A DNA stretch of 64,000 bases from Phaeosaccion multiseriatum (taxonomy: Eukaryota; Protista; Ochrophyta, other classes). This document shows positions 1 to 64,000 of the stretch, piece after piece. The stretch covers positions 3,224,001-3,288,000 of the forward strand of contig OZ218963.1 of NCBI GenBank assembly GCA_965112735.1. The letters are read 5' to 3'. Numbering within the stretch: the first letter of the stretch is position 1; each line of letters begins with the position of its first letter. The notes beneath the pieces were generated by a model. The model did no database searches and was not told the origin of the DNA. It was given only the letters and a program-made list of their open reading frames with translations. Both the position numbers and the translations under genes were made by a program.

Positions 1-903
1 GGGACCCCATCTGGCACTACGCACACGTCACCGCCTTCGTGCTGGCACAGTAAGTCAACCACAAATCACAATCGCCACCAAGCACACTACTGTCTGTGTG
101 TGATCCTTTTGTTATTTGGGGGCACAGGGGGGGTGGTGCTGAGCTTATGGACACGGAAGGTTGCGCTCACACATGTGTACAGATTGAACTCCAACAGTAG
201 TGTGCGCGCTTTACGATCAAGCGGCACTCACTATGTGTCTCAAAAACTGTCTTTACTCTCCCCCCCCCCCCCCCACGTTTCTACTCCTGCTCCTAACCCC
301 CTTTCCCTGTCCTCCTCCTCCTCCTCCCCTGCCTTCTTCTTCTTCTTCTTCTTCTTCTTCTTCTTCTTCTTCTTCTTCTTCTTCTTCTTCTTCTTCTTCT
401 TCTTCTTCTTCTTCTTCTCTGTTTCCGTCTCCTCCTCCCCCTCTGCCTCCTCCTCTTCCCAGGCTGAGTCCGCGCAAGTACGGCCTGCTGGCCGCTGCGC
501 ACAACAAGTTCACCGTGGATCCCAACTACTTCCTTCCCTCCGACCCTTCCCGCCTCGATCACTCGCGATGCTGCTCCATCCCTATCTGCCAGGACCTTTG
601 TCGGAGAATCACGATCGCCAATCCCGTCTTCTCCAACTCGGTACGTTCGAACACAGATTCACAGGCAAGTTGATAAGTTGGTACATTGGATACACCTACT
701 CTTTTGCCCTGTTGATCATCCCTCCCCCGCGTTCCTCCCCCACCCGCCGTCTCGTCTTTTTGATCCCAGCAACAAAGCCCCGTACTCTTTGAAGTCCCGG
801 GGCAGCAGCAGCAGCAGCAGCAACAACAACCACCACCACAGCAGCAGCAGCAACAACAACAACAACCACCACAGCAGCAGCAGCAGCAGTGGGAGTTGGC
901 AAC

Positions 904-954
<51 letters not shown>

Positions 955-1069
955 TCAACCAGCACCACAGCAGCAGCAGCAGCCAGTGGAGGACATATGG
1001 GGCTTACCTGCGCAGCAACAGCCGGTGGGGGTGGGGGGTGGGGATTGGGGGTACCAGGACAAGAGATAG
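1..1069 (+). CDS. 3' end of a spliced gene of unknown function with a Gln-rich C-terminus (partial)
   Basis: Exon DPIWHYAHVTAFVLA(Q) ends at GTAAGT (50). It joins in phase to exon 463-640 (LSPRKYGLLAAAHNKF...NPVFSNS), then a probable last exon from about 770 (QQSPVLFEVPG-polyQ...DKR*). An alternative acceptor would end the CDS at 1181. Confidence 0.5.
334..418 (+). repeat. (TTC)n microsatellite in intron
   Basis: Directly visible; it produces the poly-F/S/E/R ORF artefacts. Confidence 0.95.
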
Positions 1070-1558
1070 CATCAGGAGGGATCAGACCTCACGAGCGGCA
1101 CTACGAAGGTCTAGGCCACGAGCAGTAGCAGGAGCAGCAGCAGCAGCAGCACAGCAGCAGCGGCGGCTACGGCAGCAGTAGCAGCAGCAGCGTTGGCAGT
1201 GTTTCAGCAGTGGAGGCCTTGATATTGGAAATCACTAATTGCAGCATCTTGATTTATAGCTGAGCGACAGCAGAGGAGAAGTGACCCAACTTGGCCTGGA
1301 CAAAAACTAAATTTTTACACTCCAGAGAGAAGTAATCATAAGGCCTGGACATACAAAAAAATTCCACTTTGATTTATTAACACTCATTTTGCGTAAGAAT
1401 CGCCCACATGGCCCGTTCTTTTAGGGATCGGGCGGCAAGGGGGAGTGCTCTTGCAGAAATGCCGACAAGTAGGGAAGGGGAAAGGGATGAAAGCCGAAAG
1501 ACTATGGCTGGATAGTCTATGTGTAAAGTTCCAATCAATCAATTGATCCATCAGTCAA

Positions 1559-4500
1559 TCAGCCTTTCCATCGCACCAGTGTTAGACCGTCCCTCAAGGG
1601 AAGCACGACGATCTCTACCCGAGGATCGGCGTTGATGTGGTCATTGAAGTCCGCAAGGCTCTCGGCGATTCTTCTCCGCCTCTTCACTCGTTTGGCCAGG
1701 ATTTTGTCCTCCTTTCCTCCTCCCCCTCCGCCTGCTCCTGCCTCTGCTCCTACTGCTGCTGCCGATGCTACTGTTGTTGTTGTTGCTGCTGCCGATGCTA
1801 CTGTTGTTGCTGCTGATACTCCTTCAACTTCAAGCCCTCCTACCTCGCTCAGTGCTTCACCACTGCTGCTACTGCTGCTGCTGCTACTGCCAATCTGGCT
1901 TGCCTCCTCGCTCCTCTCGTGCTCCACTTCCAGAACTTCCCCATGAAACATGACATTGTCCACCAGCAAGAGGCCCTTCTTGCTCAACAAGCGATTGTCC
2001 ATTATCGTGTCGTAGTATGTCCGGTACATGCGCTTGTCTCCGTCGATAAAGACGATATCAAAGGGTTGCTCTCCTCCCTCGACCATACCCTGAAGCGTGT
2101 CCATCGCCGGTCCAAGCTCGACACGTATTCTGCCGCCGTACTCGCTCTCATCGAAGAAACGCTGCGCAAAAGCGGCACTTCGCGGATCAATCTCGCACGT
2201 AACGACTTGTTGGTCCCTCCTCTCGTGCTTCCTCTGACCCGACGTACCAGCGAGGCTGTCGAGGCCCTCAGTCGTCGAGGTCGTAGTCGAACTAAGGCCC
2301 TCCGCAAAGCACAGCGCACTGTAGCCTGTAAAACAGCCAATCTCCAAGACTCTTTGGGCACCGAGCAGTTTCGTCAAGAGCGTGAGAAGCCGCCCTTGGA
2401 GGTGACCCGCAAGCATATGGGCCGCCGATGAGTACTCCTCGGATGTCTCCTTCCTGTGTTCCCGTGTACATTCAGTCAGAGGTAAGTAAGTACGTAAGTA
2501 AGTAAAGTAAGTAAGGACACCCTGGGGGGGCGGGGGAGCGGAGGGCAAAGCACTCCGCCATGCTTAATACAAACGCACCGCAAACGGAAGAAGTTGGGTT
2601 TCACATGTACCCAACTAACTCATGGTAGTGCTCTTCACCTCCCCACCCTCCCAAGAAGCGTCCAATTGACACGTGACACTCTCAACCCCACTCTCTAACA
2701 TTCATGGAGTAGGCACAGAAGCTTCGATATCGACTCCGTTTATGGTGTTCGATATTGACAAGGTCACACAAATCTCGCGCACTCACCGCAGTCGTGCGAG
2801 GAGGGCTGGCTCCTCACTGGACTTGTCAGAGGCATACCGCTCCATGAGCTCATCCATCTTGCGATTGAGGCCTGCGTTCTGAAACCGCTGCGGTACCACC
2901 TCCCACTGCTCCTGCTGCTGTATCACTAACTGCTCCTGCTGCTGCTGCTGCTGCAGCTGCGCGTCCTCGCTACTGTGGGGAGGAGTATCCGTAGTGGCGG
3001 TGGCCGCAGTACCCGCAGAAATTGGCTGTACCACATTGGCGATGTTCGGCGTTAGGGTAGCGCGTGTTGTGGAAGGCGCGGTGAACACCCCCCCCGGGGA
3101 CAGTCCACCACCTGTTGCTGGTGCTGCTCCTGCTGCTGCCCCACTCGCTGCCGTGTCACCAGCTGCTACTGCTGCGCGCATGATTTGGCAGCCTTTGCTG
3201 CAACAGCCGTCGTACTTTTGACCACAGGCTGAGCATTGTATGAATCTGACGTGACAGCGTTCGTTACGACAATTTACCTGAGAGCGCATCACAATTAGAT
3301 GAAGAAAAAAGTCGTTCGTTACTCCACACACACGCCGATCGTTACTCCACACACACGCCGACCGCCGAAACCCACAACGCATGCACAAACACTGTCGTTT
3401 CCGCACTGCCAAAAGCCTTCTCTCTCCGCCCAACCATACACTACTCTCTCTGTACAGTACCAAATGTGTCAAGTCACTCTTTCTGCTTTTTGGGCTCTCC
3501 TTGATCTACTCACATGGTCGTCGTTGGGGGTCCCACATTGATCACAATTGGAGAGCACGTCTTGAGTAATTCTCTCTCCCATTCGATTGTCAAACACGTA
3601 GTTCTTTCCCTTGAACTTGCTGGTGGTGCCCCCCTCCTCTTGCAGCTTGCTGACATACCTGGCGAGTCAAGAGGACAGGAGGACACTCGTGTTTAGAAAG
3701 TCACCACCACCCACCACCTGCCGTCCGTATGGAACATGGGTGGGGGTACATGGAAGCCCTCGAGTAACTACGCACTAAGAAAGTAACTATACACAAACAA
3801 AGACCTCTATATATACCTCGTCTGGCGCGCGACTTGCGAGCGTCGGAACGCCGCTTGCCGACGTAACGAAACACTCCAATTGCTCCACACCACCCGCTAG
3901 TCGGACCTCCGTCATGACTCACCTGGCGTACTTTATGATGCCCCCATTGAGGCGCTTGACGTTGGTGAAGCCCATCTCCTGCTCCAGATAGGCGGCAATC
4001 TTGACGCACCGAATTCCCCCGGTGCAGTACGTGAGCACTGGGCGGTCCTTGGGTGTGTCTCGGAGGGATTGCCGTAAGGAGTCCCAAGACTCGCGGAAGA
4101 AGGAGGTGTCTAGTGGAACGGCTGTGCCGAGGGAGGGGGAGGAGCGGGCGGGGGTGGAAAAATCCATGTGGAGAGGGAAGGGAAGCAGGGGAGGAGGGGG
4201 GGGCGAGAGGGTGCGCATGGATGGGTGGCACGAAACGCCACACCAGAAGTTCGTCAGTCTTGAGACATTCGGTTGTTCGTCCAAGCAATTAGTCAGTCAG
4301 TCAGTCAATCAATCAAATCGGATGTGTGGGTGCGGACAGTCAATCAGTCAAGTCAGACCACCAGTGCTGCGTGACCCCGAATACATAACGTTACGTACCC
4401 GTGTCAAAAATGCCAACATCCGTTTCGTAAGTGTTTCTACAGTCTAGAACAACGGTGTCGTCCCTGTCCACCATCTCGTGCCAAGCGTCGGGCTCCATGC

Positions 4501-7161
4501 CCTCTCCAATGTTGGAGTCGAATTGCAGCGCCGTTGTGACTGGGTCCAACCCGTCCGAGACGATTTGGTGCCGCATCCGAACATGCAGGTTGGAAAAGGG
4601 CCTTGTGGTTGTGACCATCGGGGACATGCGTGTAGTGTATGTACGTAGGTAAGGAAAATGCAAGTCTTGGATTGGGTTCCGCCTTCATTTTGCAGACCCA
4701 CCACATGGGACGACACGTCAAGAGGACCCACCCACTGCCATCGCTCTATGGCACTCTATGGCACTTACCTCCTCGAGTTGAACTTGTCCCGACTCCAGAC
4801 CTCAGTGTCCTGCCCGCATGTGAGGGGGCGCAGAAAGGCACAATGACGAGGGGGGGTTCAGCGCGATACCCTATCCCCTTAAAACTTGTTTCAAATTCAG
4901 TGAGTGCACGCGTCCGCCCGCCCTTCCCACCGGAGAGAGAAAGACAGGGACAGAGAGAGAGAGACACACACACAAAGAGAGAGAGAGAAAGAGAGCCCTC
5001 TCGACCCCCCCCCCCACACACACGCAAGGTTCCTTTCCTTCTCACCTTGTTGATGTAAACGCCCTGCAGCTTCTCGACGGAGTCCACAGCCAGCTTAAAG
5101 TGATCCATCACTTGGAGAGGTACGCTCATTTGGGCATTGATGCCCTCGTGGGCTACATACACCCTCCCAAACACTCCCAGCGGCCTCCACAGCATCTGCA
5201 GCATCAGACTGAACGTCTCTGGATCATCGATCGGCACAAATCTGATGGGGAGGGGAGAGGGGAGGGTGGGGGGGCGGGCGAATGCCTGAGCACGGTGAGG
5301 TACAGCTGTGGCGAGAGAGAGTGGAGAGGGAGAGGAGAGAGGGAGGGAGAGAGGAGAGAGAGAGAGAGAGAGGAGAGAGGGAGAGAGAGAGAAGAGAGGG
5401 AGAGAGAGGAGAGAGGGAGAGAGAGAGGAGAGAGGGAGAGAGAGGAGAGAGGCAGAGAGAGAGGAGAGCGGGAGAGGAGAGAGGGAGAGGAGAGGGAGAG
5501 AGAGGAGAGAGGGAGGAGAGAGAGAGAGGAGAGAGGGAGAGAGGGAGGAGAGAGAGGAGAGAGAGGAGAGAGGGAGAGAGAGGAGAGAGGGAGAGAGGGA
5601 GGAGAGAGGGAGAGAGAGAAGAGAGGGAGAGGAGAGAGGAGAGAGGGAGAGGAGAGAGGGGGTAGGAGGGAGAGGGAGAGGAAGAGTAACGAGTCTCGGA
5701 CGGGCCAGAGAATCACTCACCTGTAGAAGGAAATCATCTGCCACTGATCCGGGTCCTCTACGTCGGGAAGATTCTGCAAATAAGGCGGAACTTCATCCTC
5801 CGGGATATCGGGGTGAATGTCGAGGAATATGTAAAGGTCCTTGCCCTCCGTCTCCTTCAATGAAGGCAAAAGGAGAGGGGCGGGGGAGGGCATATGGACA
5901 GTCAGGCCCAGGAAGGACAGCACGGGGGGAAGAATTGCAAGAGCCCAGAGACTATAAACTTTGTTCATCATATGTATCACTCACCGCCCAGTGAAGCGCC
6001 TCTCGCATTCCGGCATCGTCTGTGAGCCGAGCCTTGTCCCCTTCCCGATCTGTCTTTACACTGCACGAGAAGGATAAGAGATACGGAGCAGAGAAAGTAC
6101 TCAGCGCAGAGCAAGCAGAGAAAAATGCCCAGAGCTAACCTTCTCAGCCTTCTTTGTGGGCTAGCTTCTTTTCCAACAAGGAAGACTGCGACCCCATCCC
6201 CCTGACTCTCTGAAGTATTAGTGCCCTTACCTGAGAACAAACGGTAAACCTTTGAGCGGAAAGGCCTCAGTGATCGCCTCGCTGATGGTTTCCAGCAATC
6301 CTTCCTCCCGTTGTAGGTCCTCTTGTGAAACAAACACTCTGGACCTCTTCTCCCGACCCTTTAGTCGGAGGCGCGCTCGCAACTCCGGAGAAGCGATGAC
6401 CTGTATTTGGCCACATCGGCACCCAAAGAGTCAAAAGGCCGAGAGCGAGAGCAGTATGAGGAAACAGGGTGCAAGTCGCCAGGGAAATCGCAGGCATGAC
6501 GGCCCTTCCAAAGCCCTGACCTTGAGCGGCGTCAGGTCCTTCGACTCCATTTCTTGCTTGATACTGAGGTTTCTCTCCCGAAGGCGCTTGCCGTTCTCCT
6601 TCCTCCTTTCCCTCCCGCCTTCCTGCTGTTGCCTGAGCAATTCTTGCTGCGCTGTCTCCATCAAGGAGGGCAGACGGCGAGGTATACCAGCATTCTCCCT
6701 CCGTGCTACAGTCGTTGTCGCCTCCGTGAGAGCAGTGCCGGTGGCAGTAGGGCCACTGCCCCTGCTGATAGTATCATCACTATTTCTGCCGGCATCGTCG
6801 AGACTACTACTGCTGCTGCTGGTGGTGCTTCTCCTTCTACTTGAGTGGCTCCTTCCCCAATCCTGGGCATGGAGCAAAGAGGGCGGAGGCGAGAGGTTGG
6901 GAACGAGCGACGGCCTCAACCCCAAGCAACACTGGAGCCACCCAGCTCTTCACCGAGTCACGCACATGCACTCTCTCATCAGTAAGCCACGTTCTTCTTA
7001 ACCTTCCTCTCTCCTCCCTTCATCACCTTGGTGATCCTTGGTTGATGCTGCTGCAGCTTTGCCAGCTGAGGCGCGTTGAAGGCGTAGGCAGCAGCAGAGG
7101 CAGACAGCAGCAGCAGAATAGTTGCAGCTCTATTGGCTCTGATTCCACAGCAAGTAATCAT
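1559..7161 (-). CDS. Plastid-targeted fusion of a TrhO/YceA-type (UPF0176) rhodanese tRNA-U34 hydroxylase and a class I (CCoAOMT/TrmR-family) O-methyltransferase, multi-exon
   Basis: N-terminus MITCCGIRANRAATILLLLSASAAAYAF (signal peptide + AF). TrhO motifs: MISFYRFVPIDDP, GRVYVAHEGINAQ, VVLDCRNTYETDVGIF, YCTGGIRCVK, LNGGIIKY, FKGKNYVFDNRM and the Cys-rich CDQCG...VNCRNERCHVRFIQCSAC...CCSKGC. OMT motifs: QGRLLTLL, RVLEIGCFTGYSAL, FDIVFIDGDK, GLLLVDNVMFHG, VVLPLRDGLTLVR. Last intron 2786-2454 is GT-AG and in phase. Confidence 0.88.
5314..5685. repeat. About 370-bp almost pure purine (GA-rich) low-complexity tract in an intron of the TrhO-OMT gene
   Basis: Degenerate GGAGAGAG(G) units; pyrimidine-rich on the sense strand. 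Confidence 0.9.
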
Positions 7162-7743
7162 GTGGGGGAAAAAATTAGAGGAGAAGATGGGATTGAAGGG
7201 AGGGGGCAGTTGCAGTTTCAGACCATTAGATTTCCTTTCGTCCTGCTTTTTCGCTCTGTCTTTCCTCCTTTTAGTGTCCACACACACTGACAATGTTCAG
7301 AGCCGGTGTAGGCGTCAGCCGGGTGAGTGAAAACGGTCTTCTTTGCTCTTTTTGGGACATCTCATAGCCCCTTCTCGCTCTTCTGCTGACAGACTGCGAG
7401 CCTGCTGCGCTCACAGGCAGCTCGGACCACGATAACGCGCGGAACGCTATCGGCAGCGGAGGCGGCCGCGGCCTACGGAGAAGAGAGTACGTCAGAGTAC
7501 AAGGGGTGTGAAGGGAAAGAGAGACGACAGCAGCAAAGATGAGAGGGAGGGGAAGAGGCGACGGGCAAGGATAGGCGGCTCTGCGTGGGAAGGAGAGGAG
7601 GGGAATACGGTCACTATACCTCTATACGACCCACTCTGTCATTCAGCCGTTCCCCTCGCTTCCTTTCCCGCTTCATCCGTGTCTCGCGTCCTCTCCTCCT
7701 CCTTCTCACCTCCTCAGAACAAACCGTCGAAGAGGCTTGGAAA

Positions 7744-9365
7744 ATGAGTTGGTGAGTTTTTTGCTCTGAGTCTCTCATCTCATCATGTCTGCTCTCGGCT
7801 CCTCGTGCTTGCCCTCATCTCCTCATGCTTGCTCTCTCTCTCTCGTTTTTCCTCGACTCTTGTCTCTCAAACCCCCTCTGTGTTCCCCTCCCTCCCCCCT
7901 TCTCCCTCCTTATATCTCTGCCCCCCTCTCCCCTCTCTCTCCCACGAAGCTACTATAACATGGACTACACGATCAAACAAGACGCAACTGTATACGAGGC
8001 AATCCAGCGTCTCGCAGCGTACAACGTGGGCTGCCTCCTGGTGACCTCTCCAGACGACGATAAGAAGCTCACCGGAGTCTTCTCCGAACGAGACTACTGC
8101 TGCAAGGTAGGTATGGCTCAGTTGACTCATGCGTTTGGGGTTTTGGAGCAGCGTGCCACAGAGTCGGGGGAGCCGACGACTGGGGCTGCTGTACCACCAA
8201 CTGCTGCGCGCCCCCACCCTTTTCGTGCTCCTTAAATGCTTAAGCGTCACATCTCTCATCATTTTCCATCCAGCTTCTCTTGTCCCTTCCTTCCTTCCTC
8301 CTCCCATCCCACTCCTCCTGCCCTCCCCCTGTCCCTTCTTTCCATCTTCCTCTCTCCTTCCGCCTCACATCCCTCTGGGGGTGGTGTGTTTACTTTTATC
8401 TCCCACCTCTTCCTACCTACCTACCTATCTACTTTCCTACTAACCCACCTACCTCCCTTACTTGCCTCCTTACCCCCCCACACACTCAAATCTACCGCAA
8501 GGTGGCATTGCACGGCCGAAACTCGAAGGAAACCCTCGTGTCAGACTGTTGGACTCCGGTGTCAAAATTGGTCAGCGTAGACGAGAAAGACACTGTGGAC
8601 GTATGCGTTGAGAAGATGCTGTCTGCCGATATCCGCCACCTTCCAGTGCTGGACAGCACCTCTGGAAAGATCTACGGTTTGCTAAGGTACGTAGCATCAT
8701 TTCGTATATATATTATTATACTCATCTCTTTCCTTTGGTCTTACGTATTCCTCGTTGACCTCTGGGTTCGGCTCCAAATTTCGTCAACGTTATCCCCACC
8801 TCTGATGGCGCCAGCTTTGTCGGCTTTTTGCTCTCTCCCCTCCCCCCCCCAACCCCCCCCCCACGGGCTCCCGCCCCTGCCCGTTGGTGGGGAAATGGTC
8901 TTGTTTGCTGTTGTTTGATGCGGGCGGTGACTGCTGGACTTTTATCTGCCCTGCTTGACCGCACTAACAGCATAAAGGACTTGGTGAAGGTGAGGGAAGT
9001 AAATGAAGTGATGTGCCACGACCAACCAACACTGGCCAACACTGTGGGTTGCGGGGGTATAGCCTTTGGTAGCAGCTCTCGTATGAATCCATGTGCAGTA
9101 AGTTGTGAGTGGTCGGAGTTCCTTTTTTTTCTCTATCCTTTTGTCACTTGCTGGCGTACTCTCTTGAGCAACACCTCGGCTTTACTGTACCCTCACTGTC
9201 CCTTCACTGTCCTCACTGTCCCTTCACTGTACCCTCACTGTCCCCTCACTGCCCCCTCACCGTCCCCTCACTGCCCCCTCACTGTCCTCGTGTCCTGAAA
9301 CTGAAAAGGTCTATACCTCCGAGAAGGACGCGCTCATGGCCAAAGTCTTCGGAGCAGCGATTTGA
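7744..9365 (+). CDS. CBS-domain pair protein (CBSX3-like), multi-exon
   Basis: Exons YTIKQDATVYEAIQRLAAYNVGCLLV...GVFSERDYCCK / VALHGRNSKETLVSD...VEKMLSADIRHLPVLD...IYGLL / SIKDLVK / VYTSEKDALMAKVFGAAI*. The start (ATGAGTTG|gtgagt) is inferred. Confidence 0.85.
9183..9288 (+). repeat. 11-12 bp minisatellite (CTCACTGTCCC-like) in the last CBS intron
   Basis: About 9 degenerate copies visible. Confidence 0.85.
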
Positions 9366-10363
9366 AGTGACTGGGCTGCGGAGGATCAGATCAAATAGGA
9401 TAGTATGTGATCATCGAGCTATTGGTCACGGAGCTGTTGGTAGCGTCGAGGAGGGACGATGGCCAACAGGGGCTCCATCCCTTGCGTCACGCACTGCACA
9501 CGTCACTTTGGGTAGAGTAGTGGGGAAGAACAAGTGGCGCACATGGAAGCCTCTTTGGGTCTAAGCAGGAACAAATGGAGGGTGATTTGTGTACCGTGCG
9601 TGCATCCGTGCGCGTCGCTTCTCTGTCGTCTCGCGGCTTCACATCGCATCACGCAGAGAGCAGCACTACCGACAGTCGAGCATGCAGCAAGCGTTACGAG
9701 CGTCACCCCATCAAGGGGCGTAAGAATCAACACGCTGGAGATGAGGCAGGCAGGCTCTGCAAGGAGTCACCCTCTGCGACCAAGAAGACACCAGACATCA
9801 TATGGGAAGGGACGAAAGACACGTGGTGCTCAATCGGCGATGGTCGAGACAGAGTGCAAAAGCAGCAGCAAAGCTGTAGATTTGTTGATGGTATACATAG
9901 CTGGATGCTGAGGTCAGCAGATACTGGCAAAAAGGGCCCCCGTAACTCAAAGACTACCAATCCTTCACCAGCCAAAAGCTTTACCTGACCGTCTGCAAGA
10001 GAATAGAAGGACCTGGAAGTGGTTGGTGGCTTTGTGATGTACACTGCTGCGGCAGGCTGCGACTGCTATTCACGCCCCATCCGCCTCCTCTCCCCTCCCC
10101 TCCTCTCCCCTGGTCTCAGCATCGAACCTCTGGAAACGCACCCTCACTGGCTGCCTGCATGGCAAGCCTAACACAAACGTCATGGCGATACCTTCCTACT
10201 CGTCCGTACGAGTCTGATCATCTCACCTTGTCCATCCCGCGAGAACGAGCCGTTGCCCTTCAAACACTAGGCGTCCCACTGCTGGCGAGTTTCGTACAGC
10301 TGACAGCACTTCTCTTGTAGAAAACAAGTCAGGCCTCGGCTGGTCATGTTACTTACATAACCG

Positions 10364-12705
10364 TCAATCAACGCTCTTTGCCAGCTCTCCGCGCTCTATT
10401 TTGCCCACAGTCTCCTTCAGTAGCTCCACCATTCGATCGTTCTCCTCGGGCGTGCCCACTGTGGTTCTCAGGCAGTCCTTGCAGTGGAGTTCACTACCCC
10501 TGTAGCGCACCACCACCCCTGCCTCTGCCATGTGCTTGTAGACTGCGTGGGCATGCTCAAGCTCAAAGAGGAAGAAGTTGGAGTCGCTCTCTAGCACCTG
10601 GAGAGGACGGAAGGAGAAGGGCAGGAGGAGGAGGAGGAGGAGGAGGAGGAGGAGGAGGAGGAGGAGGAGGAGGAGACAGGTGGATACGGGAAGCACATCA
10701 TCAGGAAGGCACCGCACGCAAACGGACAAAGCAAGGGCAGAGCTTGTCAGAGCCAAAACTAAGGCGAAGACTCTCTCGCTTGTGTCTGGTGACTGAACGC
10801 TCGCCCAACTCACCCGCTTGACGAATGGCAGCTCTCGCAGGCTGTTCTGTAGCCTCGTCTTTTCTCCGAGAATGAGGGATAATCGCTGCTTATACAGCGC
10901 CAGGTCAGAGAGCGCGTGACACGCTAGTGCCTGGGAGAGTCGATTGACGTTGTAGGGCGCCTTGACATTGTTCATATATTGGACAATGTCCTTGTTTGCC
11001 ATGGCCATGCCCATCCTGAGGGGTGGGAGAGGCAGGGAGGGAGGCAGGGAGAGGGGCGAGAGCGAGAAGGAGCAACGGCAGGTCTTCTGAGGGCGGGGGG
11101 GGGGGGCGGAAGAGATTTCACTATCTCTGTGTGAAGAAAGGGTTGTTTGTTTGTTACACATAGACAGACAAAACTGTGGATCGATGGCTCTTGGATAAAT
11201 TAAAGTGTGCTATGTGTGCGGTCGGCGGTAAAACAATCTCCCTTCTTACTACCTTTTGCGTCTTTCCGGAGGGGAGCAATATAGACAAGAGGAAGAGGTC
11301 TGGACGACAGGGGAAGTGTAGTTGACTGTGTGTGTGCGTGTATGTGTGTGAGTGGGTGCGATTTCCCTCCCCATCTCGTACTGACCGAATCGCCGCCATT
11401 CCAAACGCCTTGGAGAGGGTCTGAAGTACCACAAGCCGCGGCAATTCGTCGATGAGGGTGCATGCGCTGGGTTGCTCAGCGAAGTCGATGTACGCCTCGT
11501 CGCATACCAGAATGCCTGGGTAGCCCCCTGCGTTCCAACCGACCCCACGATTGGCAGTAGGAGAGGGAGTGAAGGCGAGCAGTAGGAGCGGCAGGAGTGG
11601 GAGAAGCAGAAGCAGGAGAGAGAGAGAGTTAAGAGCGACCAGGAGGCACATGTTGGGCGAGAAGAAGAGCGACCAGGGCGCACATGCTGGGGGAGAAGAG
11701 GGAGAAGGAACGAGGGGGAGGAACAGGAACAGGAAGAAGAGGAGGAGAACCTGAAGGAGGAGGAGGAGGAGGAGGAGGAGGAGGAGGAGGAGGAGATGAG
11801 AAGGAGGACGTGGCGGAAGAGGAGGAGGAGGAGGAGAAGGAGAAGAAGAAGGAAGAAGAAGAAGAAGAAGAAGAAGAAGAAGAAGAAGAAGAAGAAGAAG
11901 AAGAAGAAGAAGAAGAAGAAGAAGAAGAAGAAGAAGAAGAAGAAGAAGAAGAAGAAGAAGAAGAAGAAGAAGAAGAAGAAGAAGAAGAAGAAGAAGAAGA
12001 AGAAGAGATTGAGGAATGCGGAGCTCACTAACAGACGGCATACAGTGCAATAGCCTACTAAGAGCGGAGACGCTCCCTCCTTGGTCCCCTCTCTCTCTCC
12101 CTCGTTCACTGCTTACCGTCGAAAATGGCCCGTATAGTGTCCAAAGGTATGCATTTGCCCGTGGGATTGCCCGGCGAGCAAAAAAAGAGGAGCTTGGTGG
12201 ACGAGGTCACAGCTGCAAGCACATCCTCCACCACCACATCGAAGTCGGAGGTGAGTGGGACGGTCTGAATGGCCACGTCATTGACCTTGGCGCACACCTT
12301 GTACATTCCGTACGTGGGTGGGGTTATCAAGATACTGTCTCCGCCTTCTCCGGGCTTGCAAAACACCCTCATGAGCAGGTCGATGGCTTCGTCGCTACCC
12401 ACCCCGACAAAGATCTGTTCTGGCCGCACGCCCCGCAGCTTGCACAGGAGGTCCTTCACATCCGTCTGGTACGGGTCCGGGTAGCGATTGAGCTCCAGCC
12501 CCGAGGGGTCAAAGAGTTCCTTCACCTTGTCCAGATCGAGACTAGGGCCGTAGCTGTTTTCATTGGCGTCGAGAAGCACTCCATTGCTGTAATCATCCCT
12601 GGCACACCGATATGGAGTCAGGGCCTGGATGTTTGGTCGGACAAGGTGCTGTAGCTGCTTGCCCGGCTCATCAGAAGTGTCCGCACTCACTCCCGCTGTC
12701 GTCTG
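10364..12705 (-). CDS. HIS5: Histidinol-phosphate aminotransferase, multi-exon; 5' end unresolved (may extend to about 12940)
   Basis: LVRPNIQALTPYRCARDDY, LLDANEN, LNRYPDP, GVGSDEAIDLL, PPTYGMY, CSPGNPTG, DEAYIDF, TLSKAFGMAAIR (PLP lysine), KAPYNVN, SDSNFFL, LRTTVGTPEEN. Confidence 0.95.
11755..12006. repeat. (GGA)n and long (GAA)n microsatellites in a HisC intron
   Basis: Directly visible; reads TCC/TTC on the sense strand. Confidence 0.95.
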
Positions 12706-13393
12706 CTGTTGGAGGGAGGTGGTGGGTGAAAACCAGCAGGAGCAGGAGCAGCAGCAGCAGCAGCAGCAGAAGCAGTAGCAGTTGCAGCAGCAGGAGGAGG
12801 AGGAGGATGAGTGTTACTGGAGGGAGGGGGAGGGAGGGGCATTGGCATTGACATTGATGAATGAACGTGTGGGCTGGCGGAGCGTGCCATGTATCCCTCC
12901 ACCCAGAAGGAGGGAGGAGAGACAGACGAGCGCACCATGTTCTCTCCAACGGAATGTTCTGCCAAAAGGAGCAGCGAAAGGAGGAAGAACCTCAGCTGAG
13001 GGGCAGATTGGGAAGCAGATTGGGAACCGAGAAAAAAAAGGGGTGTGGAGCACCAACGCGAGAGGTGCGCAAAACCCCCGCCATGTGGGAACTTCCCTGT
13101 CGGCGATTCACCGGAAGCCGAGAAGCCATCACTGGCCTGGGGCCGATCCCAGTGCAGATAAAAAACACAAAGTTCTCATTCTCTGTCGTTTGTCTCATCA
13201 ACGCGTGCTGGTGGAAGGATGAGGGAAGGACGGTGAGCGTCGCTACCCTGCAAGCACTGCGCTCTGGTCCCCCCTTCAGCCCCCCCCCCCTTCTGCCTTC
13301 AAAACCCCCCTCCCTCCCTTAACCTTATGACCCTTGCTCCTATTTACTTCCCAGTGAACTTCCGTCCTCTTCTCTCTTTCTGCCTGTTCCAGA

Positions 13394-15012
13394 CTACTTG
13401 GCCTTCTCCTTCTCCTTCCGGGTGTTTGCAACAACCGCAGCAGCGGCGGCAGTGTCCGAAATGGCGGCAGAGGCAGCAGCGGCAGCATCCGCAGCCTTGG
13501 TGACAGCAGTACCAGCGGCAGCAGCTGTGGCGGTGTCCTCCTCTCGCTCCTTCGCTTTCCGCTTCTCCCGTCCATGCGCTGCCGCGTCCCCTCCTCCAGC
13601 CCCGCCCTCCTCCTTTGCCCCCGTCGCAACTGCTGCTGCGGCTGGCACTGCCACAGCCTCCCCGTCTGCTAATTTGGTCTTCTTTTCCGCGTGCAGGGCT
13701 GCGGACCTTGCATCAGCCTTCCTCTTGTTGTCATCGGCTGTCGCCACTGCCGCCTCCGCCGCCGCCGCCGATGCTGCCGCTGCTACGGCTGCCACTGATG
13801 AGCGAGGCGCCGTCGTCCCCGCCGCTGCTGCCCCGTCTCTCTTGGAGTAGCTCACTTCCTCCGGCATCAGTCCCTGTAATTACGACAGTGGAAACAGGGA
13901 GTAGCATGCAGACGGAGGGCGGACAAAAAGAACGTACGTCAGATCTCAAGCCCAAGGCTGTGGACCCATTTCAGATTGGGGGAGGGAGGGGGGGGGTCGT
14001 GCAAAGCGCAGTATGATGGAGGAGAGAAAAAAGAAAAAAAAAGAAGACTCACCTCCATGATTGGCTTTTGCAGATAGCCTTTGAACTCGTCCCTCACATA
14101 CCAACGGATGCGGGAATCCTCTACATCCCTCCTGCTCTCCTTGATTCCCACCTCCTTTAGCCGCTTCGCGGTCATATTCTTGCTGTACGTGGGGTGCTTC
14201 CTGCGAAACCTCTCCACGATATCCTGGGTGGGATCAATCAAGGGGGAGGGGGGGAGGGCCGGGTGGGTGGGGTCATTAAGGACAAGATGGGGGTTAAGAC
14301 ACAAAGACGCTATGAGCTACAACGACCCCAGCCTCACCCGCACCAAGCAGCGCCCAAAGCAGCACCTGCGGGCTGTTGCTGCCGCCGGCAACACCCGGTG
14401 CACCTTCTCTCTCTCGTGGTGCAGATGCTGTACACATTCTCTCTCCTTCACAAACATCCTTACCCGGATACCGATGATCCCAGCGCTTTGAATGACTCGA
14501 GTCAGCTCCGGCAGAAGCTCGTCGGGCAACTCCACGGCCTTCTTGGCCACCTTGCCAGTCGACACGTTGGCCGCGCCGCTAGGCATATGTGAAATGCCCC
14601 CCCCTCCCCCCGTCCCAGCGCTGATACCCGCAGGGTTGTTGATTCTCCTCAAGACGTTGGCACCAGCATTGGCGTTGGGGATGCTGTTCAGGCTCGGTGC
14701 CTTCCCAGAGTTGTTGGAGGCGTTGATGCCGGGCAGGGTAGAAGGCACAGCGGGTTGAGGCGACGGCGCATCAGACATCGTTGCGTCTGTCTTCTGCTGT
14801 TGCTGCTCAGCCTGGTGCTCACCCACAGCGGCAGAAGCAGCAGCGGCAGCAGCGGCAGCAGCAGCTACAGAAACAGCAGGAGACGAAGAGGTTACAGGAG
14901 CAAGAGCAGCCGCGTTCGCAACCCCGGCAGGACCCGGAGCAGCAGTGGGGTTGGGACCTGCTGTGGCGCTTCCGTCCTTCGCAGCTTTGACCCTCTGCTT
15001 CACCCCAATCAT
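13394..15012 (-). CDS. Ala-rich nuclear protein with a winged-helix-like domain resembling the CAF-1 large-subunit C-terminus
   Basis: ELPDELLPELTRVIQSAGIIGI / DIVERFRRKHPTYSKNMTAKRLKEVGIKE...RIRWYVRDEF, GT-AG exon structure and basic KRK clusters. The start is uncertain. Confidence 0.55.
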
Positions 15013-16002
15013 GCCTGTCCTTGCACAGCTGCTTTTTTTAAAGACAAAAGCACCAGGGGATCTGGTGGGACTTGGGGTCAGCAACCCAAGCCGACCCCGG
15101 GGACCCGAGGGGGGGGGGAGATTTCCGGGCCGGTGTTCACCCGCACGACGACGCGAGGCCGGGCCACCTGAGTGTAACACACACAAAATAGAAAGCTACA
15201 CACCACACGTTGAAGAGTGCTCTTCTTTTGGTTTGCTCGGGCCTATGTGTAGCCTGCCTGATCCTCGAGGTGTAGCTTGATTAGCACCACCACCTTTTGA
15301 CTGCGGAAGGGCCCCGCACGACTCCTTACAAAACTCTTCCCTCTTTCTCTCTTTTCCATCTATCCATCTAGCTCTCTCCTTCCCCTCTCTCTCCCTCTTT
15401 ACCAGCTCTTTGAGAAGCAGAAGGAGCTGCAGAGGTGTTTTTTTATTTTAAAAAACAAACAAACAAACACCCAAATCGAAGATGCGTCACGCCCCTGTCG
15501 GCGCCGAGGACCCCTCCCCTGCACAAACGTCAGGTGAGGCAGGGGAGGGGATGGTGACAAGGGCAATAAGGACTGAAGCAGTGCACCCCCTCACACTACG
15601 CTTCCGCTCCCGCTGCCCTGCACCTCGCCCGGCCACGCAGAGGGTACCGTCCTCGCTCTTCCTAACTTCGCTTGTGCCTCCACCCCGCCCCCCCTTGCCC
15701 TCTCTCTGTCTCTTGCGTTACAACACATTTTCTTCGAAGACTGGGCAGCAGGTCCTCCTAAGCTCGAGCGCGAAGAGGGCGGCGACGATGAGCAGGACGG
15801 CAGCAGCCCGGTCCCGCTGGTCAGTTGTCTCTTTCTTCGCAGATCTTTCTTTGCTGCGCTTTGTGCTCTCGTCGACGTGCTTCTCATCGATAAGCGCTGC
15901 TTCCTAGCCACTCACGCACCAAGTACACCTTCTTTCCTGTCACTGCCATGACAGGAGATTGAGGATTTCTTCTACGAGGAGGGGCTGGATGCATTGCGCC
16001 AT

Positions 16003-19000
16003 ATGGGCAGCTCAAGTGGCCGACACACATCGCTTGGTGCCTCCAGCATTGAGGTTGGAACACTAGGAGGGGCGGCATGTTACAGCAGCAGCGGCAGCTG
16101 TTGCAGCGGGGGGCCGAGCGGGGGCATGAATGGCGTCAAGAAGCTTGTCCCCACAGGCGTCGCCAAGCCCACGGACACACGCGCTTCCCCTCCCGTGCAG
16201 CTGCATCAGCATCAGCACCAGCCGCAGCCGCAGCTGCTCTCATCAGAAGGGTCAGGAAGAGGCAGGATTGGCGGGCGGTACCCCGATCCCGCCGAAAGGC
16301 GGAAGAAGAATATGTCGTCATTGACGTCTGTCACCTCCCTCCCCCCATCGGTCAGCGTCACTGTCAAGGCCAATGGTCTTGAGCCCTCTGATGCTCGGGT
16401 GGGCGAGTGTGCTGCTCAGAATCATCGTGCTATCTCTCCTGAACCCACTATTGTCGTTGTGGGAGCACCCGATGAGAAGGGCGTGATTCCGTCGCCACCG
16501 GATCCAGTCGCATTCGTCCCTCTGCGGCAAAGGGAGCCCGTGCAGTACCAGCCGGTGTCGCCTGACTTCTCCGCCTCCTTTGTCTCCAAAGGGCGAGGCT
16601 GGCAAGAGCAGGAGGGGCAGTTAGAGCCCGAGAAGCAGCAGCGCGGTGTCAAGGACCAGCAGCGCCCGACGAGCACATCGTCTGCAGCGAGTAGCGGGGT
16701 TGAGGATATGACCCAGTTGGCACACCTACGGAAACGGAGAAAGCAACGCAAGAAGAAGAAGAAGCAGCAGCAGGAGAAGGAGCAGCAGCAGCAGCAGCAG
16801 GAGCAGCAGGAGCAACAGCAGCGGCAACAGCAGGAGCAACAGAAGGAGCAACAGCAGGAGCAGCAAGAGCGTCAAGAGCACCTTGAGCAGCAAGAGCAGT
16901 TGGTGATTCAGCAGGAAGAGCAGCAGCATGGTGGCATGCTCGATGAAGAGCTGTACCAGACGCAACCGCGGGACGACGACAGTGTCATTACACCCCCCCC
17001 AGCCACACTGACATTTGCCACGGAGTATGCTCGAACCCCCCTTGGGCAGCACACTCTCCAAGACTGGGAGGGTGATGGGCCGTTTTTCAGAGAGGATTCG
17101 AACGATCTCAGCCCACTGAAGAGCGCCGGGAGCGGGGGTGTTTGCCCTCCGTCCCCTTCCATGACTGCCCCAATGCCTCCCTCGGAGACCGTCCGCGAGG
17201 CTGTGCCGACATACATAGGCTTAATCAAACAGCAGCAAGGAGAAAATGGGGCGGGCAAACGCAAGAACAAAAGGACCGGCGGTAAGAATAGTGGCGGTGG
17301 GAGGGCAGAGCGCCATAAAGGGGGTGTTATGCTGGAGGAGGATCGGGACGACGATATGGACGTTGCTGCCATCCGAACCCGCTTAGAAAGCGCCCTTTCG
17401 GTTCAGAAGGACAATAGTGATGGTGAAAACGCTCCATCTTCGAGCTCACTGAACAGGGACGGGAATGGGGATGGACAAATGGCGGTGGTGGAGGACAACA
17501 AAGCGAAGCATCACAAGAGGAGGAAAAGCCGGAAGCACAGCAGGAGCAAGGACCTGGTGGTGCGTGCGGACGAGAAGGTGAACTGGGCGATGGTCAAGAG
17601 CCTCATGGAGGACTTTGTGCGGCCGTCTGTGAGCCAGCTGGATGGCGACGAGCAGAGAAGGATTCAACGCTATGTGCAGGTGTACAAAAAGACCAAGACG
17701 GGCAAATGGGATGAGCTTGACGCGAAGGGCAAGTAAGTATCCCCCCCTCCCTTCTGTTGGTCTTGTCGTTTTAGAAGGGCAAGTAAGTACCCCCCCCCCT
17801 TCTGTTGGTCTTGTCCTTTTCGTGTTCGTTTTCTTCTTCCCTCTTTCCCTTGTTTCGATACTGTGAACTTGATTGTTTCTCACATTGTTTCCTGCTCCCC
17901 CCCTGCTTGTGTTCCTTTTACCTTCGGCGCGATCGGTCCCACGGCTGTAACGAACAAAACCGCAACCACAGAAACTCTCGCGGCCTGTACGACAAATGGG
18001 AGGGGCTCATGCAGGATATGAAGCAAGGCACGAGGAACACCGACGTGCATGCGCCGTCGGTGATGGGCTCTGTCAGGAGTCGGGTCGACTCGCTGTGCTC
18101 AGGCTCGGGCGCCTCTGTCCTGGCGATTGAGCTTCAAGAGGTCGACGAAGAGCCCTTGGACGACAACAACAACCATCCTTACGGGGATGACGACGAGGAG
18201 GAGAAGGTAGCGGAGGGGAAATGGGCAGCGGAGGGGAAATGGGGAGGTGGTAGCAGTGCGGCAAAGAACAAAAGAGGAGCCTCACTCTCCGGGGAGGCAA
18301 AGGAGCAGCAGCGAGGAGGAGGAGTAGGAGGAGTAGGGGGAGGCGAGGAGGTGCAGGACATTGAAGACTGCGATGGACGGATGCTGAACTTCCACCTCTG
18401 CGCCTACAACGGCATGGCTGAAGAGCTCCGGCTCTTTGTGGATAGAGACGTGAACCTCGATGCCAAGGACAACTACGGAGCCAGCCCGCTGCTGTTGGCT
18501 TCAGAGAGGGGCCACTTGGCTGCGGTGAGGCTGTTGGTAACGGCAGGAGCGAGCCTGGTCGCGTCGGACGAGAACTGCTACACGGCCTTGCATTTGGCGG
18601 CGTTTTACGGCCATCTGGAGGTTGTAGCTTTTCTCTTAGAGAGCGGCGCGGAGGTAACGGCTGTGGACCATCGGGGGCGGACCCCCCGCAGAATGGCCAA
18701 GACAAAGATCATCGCCCAGCTTATTGCCCAGGTGAGAAGGAGACTGAAAGAGAGGAAGGGAAGAAAATAATCGTTTTTCCCTTGCTTGGCCTTGTCTTGT
18801 ATCTCCAAAAAGGGGCAGAGCGTTTCGTCGTGCATTTTGTGTGTGTTTGGAGTGGGGTCACACCTATACGACTTACACTCTTGACTTTTGAATCCCGCGT
18901 TACCGTGTTTGTTGTATCAGGCGGAGGAGGAGTGCTTCAAGATGGGGAACAAGGGCATTGGCGGTGCTGCGGGCATTGATCTGCTTGCAGCTGTGGCTCG

Positions 19001-19220
19001 AAACGACCTCCGCATGGTGGAGCGTTACATGATGGACACGTCACATGCCAAGAGGAACCCCAGGAGGCTGGATCAAAAGGGTAAGGGCACGGGGCACGGG
19101 GTGTTCCTGTCTCTGCGGTAGAAGTGCTCACGTCTTCTCTTCTCTTCTCTCTCTCCTTCCCCATACGTCTCACGCTCTTACTCCTGATGCGTTTGGGACT
19201 TGGTTGGTGGTACCGGCCTG

Positions 19221-19253
<33 letters not shown>

Positions 19254-20518
19254 GGTGGCTACCACTTTCTCCTACCTGTTGCAAACACAACCCCAACCCA
19301 AGGTCGAAACGGAATGACGTGTCTGCATGTAGCATGCCTCCACAACTATGTCGAAATGGTGGCTCTGCTGCTGGAGGGAGGGGCCGACTGTAACCACGTT
19401 GACGACGACGGAGACACCCCCTTGCACCTCGCCTACCGACTGGGCTCCTATGACATGGTCAAGTCTCTCTGCGAAGCTGGCGCAGACATCTCCAAGCCTG
19501 ATGCAAATGGCAAGATTCCCATGGACCTTCCCCTGCCGGCGCAGGATGCGAATGCAGGACCGGGGGGTGTGAATCAGCAGGCAAGGGGTCACGGAGACAA
19601 GAGGGTACCCAAGACGCTGGATGCCCAAATGCTTCAGATCATGCAGAAGGAGACGTACAAACGTGAGTGCGTGTTGTTGTTGTTGTTGTTGTTGTTATTG
19701 TTGTTGTCGTTGTTTTGTTGTCACGTGGAAGAGAACTTTGACCTGATCAATCCCTGTAGGTGTATGTAGATTGGAGCAACACCAATGCTAGCGCTGTCTG
19801 TCTGTCTGTCTGCCTGCCTGCCAACCACACCACTACCACCACCCTGTGTCTGTGTGCCCACAGGAGGTGCTCAGCAGGTCAGCCGCATTAGAGAGCACAT
19901 GTCTGCTCTGCACCGCCAGTTGGACGCAGAGGAGGAGCTCATTGTCGCAAAGGGGGTGGCGTTGAAGCAGATTTACAATCGCCTGGGTCTGCAAAAGCAG
20001 GAGAGCAAAGTCATGAGGAGCTCCACTCTCCGGAGGGATAAGCAGATCGAGGTAGGTACACACATGGACTAGGCAGAGCTGTGGAACGGATCAAGCGCGC
20101 CATGCATGGCTTGGATGTGAGCGGTGTTATGTTGTTTTTTTGTAAGGCTGTCCATCTGACTTGTCCATCTGACTTGAGTCTATTCTTCTCCCACCGTGTC
20201 TGATTGTTTTCTCTCTTATCCGTATGGTGTACGTACAGACAAAAGAAGACATAACCTCGGAACCAAAAATTACGTATTACGACTCGCATGTGCTCACTCA
20301 ACCTCATGATGTTTGTACGTACGTGTGCGCCTCCACAACCGCAGGTCCTTAGTCGGCAGATATGGCGGTGGCAGGCACTGCTGACTATGCACATGGGTGC
20401 GACTCCTCCCCCTGCACCCGTGTCCACTCTGTCCAAGCGGATGCTCAAGAGCAAGAGGAACGCCAAGAACAAAGCCATCGAAGGACCCACCATCTTGGAA
20501 GGGGAGGAAGAGTCTTAG
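16003..20518 (+). CDS. Ankyrin-repeat protein with a long low-complexity N-terminus and C-terminal coiled coil, multi-exon
   Basis: FHLCAYNG, GASPLLLASERGHLAAVRLLV, YTALHLAAFYGHLEVVAFLLESGA, GMTCLHVACLHNYVEMV, GDTPLHLAYRLG. Confidence 0.85.
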
Positions 20519-20941
20519 GTTGGGAGCCGGCTTCTTCATCCACTGTCTCTTGTTTGTTGTGTATTCGCAGCGCGAGGCATGCAGCTTAGCTTAGCTTAGC
20601 TTAACTTAGCTTCGGCCTGGGGCGTCGACGACAAGGTTGGAAAGCTTTTGAAAAGGAACATACTTCCAACTACTGTAGCAAGATGGACCGCTTTTGCACA
20701 TATAGGAGAGAAGGGGGTTTGGCCTCAAGATATTCGATGTTACATACATTTTTGTATACAAAGCTTGTCACCTCCACTTTTGCTCTGATGGTCAAAAGGC
20801 GTGGTGCGACTATTTAGACAAACCGCTTGACCCAGAGGCTGCTAGGATGGGTTCGCCCTCACCTCATCTGACTTGATTGATTCAGTCCGTAGACGAAAAG
20901 AGGTTGAGAGAGGGATAGCAGGCTGCGCCTCATGTTGGGCA

Positions 20942-23289
20942 TCACGACGGTACGAAGCGTACACGCCCGTCGTGAGGCTCTCGGCTCTGCAGAGCGTCAA
21001 TGGCCATCGCTTCCACTTGCCTCTCCACCGCGTTTAGATTGTGCTCGTAGGCCTGTGGGTGGGAACAGAACAACGTGAGCAGACTTCGTACAGGCGTTAC
21101 ACTCTTCATCGCCGCTTCAGGTGTGCCAAAAGCCAAAGCAGCGTTTGTAACGGGACTATATGCAGGAGAAACGTTCACCTTTCCCCCTGCCTCTCCACCT
21201 TTCCCGCTCAAGTGTGTGTGTGCGTGTGCGTGCGCCCTCCTCTCGAAGACACGTCCCTCTCTACGAGCGTCGTGTGAACCACAGCTGCTGCTCGGGGCGG
21301 TGCGGTGGGCTATCCACACAATTACAATCCGCCTTCCTTCCGCCCTACTCACCTCTCCTCTCGCGGAGAACCAATCTACAAACTTGAGAGCAATAGCGGC
21401 CTGCTTCGCTGTGACGCCGTGCGCCTCGCAAAGCTTCCGCACCCTCTCGTCCAAGTCGTGCAAGTCCTCACCCAAGGCCTTTGTCGCCACCTCCTCCTTC
21501 AGCTCGCCCCACATGGCGTCACAAATGGCGGCGTCGGCCTTTTTTGCCATGTCTTGCCGGGTGGCCGCACCAGCCACCCCAGCTTCCACGGCCTCTAACC
21601 GGGCTTCATGCTCGTCTTCCATGGCCCCAAGCTGAGCATCACGAGTGTCCGCTCTCTCTGACAAGGCGGTATATTCAGCGGTCACATGTGTTGCGAGTTG
21701 CTCCACGTTGCCGCGGTGGTGCTCCACGACTGCACACAGCCCCTCATGTGCCTCAAGCGATGCCGTACGGTGCTGCAGCTGCTCCTCTATGCTCTCCACC
21801 CGCTGGCTGGTCTGAGTGTGCTCCTTCTCGTGGGCCCTAAGCTCGCTCTGAATGATGCAAATGCAACAGTTAAGAGCGAAAGTTGAAGATGAGGGTGTGT
21901 TCTGAGGACAGGCCTACTACCATGGGGACGCTTGGTATCAAGAGGTGCGTGGGAACCCGGGAAACGCTGCATCATTCCAACGACACTCTGAAGCTTTCCT
22001 CCATCGATGTGAGTAGCAGCTTACTTAGACGCGTCGCTCCGTTCGCCCTTCCTTCATTTCATGCCTAAAACTCGCCTTCAAACAGCAAAGATGAACAAGT
22101 TGTCCCGTCTACTTGCTTTGTGCCCCTTCTCCATCCACCCATCTCTCTCGCAATCCTGCTTTCCCATCCATCCACGTCATACCCTCGAGGAACTAACTAA
22201 CCTGAGTGTTAGACATGTGGACTTCTAGCGCCCCTACTCGATTTCCTGTGTCGTCCAGAAAGGCCGACACTGACTGCACTTTGGACACAGCCGATCGAAC
22301 ATGAGACAGCTCCGTCTGGTGGGTGATGGACGCAGGGGGGGGGGTGAAGGGGGAATTCAATGGAGACGAATGGGGACGAGAGTGAGATGTACATGGCTGT
22401 CTTCCTAGGCTGGAAAGTGGGGGGCTTGCTGACCTAGCCAAGTCTGCTTTTGCACACCCGTGACGGCTCTAAGCTCGGTCATCGAGTTGGTCATTAACGG
22501 TCCTCTCCGTCGCCGAACCTGCTCTGTAATAAAAGTACCTTGTCAAGCTTGGTGGCAAGTAGGGTTTGGACTGCTGCCATTTGCTGTCCCATGCCTCTCT
22601 GACTCTCCCCCAACGCGTCGGCAAACTCTCTCTCCACCCCCCACTTTCGCAATTGTTGGGCCTCGGCGCGAATGCAGTGACGAATGTCAGTCATCTGAGG
22701 GGTGCATAGGATGATACAAGGGTGAATGTCGCGGAGAATGAGGAGGAGAACGAGGAGGAGGATGAGGAGTGAGCCTACGAGTAAGGGCAACGACCTTAAC
22801 CTTTTTTTTGGGTGTGTCTCACTCCGTTCTTACCTCCTCCTCCACTTCGTGCCTGTCGGCTTTGCTGGCAAGAATCGTTAGCGCCTTCTTCAAAGCGCAT
22901 CTTGTGGAGTCAACACATTCCCCGATCGTCCCGCTGCCCTCCTCTACTGCTCCGACGCCTTCTCTTGCCTGTGGATCCCCACCCACACGCCGCCCAGCCC
23001 CGCCAAGACGCACTGCAGCAGAAGGCAGCTGAATGGCGCGCTCTAGAGCATCTATCCGCTGCTCCTGCCCCCGCAGCTGCTGCTCCATCTCGCAGCACAT
23101 CGTCTTGAGTTCTTCGTTGGTCGCCCTCTTGCACACCTCTGCTCTGAGGGATACAAGCTCCTTGCTGTGCGCCTCCACCAGGTCCAGCAGCTGCTGAAAC
23201 ACAGTCTCAGCCTTGTCGAGATTAAGGAGGCCTTTCAGACTAATCGCGGCGGCACTGTTGGTGCTGGTCTTGTCGCTTGGAGGACTCAT
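20942..23289 (-). CDS. Coiled-coil protein of unknown function, multi-exon
   Basis: Heptad-rich exons (LKGLLNLDKAETVFQQLL..., KADRHEV, LATKLDK, AIALKFVDWFSARGE / AYEHNLNAVERQVEAM) linked by GT-AG introns. Confidence 0.7.
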
Positions 23290-23531
23290 CTTGGCAGTTG
23301 GGCTTGCGCGTATCAGCGCTGCTGCTCCTTCTTTTGTCGCCAAGCAGCCGCTACCAGCTGGCCGCTCCTGACACCACTCCTCCTCTCACCAGCGCTCCAG
23401 CTGCTTATTTCGCTGCATATATCTGTTCCCAATGAAATCTCAATGTCTCCATTGTGCATCGTCGGGGAGGGCCCTGTCCTAAACAATGACGTTTCAGAAA
23501 TCGAGAGATGGGTTGAGGGACAAACGAGGTG

Positions 23532-26111
23532 ATGAAGATGAGTACTACCGCTCTGTGGGCGAGCTCTGGAAGCCTCAGGGCCCTGAACCAGCTGGAAGAG
23601 CAGGAAGAGGAGGAGAGGCAGCGACAAGAGGGCCCGCAGCAGCAGCAGCAGCAGCAGCAGTGGATGCAGGATGAAATGGCTGTTGGGGGGGTTGTAGGCG
23701 ATGGTGATGAAGTCACGGCGGAGGAGGACTTTGAGGATGTTATTTCGTCGGTCGTCTCAGGTCGACCCGTGACAGCTCCCACTCCCGAGCGCTTTTCCTC
23801 CCCCCCTTCCAGCAGCAAGCGGATGAAGAGAAGAGGGCCAGGAAGAGGAGTAGGGAGGGGCTCCTGGCAGAAGAGCGGCGCAGAGCGAGCACACGGGTCG
23901 GGACCGCTGGCGAAAGGAGAGGGAGGGCGGCTGGGAGTAGAGGGAGGGGGGGGGGGCAAAGGAGCGAACGAACGGGCTCGTGAGACTAGTACGCACTTTG
24001 TAGGGCCCCTCACGGCCAGGAAGTATGTATCCATCTCGCAGCGGCGCAGCCATGGGAACCACAGCCCCGTGCAAAGGTCGATTTTGCGGCGAGAAAGGCT
24101 AGAGAAGCAGCATCAGCATCAGCAGCAGCAGCTTGGCTGGGAGCAGTGCATGCAGAAATTCCGAGGGAATTATGGGGGTCTGCGGCTGAGACTCCGAGGC
24201 GAGGAAGGATTCCGGGCTAGCCTCCTTACGGGCAAGCCGTGTCCTCCACCGGCCCCGGGTGGGCTTGCCTTAGGAGGAACGGCAACAAAAATACATCGAG
24301 ATGAAGCAACCTGTCCATCAGGAGGGGGTGCGCACTCTAGCTCGGCTCGGGAGGGGGAGGACGAGGACGAGGAGGAGGAGGGATGTCGCCGACCAGCTGA
24401 TCTTGACTCATTCTCCGCTCTTTTCAAAAGAGACCAACCGGTATTGCCTGTTCCGGATGCGCACGCGAGCTGTTACAATTTGTGTGCGTCCTCCATCTTT
24501 GGTCGTCGGCGATACGATGCCACCTCCTCTTCGCCCCCCATCTCATCCTCTCCCTACGCTCATCTGCGTGGGGCCTTTGATGCTGACCTGCGGGGTGAGC
24601 GTAGGCCCTCCAAGTCAGCACCCGCGAGCTTGTTGCATGAGTCTTTCTCGCCTCCAGCAGGAACAGTTGGGGGAGGCTCGGGACCTGCAGCGACAGAAAG
24701 TACTTCAGAGACGGGGGCAGCAGAAAGGCAAGAGGGGGTCAACGACACAGGCATGGGGGAGAGTAGCAGCGGTAGCAGTGGCGGCCAGAAAGCTTTAGGG
24801 GACATGGAAGGGCGAGGCCGTGAAACGATGAAGTTGACAGTGTCTGCAGCGACCACTTCTTCACCGAAAATGCAAAAGTCCAGAGCTGGGGGTGCAGGAG
24901 GAGGTGTTCCAGTCAGTCGACTTCCCGCCGCGATGGGGAACTTCAGAACCAAAGGAGGAGGAGAGGGAGAACAGGGGGGAGGAGAGAGGGGAACAGGAAA
25001 GACGAAGGGAGGAGGCCTCCGCCTCTTTACCGAGACAGAGCTGAGCCACCTTATGCGCTTCATATCGGGGGACGTTTCAGCACCCGCAGGGAACTCCTCG
25101 TCTCTCACATCGAGCACAGGGGTAGAAGGTCCGCTCACGGCGCAGGCAACGGAAGCAGGGGTCCAGGGAGGAGCTCTGCAGCAGCAGCAGAAAGCTGTGG
25201 ATGCGATCATCACGTTAGAAAGTGTCTTGGTCGCTTTCCGCCGCCTCAACCGGGCGAGAGCAAACGAAACGCTCGAGGCCCGTGGACGCGTGGCGTGCTC
25301 CAAGGTAAGTGTGCGCAGGACGCCAAACCGATAAAAGCCCCTTCGTATACATAGCATACTCTTGTCGACTCCATTGAATCGTATGACTACAAGGAGAAAA
25401 GAGCCGCACTGGATGCCGAACAACGCCTCAGACACTGTGCTTTCGCCTCCCCCCCACGCCCTTCCCTTCTTCCCTTCTTTGGCCCTCTCCCTCCTCTTTC
25501 AGTTGCTTCGCCTCATCGAGCGTTGTGGGCTCTCCTTCGACAGCTGGTTCGAGCTCGTGGACATGAGTGGAGACAACCTCCTCACTCCGTTGGAAATCAA
25601 GGCAGGGCTCGGTCGTATGGCGGAGCTTATCGAAAAGAGGGAGCGGTTCTGCCTCGAGGAAACGTGTCACCGCAAGCCCAACTACGGCAACGCGGAGGAC
25701 GGATTGCCCACGCACTGCAGCGAGCACTTCCAGGAGGGCATGATCCATGTGGGGTATTCGCACAAGAACGACAAGTACGAGAGTCCCTCCTTCAGCAACT
25801 CGGATCTGCAGGACCTGTTGAGGTACTGCGACGGTGACGCCAACCAAAACCTCTCCACCAGTGAGTTCAAGAACGCACTGCATCAGCTTTCCGTGGACAC
25901 CAATGCCAGGCGGGTTACTCAAGAAGGGGGCAAGGTGAGAAGGATTGGGTGGTCAGGGTAGATTCGGCGGAGTGAGGAGATGTGTGTGTCCTATACACCC
26001 TCTAGTACCATCTGCGTAGGGAGGACATGCGAGTTTTGTAGCGAGACGGCAATGCATATACGACGATTCTCGGGCGTCCCTGCTGCTTCCGTCGCTACTC
26101 TGCGCGAATGG

Positions 26112-26143
<32 letters not shown>

Positions 26144-27738
26144 TCCTCACCCAACTCAAGCTACCGCCTCAATTGATCCGCAGGCGGCAGCAAAGCTGGA
26201 GGAGTACATGAAGAGTCGAGGTCTTCGAGTCACGGACCTCTTCGCTGCAGCCGACCTCGACGGGAACGGAACCATCTGTACTAGTGAGCTCCGAGCCGTC
26301 CTCGTAACGATTGAGGCGCCGGAGGGCAAGAAGCAGTTCGCTCTGGAGAAGCGGAGGAAGAAGATGGTGAAGGACTACCACCTGAGGCAGGAGACCATTC
26401 GGAACCTTGACATGGCGGTAGACCGCTTGGAGGTGAGCTGCGTGTGTGTCTCTATCTCTCCATCTTTCTCTCTCTCTTTGCCCTTGGATTCTTGCGACGG
26501 CGGAAACCCGAGGGGGAGGAGACAGCGTAACCCTCACCTGCAACGCCCCCCCACACGCTTCCACACACCTACCCACCACCGCCCTACGCAACCCAACCCA
26601 AACGAACCCTCAGACGGCAAAGAATTACCATGCCTACGGCGTTATGAAGCGTATCGAGTTCTGGCAGCGCAAGTCCAATCTTCGCCTCATTGACGCCTTC
26701 AGTCGTGCCGGCTTCGACACAGATGGCGACGACGCTCTCGACGCGAACGAACTGCGGGCCTTCATGCAGACAGTCAAGGTGTCGCTCTCGCTCTCCGAGG
26801 CAAGGTCCGTCATTCGATGCCTCGACGCCGACGGCAACGGTAAGCTTGAGGCGAAGGAGCTGCACGATGCGGTGAAGCAAATGAACATGGACGAGCGTTA
26901 CATTCGCAGCGTGCTCGACAATGCCAAGTTGGTCAAGCTCATTCACGACGACGTCACCGATGAGGTGCTCGCGTTGGTGCACCGGGACAAGATGCAGGAG
27001 ATGGAGGCCAAACGGGCAGCCAACCACGTGTACGGCAAGACGGGCATTAATCGCATGTCGGTCGTTGTGCGATCGCCAGAGTTTCACCCGCTGCCGTTGG
27101 AAGAGATGCGCCGGGAGAGCAAGGAGCACGGAGGGGCCCACCTCAACGGCAAGCGAGGACCACTGGTTCAGTTACTGAGGTCGAGAGCGAGTAGCTCTGC
27201 TTCTACCGGAACTGCAGAAGGCGGCTCCGCTGGTGCCGATGCTGCGGCCAGCCATGCGGCTGCGGCGCTGGGTCCCATGAGGACTGGCAGGGTGGGCAGC
27301 AGTGCAGGCGACACGGCTGGAGACGACAAGAGCAAGAGCGACGAGCGCCCTGCCGTAGCGAAGGAACGGCAGCAGCAGCAGGAGGAGGACGAAGGGGGCG
27401 CCGCTGCTCCCCTATCCGCCGCAGCACCAGCAAGTGCGAGGGGTAATGGACACAGCTCCATCAAAAAGGCGCAGCGCTTCATGGCCGGCATGGTGGCTGG
27501 CGGGGACGAGCACAGAACGAAGCGCCGCTCTGCTGCAAAGTACGGCGGCTCGGACGGGGGGAAGCTCAGCGACTTGATAATGGTGTCCAGCGCGGCCGCT
27601 GCCAAGTGGGGATACAAGCCGCTGCCGTTTGCCCGGCAGAAGGTGGTTCTAGTGTCGGGAAGTCCTTTGGACACCGACTGGCTGGGCAGTTTGGATTTGA
27701 GGGTCAGCCGCGGGTTGATACAGGCCGCCAAACTGTGA
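23532..27738 (+). CDS. Multi-EF-hand calcium-binding protein with one EsV-1-7-type Cys/His motif, multi-exon
   Basis: EF loops DMSGDNLLTPLE, DGDANQNLSTSE, DLDGNGTICTSE, DTDGDDALDANE, DADGNGKLEAKE, plus CLEETCHRKPNYG...HCSEHFQEGMIHV. The start is uncertain. Confidence 0.8.
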
Positions 27739-27860
27739 GGCGCACCAGCCTGGTCGCCTGCTTCTTTGCTTCGAGTGCAAGCAAAAAATGAAAAAGTCAG
27801 GCCCCACCCCTCCACTACCGCACAACTTCAGGGGGCTTGGGAACAACTAAAGCATTGAAG

Positions 27861-28147
27861 TCGGCCCTGGAAGAGGTTACAGTTTGCGCCGGTCATAATC
27901 AGTAATCAGGCCGGCTGGCGCCAATAATCAGTAATCAGGCCGGCTAGCGCCCGTCATACTCAGTAATCAGGCCGGCTGGCGCCGGTCATAATCAGTAATC
28001 AGACCCGGCTGGCGCCGGCCATAATCAGCAATCAGGCCCGGCTGGCGCCATAATCAGTAATCAGGCCGGCTGGCGCCGGCAGTAATCAGTAATCAGGCCG
28101 GCTGCGCCGGCCGTAATCAGTAATCTGATAACCTCTTCCAGGGCCGA
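27861..28147. mobile_element. Non-autonomous TIR element (MITE-like), copy A1, with an internal array of about 32-bp units
   Basis: Perfect 19-bp TIR TCGGCCCTGGAAGAGGTTA / TAACCTCTTCCAGGGCCGA. TSD TTGAAG on both sides. About 8 units of GCGCCGGYCATAATCAGTAATCAGGCCGGCTG. Confidence 0.9.
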
Positions 28148-28833
28148 TTGAAGATTAAATTAATTAAGGGGGGGGGATGTTATCTGGTATTGCGGCATCG
28201 CCAGTATCGCCAAGCGACGAACTTATGGGCTCAATGGGCGTGTGTGTGGGCGATGTGTATCATCTGCTGTGCCAGTGGGCCCGCCAAAAAGCCTGGATCA
28301 CCAACACGGCCACTTGCGGTTTCCCCAGCAGCAGCTCCCCCGGCAAGGCAGCATCACCGCGAGACGGGAGAGAGGGAGGGGCAACGGCGTGAGGGGTGAC
28401 GCCCACGTGGCCAAACAAATGGAGACGGACATTGTGACTCCCCCCAGGATGTTTGAGCTTCCACCCGACCACGAATATGGGTATGGCCACAAGTCTTCGC
28501 TGTTTTCTTTCCCGCTCACTGATGCCACCAACATCACCAATACAGTTGTAGGCTCTGAAGCTTGACGACGAATACGTGCCTGCGATCGAGTCCATGCAGG
28601 AGGCAAGCATTCCCCGAGTCGCGCTGCCCATGCTCACTGCCGAGGAATGCGCCCTCCTGGAGGAGTTCGACGGCCGCCACCAGTCTCTTCCTCACAGAAA
28701 GGAGGGCGTCTTGACAGTGGTCTTGCCGGGGAGGAGGGGAACGGTCTTATTTAGCCCCCTTGGCGACTCTGGGGCAGGCTGGGGCCAGGCTGTGGCTCAA
28801 TTTCAGTTTGAAGTCCAGTGCATGCTCTCATAT

Positions 28834-29020
28834 TCGGCCCCTGACGTGATTCTCTGAGGGGCGGCGCCGAGAATCACGAATCTAATCACGCCCTCTAGCG
28901 GTCACAGACTGAATCAGCCTGCAGCCCCCCCCCCCCTTGGTTCCCTGACATATTATTACGCACTATGACGTCATTCATTGCCTTATTTCTAAGGCGCACC
29001 ACCGAGAATCACGAATCACG
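28834..29020. mobile_element. Probable truncated member of the same TIR superfamily (left end only)
   Basis: TCGGCCCCTGACGTGATT at 28834-28851, followed by two CCGAGAATCACGAATC blocks (about 28867 and 29002). No matching right TIR found. Confidence 0.5.
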
Positions 29021-29564
29021 CAAACCAGAGGGTGCGGCGTACGGGTGCGCTTTTCCCTGGCGTACAATCAGCTCCGTCGCCACAGCTACGGCTTTGAAGC
29101 TTTGCCTGCCTCCCTTGCTCCAGAGGATACTTACCGTCTCCTCCCCCAGCCGGCTTCCTTGCTGCACCTGCACCTACCCTGTCAAGACACCAGTTGCAAG
29201 CTTCGTAGCTCCAGCCACAGCAGGAGTCCGTCGAAGGCCTTCGTTCACGCGTCTGCCCGGTGGGAGGCCTCCGTGGGTATCGTGGGGAGGGCCCGTCCCC
29301 AGGGGGGCTTTGATGACCTCAGCGACTCAAGAGAGAAGGAAGAGGATGGACTTGAATTGAACCCACGACTTTTTTTTTAAACCGGAAGGGGCCTAATACT
29401 AGTAATAAAACAACTGTGTGTCTACCTCACTCACTCGACACACATGGATGACACTTGACGGAACACAAGAGAAAGCCTGGCCACACGGGTAGAAGGTACA
29501 AATTATTCGCCTACACCTCGGCGACAAACATAATAATTTTAAAAATGACAAGCCTAAAATACAC

Positions 29565-32500
29565 TCAGGTGGCGGTCGGTTCGATCTCGGCGATGAGGTC
29601 AGTGCCGCTGAGCGTGTCACCATCCGCTACTGCCAGCTTCGTCACCTTCCCGTCGACGGGACTTGTGACAAGGGCGCGGAGCGGGGGGGACGGGGGGCAG
29701 CGAGAGGACGCTGACGTGAGAATAAGCAACGAGGGGTGTGGCACACATGCTTCGACACAAGGAGAGGAAAGGGGACATGAGTTCAATACCAAAATTCAAA
29801 CTCAAAGGGGGACCAGAGGAGGATTCCTCAACATATCTGCGTGACCTGTATCTGTTGCCGTGTTTAGCAACCTCTTCTCTTGCTTCTCTGTCACAACGCC
29901 AACCCATCCCGGCAAACACACACACACGCACGCAAGCACGCACCTGCTCACAGACGTCTCCATCTTCATCGCAGACAGGACCACGAGGGGCTGACCGGCC
30001 TTCACCTTGTCTCCCACCGCTACCTTCACGCCCACCACCACTCCGGGCATTGGGGCTCCCACTGACCCAATCCTCTGCGAGTGTCGTGTGCAGACAGATG
30101 TGCAGACAGGCATAGGTAGGTACACAGGTATGGGCAGATGAGAGATCCATGCACTTGAGACATGGGAAGGAGGGTCAGGGGTGGAAGGGTGATAAACGTC
30201 ATCGGCTGGGGCAGGTTGGGGTACAACCCGTCCCAACCCCCAAAACGAAAGAAAGTACAGCCCCGTGGCGTTATCCTCCTTCTCTCTTCCTACTTCACTC
30301 ACACTGACGTCGGCCTTGGGTCTGACAACGGTATCACCCGCAACGCTGTCGTCCTTCACCATCACGATGCGATTCTGCCCGTTCATTGTGAACGACACCT
30401 GCGGGACACAAGACAGCAAAGAGCAGAGGCAGGCGGACCCAAAGAGAGAAGGATAGAGCACACACACACACACACACACACACAAATATAGACGCTGGTG
30501 AGTGATTGAGTGACTGCAGGAGGAGTGTCCTTGCATGCACGTTTCTACGTTCAAGAGGACTGCACTCCGCACACAGCATATCAACAAACGGGCGCTGCTG
30601 CTCAGATACACACTCCAAACACCCGCCCGTTACGCCCGTTACCATAGACGCATGCATGCCCTCCACCCCTCCTCGCCCCCCCTCCCCCATCCCCTTCCCT
30701 GCCCGTCTTCACTTGCCGCTCGCATGCCCTCGTCGTCAGGCTCTCCCACGGACTTGAGGCAGATAAACAGGACCTTCCCGTGCTCAATCTCCACTGAAAT
30801 CTCTTGCCCAATCTTCATGCCGCTGACGAAGGTGCGAGTATCGAGGACGGACAAATCACCGTACGTCTCCCTGCTGGTCATGAACTCCTTGAATACGCCA
30901 GGATACTGCGAGTGGCTGACGAGGTGCTCGTCTGTTGAGAGAAAGGGATATGGAAGGGAAAAGGGAGAGGGAAATCGGCAGGACAGAGAAACTGAAATTG
31001 GTGAGATGGCAGCCTCAGGCAGAGGGAGATGACGTGTACAAGAGTAGCGTGATAAGCAACCAAAAGAGCCAACCCTCTGCTCCATCTCATTCACCTGGAA
31101 CATTGTCTCCATAGGCAGCGGTCAGCATTTCGAGCTCTGTATCGAAGGCGTAAGGGGCCATCTCAGCACCTGTGGCAGCAGCGAATCCCGCACGCGGGGG
31201 GGGGGGGGGGATGATTGAACTATTCTTTCTCAAGCAGGGATGGGGGAGGGGAGAGGGAAAACCCCCAAAACAAAACAAAAAAATCTCTTTCCTTCCTTCC
31301 TTCCTTCTTCCGTCCCTCCCCTCTCCTTCCCTGATGCCCTCCAAAGGCGGGAAGGAAGGCAGGTGGGAGGGGATTTCAATGGGGCGGTGTGGCAGAGAAG
31401 ACATACTCATACATACCTGGGCGGCCTTCAAAGCAGGACTTGCCATTGGGCAGAAGCGGCTGCGGGAGGGAGAGTATCCGATACGACAAACCCGAGCCAA
31501 GCCAAGCCAACCCGAGCCAGGCGCGAACAGGGCAAGGCACGGCGGAAGAGCAGCAGTTTCAGATTATAGGATAAGGGTTGAGTGGTCGTGAGAAGGTAGA
31601 GCAACGCGCAGCACAGACGGTCGCATTGACGGCCGAAAGCGAAAAGAACCCTCACACCCACTCAGCTTCAAGCGGACTTTTGTTTGATACTGTAGAGCAA
31701 TACACACCCAGTACTCCCTCCCTTCCCGTCCCGTTCCGTGCTACCCTCCTCACCTTTCCCTTGAGGACATCCGAGCGAAGAGGCTCGGGAAAGCCAAAGG
31801 GAGGAATGCCGAGGTAGCCTTGGAAGTACTCAATAACGCTCCCGGGCAGGGACAGCGTGGAAGCCTGCTCCTTGACGTCTTGCTCCGACAAGTCGTTCTG
31901 CACCATGAACTGCGCGAGGTCGCCAACCACCTGAACAGTCAACAGAAACAACGCGTTTTGGTTGGTTGGATACCACGTAACATAAAATGAGACCGGAAGG
32001 GGTGCCACAACGCCGTCCATGTGTGTGTGTGTGTGCTTGTGTGCACATGTGTGTGTGCGTTTGCTTGTGTGTACGTGTGTATGTGCGTGTGTGTGTGATG
32101 AAATACTTGGGTGAGTGCCGGGAGAGAAGGACTAGACACACACCAACAGAGAAAGGAAAAGAATCTACCTGAGAGAACGAAATAAACTTCCAAGAAAAAA
32201 GTGCCTAGCCAAGCAAGCGCTCGCTCTTCCTCCCGTGTTTTCTTCCCTGCATTTACACAACCACACACACACACATACCTTCGAAGACGGAGTAACCTTG
32301 ATGATGTCTCCAAGAAGTCGATTGGCGGATGCGTAGGCCTTCTTGATGGCGGGCCATCGGCCGCTGAGCCCCAGCTGCTGGCTCTGGAAGAGGAGGTTAG
32401 TGTACTGACCGCCGGGCATCTCGTGGTTGTACACATCAGCTGAGCCGGACTTCTGTCCGCTCTCAAAGGGCTCGTACAAGCCACGGGCCTCTTCCCAGTA

Positions 32501-34115
32501 GTCGTTGATCTTCATTGGAGAGGAGAAGTTGAACACAGCGGGAGGGGTGGGAACAATGGACATTGCATATGGGCGTGTGTATGGAGTGAGAAAAGGCTGA
32601 ATAATGGGCATATATGGTAGCAACACGGGCGTGAGAGGAGGTCAAAAGGAAGGAAGGACCGGAGGCAGGGGGCGGCAACCCTCCCCCCCATTATCCCATA
32701 GTATCGTACAGTCATGTGCATGTGGCTCCAGTGCGCGATCGAGTTCACACAAGTCTTTTTACCTGTGTAATGAGAGTGGGGTCCATGTTGGTGTCCTTGG
32801 GTCCCCCGGCCAGAGCCCCCACAATAGCACCCATGCTGGGCTGCGAGGTGGTGCTGGTGGAACGGGAAAGAGAAAGGGTTAAGGAAGAGGAAGGGTGGGA
32901 GGAGGAAGGACATCCCGAGTGAATCTTCCACAGAAGGGAGCCTGAGGCAGGCATGACGAAGAGAGTGTCGACATCGACATTTCGGACTCACCCCGCAAGG
33001 GCATCCATAGCGCAGTCAACAGCGTCGGCTCCGGCATTGGCGGCAGCCAGCATGCTCGCTACGCCAGTACCTGTGGCATGTATCGACAAAGAGGCCAAGG
33101 GGGTTGCACGGTTACACGGTTACACAACAGCACCAATACTCTTGTCCTCTTGCTGACCGTAGTGTGGTCTGAGCCTACTCCCTTTTATGTCTCTCAGTCA
33201 CATGGGCAGGCAGAGTAGGGGGGATAGAGTTCAAGATGCTCACCAGCGGTGTCGTGGGTATGGACGTGGATGGGAATGTCCGGGAAGGCGGCCCGCAGGC
33301 CTCCGACAAGCTCCCTGGCAGCCGCGGGCTTGAGCAGCCCAGCCATGTCCTTGTCAAGAGCAGCGCGGAGAGGGCGGAGAGAGAGGAAAGGATTAGGCGG
33401 GGAGGGGTTAAGATGAGGGGTTCCTGCGCTGGAATTGCGTACAGCGAATCTTGTGCTACACATGCCGTGTCTTGTTGTCTCCTTCCTTGCCTGTCTAGCC
33501 GCCCTCTCTCCCTCCCTCTTTTCCGTTATTGTCTGCCCTCCTTCTTCCCCTGCCCGCCCGCTTTCCTCCCCTGCCCGCCCTCCTTCCATCCCTCCTTCCT
33601 TCCTTCCTTCCATCCTTCCTTCCTTCCATCCTCACTCACTCACCTTGATGCACAGCACATGCGCCCCGAGGTCCACCAACTTGCCCGCGAAGTCAATGTA
33701 GTACTCCAGGGTGTAGTTGGTGCCCTCCTTGGTAAGATCACCAGTGTAGCAGATGGCGGCCTCGATGATGCCCCCCGCGCTTCCCACGGCGTCGATTCCT
33801 AGCCTCATGTTTTCGATGTAGTTGAGCGAGTCGAACACTCGGAAGACATCCATGCCGTTCCTCTGTGCCGTATCGCAGAACTTGTGCACCACGTTGTCGG
33901 GGTAACTCGTGTCTGTGATGTTAAGGGGAGGGAAGAGTATGGCAAGGCCATATCGTGTTAGGCCAAAGCGAGTAAAGCACACGACAGCACAGCACGGCAG
34001 TTGGTGGTACAGCGCAACACAGCACGGCACAGCAATTGGTGCGAGCCCTCGATGAGTTTGTGGCCTTGGCCTGTGGCCTTGCACTCACATCCGACGGCGT
34101 TGGCTGCGAAAGGTT

Positions 34116-34160
<45 letters not shown>

Positions 34161-37100
34161 CAGGGAGGGGCGATGTCAGAGATGGGGCATTAAACCCGAT
34201 TCAAGGGACACGAGGTCCGCTCTGCTCCACCTTTCCCCTTCCCTCCCCATTCCCATACATCTCTCACAACAGACTACCCCCGTCCCCCTCTCTCCCCACA
34301 TATGCCAGCCCGCCCACCCACCTCCTCTCAGCAGCATCTGGAAGGGGATATTGGGGACAGCCTCCCTCATCTTGGCGAGCCGGTCCCACGGACACTCCTT
34401 CAGGAAGCGCATGGACACGTCGAAGGTAGCTCCTCCCCAACACTCGAGCGAGTACGCATTGCGAAGGGCGACCTATAATAGCCGGGTAGAGACAAAGGTT
34501 CAAAGGTGGTGATAAGATGGACAGATGGCGAAAGGGAAAGGAGGAGCGCCAATGAGCTGAGGAGAGGCGAGTGACGTGGAAAGCCAATCCCCTTCCCCAC
34601 TGGGGTATCAGCAGGGAGGGATGGGGCTGAACTTTCCATATGCAGAGGAGACTAGGAAAGAGTAGAGGGCAAACCGCCCCTTATCTCCCGCCCTCCCCCC
34701 CGCCCCCCCTGGCCCCTCCTTCGGTCTGACACGTACCGACGTGGCGGGGGCAACATTCATTATGTCAATGGTGCGCATTCTCGTGGCGAGTAGAGACTGG
34801 TGAGCGTCACGCCACGTGGTGTCGGTGAGGAGGGTGCCCTCGTGCTGTCAAGCGGAGGAGGAGGAGGAGGAGGAGGAGGAGGAGGAAGAAGGACAAGGGG
34901 TGTTAAAACAGTCACAGCAGAGAGCGAGTAAGGGAGTGCGGATCTCTTGGGTGCAGTTTGGATAGGGAAGCAGTTTGGAGGTGTATCGTTATGAGCAACA
35001 GGAGGCATATTTGCAGATACAGTCAAAGAACTGATGCCTTCGGATGGAGGTGTGCTCAAAAGAGCGCGGAAACAAACCACAGGAAGCCTCCAAGCTCCTG
35101 GACCCCCCCCGTCTTCAAACCTTCCTTCCTCCTCCTCCTCCTCCTCCTCCTCCTCTTCGTCTGCTTACATCTCTGACGGCCTTGGCAAAGGCCTTGGGTC
35201 CTTCCTTGACGTACACATCCCTGAGGCATCCTACGGAGCTGTCGTTAGGCAAATCTGCTGGGGACAACTTTGGCACAGTTGGGTCCACAAGAGAGGGGGC
35301 ACTCCCAACCGCGCCCAGCGAAGGGGGAGGCCCGTTGACTGTGACCTCTCCAATGTACTTGAGCAGCTTCTGGCCTGTAAGTGTTGGGTATACGGAGAAT
35401 TCATGCACAAGGCTGTGAGTAACAGAGGAGAAAAGACCACACATCTCTTGCCTTTACGACACATGTATCGTGTTGCACACAATACATCCAGCAGCACATT
35501 CAAGACTATATATATACACAGAGGAAATACGACTACGTAACATAGTGTAGTATCTACAGCACACACTCAACGCCCCTTTGAGAGTGCAAGAACCACACAC
35601 ACGTACCTCTGTTGCTGGTGCGGTGGGGCACCAACAGGTCAGGGTTGTCGCCAATGAAGCTTGTGTTAATCGTGCCTGGAACCACAGCGGGGAGCGGAGG
35701 AGCGAACTACACTTTAGAGACGTACACAGGAGGGACGAGAGCCCAGCGCTGTGATGGGAATTTTTATTTTCCCAACGCCCCCACAGGCTCCCCCCCCACC
35801 TTCTTCAGTCTTATCCCACCCCACCCACCGTCGAGGAAGTCCGGGTGCTTGAGAACATTAAGGAGGAAGGATTTGTTCAAGTTCACTCCTCGCACGCGGA
35901 ACTCTTCCAGTGCTCTCGTGAGTTTGCGCGCACAATCCTTTCTGTCCATGGCGTGGGCTGTGACCTTGACCAATAATGAGTCGTAGTGAGGGGTGATGAC
36001 GGCGCCTTGGAAACCAGGTCCATCGTCCACACTAGGGGAAGGAGCCACAAGCAGTGAGGGAAGACGGGGTGTGTTTTAGAGGAAGGAACAGGCATAATAG
36101 GCATAAAGGGCATAGAAAGTAGAGTTCAAGTACAGCGCACGGTATACCAGCTGCAGCCAGAGGAGGCACCTTCCCATGAGAGACATTAAATGCATTATGA
36201 AGAACTCACCGGATCCCCATGCCCCCCGGGGTCCGGAACACCTCAATGTACCCTGTCCCAGGCGCAAAGTCCTGTGCGGGGTCCTCAGTCGTCACGCGGC
36301 ACTGTAAAGAAGACGGCAACCCACAAAGCACCAGGAAAGAAGCACAAGAGAGAGAGAGGGGGAGGGGGGGGAGGGAGGGTAGCTCATCAGCTTCAGTTGA
36401 AGGAAGAAGCTCTTACTCTGACCTACGACCTGTGTGTACGTATCGTACCTGCATGGCGGTTCCCATGACCTTAATCTTGTCCTGAGTCAGCCCGAGCTCT
36501 TTGAGAGTGGCGCCCCCGGCAATCTGGAGAGCAGCAGAGAGAGAGCGCAGCGCATGGGTTTCAGTTTCAGTTTCACTTCCAAGCTCCACTGCTGATCCCC
36601 TCCCTCCTTCTCCTGCTCCTCGCCCGCTTCCCCCCCGGCTTGAAGACTTACCTTGATTTGAGACTGCACGATATCCACCCCCGTGATCTGTGCCCGACGA
36701 CGACGACAAGCGCCCAGCAAGGATGAGTATATGAAGGTGCGAGAACCTCGGGTGACAGTTAGCAAGGGAAAGCAAATATCCGCTCTCTCTCTCCCCTTCT
36801 CTTTCACTCACCTGTTCCGTGACGGTGTGCTCCACCTGGACCCTCGGGTTGACCTCAATGAAGTAGTGCCTTCCTTCCTGATCCACGAGGAACTCGACAG
36901 TGCCCGCATTGAGGTACTTGGACTTGCCCGTGATGCGCAACGCGTCCTGCAGCATGGCCTCACGAACCCCGGGGGGCAGGCGCTCTGCCGGAGCCGTCTC
37001 CACCACCTACAACATCAGAGAGGGTCCACCACCACCCACAATCCGTACGATTGAGAGCCTGAGAGCCTGCTTCTGCACCTACACCCATAACCACACCCAT

Positions 37101-37708
37101 GAAGCTTCTCCCCCCTCGCACGCCCACCCGCCCACCCCGCCACCGACGCACACACATACGTAATTCTTAGATTGATACATCTAAGTCATTAAAAACAACC
37201 ACCCACGCACCTTCTGGTGTCTCCTCTGCACGCTACAGTCCCTGTCGTACAGATGCACCACGTCCCCAGTCCCGTCCCCGAGAATCTGCACCTCGATGTG
37301 GCGGGGCTTGTTTACGTAACGCTCGATAAAGATACTTCCATCTCCGAAGGCGGCTAAAGCCTCGGACGACGCCCTTGTGTATCCCTCCTCCAGGTCCTCC
37401 GCCTTTGTCACGACTCTCATCCCTCGCCCACCACCCCCCATGGCAGCCTTGATGATGATGGGATAGCCCACGCCAGAGTCGATAAAGTCCTTGGCCTGCT
37501 GGAGAGTGGTCACGGGGCCGTCCGTTCCAGGGACGACAGGGACATCGGCAGCGATGGCCAGCTCGCGAGCAGTGGTCTTGTCCCCAAAACCCCGCAGGAG
37601 ATCGGCGGTGGGTCCCACAAACTTGATGCCGTGCTTTGCGCACTCCTCTGCAAACTCGGCATTCTCGCTGAGGAAGCCGTAGCCCGGGTGGATGGCGTCT
37701 GTGCCGAG

Positions 37709-37759
<51 letters not shown>

Positions 37760-38229
37760 AAGGAGGGGCGCGGTGGTAAGTATAACAAGGCAGGCGAGGG
37801 GACGACAAACTCACAGATCTGAATGATGAGTGGAGGTAGGGCACGGGCACAAATTATGCGCACGCGTGCACAGAGACGCAGCGAAGAGTAATCGCACCAC
37901 CTGGGTCGATCCATTGCTGTGCCGTCACTCTCACACCCACCCTCATCCACCCTCATCCACCCTCATCCATCCTCACCCACCCTCACAACCACACCCATAC
38001 CCTCACACCCACGCACCCACACACATACACACACTCACCGACGTGGTTCGCCAGCGCTAGCGAGATGATGCCATGGATGTCGAGGTAAGCGCCGACTGGG
38101 CTCTTGTTATGCCCTACCATGAAGGCCTGGTCAGCCTTGTAGCGGTGCTGCGTGTAGCGATCCTGTGTGTCGTGTAGGTCAAAGGAAAAGAAAGGCGTTT
38201 GCTCTTGACAGGGTGCGAAATGGACTAAC

Positions 38230-38267
<38 letters not shown>

Positions 38268-38732
38268 ATCTCTCCACAAGATACCCACATATTTTCATAT
38301 TTTCCAAACCTACCTCCTTGCTGAAGATGCCAATCGTTTTGAGCCCAAGCTCGTTTCCAGCACGCATGATTCTCACCGCGATCTCGCCTCTGGTAGAAGA
38401 GGAGGAGGGAAAGAAAGGAAGACACGGAGAAACTTGAGGAAAAAGGGGATGAGAACCTTCCATTTCCCAGACTGGGCCAAGGCAGGATTTCCGATCCCTA
38501 TTCCCGGCCCCAGTCACCTGTTGGCCGCGAGGATCCTCTTGAACGGCATGACAGGCTCCTTCCCGGTGCTGAAGCTTGCCCCTAGTCCTGCCCTGCTCTT
38601 CAACTTGGCGCATGGCTCCTGGGAGCGTGCCGAGGCCCCCAGGAAGTTGCTGACAGTCCCTCGCCGGCGCAGAGAGTGGAGAAGAGAGCTCCCTCCACTC
38701 TTTCGAGCCCCGCTTCGGTAAAGGGAATGCAT
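29565..38732 (-). CDS. PYC: Pyruvate carboxylase (biotin carboxylase, carboxyltransferase and BCCP domains), many exons, with an R/S-rich presequence suggesting mitochondrial targeting
   Basis: [146 protein letters not shown] (biotin lysine). Confidence 0.97.
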
Positions 38733-38883
38733 CCTCCCCGTTGGGCGTCTTTTTCCACGTGTGGCTCGAGCTTGATTTATGGCGCCTCCGCCCCGGGGGA
38801 AGCCTAGAATACACCCCCCCTCACAACTGGCGAAGGCGCGGCTCTCCCTTTCCCTCTCTTCCTTCTCCTTTATTCCAGCTAGT

Positions 38884-40688
38884 ATGGCTCCTTCTTGGCT
38901 TCCTCTCGCACTCTCTGTGGTGCTGGCTGCCTCCCAGCAGCGAGCAGTAGGGGCGTTTGTGCCCTGCTGTGGGCTGCGACTAGGAGCAGCGCCAACAACA
39001 CCAGGATCATCATGTTGCACCACCTCGACCGATGGTAGCAGCAGCAGCAGCAGCAGCTGCTGCAGCAGGAGAGGAGCGAGGGTGCCTTCCTGCATGTATG
39101 CTGCGTCGGAGTCGTTCAGTGCTCCTGGTCCGCACCAACTTGATGGCCAGACCACGGAGGGCCCCCTGCAGCCGCTCATGGACACGGTAGTGGTGGAGAA
39201 GTACAAGTTCGCAGAGCAAACGAGTGGCGGGCTCTTTTTGCCCGGCAAGGTAAGACAGCCTAGAGCTACTCAAGAAGGGCAGTGCTATGGTTGCTTGAAC
39301 CCCAGCCCCAGTCCAAATTTGTTTGATGCCGCTACTCCATTCATTGACACACCTTCCTTGCGCACGCTCGCCTGTCGGTCGCGTTTGATGCAGGCCAAGA
39401 AAGCGAGCAATATGGGGACGGTGATAGTCACGGGCCCAGGGAAGCGGGCGTTTTCCTCATTAATCACTCTTCCAATGAAGGTAAGCATGCATGCGTTGAA
39501 GCACACACGATAAATGTCTTTGTGGTGTGTGAAGAGTGCGAGGAACAAAAGGAGCAGGCTCCAAATCTCTTATGAACAGCTTGTCGTGCGAACGAACCCT
39601 GCCACTGTTGCACACCCAGGCCAAGGCGGGGCAAACGGTCATGTGGGGAGAGGTGGAAGGTAAGGACATGGAGTACGATGGAACCGACTACCGCCTGCTG
39701 AGGGACGACGATATCTTGCTGGCCTTCGAGGGGGATGAACCCACTCTCGAGGCGGCGGTCCCGTTGGGAGAGAAGGTCTTGGTTAAGGTGAGTTGGGGGA
39801 CGCACGTTCACACCTTTGAGGAATCTCTCTCTTGTCTTCCATGGCACCAGGGGAAAGCGTTTTTAATCTCAGACCACAGGCAGTGAACTCCCCGTGCTAC
39901 GTCCTGAGACACCAGCCTTCTTTTTGGGGTGTTGTGTCCATCCGTGGACTGGACTTCCCCTCCTTTCTCCGCTCAGGTGGTCAAGGAAATAGAGCAGGAA
40001 AGGGCGACGGGTATCATCATTGCAGCTACAAGTGCGAAAGTCACCTTGCCAACAACGGGCGAGATAGTCAAGGTCAGTAACGAGGAGAGAAGGGGAGTGA
40101 AGTCTATGAAGGAGCGTGATGAGCCTTGCTTGTACTACCCGTTGTCAGGATTGAGCCCCCGCAATCCAATCCACTGAAAGTATCACCGGTAGACTGAAAC
40201 CCCTTGCCCATGAGCCCCTCGCACAAAGAGTTGACATGAATTCCTTCACGTATGCACGCCCCTTCCCGCCCCTCGATATCAGCAAGGGCCCGGTCGAGTA
40301 GCGATCAACGGAGAGGCCATTCCCATGCACGCAAAACCCGGCGACAAGGTGAGAGCCAAGCAATGTGGCTGACCACCACCGTCGCATGTGGTAGTTAGGG
40401 ACTCCTCCATTGTTCACACCTCTCTGACACGCCCACTGAGGTCCTGACCTGTACGCTTTCACTTGCCAGTGCAGTCATTCACATGCTTGCTCATAACTCT
40501 CTTGTGATGGCACATACTGGTGCTTTGCCTGCGGCTGCCCCACTGACCTACACTTGTCTGCCCACTTGCTTGCCCCGCAGATCCGCTTCCGGCAGTACGC
40601 TGGCAAGACTGTTGAGCTAAAGGGTGGGACGGATCCCACAGAGGGGTTTGTGGTCATCAAGAACAACGATATCTTTGGGACTATTTGA
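38884..40688 (+). CDS. CPN20: Plastid co-chaperonin Cpn20 (tandem GroES domains), multi-exon
   Basis: Signal peptide + AFVP; PLQPLMDTVVV...TSGGLFLPG, GTVIVTGPGKR, YRLLRDDDILL; second domain PLGEKVLVK, ATGIIIA, FRQYAGKTVEL, VIKNNDIFGTI*. Confidence 0.9.
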
Positions 40689-40890
40689 GCCGCGGGCAGC
40701 CAAAGGAAGGCTTGGGTGGTAACGTCTACTCATTTACTGGATCTTCCTGATCAGTGTTCGGAACAACGTACTGTTACCAAGCGATGGAGGAGAGGGGGCG
40801 CGCGTTGGAAAGGAGTGGGAGGGAAAAGATAACCACTTGATGGGAATCTGTGGTATGCCACCCTGGACAATTTGATGCTGGTCCTCCCTC

Positions 40891-42323
40891 TTAGCTGAAC
40901 CGAACCCCCTTTTTTTTTGTCCTGTATCTTAGTACTGTACGCCAAAAAAATGAAAAAATTAAATTTAACATGCCTTCCTTCTTTGGCTATCATCAACATC
41001 ACCTCTTCCTTCTCCCCCTCCCTTTGCTACTCGTGCTGCTGCTGCTGCTTGCTCCATCATTTTTCGCCGAAATAGAGACATACTTTAAGGCCTCAAGTGC
41101 TGTTTGCCCTCCTTGCCGCAGGAGGAAGAAGAAGAGCTCTGTGGTCTCCATGAACTCCGTTGCCTGTCCAGAGCTCAAGATCTGAGCCCAAACAGACAAG
41201 AGGAGGAAGAGGTGCATGCGGGCAACGTAAGTGCGGCGGCAAAGGGAGAAAATGCCCCCCCCCCAGAGAGGAAGGAAGGCAGCAGGAGTAGCAAGAAGCA
41301 GCAGCAGCACCCTCCTCTGTCCTGCGTATGGTTCTGCCCCCCCCCCCTGGAGAGAGTGGTAGGCCAACGTAGGCCAGCACTCGGCACAAACATCAGGGGG
41401 ATGGTTATGCGTCGAGACCGCACCAACACACGCCCATTGGCGAAAAGATTGAGCTCCAGTATCACTTGTTCCCACCTTTTTTGCTGTGGTGCTCTTGGCA
41501 ACTGCATCAGGGTGCGAAATGAACAGGAAGCTCTGCCCCTCCTGCAGCTTTGTCGAAGGCAGCAGCCACTTCCCCCCCGCACTCTCCACCACCATCTTCA
41601 TCTCAGCCTGCAAGCACGGCAGGCACAACCAAGGCAGCAGAGCATCATGTGCTTGTGGTGAAAGAGGCGGTTTGCTTTTGCTTGGCTCCCACAAAAGGGG
41701 AGCAGTTGCACTTCGTTTCAGAAGGAACAGGACCAACAAGACATTCCCACACGGCCAAACAAAGTGCACGGCGAGTGCAATATACGCACCTTCGGAGGAC
41801 ACCTCAGCTCGGACTTGCCCATAATACTTGGGTCCACAAGCACCCCCACGCCGGCAAGACACCCGGATTGACCGGAGGTCAACAGCTCATCCCGATGCGT
41901 CAGCGCCCCTGCCATATCAAAGCCCCATGCGGCTTCGGCCTTTCCGTCTCTCAGGATGAAATCGCCGCCTTCGAGCGCCTTGCCTGCCTTGGCGCTTTCG
42001 TGCAGCCAATTGACATCCACCACGTACTTGCACACGCTCATTCCTGCCAAGAGTTTGGGCGTTCGCTTAAGCTCTACTCCGTCGCCGCCCGCAATGAGGT
42101 GCGTTGCAGTGGTAACGTCGTCCACTTCAGTGGCCCCAATCCTTTTGAGCGCCGCGTGTTCACGCTTCTGAGGCTTCACTCCCGTAAAACAGACCTGCGA
42201 AGGAATGTCGGGGCCCAACATAGTGGAAGGGTCAAAGGGACGAGATAAAGACAAAAGAGTAGCAAGTAGACGGGAGGAGGAGGAGGACCAGGAGCAGGAG
42301 GAGGAGAAGGAGGAGGAGGAGGA

Positions 42324-42357
<34 letters not shown>

Positions 42358-44253
42358 GAGGAGGAGGAGGAGGAGGAGGGGGAGGAGGAGTCTTTTTCAT
42401 CGACGGCAACTCAGGACATGGAGAGGAAGCACCGAGACGAGAGATAAAACGTTTGCTCAAACTCACCTTTACGGTCTCGCCCCCTGCAGTGCCCGAGCTA
42501 CCTTGCTCGTGCTGCTGACTCTCGCCATTGCCGCGGCCTTGGCTCTGGGTCTGGCTGTGTCTGTGGTCGATTCTGCTGCTGTGTCTTCTCCGAAGAGAGG
42601 ATGTCGAGGACGGTGTCGCTGTTGCCTCCGCCGTCGCCTTGTTGTCTTCCTCATGTTGGTCGTGGTGGTCGTTGCCCGCGGAGGTTGGTGCAGGAGGAGA
42701 AGCACGGTCGCCCGAATGGGCGGGCCCTGCACCTCTTCTCCTCTTCGCGGCAGGGGTGGACCCAATAGACGCAGCAGGTGTGGCTACCTCTTCTGTTGCC
42801 GTTGTAGACGTCGTTGCTCCTGAACCATCTGCATCGGTACCACGCCTCGCTTTGCCCTTTCGCTGCTGTCTGCCTCCGTTCTTCCCCTTGGACGGGTCTT
42901 CAGCCTTTTGCGCCACCACTTTCGCCGCGCCACTGCCCCCGCCTCTCCGCTTACTGCTACTCTTCCTTTTCTCCTCACTCTGTCCTTCGTCTTTGCTCTT
43001 CTCTGGGCCCGGCTCTTCTCCGTCTTCATCCTTCTCACCATCGTGGTTTCTCTTTGCTGTACTCCCGCGGCCACATGCTACCGGTGCTGGCACAGGCAAA
43101 GCGTCCGCTGTGGCAGATGCGGTGCGCTTCGAATCCCGCCTTCCTCCTCGCTTCGCAGGCCCCTTTGTGGGCGCCTTCACGGGAGTGTCCTCCCTCCCGT
43201 TGTCCTCTCCCTCGTGCTCCTTTACGCCTGCCTCCACATCCATATCCTCGACTGCTTCTACCACTGCTGCTGCGGCCCCTGCTGATTCTGCGCCCACGAC
43301 CTTTGCGTCATCTTCCTGCCTATCAGCGTCGTCTTGGCTTTTGCTCCTTGGCCTCTTTTGTCCTCTACCTCTGGTCTTCCTTCCTCTCGGAGACTTGTCC
43401 CCCGCAGCAGGCGACGAAGGGGGCACCTCTGCGCCGTTGTCTTCTGTATTAGCGTGAGGTACCGCTTCTGCCTCTTCTGCCTCTCCTGGCGCAGTGACGT
43501 CTTCTCCATCTTCCTTGGCGAGGGTACTCTTCGATACATCCTCGCCCTCGGTAGACGCCCCCCCCTTCTCTTCGTCCTCCTGTGCCTTGGCCTCGTCCTC
43601 CGCTTCAGTATTCGTCTCTACCACTACTGCTTCTTCTTTTTCATCTGTCTCTTCCTTTTCGTTGCCCGTGGTCTTCTCCTCACTACCTTTTTCTTCGCCG
43701 CCTCCAATTCGTTCTTCTTCCACCTCCTTCTTCTCTTCTTCATCCGCGGTTTTGTCTTCACAATGCTCCTCCGTGCCTTTCGATGCTGCCATTTCCTGCA
43801 GCTCCTCGACACGAGCCTTTTCATCCTCCTTGCCCCCGCCACCTCCCTCTTCCGCAGCTTCATTCTTGTCTTCTTCAGCCCTGTTTGCATCTACAACTTC
43901 ACTGGCATCTCCTCCCGTGTCTTTCGGTGATGGTGCGATTTCCTGCCCCGCTCCTTCGTTTTCCTCGCATACAAGTGCCTCTTGCTGCTTTGCACCTTCC
44001 TCGTCCACATCTGTGGGGCACTCGCTACCATACTCAATACCCTGCGCTGCAGCAGAAGACCCAACACCATTTTCACCAACAGTGGTGACAGCAGCACCAG
44101 CAGCGGCGGCAGCAGCCGCAGTTGGTGATACCGGTGCACCTACAGAGACAGTACCATCTCCCGTAGGGTCCACCGCTCCCTCGTGTCCACTCTCGGGAGG
44201 AGCTGAGGATTGCGGCAAATCCATGAGGTCCATTGACATGACGCTAGACGCAC

Positions 44254-44286
<33 letters not shown>

Positions 44287-45940
44287 CATCATCATCATCC
44301 TCATCATCATCGCTGTCCTCGTCATTCTTGTCCTGAGGCTGCGTGGGAGGGGTCAAGGAAGGCGATCCGGACACGACCCTGGGAGCAACAGCCGCACCCC
44401 TTCCTAAGGTCGGGTTGGACGGGCTCCCCCCGGCCGCTGCCGTAGAACCAACTGCTGCTGTTTCACCTCCGCCCTTTCCCGCTGGGCTTCCCGCTGCTTC
44501 TCCGTCATTGGTTTCCTCTCCGCTGTCTACATCATCATCTTCCGCTCCGTCCTCAACCTCAGCCGCCTGAGTAGCACCGAAATCAATGTCAGCTGCATCT
44601 TCTCCGTCTCCGTCTGCCCCTCCTCCTCTTCCTCCTCCTCCTCCTCCTCTAGGCTTTCTCTCCTCTCTGCCGTCAGCGTTCTCATCTCCACCTCCCCCTT
44701 CATTTTTTGTCTCCTCTTTGTCTTCGGCGAGAGCGGTGGGATGTTCTCTCGGCGCAGCCTGCTCCCCAGCACCAAGGTTGGGTCCGGTTGTGCCAAAACT
44801 GTGGGAGGCTTGAGGCTTGGCGTCCTGATCCTCATCCTCATTCATGACCCCTTCATCGGAGTCCGGATCCTGCAAAGTCGCCGCGGTGTCCTCAAATCTG
44901 GCCTGGTCAACCTCTTGTTGAGCCAGCAAGTCCTCCCTCTCTCCCCCCTCATCTCCAGCCCGACGAGCGCTCTGGGCCGCGTGCTCTGTGTCCTCATGGA
45001 TCCCTCCTGCACCGCCCCCCCCAGCGAGCTCAGCCACCGACGCTGCTTCTCCTCCTCCCGCCTGAGCTGCTGCTCCCATCTGCTGAACTCCATCTTCTCC
45101 CTCTCCCTTCTCCTTCGGCACCTCCATCTCAGCAGCAGCACTGCCCGTCGCCTTCTCCTTGTCCCCGCCAGCCGCCTCTGTGTCGGCCGGAGCGACGCTT
45201 TCCTCATCCTTGGCTGTTTCTGTCGTTTCTTTTGTAACCACTTCTTCCACCGCCCCTTCTATTCCGGTGAGTTCGACTGGATCCACTGCCTGAGTGTCTT
45301 GGTCATAGTTAAAGTCACCGTCCGCGCCACCTTCCTCATCGTCAGGAGGAGGCGCTCCAATGCACACGGAAGCCCTCACGTTTCCGAACGCAAGAACGTC
45401 CTCGTCCGCCAGAGGAGTCGTCGTGGTTGGGCTGATGTGTTTGTTGTTTCTGCGCGACGTAGGAGAAGAGGTCGGTAGCGTTTCAGTCTCCCTTATAAAA
45501 AAAAGAAGTACTAAGTGATGGCCAAAGACAACCATTCCCTTCGTACCGAATAATTTTAGTTCCATTTGAGCTTGAAAGGTCTCGAACGGTAATTACGGTG
45601 ATACCTGCTCCCCCAGGAAGGCTGTAGGCATCGATCTGAGCATGGCTCCCGGAGACGCTCGGGTCGGAAATGTGGATCGTCGATTCCGGGTTTCTCCCGA
45701 TGGTTGTCAGGCCTGTGGCAAGGGAGATGGACAGAGTCAGAGTCTGACGATGCCACGCAAGTTCCTTTTTTTTCTCTTACCCTTCTTCAGAAGGTACTTG
45801 CTTTTCCTGCCTTCCTGTTCAATCATCAACACCCCAACCGGCGCTGCTTCTGCTGCGGCTGTAGATCCTGCTTCATCCTCAGACCCGTCCTCCTCCCAGT
45901 CATTCACTTCCAACGCCTGCGTAGCTGCAGAGAAGTCCAT
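40891..45940 (-). CDS. MDC1-like DNA-damage mediator: N-terminal FHA, long acidic disordered region, C-terminal tandem BRCT
   Basis: FHA: TTIGRNPESTIHISDPSVSGSHAQI...VRDLSSSNGT...DEDVLAFGNV. BRCT: VCFTG, ATHLIA, KRTPKLLAGMS...VVDVNWL, EMKMVVESAGGK. Several TQ/SQ motifs. Confidence 0.8.
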
Positions 45941-46075
45941 CGTGGGGGTTTTGGGTTTTTTTGAGTTGTTTTTTGGATTGCGTATCACCAACACGTCTCC
46001 GTGCACTTTCCCGTGCCCCTTTCCTGCGTTCCTGCTACGCATCCCATTGCTTTGAAGCAAGACCAAGTTCGTCCT

Positions 46076-47547
46076 ATGTCGGGAATCAGTCTGGCGAGCG
46101 AAAAGGTGGCCCTACTCGTCCTCCTGCTACTGAACCTCGCACAGCTCTGCTTGTCTTTCGTGTCGCACCGTGGGCGGCCATTCCCATTGATAAATGTAAG
46201 AGAGCAGCAGCGGAGAACGTGTTTGGAGAGAGGGAGGGCTTCAAGCAAAACATGGGCAAAGAGAAAGAAGCTGACGAAGGGGGGGTCACCGTCACCAGAC
46301 GACGACGAAGGCTACTTGAAGCTGGGCAAGTTGGCGGGCAAGGAGAGTCTCAAGGCGGCGAAAGTTCTGGTGGAGGGGCTGGTAGAACAAGTAAGTATGG
46401 ATGGATCACCACCTGCAGGAGGGGGAGGGGGAGGGGAAAGGCGGCGGGGAGGAGGTCTTGCTGGTAAGAGCACCGTCGCAACTGGGTCAGAGGCAGCGCG
46501 AAGGTTGACCGGTGCGGTTCGTCTATGCACATCACTGGAGTAGTATTACAGCTTCACCATCTCCTCACCACGGCGCACATGCTGTCCTGTCCGGTACCGG
46601 CTTTTAGGTCTCGCCCGACAGCAAGCGGGATATGGGAGCCATCTCAGAGAGCTTTGCGCAGTTGCGGAGGCTAGCGGATGATTTCCGCCCCGTCACATCA
46701 ACCTATCTGCAGGCCGACTGGAGGGTTGTGTTCGTAAACGAGGACGACGCATTGTCTGCGGTGGGAACAGGGCTCCACAAACTTCCCCTGATCAGGATGG
46801 AGGAAATGTTCATGACCTTTCGAACGTCCCCCACTGGAGGAAAGGATCAGGTGGAGACTACGGAAATCATGCGGGTACTTGGTGAGTCCTTTTTGGTGTG
46901 CCTGCTCAGTTTGCATACGGCATGCGAAAAGGGATACTTCCCCCCCATCCTGTTGGTGCCTTCCCCCGCCATCTCTCACGCCCTCTCGCCCCCCCCGCCA
47001 CCCTTTGCCACGTAAAGAAACACATTCATGGACTCAAGCCCTTACTGTTTCACACCCCTACCCCATCCTACCTCGCCCCTTCCCCTTTCCTCAATACCAG
47101 GTCCGTTCCCGAATCTGCGCAACAAGCTCAGCGGAGACTACTCGGTGTCGGCGCCTACCACGCTGAAGCTGACGTACGACTCCCTCATAGACGGTACGGG
47201 GAAGACAACGTCAGGGGCCAAGAGCACTCGACGCGTCAAGGTAGAGGTACTCTTTGCAGGTAAGGCAGCACGAGAGGAGAGCGGATGAGCCCGAAGCTTG
47301 GATGTATATGTAGCCCCAGGGAATAACTCCATTTAGTTGTCTTCATTATATTCCAATTGCCGTCCTGCTGGCATCGACATGCAAGACCTTAACTCCCCCT
47401 GCTCATCCCGTGTGTGTGACACGTGGCATGCCCCATCCAGGCAAGGATTACCTCGTGCTTTTAGCGGAAGAGGATAAGCAGCTCTTGCTCAAGAGAGAGA
47501 TCGATATGGAAGCAGTCATGCAGTCTCTCCGAGTGGCAGAAACTTAA
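46076..47547 (+). CDS. Plastid-targeted protein with a PAP/fibrillin-like (lipocalin-type) fold, 4 exons
   Basis: Signal peptide + SF; LQADWRVVFV, GPFPNLRNKLSGDY, VEVLFAGKDYLVL. The family assignment is by motif resemblance only. Confidence 0.6.
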
Positions 47548-47592
47548 TTCCAAGATCACACCTTCCCTCTCCCTCTCCTCCTCTTCCTCCTC

Positions 47593-47797
47593 TCGACCCT
47601 GGACAAGATTACGGTGTGCGCCGGCCATAATCAGTAATCAGGCCAGCTGGTGCCATAATCAGGGCGACTGGCGCCGGTCATATTCAGTAATCAGGCCGGC
47701 TGGTCACGGGCTGTAATCAGTAGTCAGGCCGGCTGGCGCCATAATCTGTATCAGGCCGGCTGCGCCGTCCCTCTCAGGTAATCTTGTCCAGGGTCGA
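47593..47797. mobile_element. Non-autonomous TIR element, copy A2
   Basis: Perfect 20-bp TIR TCGACCCTGGACAAGATTAC / GTAATCTTGTCCAGGGTCGA. TSD CTCCTC. About 5 units of the same TAATCAG-TAATCAG array. Confidence 0.9.
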
Positions 47798-48017
47798 CTC
47801 CTCTATTCCCTCCCCCCCCCTTCTCCTTCCTCCTTCACTCGAGGTACAACTTACGCTCAGTAAACGAATGTTGTTTTACCCATCCATGCCCAATCGCTCG
47901 GGGGAATGTAGAATCACCTTAAATTGAAAGTGTGTGTGGTGTGTGTGTGTGAGAGAGAGAGAGACAGACGACATGGATCAGGAGGGGGACTTCATAGGAT
48001 CATGGACGGGTGGATGT

Positions 48018-48367
48018 TCGGCTCCAGGCGAGGTTTCTCTGGCCCCCGATAAGCAGAAGCCAGAGGCGGCCTGCGGCCGAAAGCAAGAAGCCAGGGGCTG
48101 GGCCTGTGGCTTCAGAAGCCAGCAGGACAGTAGCGACCCCCCCTCCCCCTTTCCCAGACTGAGAAGCCAGAAGCCAGCGCTTGCCTGCGGCCAGAAGCCC
48201 GAAGCCAGGAGGGGGCACTATGAGGAGCCAGAGAAACCTGCTGGTGTGGTGCACCTGTCGGCCCCTGACAAAGTTGACCCCCAGGTTCCAGGTTCTGGCC
48301 GGCGCCAGGCCCAGGTTCTGGCCTGGGTCGCCTCAGAACCTTGTCAGGGGCCGATGCCTGGAGCCGA
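48018..48367. mobile_element. TIR element B (internal CAGAAGC repeats) whose right TIR is split by element C
   Basis: Left end TCGGCTCCAGGCGAGGTTTCTCTGGC (48018-48043). The complement lies in two pieces: GCCAGAGAAACCT (48227-48239) and GCCTGGAGCCGA (48356-48367). TSD GGATGT on both sides. Confidence 0.85.
48258..48354. mobile_element. 97-bp TIR element C (internal CAGGTTC repeats) nested in B
   Basis: TIR TCGGCCCCTGACAAAGTT / AACCTTGTCAGGGGCCGA (17/18 match). Flanks are CACCTG and TGCCTG. Confidence 0.8.
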
Positions 48368-48740
48368 GGATGTTTCATGATGAGGGTGTGTGCATGCAAT
48401 GCTATTACACCCTTAAGTGCCATCTATGGTTGTCTAAGAGAAATAACTTAGCCCTCGTGGTCGTATCCCTCCGACTCGTCAGTTCTCCCCATCTGCACAA
48501 AGTTGATGCCAGCCAGGATCCTGTGTCGGATCGATCGTTCGTGTCGGGCCCGCTGGAGCGCGACGGCCAATCGCCGCCGAAAACGCAAACAGTGGCAATG
48601 TGCAATGTGGAGCCCTGTGATTTTGGAGCACCAACGCGCCTCCTTGTTTTCCCTCGATTTCTCGGGCTCCTACGTGGCCATTGTTTTCTCTCCCCTTCCA
48701 CTCCTTTTCTGTTTGTAGCAGCAGGAAAGAGAGAGGCAAC

Positions 48741-50204
48741 ATGACTACTATAGTGAAAGACTCAATCGCGAGCAGGTTCGTTGTTTCTTCTTTTGTTTGG
48801 ATAAGATTGCAGGGTGCAATTCAAACCTGCTTGCTCATCTCCCTTTCCTTTTCTCCTGGCCTGTTCCTCTCCCACACAGCGTTGGCACAGCGATGTGCGT
48901 GTATACAGGACAGCCTCTCGATACTGTCAAGGTACGCACGTACCGCCACGCCGCGCTACCACTTGCCTCTCATCTTTGCCCCGAGAAATTTCCCGGCCCT
49001 TTCCAACCTCCCGCGATACCGCAAAACCTCCCCCATTTGCTGCTGCTCCTGCTACTCCTGTCTGACAGGTTCGGATGCAGGCGCGGCCAAACGACTTCGT
49101 CTCACCATGGCAGTGCCTCACCAAGACCGCGAGGGGGGAGGGCACAGCCGCCCTTTGGAAGGGCTCAACACCTGCGCTCTCGGGAGCCATCTTTGAGAAC
49201 ATCGGCGCCTTTTGTATCAATCGGGAGCTGAAGCGAAGGTATCCCACTATAAACCAACCAGGAGAATATCAGTCCCTCAGCCAGCCCTTCGCACTCGGGG
49301 TAAGTCCGTGTGTGTCTGCGCTCCGTGTCGGGCCGGTGGTTGACGATGCTGGCTCCTCTTCTCCATCTTTCGTTTGCTCCTTCTACACAGGCCATCACAG
49401 GACTGTGCTCGAGCTTTCTGGCCTGCCCGCCCGACGTTATCAAATGCCGCACTCAGGTACTGGATGCAGTGGAGACACACTACTGCTTTTGGCTTTCCCT
49501 TCACCCTTCTCCCTCTGCCTCCTCCTCCTCCTCCTCCTCCTCCTCCTCCTCCTCCTCCTCCTCCTCCTTCTCCTTCTCCTTCTCCTTCTCCTTCTCCTCC
49601 TCCTCGTCCTCCTCCTTCTCCTCCTCCACACCAAAAGATCACACACGGTAGCCGCTCGAGTGCGCTGCTCGTCTGTCGAGAGCTCCTAAAGAGCAAGGGG
49701 CCTGCTGGCTTGTTCACAGGAATAGGCGCCCAGGCGGTACGCGACACGATCTTTTACACCTTCTTCTTCGGCGTCTATGACATAGGCGTGGCGTATATGA
49801 AGAGAATCATACCGCCAGAGAAGCAAACGCGCACCACCGACTATTTAACGTACATCATGGCGGGCGGGACGGCAGGTGAGCAAATAAGAGTCACTCCCTT
49901 CTTGAAGTCTCGTTGTGAATGGAGCAAGTGACGAAACGTGTGGTGGCGTTGTGTACCTTCTGTCTGCTCATCCCCAGGCGTATTCGGATGGTCCACAAGT
50001 ATGCCCTTTGATGTGGCAAAGTCCATCATCCAGACGGCGGAAACCCCCAAATCGCTGGGGGCGACGCTCAAGCAAGTATATGGGGCCAAGGGATGGCGCG
50101 GACTCTACGTGGGGGTCGAGGCCGCTTGCTATAGAGCCTTCCCTTCCAATGCGGCCCTATTCCTCGGATACGAAATCTGCAGACAGCAGCTTGATTTTTT
50201 ATGA
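48741..50204 (+). CDS. Mitochondrial carrier (SLC25; amino-acid/carnitine-type subfamily likely), multi-exon
   Basis: Three Px[DE]xx[KR] signatures: QPLDTVKVRMQ, CPPDVIKCRTQ, MPFDVAKSIIQ; EGTAALWKG, GLFTG, RAFPSNAALF. Confidence 0.93.
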
Positions 50205-50621
50205 CCATGGCCTCACAGCGCAGCGGAGCAGCGGCTGACGCATGCGTAGGTGGACGGATGGAACAGTCGACTCTCTCTCTCGTAAGGTTGTTCTTGGACT
50301 GAAAAAGATGCCTCCCGACTTTCCCCCAAGCAAGAACAAACATAGGTTGTTCACGTTAACAGCTGGTCTTGCCTTTCTTTCTTTTAATGCTTCAGTTAGG
50401 AGAAAATCAAGTCAAGAGGGTGGGCGAGGTAGGCGGTGTCTCCTTGTCCCCTCAGGCATAACCACAGACGGTGTGTGGAAAAAATCAAGAGTCTCGAACA
50501 CACATTTAACCCATCTCTTAACAATCCTTGGAGTACTCCTACCATAACACGGAGCAAAGCTTGCTATTCGCGCCCTGTTTGTCTCCGCCATCGCGTCCTT
50601 TTGTTCGTCCACACCACGAGT

Positions 50622-53216
50622 TTATTCTTTTCGTCTCCTCGCGGAGCCCGCCCGCCTCCCCCGGCCTTTCCGTACCGGAGCATCTGCAGCAGCAGCAGCA
50701 GCAGGAGGAGGAGGAGCAACAGCTTCGTCGTCTCCCTTCCCGCCCACAGCAGGGGGATTGGGTGCGGCAGCAACGGCGGTGACAGGGGCAGAAGGGGTAG
50801 CTGCGGCCGCCTGGTTTGCCTGTAACGCTGCCGCGCCGACCCTCTTCACAAAGCCCTTGCGGTAGGCCATTGAGTTGACTCCCTCCAGCAGAATTTGGAT
50901 CAACTCCTCCTCGCCAGCCAGCGGTCTGATGAACACAATTCAATAAAAAAGTAATTGGGGACGGGAAAGGAAGGAAGGGTGTGGTGATGAGGTAAAAGAT
51001 AGGAGAGAGAGAGGGTGGGGGGGGCTGACAAGATAGAAGAGAGAGTGCCAAGGGACACGAGAAGGGTGGGGGAGCTCCTCAGCCCGCTCGTCATCATCCC
51101 CCCCTCGACGGAGCATACACCCCTACTCATACAGCGACAAGCGTACCGAGGCAAAGGCTCTCCACGTCCGTCCTCTCGACTGACGACAAGCTGCGGCGTG
51201 GGATCCTTGCTGCCGGTGCCGTTCTCCATGAGTTCCATCTTGAGCTGGCCCGTCGTGATGACGGAAAGGTCCGAGTCAAGGGACTCCCACGGCAGGCGCA
51301 CGACGTGCAAGCCTTCCTTGGCCGTTTGCACCGGCTGCACGCCGATGGGGCGCTCTCCGGACCTGGCCAGGGTAATGCTGACGCTGCGAAGAGCGTTTGG
51401 GCCCCACGTGCTGACGAGCCACTGGGCCATCTCCTTCCCTTTGGGCATGGCCTCGAAGTCCATTCTCAGCACCTGTGGAGGACACACACAAGAGTCACAA
51501 CAAGGGAGAGACAAGGAAGAGGCACGTGCGGGGAGGGGGGTTGGTGGGTGAGAATCGATAAAGCAGGCACTCCGCGAGTGAAGCGCTAATCACAACTCAG
51601 ACACAATTTCTTGCATTGAAGTGCCCGAGACAGTTCCTTGCATTGATATGTCCGGGCTTTCGTTTCTCCCCAACCAATGGGTGCGTGTGCTTATTTCAAA
51701 TACTCTTCTCTGTCTCGTTCTGTCTCTTCCTCCCGCTTTTCTCAGGGCTGGACTTGGTCATCGCGCAACACTACTTACCCTGACCCCGTCCGTGTCATCG
51801 AGCCGATTGAGCTCCTGCTTCCACTCCTCCTCTGTCGGAGGGACCTGGTGGAGAAAAGGAGGGGATGAAGTGAAGTGAGGTGACGCGATGAGAACTGCAC
51901 TCCTCTTGCCTGCCACCAAGGGAAGAGGGTACGAAGCAAAAGGGGAAGAGTTCGTTCGGTTCTCTGTTGTACCTTGGACTCGACGCTAACCACGCTGAAC
52001 TCGACGTTGCGTGTCCTCTCCTCCCCCTCCAGCACTCGGCCCACTACCTCGGCCACCGACGACCGTTGGCTCTTGGAGTTCTGCAAGTGGGAAGGAGGAG
52101 GAGGAGGAGGAGGAGGATGAGAGAGGTCTGGACTCAGCAGCCGTTCGCCATGCTTCCAGACAAACCAAATCCACCCCGCAAAAACTTGACGCCATCATGG
52201 GGTAAGCCAAGAAACCACCACGTCGGCAGAATGGAAAGCTTACAACATGTCACGTCCCAAGCCGCACAGCGCACCTGCATAGCCGTGAGGAGTGTCCCCT
52301 GGCCCAGGAGTACGCCCTGCCTGCTCCAACTGTCGTCGAGTTTGGGCTCCGCCTTGGGGCCCGTAACGAAGGGCAGTGGCCGAGGCTGCCCGGCATCTTC
52401 GCCAAAGAGCTCACCGCAGTGCACCACCACTTGAGTCGCACTCTCCACGTCTCTCACTGCGCTAAGAGAGGGCTCTAGCTTGCCTGAGGGAGGCGACACG
52501 AGGCATCAGGTCAGGGGCTGCTGTAAGCTTGTTTGGGCCTAGAGAAGAGATGTGACGAGGGGGGGGGGCGGGCAGGGTAAAAGGTCACAGCTGCAGGACC
52601 CACAAAGACCACAGGAGTAACCGCTAAATTCCTCCAACATTATGCATATGCGCACTCTGTTGTTCTTCGTCCTCACTTACCCAGCCCGAGGAACCCTGTA
52701 CTGCCCCTAACGTCATTGCCAGACTCAATGTGCATCAAGTACCGAACGGATGACGGAAGGTTGGCCACAACGTTGTGGACCAGATCGGCGGGAGGCAGCT
52801 CGTCCTCCTCTGTTGGGGAGAAGGGCACAACCATAGGGCGCAGGGAGAGGGGCAGGGTGTGAGTGCTTGAACCGTAGGCGTTGGTGTAAGAGCTTTGGGA
52901 TACTCAACAGCCTTGGGTTTAGGTCGATAGGAAGCAAGAAAGCGAGCACGAGTAGTGAGTGAAGGTGTGTTCGGCCCTGGACATGACTATGACATGCGCC
53001 GACCATAATCAGTAATCAGGCCTGGGAAAGGAAAATCAGGCTGGCTGGAGCCGGCCATAATAAAAAATCAGGCCGGCTGACGCCGGCCAAAATCAATAAC
53101 CAGGCCGGCTAGAACCGGCCATAATCAATAATCAGGCCTGGCTCAGCCATAATCAATAACCAGGGCGGCTGGCGCCGGCCATAATCAATAATCAGATAAT
53201 CATGTCCGGGGCCAAG

Positions 53217-53291
<75 letters not shown>

Positions 53292-53874
53292 TGCTTGGAT
53301 GGGGGCGCTGCTTCGCCACCGCATCGAGACATGTCTTATCACCAGGTGGAAGACGGAGTGAACCATATTAGTTAGGGGACTCCCAAATGCTGTATGTCCT
53401 GCAAAAGGACCTTTGTTTTTGCGCAGGGACGCAACGCCTCAAACAGAGAGACGTGAGCCTTCCCCTTCACTGCCCTCATCCCATTCTAAGTCCCTCACCT
53501 CCCACGTTGCCGGGGTCACGGCTGACGATGACGACCTTGGCCCCCTCAATCGCGCTTCCCGACGCGTCCTCCACCATCTCCACCTTCCTGCCTTTCCCCT
53601 TCTCCTGCAGTTTCTGGGCAATCACGCCCGCCAGTCCTCGCCGGGGACCCACCACCACCACCTTGTCCGAGCCTGCGGCCCCAGCCAGTGCCATTGTCGT
53701 CATGCTCCTGCTGCTGTGACTAGGACTACTCCTGCTGCAGCTGCTCCTGCTGCTGGCGAGCCCTGCTCGCCGGACTACAGTTCCCATGTGGAAAGCTTGA
53801 ATCTCCTGGCCATTCCATAAACATACTACCGCTACTGCTGCCGCTGTAGCCGCGCAAGAGCTCAGGCGATGCAT
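50622..53874 (-). CDS. Plastid-targeted protein with a degenerate Rossmann/atypical-SDR-like N-terminal domain, multi-exon
   Basis: Signal peptide + IQAF; KVVVVGPRRGLAGVIAQKLQEKG, SQRSSVAEVV; exons linked by GT-AG introns through to RRRKE*. Confidence 0.6.
52971..53215. mobile_element. Non-autonomous TIR element, copy A3 (more diverged), inside the first intron of the 50622-53874 gene
   Basis: TIR TCGGCCCTGGACATGACTAT / ATAATCATGTCCGGGGCCAA (17/20). About 7 degenerate array units. TSD ambiguous (GTGTGT left, GGGGTG then (GT)n right). Confidence 0.85.
53219..53288. repeat. (GT)n microsatellite abutting element A3
   Basis: Directly visible. Confidence 0.95.
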
Positions 53875-54134
53875 GCGGAAAGGTAAATGTGGGGGGGAGA
53901 GGGAGGCAAATTTCAGTTTCATGGCACCTATCGGTATTAATACAACAAAAACAATTGGGCGGGCGCTGCTATCCGCTATCGGCCGGAGCGCGCTATCGAG
54001 AATGTGGGCATTGTTTCAGGGGTCCACAACTACTTTTTTATATTTAGCAAACAAATGAGGAGGGGATGTGTGGTAAGAGAAGGGAGTATAGACAAGGGCG
54101 GAGAAGGAGAGTGAGTGGAGTTCCTCGCTCGCCC

Positions 54135-56228
54135 CTACGATCCGGCCCCTTGCTGCTGCCCCACGTGTGCGGAAGCTTCCGAGGCCTGCTGATGAACCTC
54201 AATGGGCTTGCCCTCATTCTCCCGCACCGCCTTGAAATACGGGTGATCCATGGCGTCTCGCGCGGTGAGACGTTCCTGATGGTCATACCGCAGCAGCTGA
54301 GACACAAAGCTGATGGCGTCGTCACTGACTAAGTGCTGGTTCTCTGGCGTGATGAACTTTTGCCATGGCTTTTGGCTATGCCGGCCCAAAATGCCGTCGA
54401 AGTGAGGGTCCAATTCAAGCTCATACTTGTCCAGGTAGTTAAAGAGCTCGTCCGTGCCAATCACCTTGGCGATTTTGACGAGCTGATCATAGTTATCGTG
54501 CCCGTGGAAAAACGGCTCCTTTCTGAACACCATGCCGGCAAACATGCACCCCAGGCTCCACATGTCCAAGCTGTAGTCATACTCCTGGAGGTCCACCAAC
54601 AGCTCCGGGCCTTTGAAGTACCTGCTCGCTACCCTGGCGTTGTACTCCCTGTTGGGGTGGTAGAACTCCGCTAACCCCCAATCAATGAGCCGAAGCTGAC
54701 GCTTCTCGTGGTCGATCATGACGTTGTGCGGCTTGACATCTCTGTGCATAATTCCGTTACTGCGGACAAGCATGACAGAAACAAAACACAACGCGAGCCC
54801 GGCGATGAGATGGACAGCGAAGATATTGCGTCAGTGCTTGGTACATCCAAAGAGAGTGCGGAGGAGGAAGAACCAGATGCTTCCTCGTTTTCCTTCCTCC
54901 TTCCCCCAGCGCTACATTCGTGATAACATTCTGCATAGGGAAAATTGGTGCCACCACACTTTCGTGACGAACCTATGGCAGTATTCCAGGGCCTTGAGTA
55001 GCTCGTGGATGTAGTAGCGAATGTCATAGTCAGTGAGGGTGGGGTACATGACCTTGAAGTCCCTGTTGTTGATGTACTCAAACACCAGCGACGGCGTCTT
55101 ACTTTGTGGGTCACGCACCACATCTAATAGCTGGACAATGTTCGTACCACCGCACAGATTCTGCAGAATCTTAATCTCTCTGCGGGTTGAGACGGGGAAG
55201 CAGTTACGGTAACCAAACCAGAGTTTGGGTCGTAGAAGCGCACAGGGCGGTGGCAGAGGAGGATCACATGCCAAGGACGGAGAGAGAGAGAAGAGAGTGA
55301 GAGAGAGGCATGTCCCAAGGAGGAAGACAGAGAGATAGAGTCAGACCTACCCTCCTTTATGGCAGTGCGCACAAACACACGTACACGGCAGCCTGGGCGG
55401 TGCGCGTGTGTGGGAAATCACCTAACACCCAACGTCAATCGCTTACCGCTTTATCTTCTTCTTCTTGACTGGTTTGAGGATCTTGATGACACATTTGGTG
55501 TTGTTGACCACATTCATGCCCTCGAACACCTCCGAATACTTGCCCCTCCCGATTTTGCGAATCACTTCATAGTCCTCCTGCAAGGACATGAGAGTTCAGG
55601 TTGTTAGCTCTGGATCGGAGCCCGCGGAAACCACTGGGAGACAGGGCCAGAAGGCGCAGGGGCACTTGGGTGGCGGAGCTCTAAGCCAAAACAACAAGAG
55701 ACATGTCACTTTCTTTATCCCGCTCTTCACACCGGAGGGGGGACTAAACCCGCTGTCTCCTCTGTGCTTTCCTCCCTCACTCACCTGATCTCCCCAGTTC
55801 ACAACCAAGCTTTCGTAATCCCAGTACTCACGTGGCCTGTGCACGTTCACATCCTTGTACACCCTGGTACGGAATTTGAACAACAGCGCAACAAGGGGGG
55901 GGGGGAAGCGGCATTAAAGGTCTTGTGATGAGCGAATTTTCATGCAGGACAGGAGGGAGCGAAAGGAAACAAGAGTGTGGTGACCAGCAGCGAGTAAAAG
56001 GCCCATACTCGGGCTCGGAGTGGGGGGGGGGAGAACGGAGAGCGATGGCGAGCGGCAATTCTCATTCTCCCTCCCAATCAAGCCCTGTGCTCTTCAAAAG
56101 AAGCATTCCAGACGTGACAGACTTGGCACTACCCAAGCACTCAGGTCCTCACTACAAAGTGGTGTCTCAGGCACTTCCCTAGCCAAGCCGCTCCACGCTC
56201 CCAAGACTACTCACCTTGCCGTGCTCAT
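54135..56228 (-). CDS. CKA1: Casein kinase II alpha catalytic subunit, 5 exons
   Basis: [76 protein letters not shown]. Confidence 0.97.
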
Positions 56229-56615
56229 TGGCGGACGCTTGCGCGAAGCCAAGGCGCTTTTAGTATAAGAGACCGCTGCGGCCCCTATTCCCCTTCCTCT
56301 CAGCTTGATGAAAGTTGGTGAATCAGGACGCTGCTTGCTATTTTAGGTTTGGGGCGTCTGGAAAAAGTACGAGCAGTGTGGGCCAAGTGGGCCCGGGGGG
56401 GGGAAGGGGCTAATTTCAGTTTCCATTTGAGGGTCGGTTGGTTGGTTGGTTGGTTGGCCATATTCTTCTCGATCCTCGAGCTCCTCTGCGCGGTCTGGTG
56501 GTCTGACCCCTTGAAGCAGAGTAGATTTGCTATACATAGCGTATACCAAGGGGGGGGGGGGAAAGCGTGGAAGAGAATTGCATGTAGGTGACAAGGTGAG
56601 CATGTAATTGGTTCA

Positions 56616-59600
56616 TCAGTCGCTATCGGATACCTCTATCTCTACCCCGCCGCCGTCGTTCCCGCCGCTGGCCCCTCCGGCTTCGCCACCATCGTTCTCA
56701 TCATCACCCTCATCTTCAGTACCGTAGTCACTTCCACTGTCGGCATCAACCCCTTGATCAGAGCGGCGTTGTCCGGTGCCAGACTCCTCCTCCTCCTCCT
56801 CCTCCTCCTCCTCCTCCTCCTCCTCTTCCTCCTCCTCCTCCTCCTCCTCCTCAACGTCCATCCTATCATCTCCTCGCCCATCATCTTGCTCGCCCTCGAC
56901 ATCGTTGTCCGACCGCTCCAGAGAACCCCCTTCCGTATGACTCCCTCCTCTTCGTCCCACATGGTCAGCGTCACTGCTCTCCTCCACCCTTGACCGGCGA
57001 CCCGCCCTACTCCCTTCACCTCCCGTAACTGATGCGCAAGGGGATGACTCAGCGGCGCTCACTGATCGAGGCCCCTCATCAGCCTCACACACTTCCATGG
57101 TCCCAAGGCGGCAGCTCTCTTTCCCCACCTCCTTGTCGTTCTCATTGTCACCATCATCACCAGACCCAAAGTCCTCGCTCTCATTGCGTCGATCCCCGCC
57201 TCCGCCCTCCTCTTCCTCAGCATCTGCCTCCTCCTTCTCCTCGTCCTCCTCCCCCTTTTCCTCGTCCTCCTCGTCCGCCCCTTCTTCGTTCTCCTTGTCG
57301 GCTGCTTCCCCCTCTTCCCCCTCCTCCTCGTCCTCCTCGTCCTCCTCGTCCAACTCCCCCTCGTCCTCCTCCTTCTCCTCCTCACTCTCCTCATCAACAT
57401 CCCTGCTGTCCGCGTTCTCCACCCACTCCTCATCGCTTTCCTGAATCTCCTCCCCGCGGAGAAGGTCGAGAACGATTTTTCTTCGCAGTCGGGGAATGTC
57501 GAGGTGGCAGAAGCCGAAACTCTTCCCCCTGGAGATTCGGTTGGCAAACATGACCGTGAAAACTCCGCAGTCGAAGAGGTTCTTCTGCTGGGGTGTGGGG
57601 GGAAACACGCGAGGCCACTCACTCATGTCAAAGGGCTCCTTCCGCTTGGACAACGACTCGTCATTGACATACTTTGCCAAGTTCTCCAGGGCCACCGCGT
57701 ACTCTCCAGACATGGAGTCATAGTACTCCAGCCTCCTTTCCTTGAAATTGACAGCAGCAAGGGTCCAATGGTTGAGCCCGACGTTGATTGGCGCCAAGAA
57801 GTAGTCCAGATCGAAGAGATTGACCTTAACTCTCTTGGTGTAGTTTCGGACATTGTGGTACGAGTAGCCTTCGTAGTTTTCTGACAGCTGCGTGTAGAAG
57901 AACGTCTTCATAATTGCGCATTTGAGACGGGGCTCTGTGTCTGTGCTGCTGCCCCCCTCCTGTGTGGGAAAGGTACGACGCTTTGCCTGCAACACCTTGA
58001 GGTACAGATTGACGACCTGTGGGCGTGGCGAGGGGGTGGGAGGAGGGGCGGCGGTGGGGGTCGTGAAGGTGGGATGAAAAGGTAAGAGACGTCGTCACAC
58101 CTAGATAGATAGATGTAGATACATAGATATACAGATAAATAGATAGATAGCCCCAGAGGAACGAACAAAAGAGTAGTAGTAGAGCCTCTTGCAAGGATTC
58201 CTTCGCACCAACACCACCAAGAGTGAAGAACGCTTATTGTGTGCTGACGACAAAGCGGTCCGTCAAGATGCTAATTGAAGCAAGCGTACCTGATCGTTGA
58301 GCAAGCACTTGTCCTTCAGCGTGGCCATTGACCTCCTCGTCACTACTTCGTTGAATGCTTCCACCAGCTCCTGCTCTTTCTCGCCGTCGGCCCACGCGCC
58401 TCGAATCTTGAGGAAATGAACAAACAAGGCAGGCAAAGCGAAAGGTGTACCCTCCGGTCAGTCTCAAGCTTTGGGTTGGGACGAGGGAGGAGAGCCAAAC
58501 GGCACAATCCAGGTCAATCCGTCACTTTGTGAATGACACTAAACGTCCAGTGGTCACAGAAGGTATCGAAGGAAATCCCTCTGAGCAGCTCAGGGCATAC
58601 ATGTTATACCTGGTCCGCCTCCTCTGGAGTGAAGAACTGAAGCACATCAGCGCCTCCGTCTGCACTCCTCGACTCCGCTGAGCTCCCCTCCGCTTCTTCC
58701 CCGCTGCCTCCTTCTGCCTCATCATCATGCTGCTCCTCTCCAGCCTCCATTGTGTTTGCCTTCTGCTCCTGCGCGTCCTCCTCATCCTCGTCTACAAGGA
58801 GAGGTCTCTCCACCGTGAGGCCCCCGTCGTGGGGCTGAGGGGCGCGTTTGTCGTCGGACAAGACCCTTCGCAATGCGTCGCGCTTCACCCCTTCAGCCTT
58901 TTCGGGGTATCTGCTCCCCGCCATTGGGGCGGTTGAGTCAGTCAATGTGCATGAGTGAGTGCGGGAGCGAGTCAAGCGGCAAGGGAGGCACTCAGGCTGG
59001 CAAGTAGAAGGTGGAAAGAGGCCGATCATGCACCCTAGTGATGGAAAGTACGAGACACAGGCAGGCCTCTTACCTTGACTGAAGCTTTTGGGCCTGCAGA
59101 TCCGCCTGATTCAGGAATTGCGCCTGGAGGCTTTGTGTGTGCTTCGCTGCGAGCACTCGGAGATGGTCCAGGTGCTTCCTGGAATGAATGGCTCTCTGGA
59201 GGGAGGCGGACACGACAACAGAATACACTCAAACAGTTAGCACCCCGTGGCATGGCAGGCCTAGAAACTGCGCTCCTGCTATGCACCTCAGCGAATTCCA
59301 GCTCTTCTGCTGTCAATGGTCCAGTCAGAGCCGAAGCGCCCAATGAGGCAGCCAGACGATGATACATCGGCGCAGATTGATAGCGCTGCTGCTGCTCTGG
59401 TGGGCTCTGGAGTTGCTCGTCCTGAGCATAGTAGGAGGGGCGTTGGTAGGCCGCGTTATCCCTTGCATCATCACCGACATTGGGTGCCATTTCGCGGAGC
59501 GGAAGGAGGGGCCGTAAAGAAGAAGAACAAGAGGAAGAAGCCCCGAGCTGCCACTGGGAATGGCGTCCATGATGATCGTGGTGGTGTTGGTGCTGAACCT

Positions 59601-60499
59601 CGTCTGGTTCATACTGGAGCTGCTGAGGTGCATTCTCCTTCCTCGCGGCAGCCAATCCCGCTAGTCCCCGATGCCCAAAGTCGCGTTGCTCCACCCTCCC
59701 TCTGCGCTGCTTCGCATCCGTCACAATGCCTGCGAGGCCCCTCTCCCAGTTCCCCGGTGACGGAGAGTAGGCATCTTTCCCCTGTCGGCCCCCAAGCTCC
59801 TGCAAAAGAAGGAGTCATGAGGTTAACAGGAGTCCGGGTGAACAAGACCAAAGGGGGGAGCAATGCCAAGAATTCAAGCCCATCGACAAGAACCGGATGT
59901 GTGTACGTTCGCACCGATTCCTTCGCCTTGAACGGAGGCATAGATGAACGGAAGTCCAAGAGACTGGACCGCCTTTCAGCATCGCCGCCATTGAAGCCGT
60001 CGCTGCAGCCGCTTCCATCTGGTCTCCGAGTGGAAGTATCGTCGGCACGAGGGGGGGCGCCAGGGGGCAGTGCTTTCATTGAGCGAAGGAGGCAGCCTTA
60101 GCGCCAGCCACCTGCCTTCAAAGGTTTCGACCCCGTGGCGCAAACGTAGGTCTGCCACACCCTCAAGCTAGAACAAGACCGAGAGAGCCGTACGTGAAGC
60201 CCCCCTTTCAGCCTTCCCCTCCCCACAAGGGGTCCGTTCTCAAGCCCACCCCCCTCATGCTTGCTTCCCTCGATCCACGCACCTCCTCGTCTTGTTTCTT
60301 GGGATTCCCACCTCTCCCTCTTCTCCTCGATCCTCCTTTGTCGCTTGAGTACAGGCGTGTTAAAGTACGACTCGTTGCTTACTTCTCCTCCCCAATTCAG
60401 ACTCAGCGCCGAGTGGGGAGGGGCGTCCAAGCTGTGGCGCTTCCTGCCCTGCCCCTGACCCCCGCCCCTTTCTCGCCTTCGATTGTCGAGATAAGCCAT
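56616..60499 (-). CDS. Ulp1/SENP-family SUMO protease (peptidase C48) with an acidic C-terminal tail, multi-exon
   Basis: WLND/QVVNLY, TFFYTQL, HWTLAAVN, YYDSM, PQQKNLFDCGVF (catalytic His, Asp, Gln, Cys). Confidence 0.93.
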
Positions 60500-60564
60500 T
60501 TTCTAGGAAGGAAGGAAGGAAAGGGGGGGGGGGGGATGGCACTTATGGGTGTAATAGATCACCA

Positions 60565-63500
60565 ATGGCCAAAGCTCTCATTTCCTCCACCAGACCGTGG
60601 CTGATGTTTGAATCCGCGGATAGGTTGGGCCTTTCGGCTCAAGGGGATGTCTATTACAAGGCAATCAAACAGGGAGGAGAGGTGTACAATGTGGGGGACT
60701 GCGTTATCATCGAAGGTGACTCGAACTTGTGAGTGAAGGACGGGGAGGAGCTGTGCTTCACGGCGTAAAGCACCACCCTCTTGCTGACAGCTGCACAACG
60801 CTCCTGGCCGGCGTCGTTCTTTATTCATCCATTCCACGACCGCAGAGACTCTGGAGTGGCTGAGCTGCTGCACCTGTGGCACCCGAGAGAAGATGCCAGC
60901 ACGGGCAGGATGGAGTATAGGTGGTTTTACCGGTCTTGGGACGTAGAAAACATGTACGTGTCCCCCGATTCATCGTCGAAGAGGAAGAGCACTTTCGCTC
61001 ACACCGCTCTTTTTCCTTTTGTGCGCAGCGTAACGACTACCCTCGCCGCATCTCTCTCGACAGGTGTACGGACGACGAAGTAGACGAAGCAGAGATATTT
61101 GAGTCGGACCAAGTGGCGGAGAGCCTGCCAGTAGTGAGTGTTTGTGGTTCCCCTTTCTTTCCTTCGTGGGGGGCGGGGTTACACGGGTGGCAGTGTGGTT
61201 GACTATTGGGGGTTTGTTTTCCACTGAAACAGCCCTCTTCCCTCCTCCACTCCTTCTTTTCTGTGCCCCCCATTCCTCTGCTGGGGCTCAGGATACCATC
61301 GTGAGAAAGGTCTGTGTCCTCGATTTCGACTCCTATGTTGACTGGAAAGGTGAAGGGCACGCGACGAAAAGGCCAGAGCCAAGGGAGCAAGGCGTTAATG
61401 AAAGGTCGCCACTGGCCTTGGATGTGGGCGAGGACTGCAGCTTTGATCGCACTAACTTCTTCTGCAGAAAGATGTACTACGAGAAGTGGAAAATGATTTC
61501 CCCGGTGTGGAACAGGAATGGCATGGAGGATGGTACAGATCGGCGGCAGCGAGCTCTCCTGTATAGCCGAAGGAAACCTCATCTCCCGTCGACTTTCTCG
61601 CCCTCGCTGCAAAAGGCAGCAACCCATTCGGAAGACTCGATTGCTTCGCACCTGAAAGAAACAAGTCCATCAGAGACACCTGTCAGCAGCAGCAGCCCTC
61701 GCAAGAGAGGGGGACAGGAGTTTGAGGACGATGAGAAGGAGGTGGAGAGAGAACAGAGGCATGCCCGGAAAAGACATCGGTGTGAGCAGCGCCAAGAGCA
61801 ATGCAGGCAACACCTTGCAGACTTGCAGCAGGCAATGGTTTGTCTGCAGCTCTCTGCCGTGCCCGAGACGCTGCCCTGCAGGGAGGAGGAAAGAAAGAAG
61901 ATGTACGGGCTAATACTGTCCGCCCTAAGGTCTGAGAGCAAGGGGGGTAGCATGTACATCCATGGCATGCCCGGAACGGGGAAGACTGCCACTGTGAAGG
62001 AGGTGGTCCGCGCACTGCAGAGGGAGAGCCACACGACAGGCGTGGCCGCACTACTGGAGGAGGAGGAGGAGGAGGAGGAGGAGGAGGAGGAGGAGGAGGA
62101 GGAGGGCTTCACCGTGGGCAAAGCCAAAGGAAAGGGGAAAGGGAAAGGGAAAGGGGGTAGGAGGAAGCCACAACAGGAAAAAAGGGAGGTAAAGGGCAGA
62201 GAAAAAGGCGCATCCCGAGTAATGGCCCAGACGGGGCCTGACGCAACAGGAGCAGCAGATTGGTCAATGAGGCCCGCGGCGGTTCCAGTTCCGCCGTTTC
62301 AGCTGGTGGAGATCAACGCTATGCGTCTGCAGAGTCCCGAGCAGGCGTACTCCGTGCTCTGGGCAGCGATGCAGGGAGGCAGGCTGCAGCCCAAAGAAGC
62401 TTTGCGACGGCTCGAGAGGTGGGGGTGACTGTTCCTTTGCTTTTTCTTTTGCTTTTGCTTTTGCGTCTCCCAACACACGCAAGAATGATGTCTGACACCA
62501 CAACCCCACGGGACGACAAGAAGGCCGTTTGGGCTGTTGCTGCTGCTACAGCTTCTTCTTCCCCACCAGAGTCCTAACGGTTCCATGTCCCTTCCTTGCC
62601 CGACCGGGCAATGTGCCGGCTGGGGTGCATTGCCTGGGTTGCATTGCTCTGCATGTGTAGACTCTTGTCCAGTAAAGACACCGCTCGCAAGATGGTTGTG
62701 GTGCTGGTGGACGAGCTGGACTTCATGGTCACGCCCAAGGAGGTGGAGATTTACAACTTGTTCAATTGGCCGGCCCAGGAGGGGTCGCATTTGATCGTCA
62801 TTGGCATATCCAACACCATGGATCTGCCGGAGCGCCTCAACGTAAGTGTGTGGTGTGGTGGTGGTAGTCGTGGTCGTGGTGGTGGTGATGTGGTGGTGGT
62901 GATGCGGTGGTGGTGGAAAAGAAGGAGTGACAGGTGATAGTCATAACGGTGAGGCAGAGTAGGAACGCTCGGGCTCGACAATGAAGTGCATGTGGGTGAG
63001 TAGACAAGGGGGGAGGAGGTCAAGAGACGAGGATGAGGTCGAGGATGCAGGTCGGGAGGGAGAGGGAGTAGTCATGGAGGCGGAAGTGGGGGAAGGGGAC
63101 GAAAGATGAGCGAAAGGATTGGGACAATCTGGGGAGAGGACTGAGGGAGCTTGGCACGTGAAGACTTCCGCCGCGCACGGACGCGTAACGTAGATGCTCC
63201 CTCTCTCCCCTCCCCGGCCCGCTCCGCTCCGTTGTGTCTTGTGTGTTTGCGTTTCTGACTGACACGACGCACCCTTTGTGGGCGCACCTCGCCCCCCTCA
63301 GCCGCGGGTATTTAGCAGACTCGCCGCCTCCAATCGGATCGTGTTCGGGTCGTACACCCACAAGCACATCAATGCCATCCTCAAGGAGAGGCTGGGGGGG
63401 CTCAAGGCGTTCTGTCCGGTAGCTGTCGAGCTCGCGGGTAAGGAGATGGGTGTGACAACAAGGAGGAGGGGGAGGAGGAGGAGGAGGAGGAGGAGGAGGA

Positions 63501-64000
63501 GGAGGAGGAAAAGTAGGCGACCGAGGGATGTCATCGGATCTTCCCTACTCCCCTCAGAGGGGAAGCACAAAGCACCCTCTAGAGAGGAGAATGACTTTGT
63601 CGAGGCCTAGGAAGCGACCCTGCTGCTCCCCCTTTGGCGGTTTCAATGCTCGCCTTGTAACTCCTACAGCCACCTCTCCCCTATATTATAGCCTAAGAGC
63701 ACCTTTCCTTTTGGTTTGTTGCCCGTCGTTGGCCCCCCTCCGTGCGTTGTCCCTTCCCCCTCTTGCAGCACGGAAGGTCAGTGCTTACTCAGGCGACGTA
63801 CGGAGTGCTCTTCAGATATGCCGACATGCTGTGGAACTGTGCATAGCACGAGTAGAGGAAGAGCAAGGGAGGCAAACGCGACAGAGCCAGTACTTGCTCG
63901 CGACAAAAGAACAAGACTCTGAGGGGGACGATAGTGGTGATGATGATGCTGCTGAAGAAGACGGGAAGGAGGGGGGGGCGAATGCCAAAGCCGGCAAAAG
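60565..64000 (+). CDS. ORC1: Origin recognition complex subunit 1 (BAH + AAA+), multi-exon, runs off the window
   Basis: BAH: YYKAIKQGGEVYNVGDCVII, YRWFYR, EIFESD, IVRKVCV, FFCRKMY. AAA+: VPETLPCREEE, MYIHGMPGTGKTATV, VEINAMRL, VLVDELD, IYNLFNWP, IGISNTMDLPER, SRLAASNRIVF. Confidence 0.93.

Follow-up and report, generated by a model that had tools for sequence, protein, structure and literature searches.

A TrhO–O-methyltransferase fusion gene of Phaeosaccion multiseriatum with a probable role in modification of the tRNA wobble uridine

The window, a 64,000-nucleotide stretch of Phaeosaccion multiseriatum DNA, contains a real gene in which TrhO is fused to an O-methyltransferase (OMT). On sequence grounds we consider it fairly probable that this is a nuclear gene whose product, one protein of 1008 aa, probably enters the complex plastid and probably catalyses two successive reactions at the wobble uridine of organellar tRNA. 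Coupled U34 hydroxylation and ho5U methylation would be the most economical reading. In the scheme that we infer for the enzyme activities, tRNA substrate, product and plastid location, the TrhO half would convert U34 to ho5U by means of O2 and the CTGGIR loop of its rhodanese domain, and the C-terminal cation-dependent class I OMT would methylate the 5-hydroxyl with SAM, converting ho5U to mo5U34; the likely targets would be single U34 tRNAs decoding four-codon boxes. The observed support comprises the gene structure and domain order, the retention of all TrhO residues proven essential in E. coli, a clade-specific basic patch where TrmR holds the tRNA backbone, intact SAM and metal residues, and the broad occurrence of the fusion, transcripts of relatives included. 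The interpretation given in the initial annotation holds as regards the real fusion, the TrhO residues and the plastid-like N-terminus, and is not supported as regards novelty, likeness of the OMT to TrmR and restriction to plastids.

The gene structure was reconstructed manually. On the minus strand (7161..1559), 12 exons are spliced into 3027 nt, comprising 1008 codons and a stop codon, with no internal stops. All 11 introns are GT..AG, every donor and acceptor being canonical. From the N- to the C-terminus, the protein consists of a putative signal peptide, a Ser/Thr/Arg-rich part, a predicted beta-grasp-like module, a complete TrhO, a low-complexity linker and the Methyltransf_3 OMT. The features are as follows, the exons being those of the manual gene model.

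1559..7161, minus strand: whole coding region, 12 exons, 11 GT-AG introns, 1008 aa and stop
7161-7027, minus strand: exon 1
6862-6521, minus strand: exon 2
6400-6231, minus strand: exon 3
6060-5985, minus strand: exon 4
5854-5721, minus strand: exon 5
5241-5046, minus strand: exon 6
4809-4769, minus strand: exon 7
4601-4399, minus strand: exon 8
4121-3923, minus strand: exon 9
3658-3514, minus strand: exon 10
3277-2787, minus strand: exon 11
2453-1559, minus strand: exon 12
7081..7161, minus strand: signal-peptide-like N-terminus, aa 1-27 (hydrophobic core; predicted cleavage context AYA|FNAP)
6566..7080, minus strand: Ser/Thr/Arg-rich, transit-peptide-like stretch, aa 28-144, exons 1-2 (from the composition of the translation; putative function)
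5744..6565, minus strand: conserved module upstream of TrhO, aa ~145-278, exons 2-5 (alignment A2; predicted PB1/ubiquitin-like beta-grasp fold)
4601..5743, minus strand: UPF0176_N, acylphosphatase-like, aa ~279-365 (Pfam 5e-15, exon 6)
3925..4513, minus strand: TrhO rhodanese domain, aa ~395-498 (Pfam Rhodanese 1e-7, exon 9)
3185..3615, minus strand: TrhO Cys-rich C-terminal module (Rhodanese_C), aa 514-578 (Pfam; Cys/His pattern aligned to E. coli TrhO)
2787..3277, minus strand: junction exon 11, with the Rhodanese_C end, linker, PQ.FQ..LNR.D motif and first OMT helix
1571..2860, minus strand: Methyltransf_3 OMT, aa 687-1005 (Pfam 7.8e-41, exon 12; residue mapping)
1694..1936, minus strand: low-complexity Ser/Ala/Thr/Gly insertion in the OMT, aa 884-964 (alignment A1)
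1670..1693, minus strand: basic patch KRVKRRRR, aa 965-972, just N-terminal to the last helix (phmmer alignment to 5zw3)

The four sequencing runs containing the locus resemble DNA.

Exon 11 is a single open frame of 163 codons. Its first 31 residues form the last part of Rhodanese_C, residues 579-686 of the protein constitute the low-complexity Ala/Thr/Gln linker, and its C-terminal end is KMDELMERYASDKSSEEPALLARL. The match to our own OMT profile starts at protein residue 687, within this exon; the conserved PQ.FQ..LNR.D motif preceding the OMT is common to Phaeothamnion, Chattonella and Vitrella. This confirms the earlier statement that a single uninterrupted exon contains both the Cys-rich end of TrhO and the first helix of the OMT. 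Intron 11 (2786-2454, GT-AG) splits an Arg codon (cg|g), and hence the exon 11/12 join is in phase. The junction exon and this intron also bear out the claim that the fusion is independent of any guessed joining of genes. It is very improbable that two adjacent genes were misread as a single gene, given that one exon encodes both the last part of TrhO and the beginning of the OMT, that single transcriptome-derived ORFs of Chattonella and Rhodosorus hold both domains, and that independent fusion proteins number in the dozens. In favor of such a misreading, a transcript retaining intron 11 would lead straight into a stop codon, since a TGA overlaps the donor site.

The TrhO–OMT fusion is present in at least 25 protein clusters, whose members come from ochrophytes, a chromerid, red algae, oomycetes and Plasmodiophora. 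Of 268 retrieved OMT matches, 27 contain TrhO as well; six have the Cys-rich tail only. Members include Phaeothamnion, Chattonella (MMETSP transcripts), Vitrella, Cyanidiococcus, Rhodosorus (MMETSP), Plasmodiophora, Phytophthora, Aphanomyces, Cylindrotheca and Ochromonadaceae. The OMT is reduced to a degenerate tail in brown algae, Tribonema and Chrysoparadoxa, and therefore the methylation step is dispensable in close relatives.

The TrhO half has the same three-domain architecture as E. coli TrhO (YceA), an O2-dependent tRNA U34 hydroxylase, with 38% identity over 319 columns. Residues C200, T201, G203, R205, K112 and R114, reported as essential in E. coli (PMC6599085), correspond to C465, T466, G468, R470, R373 and R375. 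Thus every residue proven essential is retained, which upholds the identification as TrhO. The active-site loop CTGGIRC (C465-C471, 4006-4026) is the same in both proteins; the basic residues of the strand, R373 and R375 (4571-4579, just downstream of UPF0176_N), are conserved. Most Cys/His ligands of the Cys-rich module are conserved as well, C274 being replaced by Asn in the window. The Pfam search was run on single exons; intron 10 divides Rhodanese_C, with profile positions 1-35 encoded by exon 10 and 36-66 by exon 11. The protein is matched in pieces by the NCBIfam TrhO equivalog, with a summed score of ~168 bits, slightly below the 170-bit cut-off. Relative to E. coli TrhO, the window protein is extended by targeting and beta-grasp parts at the N-terminus and by the OMT at the C-terminus. 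A literature search found no characterised eukaryotic TrhO homologue, in agreement with the initial annotation, which knew of no characterised eukaryotic example.

The OMT shares the Methyltransf_3 fold with Bacillus subtilis TrmR (YrrM; PDB 5zw3/5zw4; Ryu et al. 2018, PMC6158493), a ho5U34 methyltransferase. As in TrmR, it has the SAM-site Glu (E798), the Asp/Asp/Asn metal triad and the equivalent of Lys-136; the positions of the metal and catalytic residues D848, K851, D876 and N877 are retained in 42 of 42 fusion OMTs. R969 and R972 of the basic patch align with the tRNA-contact residues Arg-178 and Arg-181 of TrmR in an ungapped phmmer stretch (5zw3 residues 176-214 versus residues 7-45 of the window piece). 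Lys or Arg occupies these positions in 80% and 55% of fusion OMTs, respectively, compared with 12% and 9% outside the clade. In contrast to TrmR, the window OMT has Ile and Ser (I799 and S803) at Arg-86 and Arg-90, an Arg being present only at the adjacent residue 802, and the 80-residue insertion before the basic patch. Alignment A1 shows an insertion at this site (aa 884-964) in eukaryotic fusion OMTs and none in bacterial relatives. TrmR is a standalone protein adjoining trhP1/trhP2 in Bacillus, whereas the window OMT is fused to TrhO.

The window OMT scores 105.7 bits against SynOMT (Synechocystis Slr0095, 3cbg) and 42.5 bits against TrmR (5zw3). Among solved structures, TrmR comes about 40th for this OMT and 25th if a compact clade member is used as the query. 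The grounds for regarding the OMT as TrmR-like, as had been proposed, are thus thin: SynOMT- and SafC-type cation-dependent OMTs score far better than TrmR, and two of the three TrmR-specific arginines have no equivalent. The top sequence scores belong to SynOMT and cyanobacterial MysB OMTs, and Nostoc proteins from the MysB context are 41–44% identical to the window OMT over the conserved core. These enzymes have neither the insertion nor the basic patch and lie on the bacterial side of a branch (98/92) that splits all eukaryotic OMTs from 30 bacterial relatives, MysB included. The eukaryotic clade also lies outside the MysB clade (100/99), and in other eukaryotes it is fused to RlmB/TrmH-like SpoU RNA methylases. 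By alignment and tree, the window OMT falls in a eukaryotic clade marked by a basic insertion and is a relative of TrmR-like enzymes rather than a close orthologue of Bacillus TrmR. Among the 80 closest bacterial OMT loci, none has trhO within 8 kb, and six are in mycosporine clusters.

Given that SynOMT, SafC-type and other small-molecule OMTs are the best matches among solved structures, that the closest cyanobacterial relatives reside in DHQS-like/ATP-grasp mycosporine clusters and that the metal triad is intact, the OMT might act on catechol, phenylpropanoid or mycosporine-type substrates and be joined to TrhO with no shared substrate. We regard this as improbable. The fusion survives in red algae, ochrophytes, chromerids, oomycetes and Plasmodiophora, so an accidental join is unlikely; the clade is separated from MysB and all sampled bacterial OMTs; its basic patch is missing in bacterial relatives; and a second, independent fusion joins it to an RNA methylase.

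That second fusion partner belongs to 2'-O-methylase families acting on both rRNA and tRNA. Together with the absence of the Arg-86/Arg-90 equivalents, it favors another possibility, namely that the TrhO half hydroxylates RNA and the OMT target is other than tRNA U34, for example, a hydroxylated pyrimidine in organellar rRNA. The fusion would then mark an RNA-modification module rather than a mo5U34 pathway. Formation of ho5C in rRNA uses a different enzyme family, which speaks against this possibility, as do the retained equivalents of Arg-178 and Arg-181, contacts that hold the backbone of the anticodon stem-loop. Moreover, tRNA U34 is the sole known TrhO substrate (PMC6599085). We consider such a target unlikely. 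Evidence against the proposed mo5U34 pathway comes from the low TrmR score of the OMT and its missing Arg-86/Arg-90 equivalents, from the lack of trhO near the closest bacterial OMT loci, from the degenerate OMT tail of brown algae, Tribonema and Chrysoparadoxa, and from Chlamydomonas, where xo5U derivatives were not found in chloroplast tRNA (PMC8877259). In favor of the pathway, U34 of plastid four-codon-box tRNAs is reported to be either unmodified or an unidentified U* (PMC8877259).

The fusion had been put forward as a Rosetta-stone link. As a novelty this fails, because the yceA–trmR fusion was published as a clue to TrhO function by Sakai et al. 2019 (Nat Commun, PMC6599085), who described it in Phytophthora sojae, P. 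ramorum and Phaeodactylum tricornutum and used it to choose yceA/TrhO as a candidate. There it was a comparative-genomics clue only, the species were called bacterial, and the fusion proteins were not studied. The Phytophthora and Phaeodactylum fusions have the same domain order (TrhO, then Methyltransf_3 OMT), and the sampled Phytophthora and diatom fusion OMTs belong to the same eukaryotic clade as the window OMT. Compared with the published fusions, the window protein is longer (1008 aa) and has a putative signal peptide with the AF motif, the beta-grasp-like N-terminal module and two low-complexity insertions. New here, as judged from sequence comparison, are the distance of the OMT from TrmR orthologues (the Arg-86/Arg-90 equivalents missing and those of Arg-178/Arg-181 present) and the eukaryotic nature of its clade, with the basic insertion and the additional fusion to SpoU RNA methylases.

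The N-terminal hydrophobic core (Kyte-Doolittle 2.05 over 12 residues) is followed by AYA|FNAP, with F28 at 7078-7080. An [A/C]|F context after a hydrophobic N-terminus is also found in four other ochrophyte relatives (Ochromonadaceae CCMP2298, Scytosiphon, P0293 and P0298). The previously noted signal peptide and AF motif are thus supported: the N-terminus resembles a complex-plastid bipartite signal, and the protein is probably sent to the complex plastid. The Ser/Thr/Arg-rich stretch (aa 28-144) has no Pfam match. The exon 1–exon 2 join is predicted from splice signals, from the frame staying open 5' of the following Met, M113, and from comparable N-termini in relatives; the signal peptide depends on this join and therefore rests on the same basis. 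An exclusively plastid setting is not borne out, as plastid-less oomycetes and Plasmodiophora carry the fusion with mitochondrial-looking N-termini. It is conceivable, with low probability, that the proposed enzyme is mitochondrial, dual targeted or, as a shorter isoform starting at M113, cytosolic. The Arg-rich, mitochondrial-looking N-termini in Aphanomyces and Plasmodiophora and the merely predicted status of the exon 1–exon 2 join leave room for such a location; the AYA|F context shared with ochrophyte relatives and the 66 open codons of exon 2 upstream of M113 argue for the plastid.

The conserved module upstream of TrhO, aligned in 21 relatives (alignment A2), is predicted to be beta-grasp-like. 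The AlphaFold model of the Tribonema copy has a pLDDT of 84. PB1 and UBL domains give the best PDB matches, which are weak (E about 0.01–0.03; TM by target up to 0.77).

The fusion gene occupies positions 7161 to 1559 of the window on the minus strand and joins a TrhO half to a Methyltransf_3 O-methyltransferase (OMT) half. Its twelve exons were joined by eye at GT..AG boundaries (minus strand of the region 1400-7400) and searched against Pfam exon by exon. The exons, each delimited by GT..AG boundaries, and the domains found in them are as follows.

7161-7027, minus strand, exon 1
6862-6521, minus strand, exon 2
6400-6231, minus strand, exon 3
6060-5985, minus strand, exon 4
5854-5721, minus strand, exon 5
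5241-5046, minus strand, exon 6, Pfam UPF0176_N (5e-15)
4809-4769, minus strand, exon 7
4601-4399, minus strand, exon 8
4121-3923, minus strand, exon 9, Pfam Rhodanese
3658-3514, minus strand, exon 10, Pfam Rhodanese_C, profile positions 1-35
3277-2787, minus strand, exon 11, Pfam Rhodanese_C, profile positions 36-66
2453-1559, minus strand, exon 12, Pfam Methyltransf_3 (7.8e-41)

The spliced gene is 3027 nt long, contains no internal stops and encodes 1008 residues, which are numbered accordingly below. The Rhodanese_C domain is split exactly across intron 10. Exon 11 carries the end of the Cys-rich module at its start and KMDELMERYASDKSSEEPALLARL at its end, and a profile derived from 58 short members of the OMT family starts matching the window protein at residue 687, within this exon. 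Intron 11 interrupts an Arg codon. With exon 11 forming a single open frame and intron 11 being in phase, the description given in the initial annotation is accurate in all details checked. The small exon 7 falls into a variable loop; its length equals that of the Chattonella counterpart and the flanking PF..LH.R.R motif is present, both of which support the splice choices. Four sequencing runs from one study contain 78-86% of the locus words sampled; since the introns are covered as well, these runs look like DNA.

A long CT-rich, microsatellite-like repeat (window 5323-5661) occupies most of intron 5; the later searches drew on exons outside this repeat. Runs of the tetranucleotide (TGAY)n are found on the minus strand at window positions 1547-1561, 4289-4350 and 26111-26141 (11 matches compared to 0.05 expected by chance). 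One of them lies within intron 8, and another begins at the stop codon of the fusion gene and thus places stops in all three frames directly after the coding region. The neighboring gene (window 7825-8918, plus strand) is divergent, lies approximately 660 bp upstream of the start codon of the fusion gene and encodes CBS domains in two exons or more.

The TrhO architecture of the window protein is complete, with UPF0176_N, Rhodanese and Rhodanese_C domains identified by Pfam in exons 6, 9, 10 and 11. In an alignment with TrhO from E. coli (K-12 record) and six relatives carrying the fusion, the TrhO region of the window protein aligns continuously with the E. coli protein and shares 38% identity with it in 319 columns. 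Mutations in E. coli TrhO have proven residues C200, T201, G203, R205, K112 and R114 to be essential (PMC6599085). The first four belong to the active-site loop CTGGIRC (CXGGXR type) and correspond to C465, T466, G468 and R470 of the window protein, while K112 and R114 of the basic beta-sheet surface correspond to R373 and R375. Most of the Cys/His pattern in the C-terminal module is retained, E. coli C274 being replaced by Asn. Exons 6, 8, 9 and 10 match successive segments of the NCBIfam TrhO equivalog profile NF001133, and their scores, summed piecewise and not obtained for the whole protein, amount to 36.6 + 51.1 + 62.2 + 17.7 = ~168 bits, compared to the cut-off of 170. The orthologue from Chattonella scores 203 and that from Phaeothamnion, 165. 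No entry for the protein itself was found in the databases searched. The TrhO region is 50-60% identical to those of Chrysoparadoxa, Ectocarpus, Scytosiphon, Phaeothamnion and Tribonema, which puts the organism with the ochrophytes, close to the brown and yellow-green algal group.

Upstream of TrhO, residues ~145-278 (window 5744-6565, minus strand) make up a module that is conserved across 21 relatives. The fusion proteins of ochrophytes and red algae have it in common; E. coli TrhO lacks it. Pfam yielded no match for this module; its predicted fold is beta-grasp (pLDDT 84), and the best structure matches, which are weak, are PB1/ubiquitin-like.

TrhO-OMT fusions are widespread, in ochrophytes and beyond. 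The full database was searched with the OMT exon, and a subsequent local search with the window TrhO part identified both TrhO and OMT in 27 of 268 fetched proteins; in six of the 27, TrhO is represented by its Cys-rich tail alone. A further search, with the Phaeothamnion protein as a query, added dozens of fusion proteins. The named ochrophyte members come from Phaeothamnion confervicola, Chattonella subsalsa, Cylindrotheca closterium, Ochromonadaceae CCMP2298 and Ochromonas; other members come from Vitrella brassicaformis, the red algae Cyanidiococcus and Rhodosorus, the oomycetes Phytophthora and Aphanomyces, and Plasmodiophora brassicae. The entries for Chattonella and Rhodosorus are ORFs from MMETSP transcriptomes that are labelled complete, and hence in these relatives both halves reside on one mRNA.

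The fusion had also been put forward as a Rosetta-stone link between the two enzymes. As for novelty, the claim does not hold, given that the fusion type is widespread and already published: Sakai et al. chose yceA, later named TrhO, because of the yceA-trmR fusion and the proximity to cmoA in cyanobacteria (PMC6599085), and the same argument was therefore the route to the discovery of TrhO. The link was published in 2019, and the Phaeosaccion locus adds a member to it rather than a discovery. The statement that no eukaryotic example had been characterized agrees with our findings, as the literature searched contained no experimental work on a eukaryotic TrhO homologue. Nothing is known about the human homologue TSTD2 according to a 2023 review, and the literature search yielded no paper naming both members of a possible animal pairing TSTD2/COMTD1.

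The N-terminus of the window protein consists of a hydrophobic core, the motif AYA|FNAP and a Ser/Thr/Arg-rich stretch. Judged by motif, it appears to fit the bipartite signal of complex plastids (ASAFAP type). The arrangement of a signal peptide and Phe(+1) is also seen in Ochromonadaceae CCMP2298 (TRC|FKAP), Scytosiphon (AAA|FVL) and two more relatives. Aphanomyces and Plasmodiophora have no plastid, and the N-termini of their proteins are rich in Arg, as is typical of mitochondrial presequences. Taken together, the ochrophyte N-termini with Ala or Cys followed by Phe and the Arg-rich N-termini of the plastid-less relatives point to an organellar enzyme in general, and we infer that in ochrophytes the fusion protein would be directed to the plastid. 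As for the candidate substrates, U34 of chloroplast four-codon-box tRNAs is either unmodified or carries an unidentified modification U*, and xo5U was not detected in Chlamydomonas (review PMC8877259).

Among solved structures, the best matches of the window OMT are cation-dependent small-molecule OMTs, with SynOMT from Synechocystis (3cbg) at the top (105.7 bits) followed by 3tr6 and 3r3h. The ho5U34 methyltransferase TrmR (B. subtilis YrrM, 5zw3) scores well below 3cbg, with 42.5 bits, and 8k1f scores 36.1 bits. The same picture was obtained with P0124, a compact relative without the long insertion, for which TrmR ranked 25th. The protein language-model atlas returned generic Methyltransf_3 clusters only.

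The closest bacterial OMTs include Nostoc proteins of ~278 residues, and one of the Nostoc genes is flanked by a DHQS-like gene and by ATP-grasp genes, which make up a mycosporine cluster. A setting of this type was observed in 6 of the best 80 bacterial OMT loci. None of these 80 loci has trhO within 8 kb, and in three of them SpoU genes lie 3-8 kb off, which looks incidental. The nearest OMT relatives from cyanobacteria and actinobacteria lie in clusters of DHQS-like, OMT and ATP-grasp genes (mycosporine-like amino acids) at loci L001 and L002 (both Nostoc), L022, L026, L041, L054, L060 and L083, and these OMTs form a 100/99 clade. The cluster context in Nostoc raised the reading of the window OMT as MysB. 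A maximum-likelihood tree was built for 64 OMT domains, of which 30 were bacterial; the set was composed without B. subtilis TrmR, SynOMT and COMTD1. In this tree a 98/92 branch separates all 30 bacterial OMTs from all eukaryotic ones, and the window OMT groups next to Phaeothamnion (84/72). The six OMTs with MysB context group in a 100/99 clade, which lies with the other bacterial sequences across the 98/92 branch from the window OMT. The MysB reading was rejected based on this position, and the clade-specific insertion of the window OMT also argues against it. Thus, the window OMT is neither MysB nor a recent bacterial import. Proteins with two tandem Methyltransf_3 domains (P0122, P0125, P0129, P0133 and similar ones, e.g. 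from Coemansia) fall within the mainly eukaryotic OMT clade of the fusions.

The comparison with TrmR was then made residue by residue. The SAM site of TrmR comprises Glu-85, Arg-86, Arg-90 and Asp-133, and the tRNA backbone is contacted by Arg-181, Arg-178, Arg-86, Arg-90 and Lys-136 (Ryu et al. 2018, PMC6158493). These residues were mapped via the coordinates of short, nearly ungapped phmmer stretches. Glu-85 and the metal site Asp-133/Asp-159/Asn-160 correspond to E798, D848, D876 and N877 of the window protein, and Lys-136 corresponds to K851 in the DGDK motif. The last 39 residues of the window protein match TrmR 176-214, so that Arg-178 and Arg-181 correspond to R969 and R972, provided the chain numbering equals that of the paper. 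For the region of Arg-86 and Arg-90, phmmer with the window piece gave no TrmR match at E <= 10. A match of TrmR 54-90 to a Vitrella piece aligns Glu-85 with the conserved Glu (E) and fixes Arg-86 at E+1 and Arg-90 at E+5. The window protein has I799 and S803 at these positions, and the sole nearby Arg is R802 at E+4. Lys/Arg counts over 287 OMT domains are given in the table.

Table. Lys or Arg at selected positions of OMT domains
Position; fusion OMTs; OMTs outside the clade
Arg-181 equivalent; 32/40; 23/195
Arg-178 equivalent; 22/40; 17/195
E+4; 21/42; 23/198
E+5; 0/42; 2/198
E+1; 9/42; –

In the alignment, the clade-specific insertion ends in the basic residues; the bacterial relatives are devoid of this insertion. 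The window OMT has in common with TrmR the SAM-binding Glu, the metal site and the equivalents of Lys-136, Arg-178 and Arg-181. Arg-86 and Arg-90 are missing, and the TrmR score is only 42.5 bits. The domain may plausibly work like TrmR. Judging by sequence, it is not classed as a TrmR orthologue, as it misses two defining features of TrmR, and falls into a eukaryotic subfamily that is distinct from TrmR proper.

In P0121 and P0124, which like P0280 are among the best matches to the window OMT, a SpoU 2'-O-methylase stands where TrhO would be. These proteins, as well as P0280, originate from metagenome/Logan contigs, are 723-769 aa long and combine an RlmB/TrmH-like SpoU RNA 2'-O-methylase with Methyltransf_3. 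The SpoU fusions P0121 and P0124 provide a second, independent tie of the OMT clade to RNA modification, and the SpoU methylase is apparently an undescribed second fusion partner of this clade.

The initial proposal of a one-protein route to mo5U34 in the plastid seems plausible to us, and we rather favor it. A more tentative possibility, to which we give distinctly less credence, is that the OMT represents a separate eukaryote-wide, RNA-directed Methyltransf_3 family that would have come to methylate ho5U independently of Firmicute TrmR, with U* of plastid four-codon-box tRNAs as its product. With the same reserve, the hallmark of such a family might be the basic insertion, and its partner, either TrhO or the SpoU-type ribose methylase. 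To our knowledge, xo5U-type modifications of the wobble position are seen as a bacterial feature. If the OMT family is indeed independent and its product is U*, this would be the first demonstration of an xo5U-type wobble pathway for a eukaryotic organelle. The conserved, probably organelle-targeted TrhO-OMT protein gives a handle both on the presence of ho5U or mo5U in plastid and mitochondrial tRNAs and on the identity of the U34 modification in plastid four-codon-box tRNAs.

What is added here is a clearer picture of the OMT subfamily, comprising the basic patch, the second fusion partner and the decay in brown algae, and this picture can guide the choice of residues and species to test. 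The close relatives P0295 (Scytosiphon), P0288 (Tribonema) and P0316 (Chrysoparadoxa) keep TrhO followed by a degenerate OMT-like tail (the C-terminal ~300 residues), in which other sequences, e.g. LAVGLGSGG and ILLGGG, stand in place of the SAM-loop, DADK and DN motifs. In these lineages the OMT half seems to have decayed to a pseudo-enzyme, whereas the window copy is intact.
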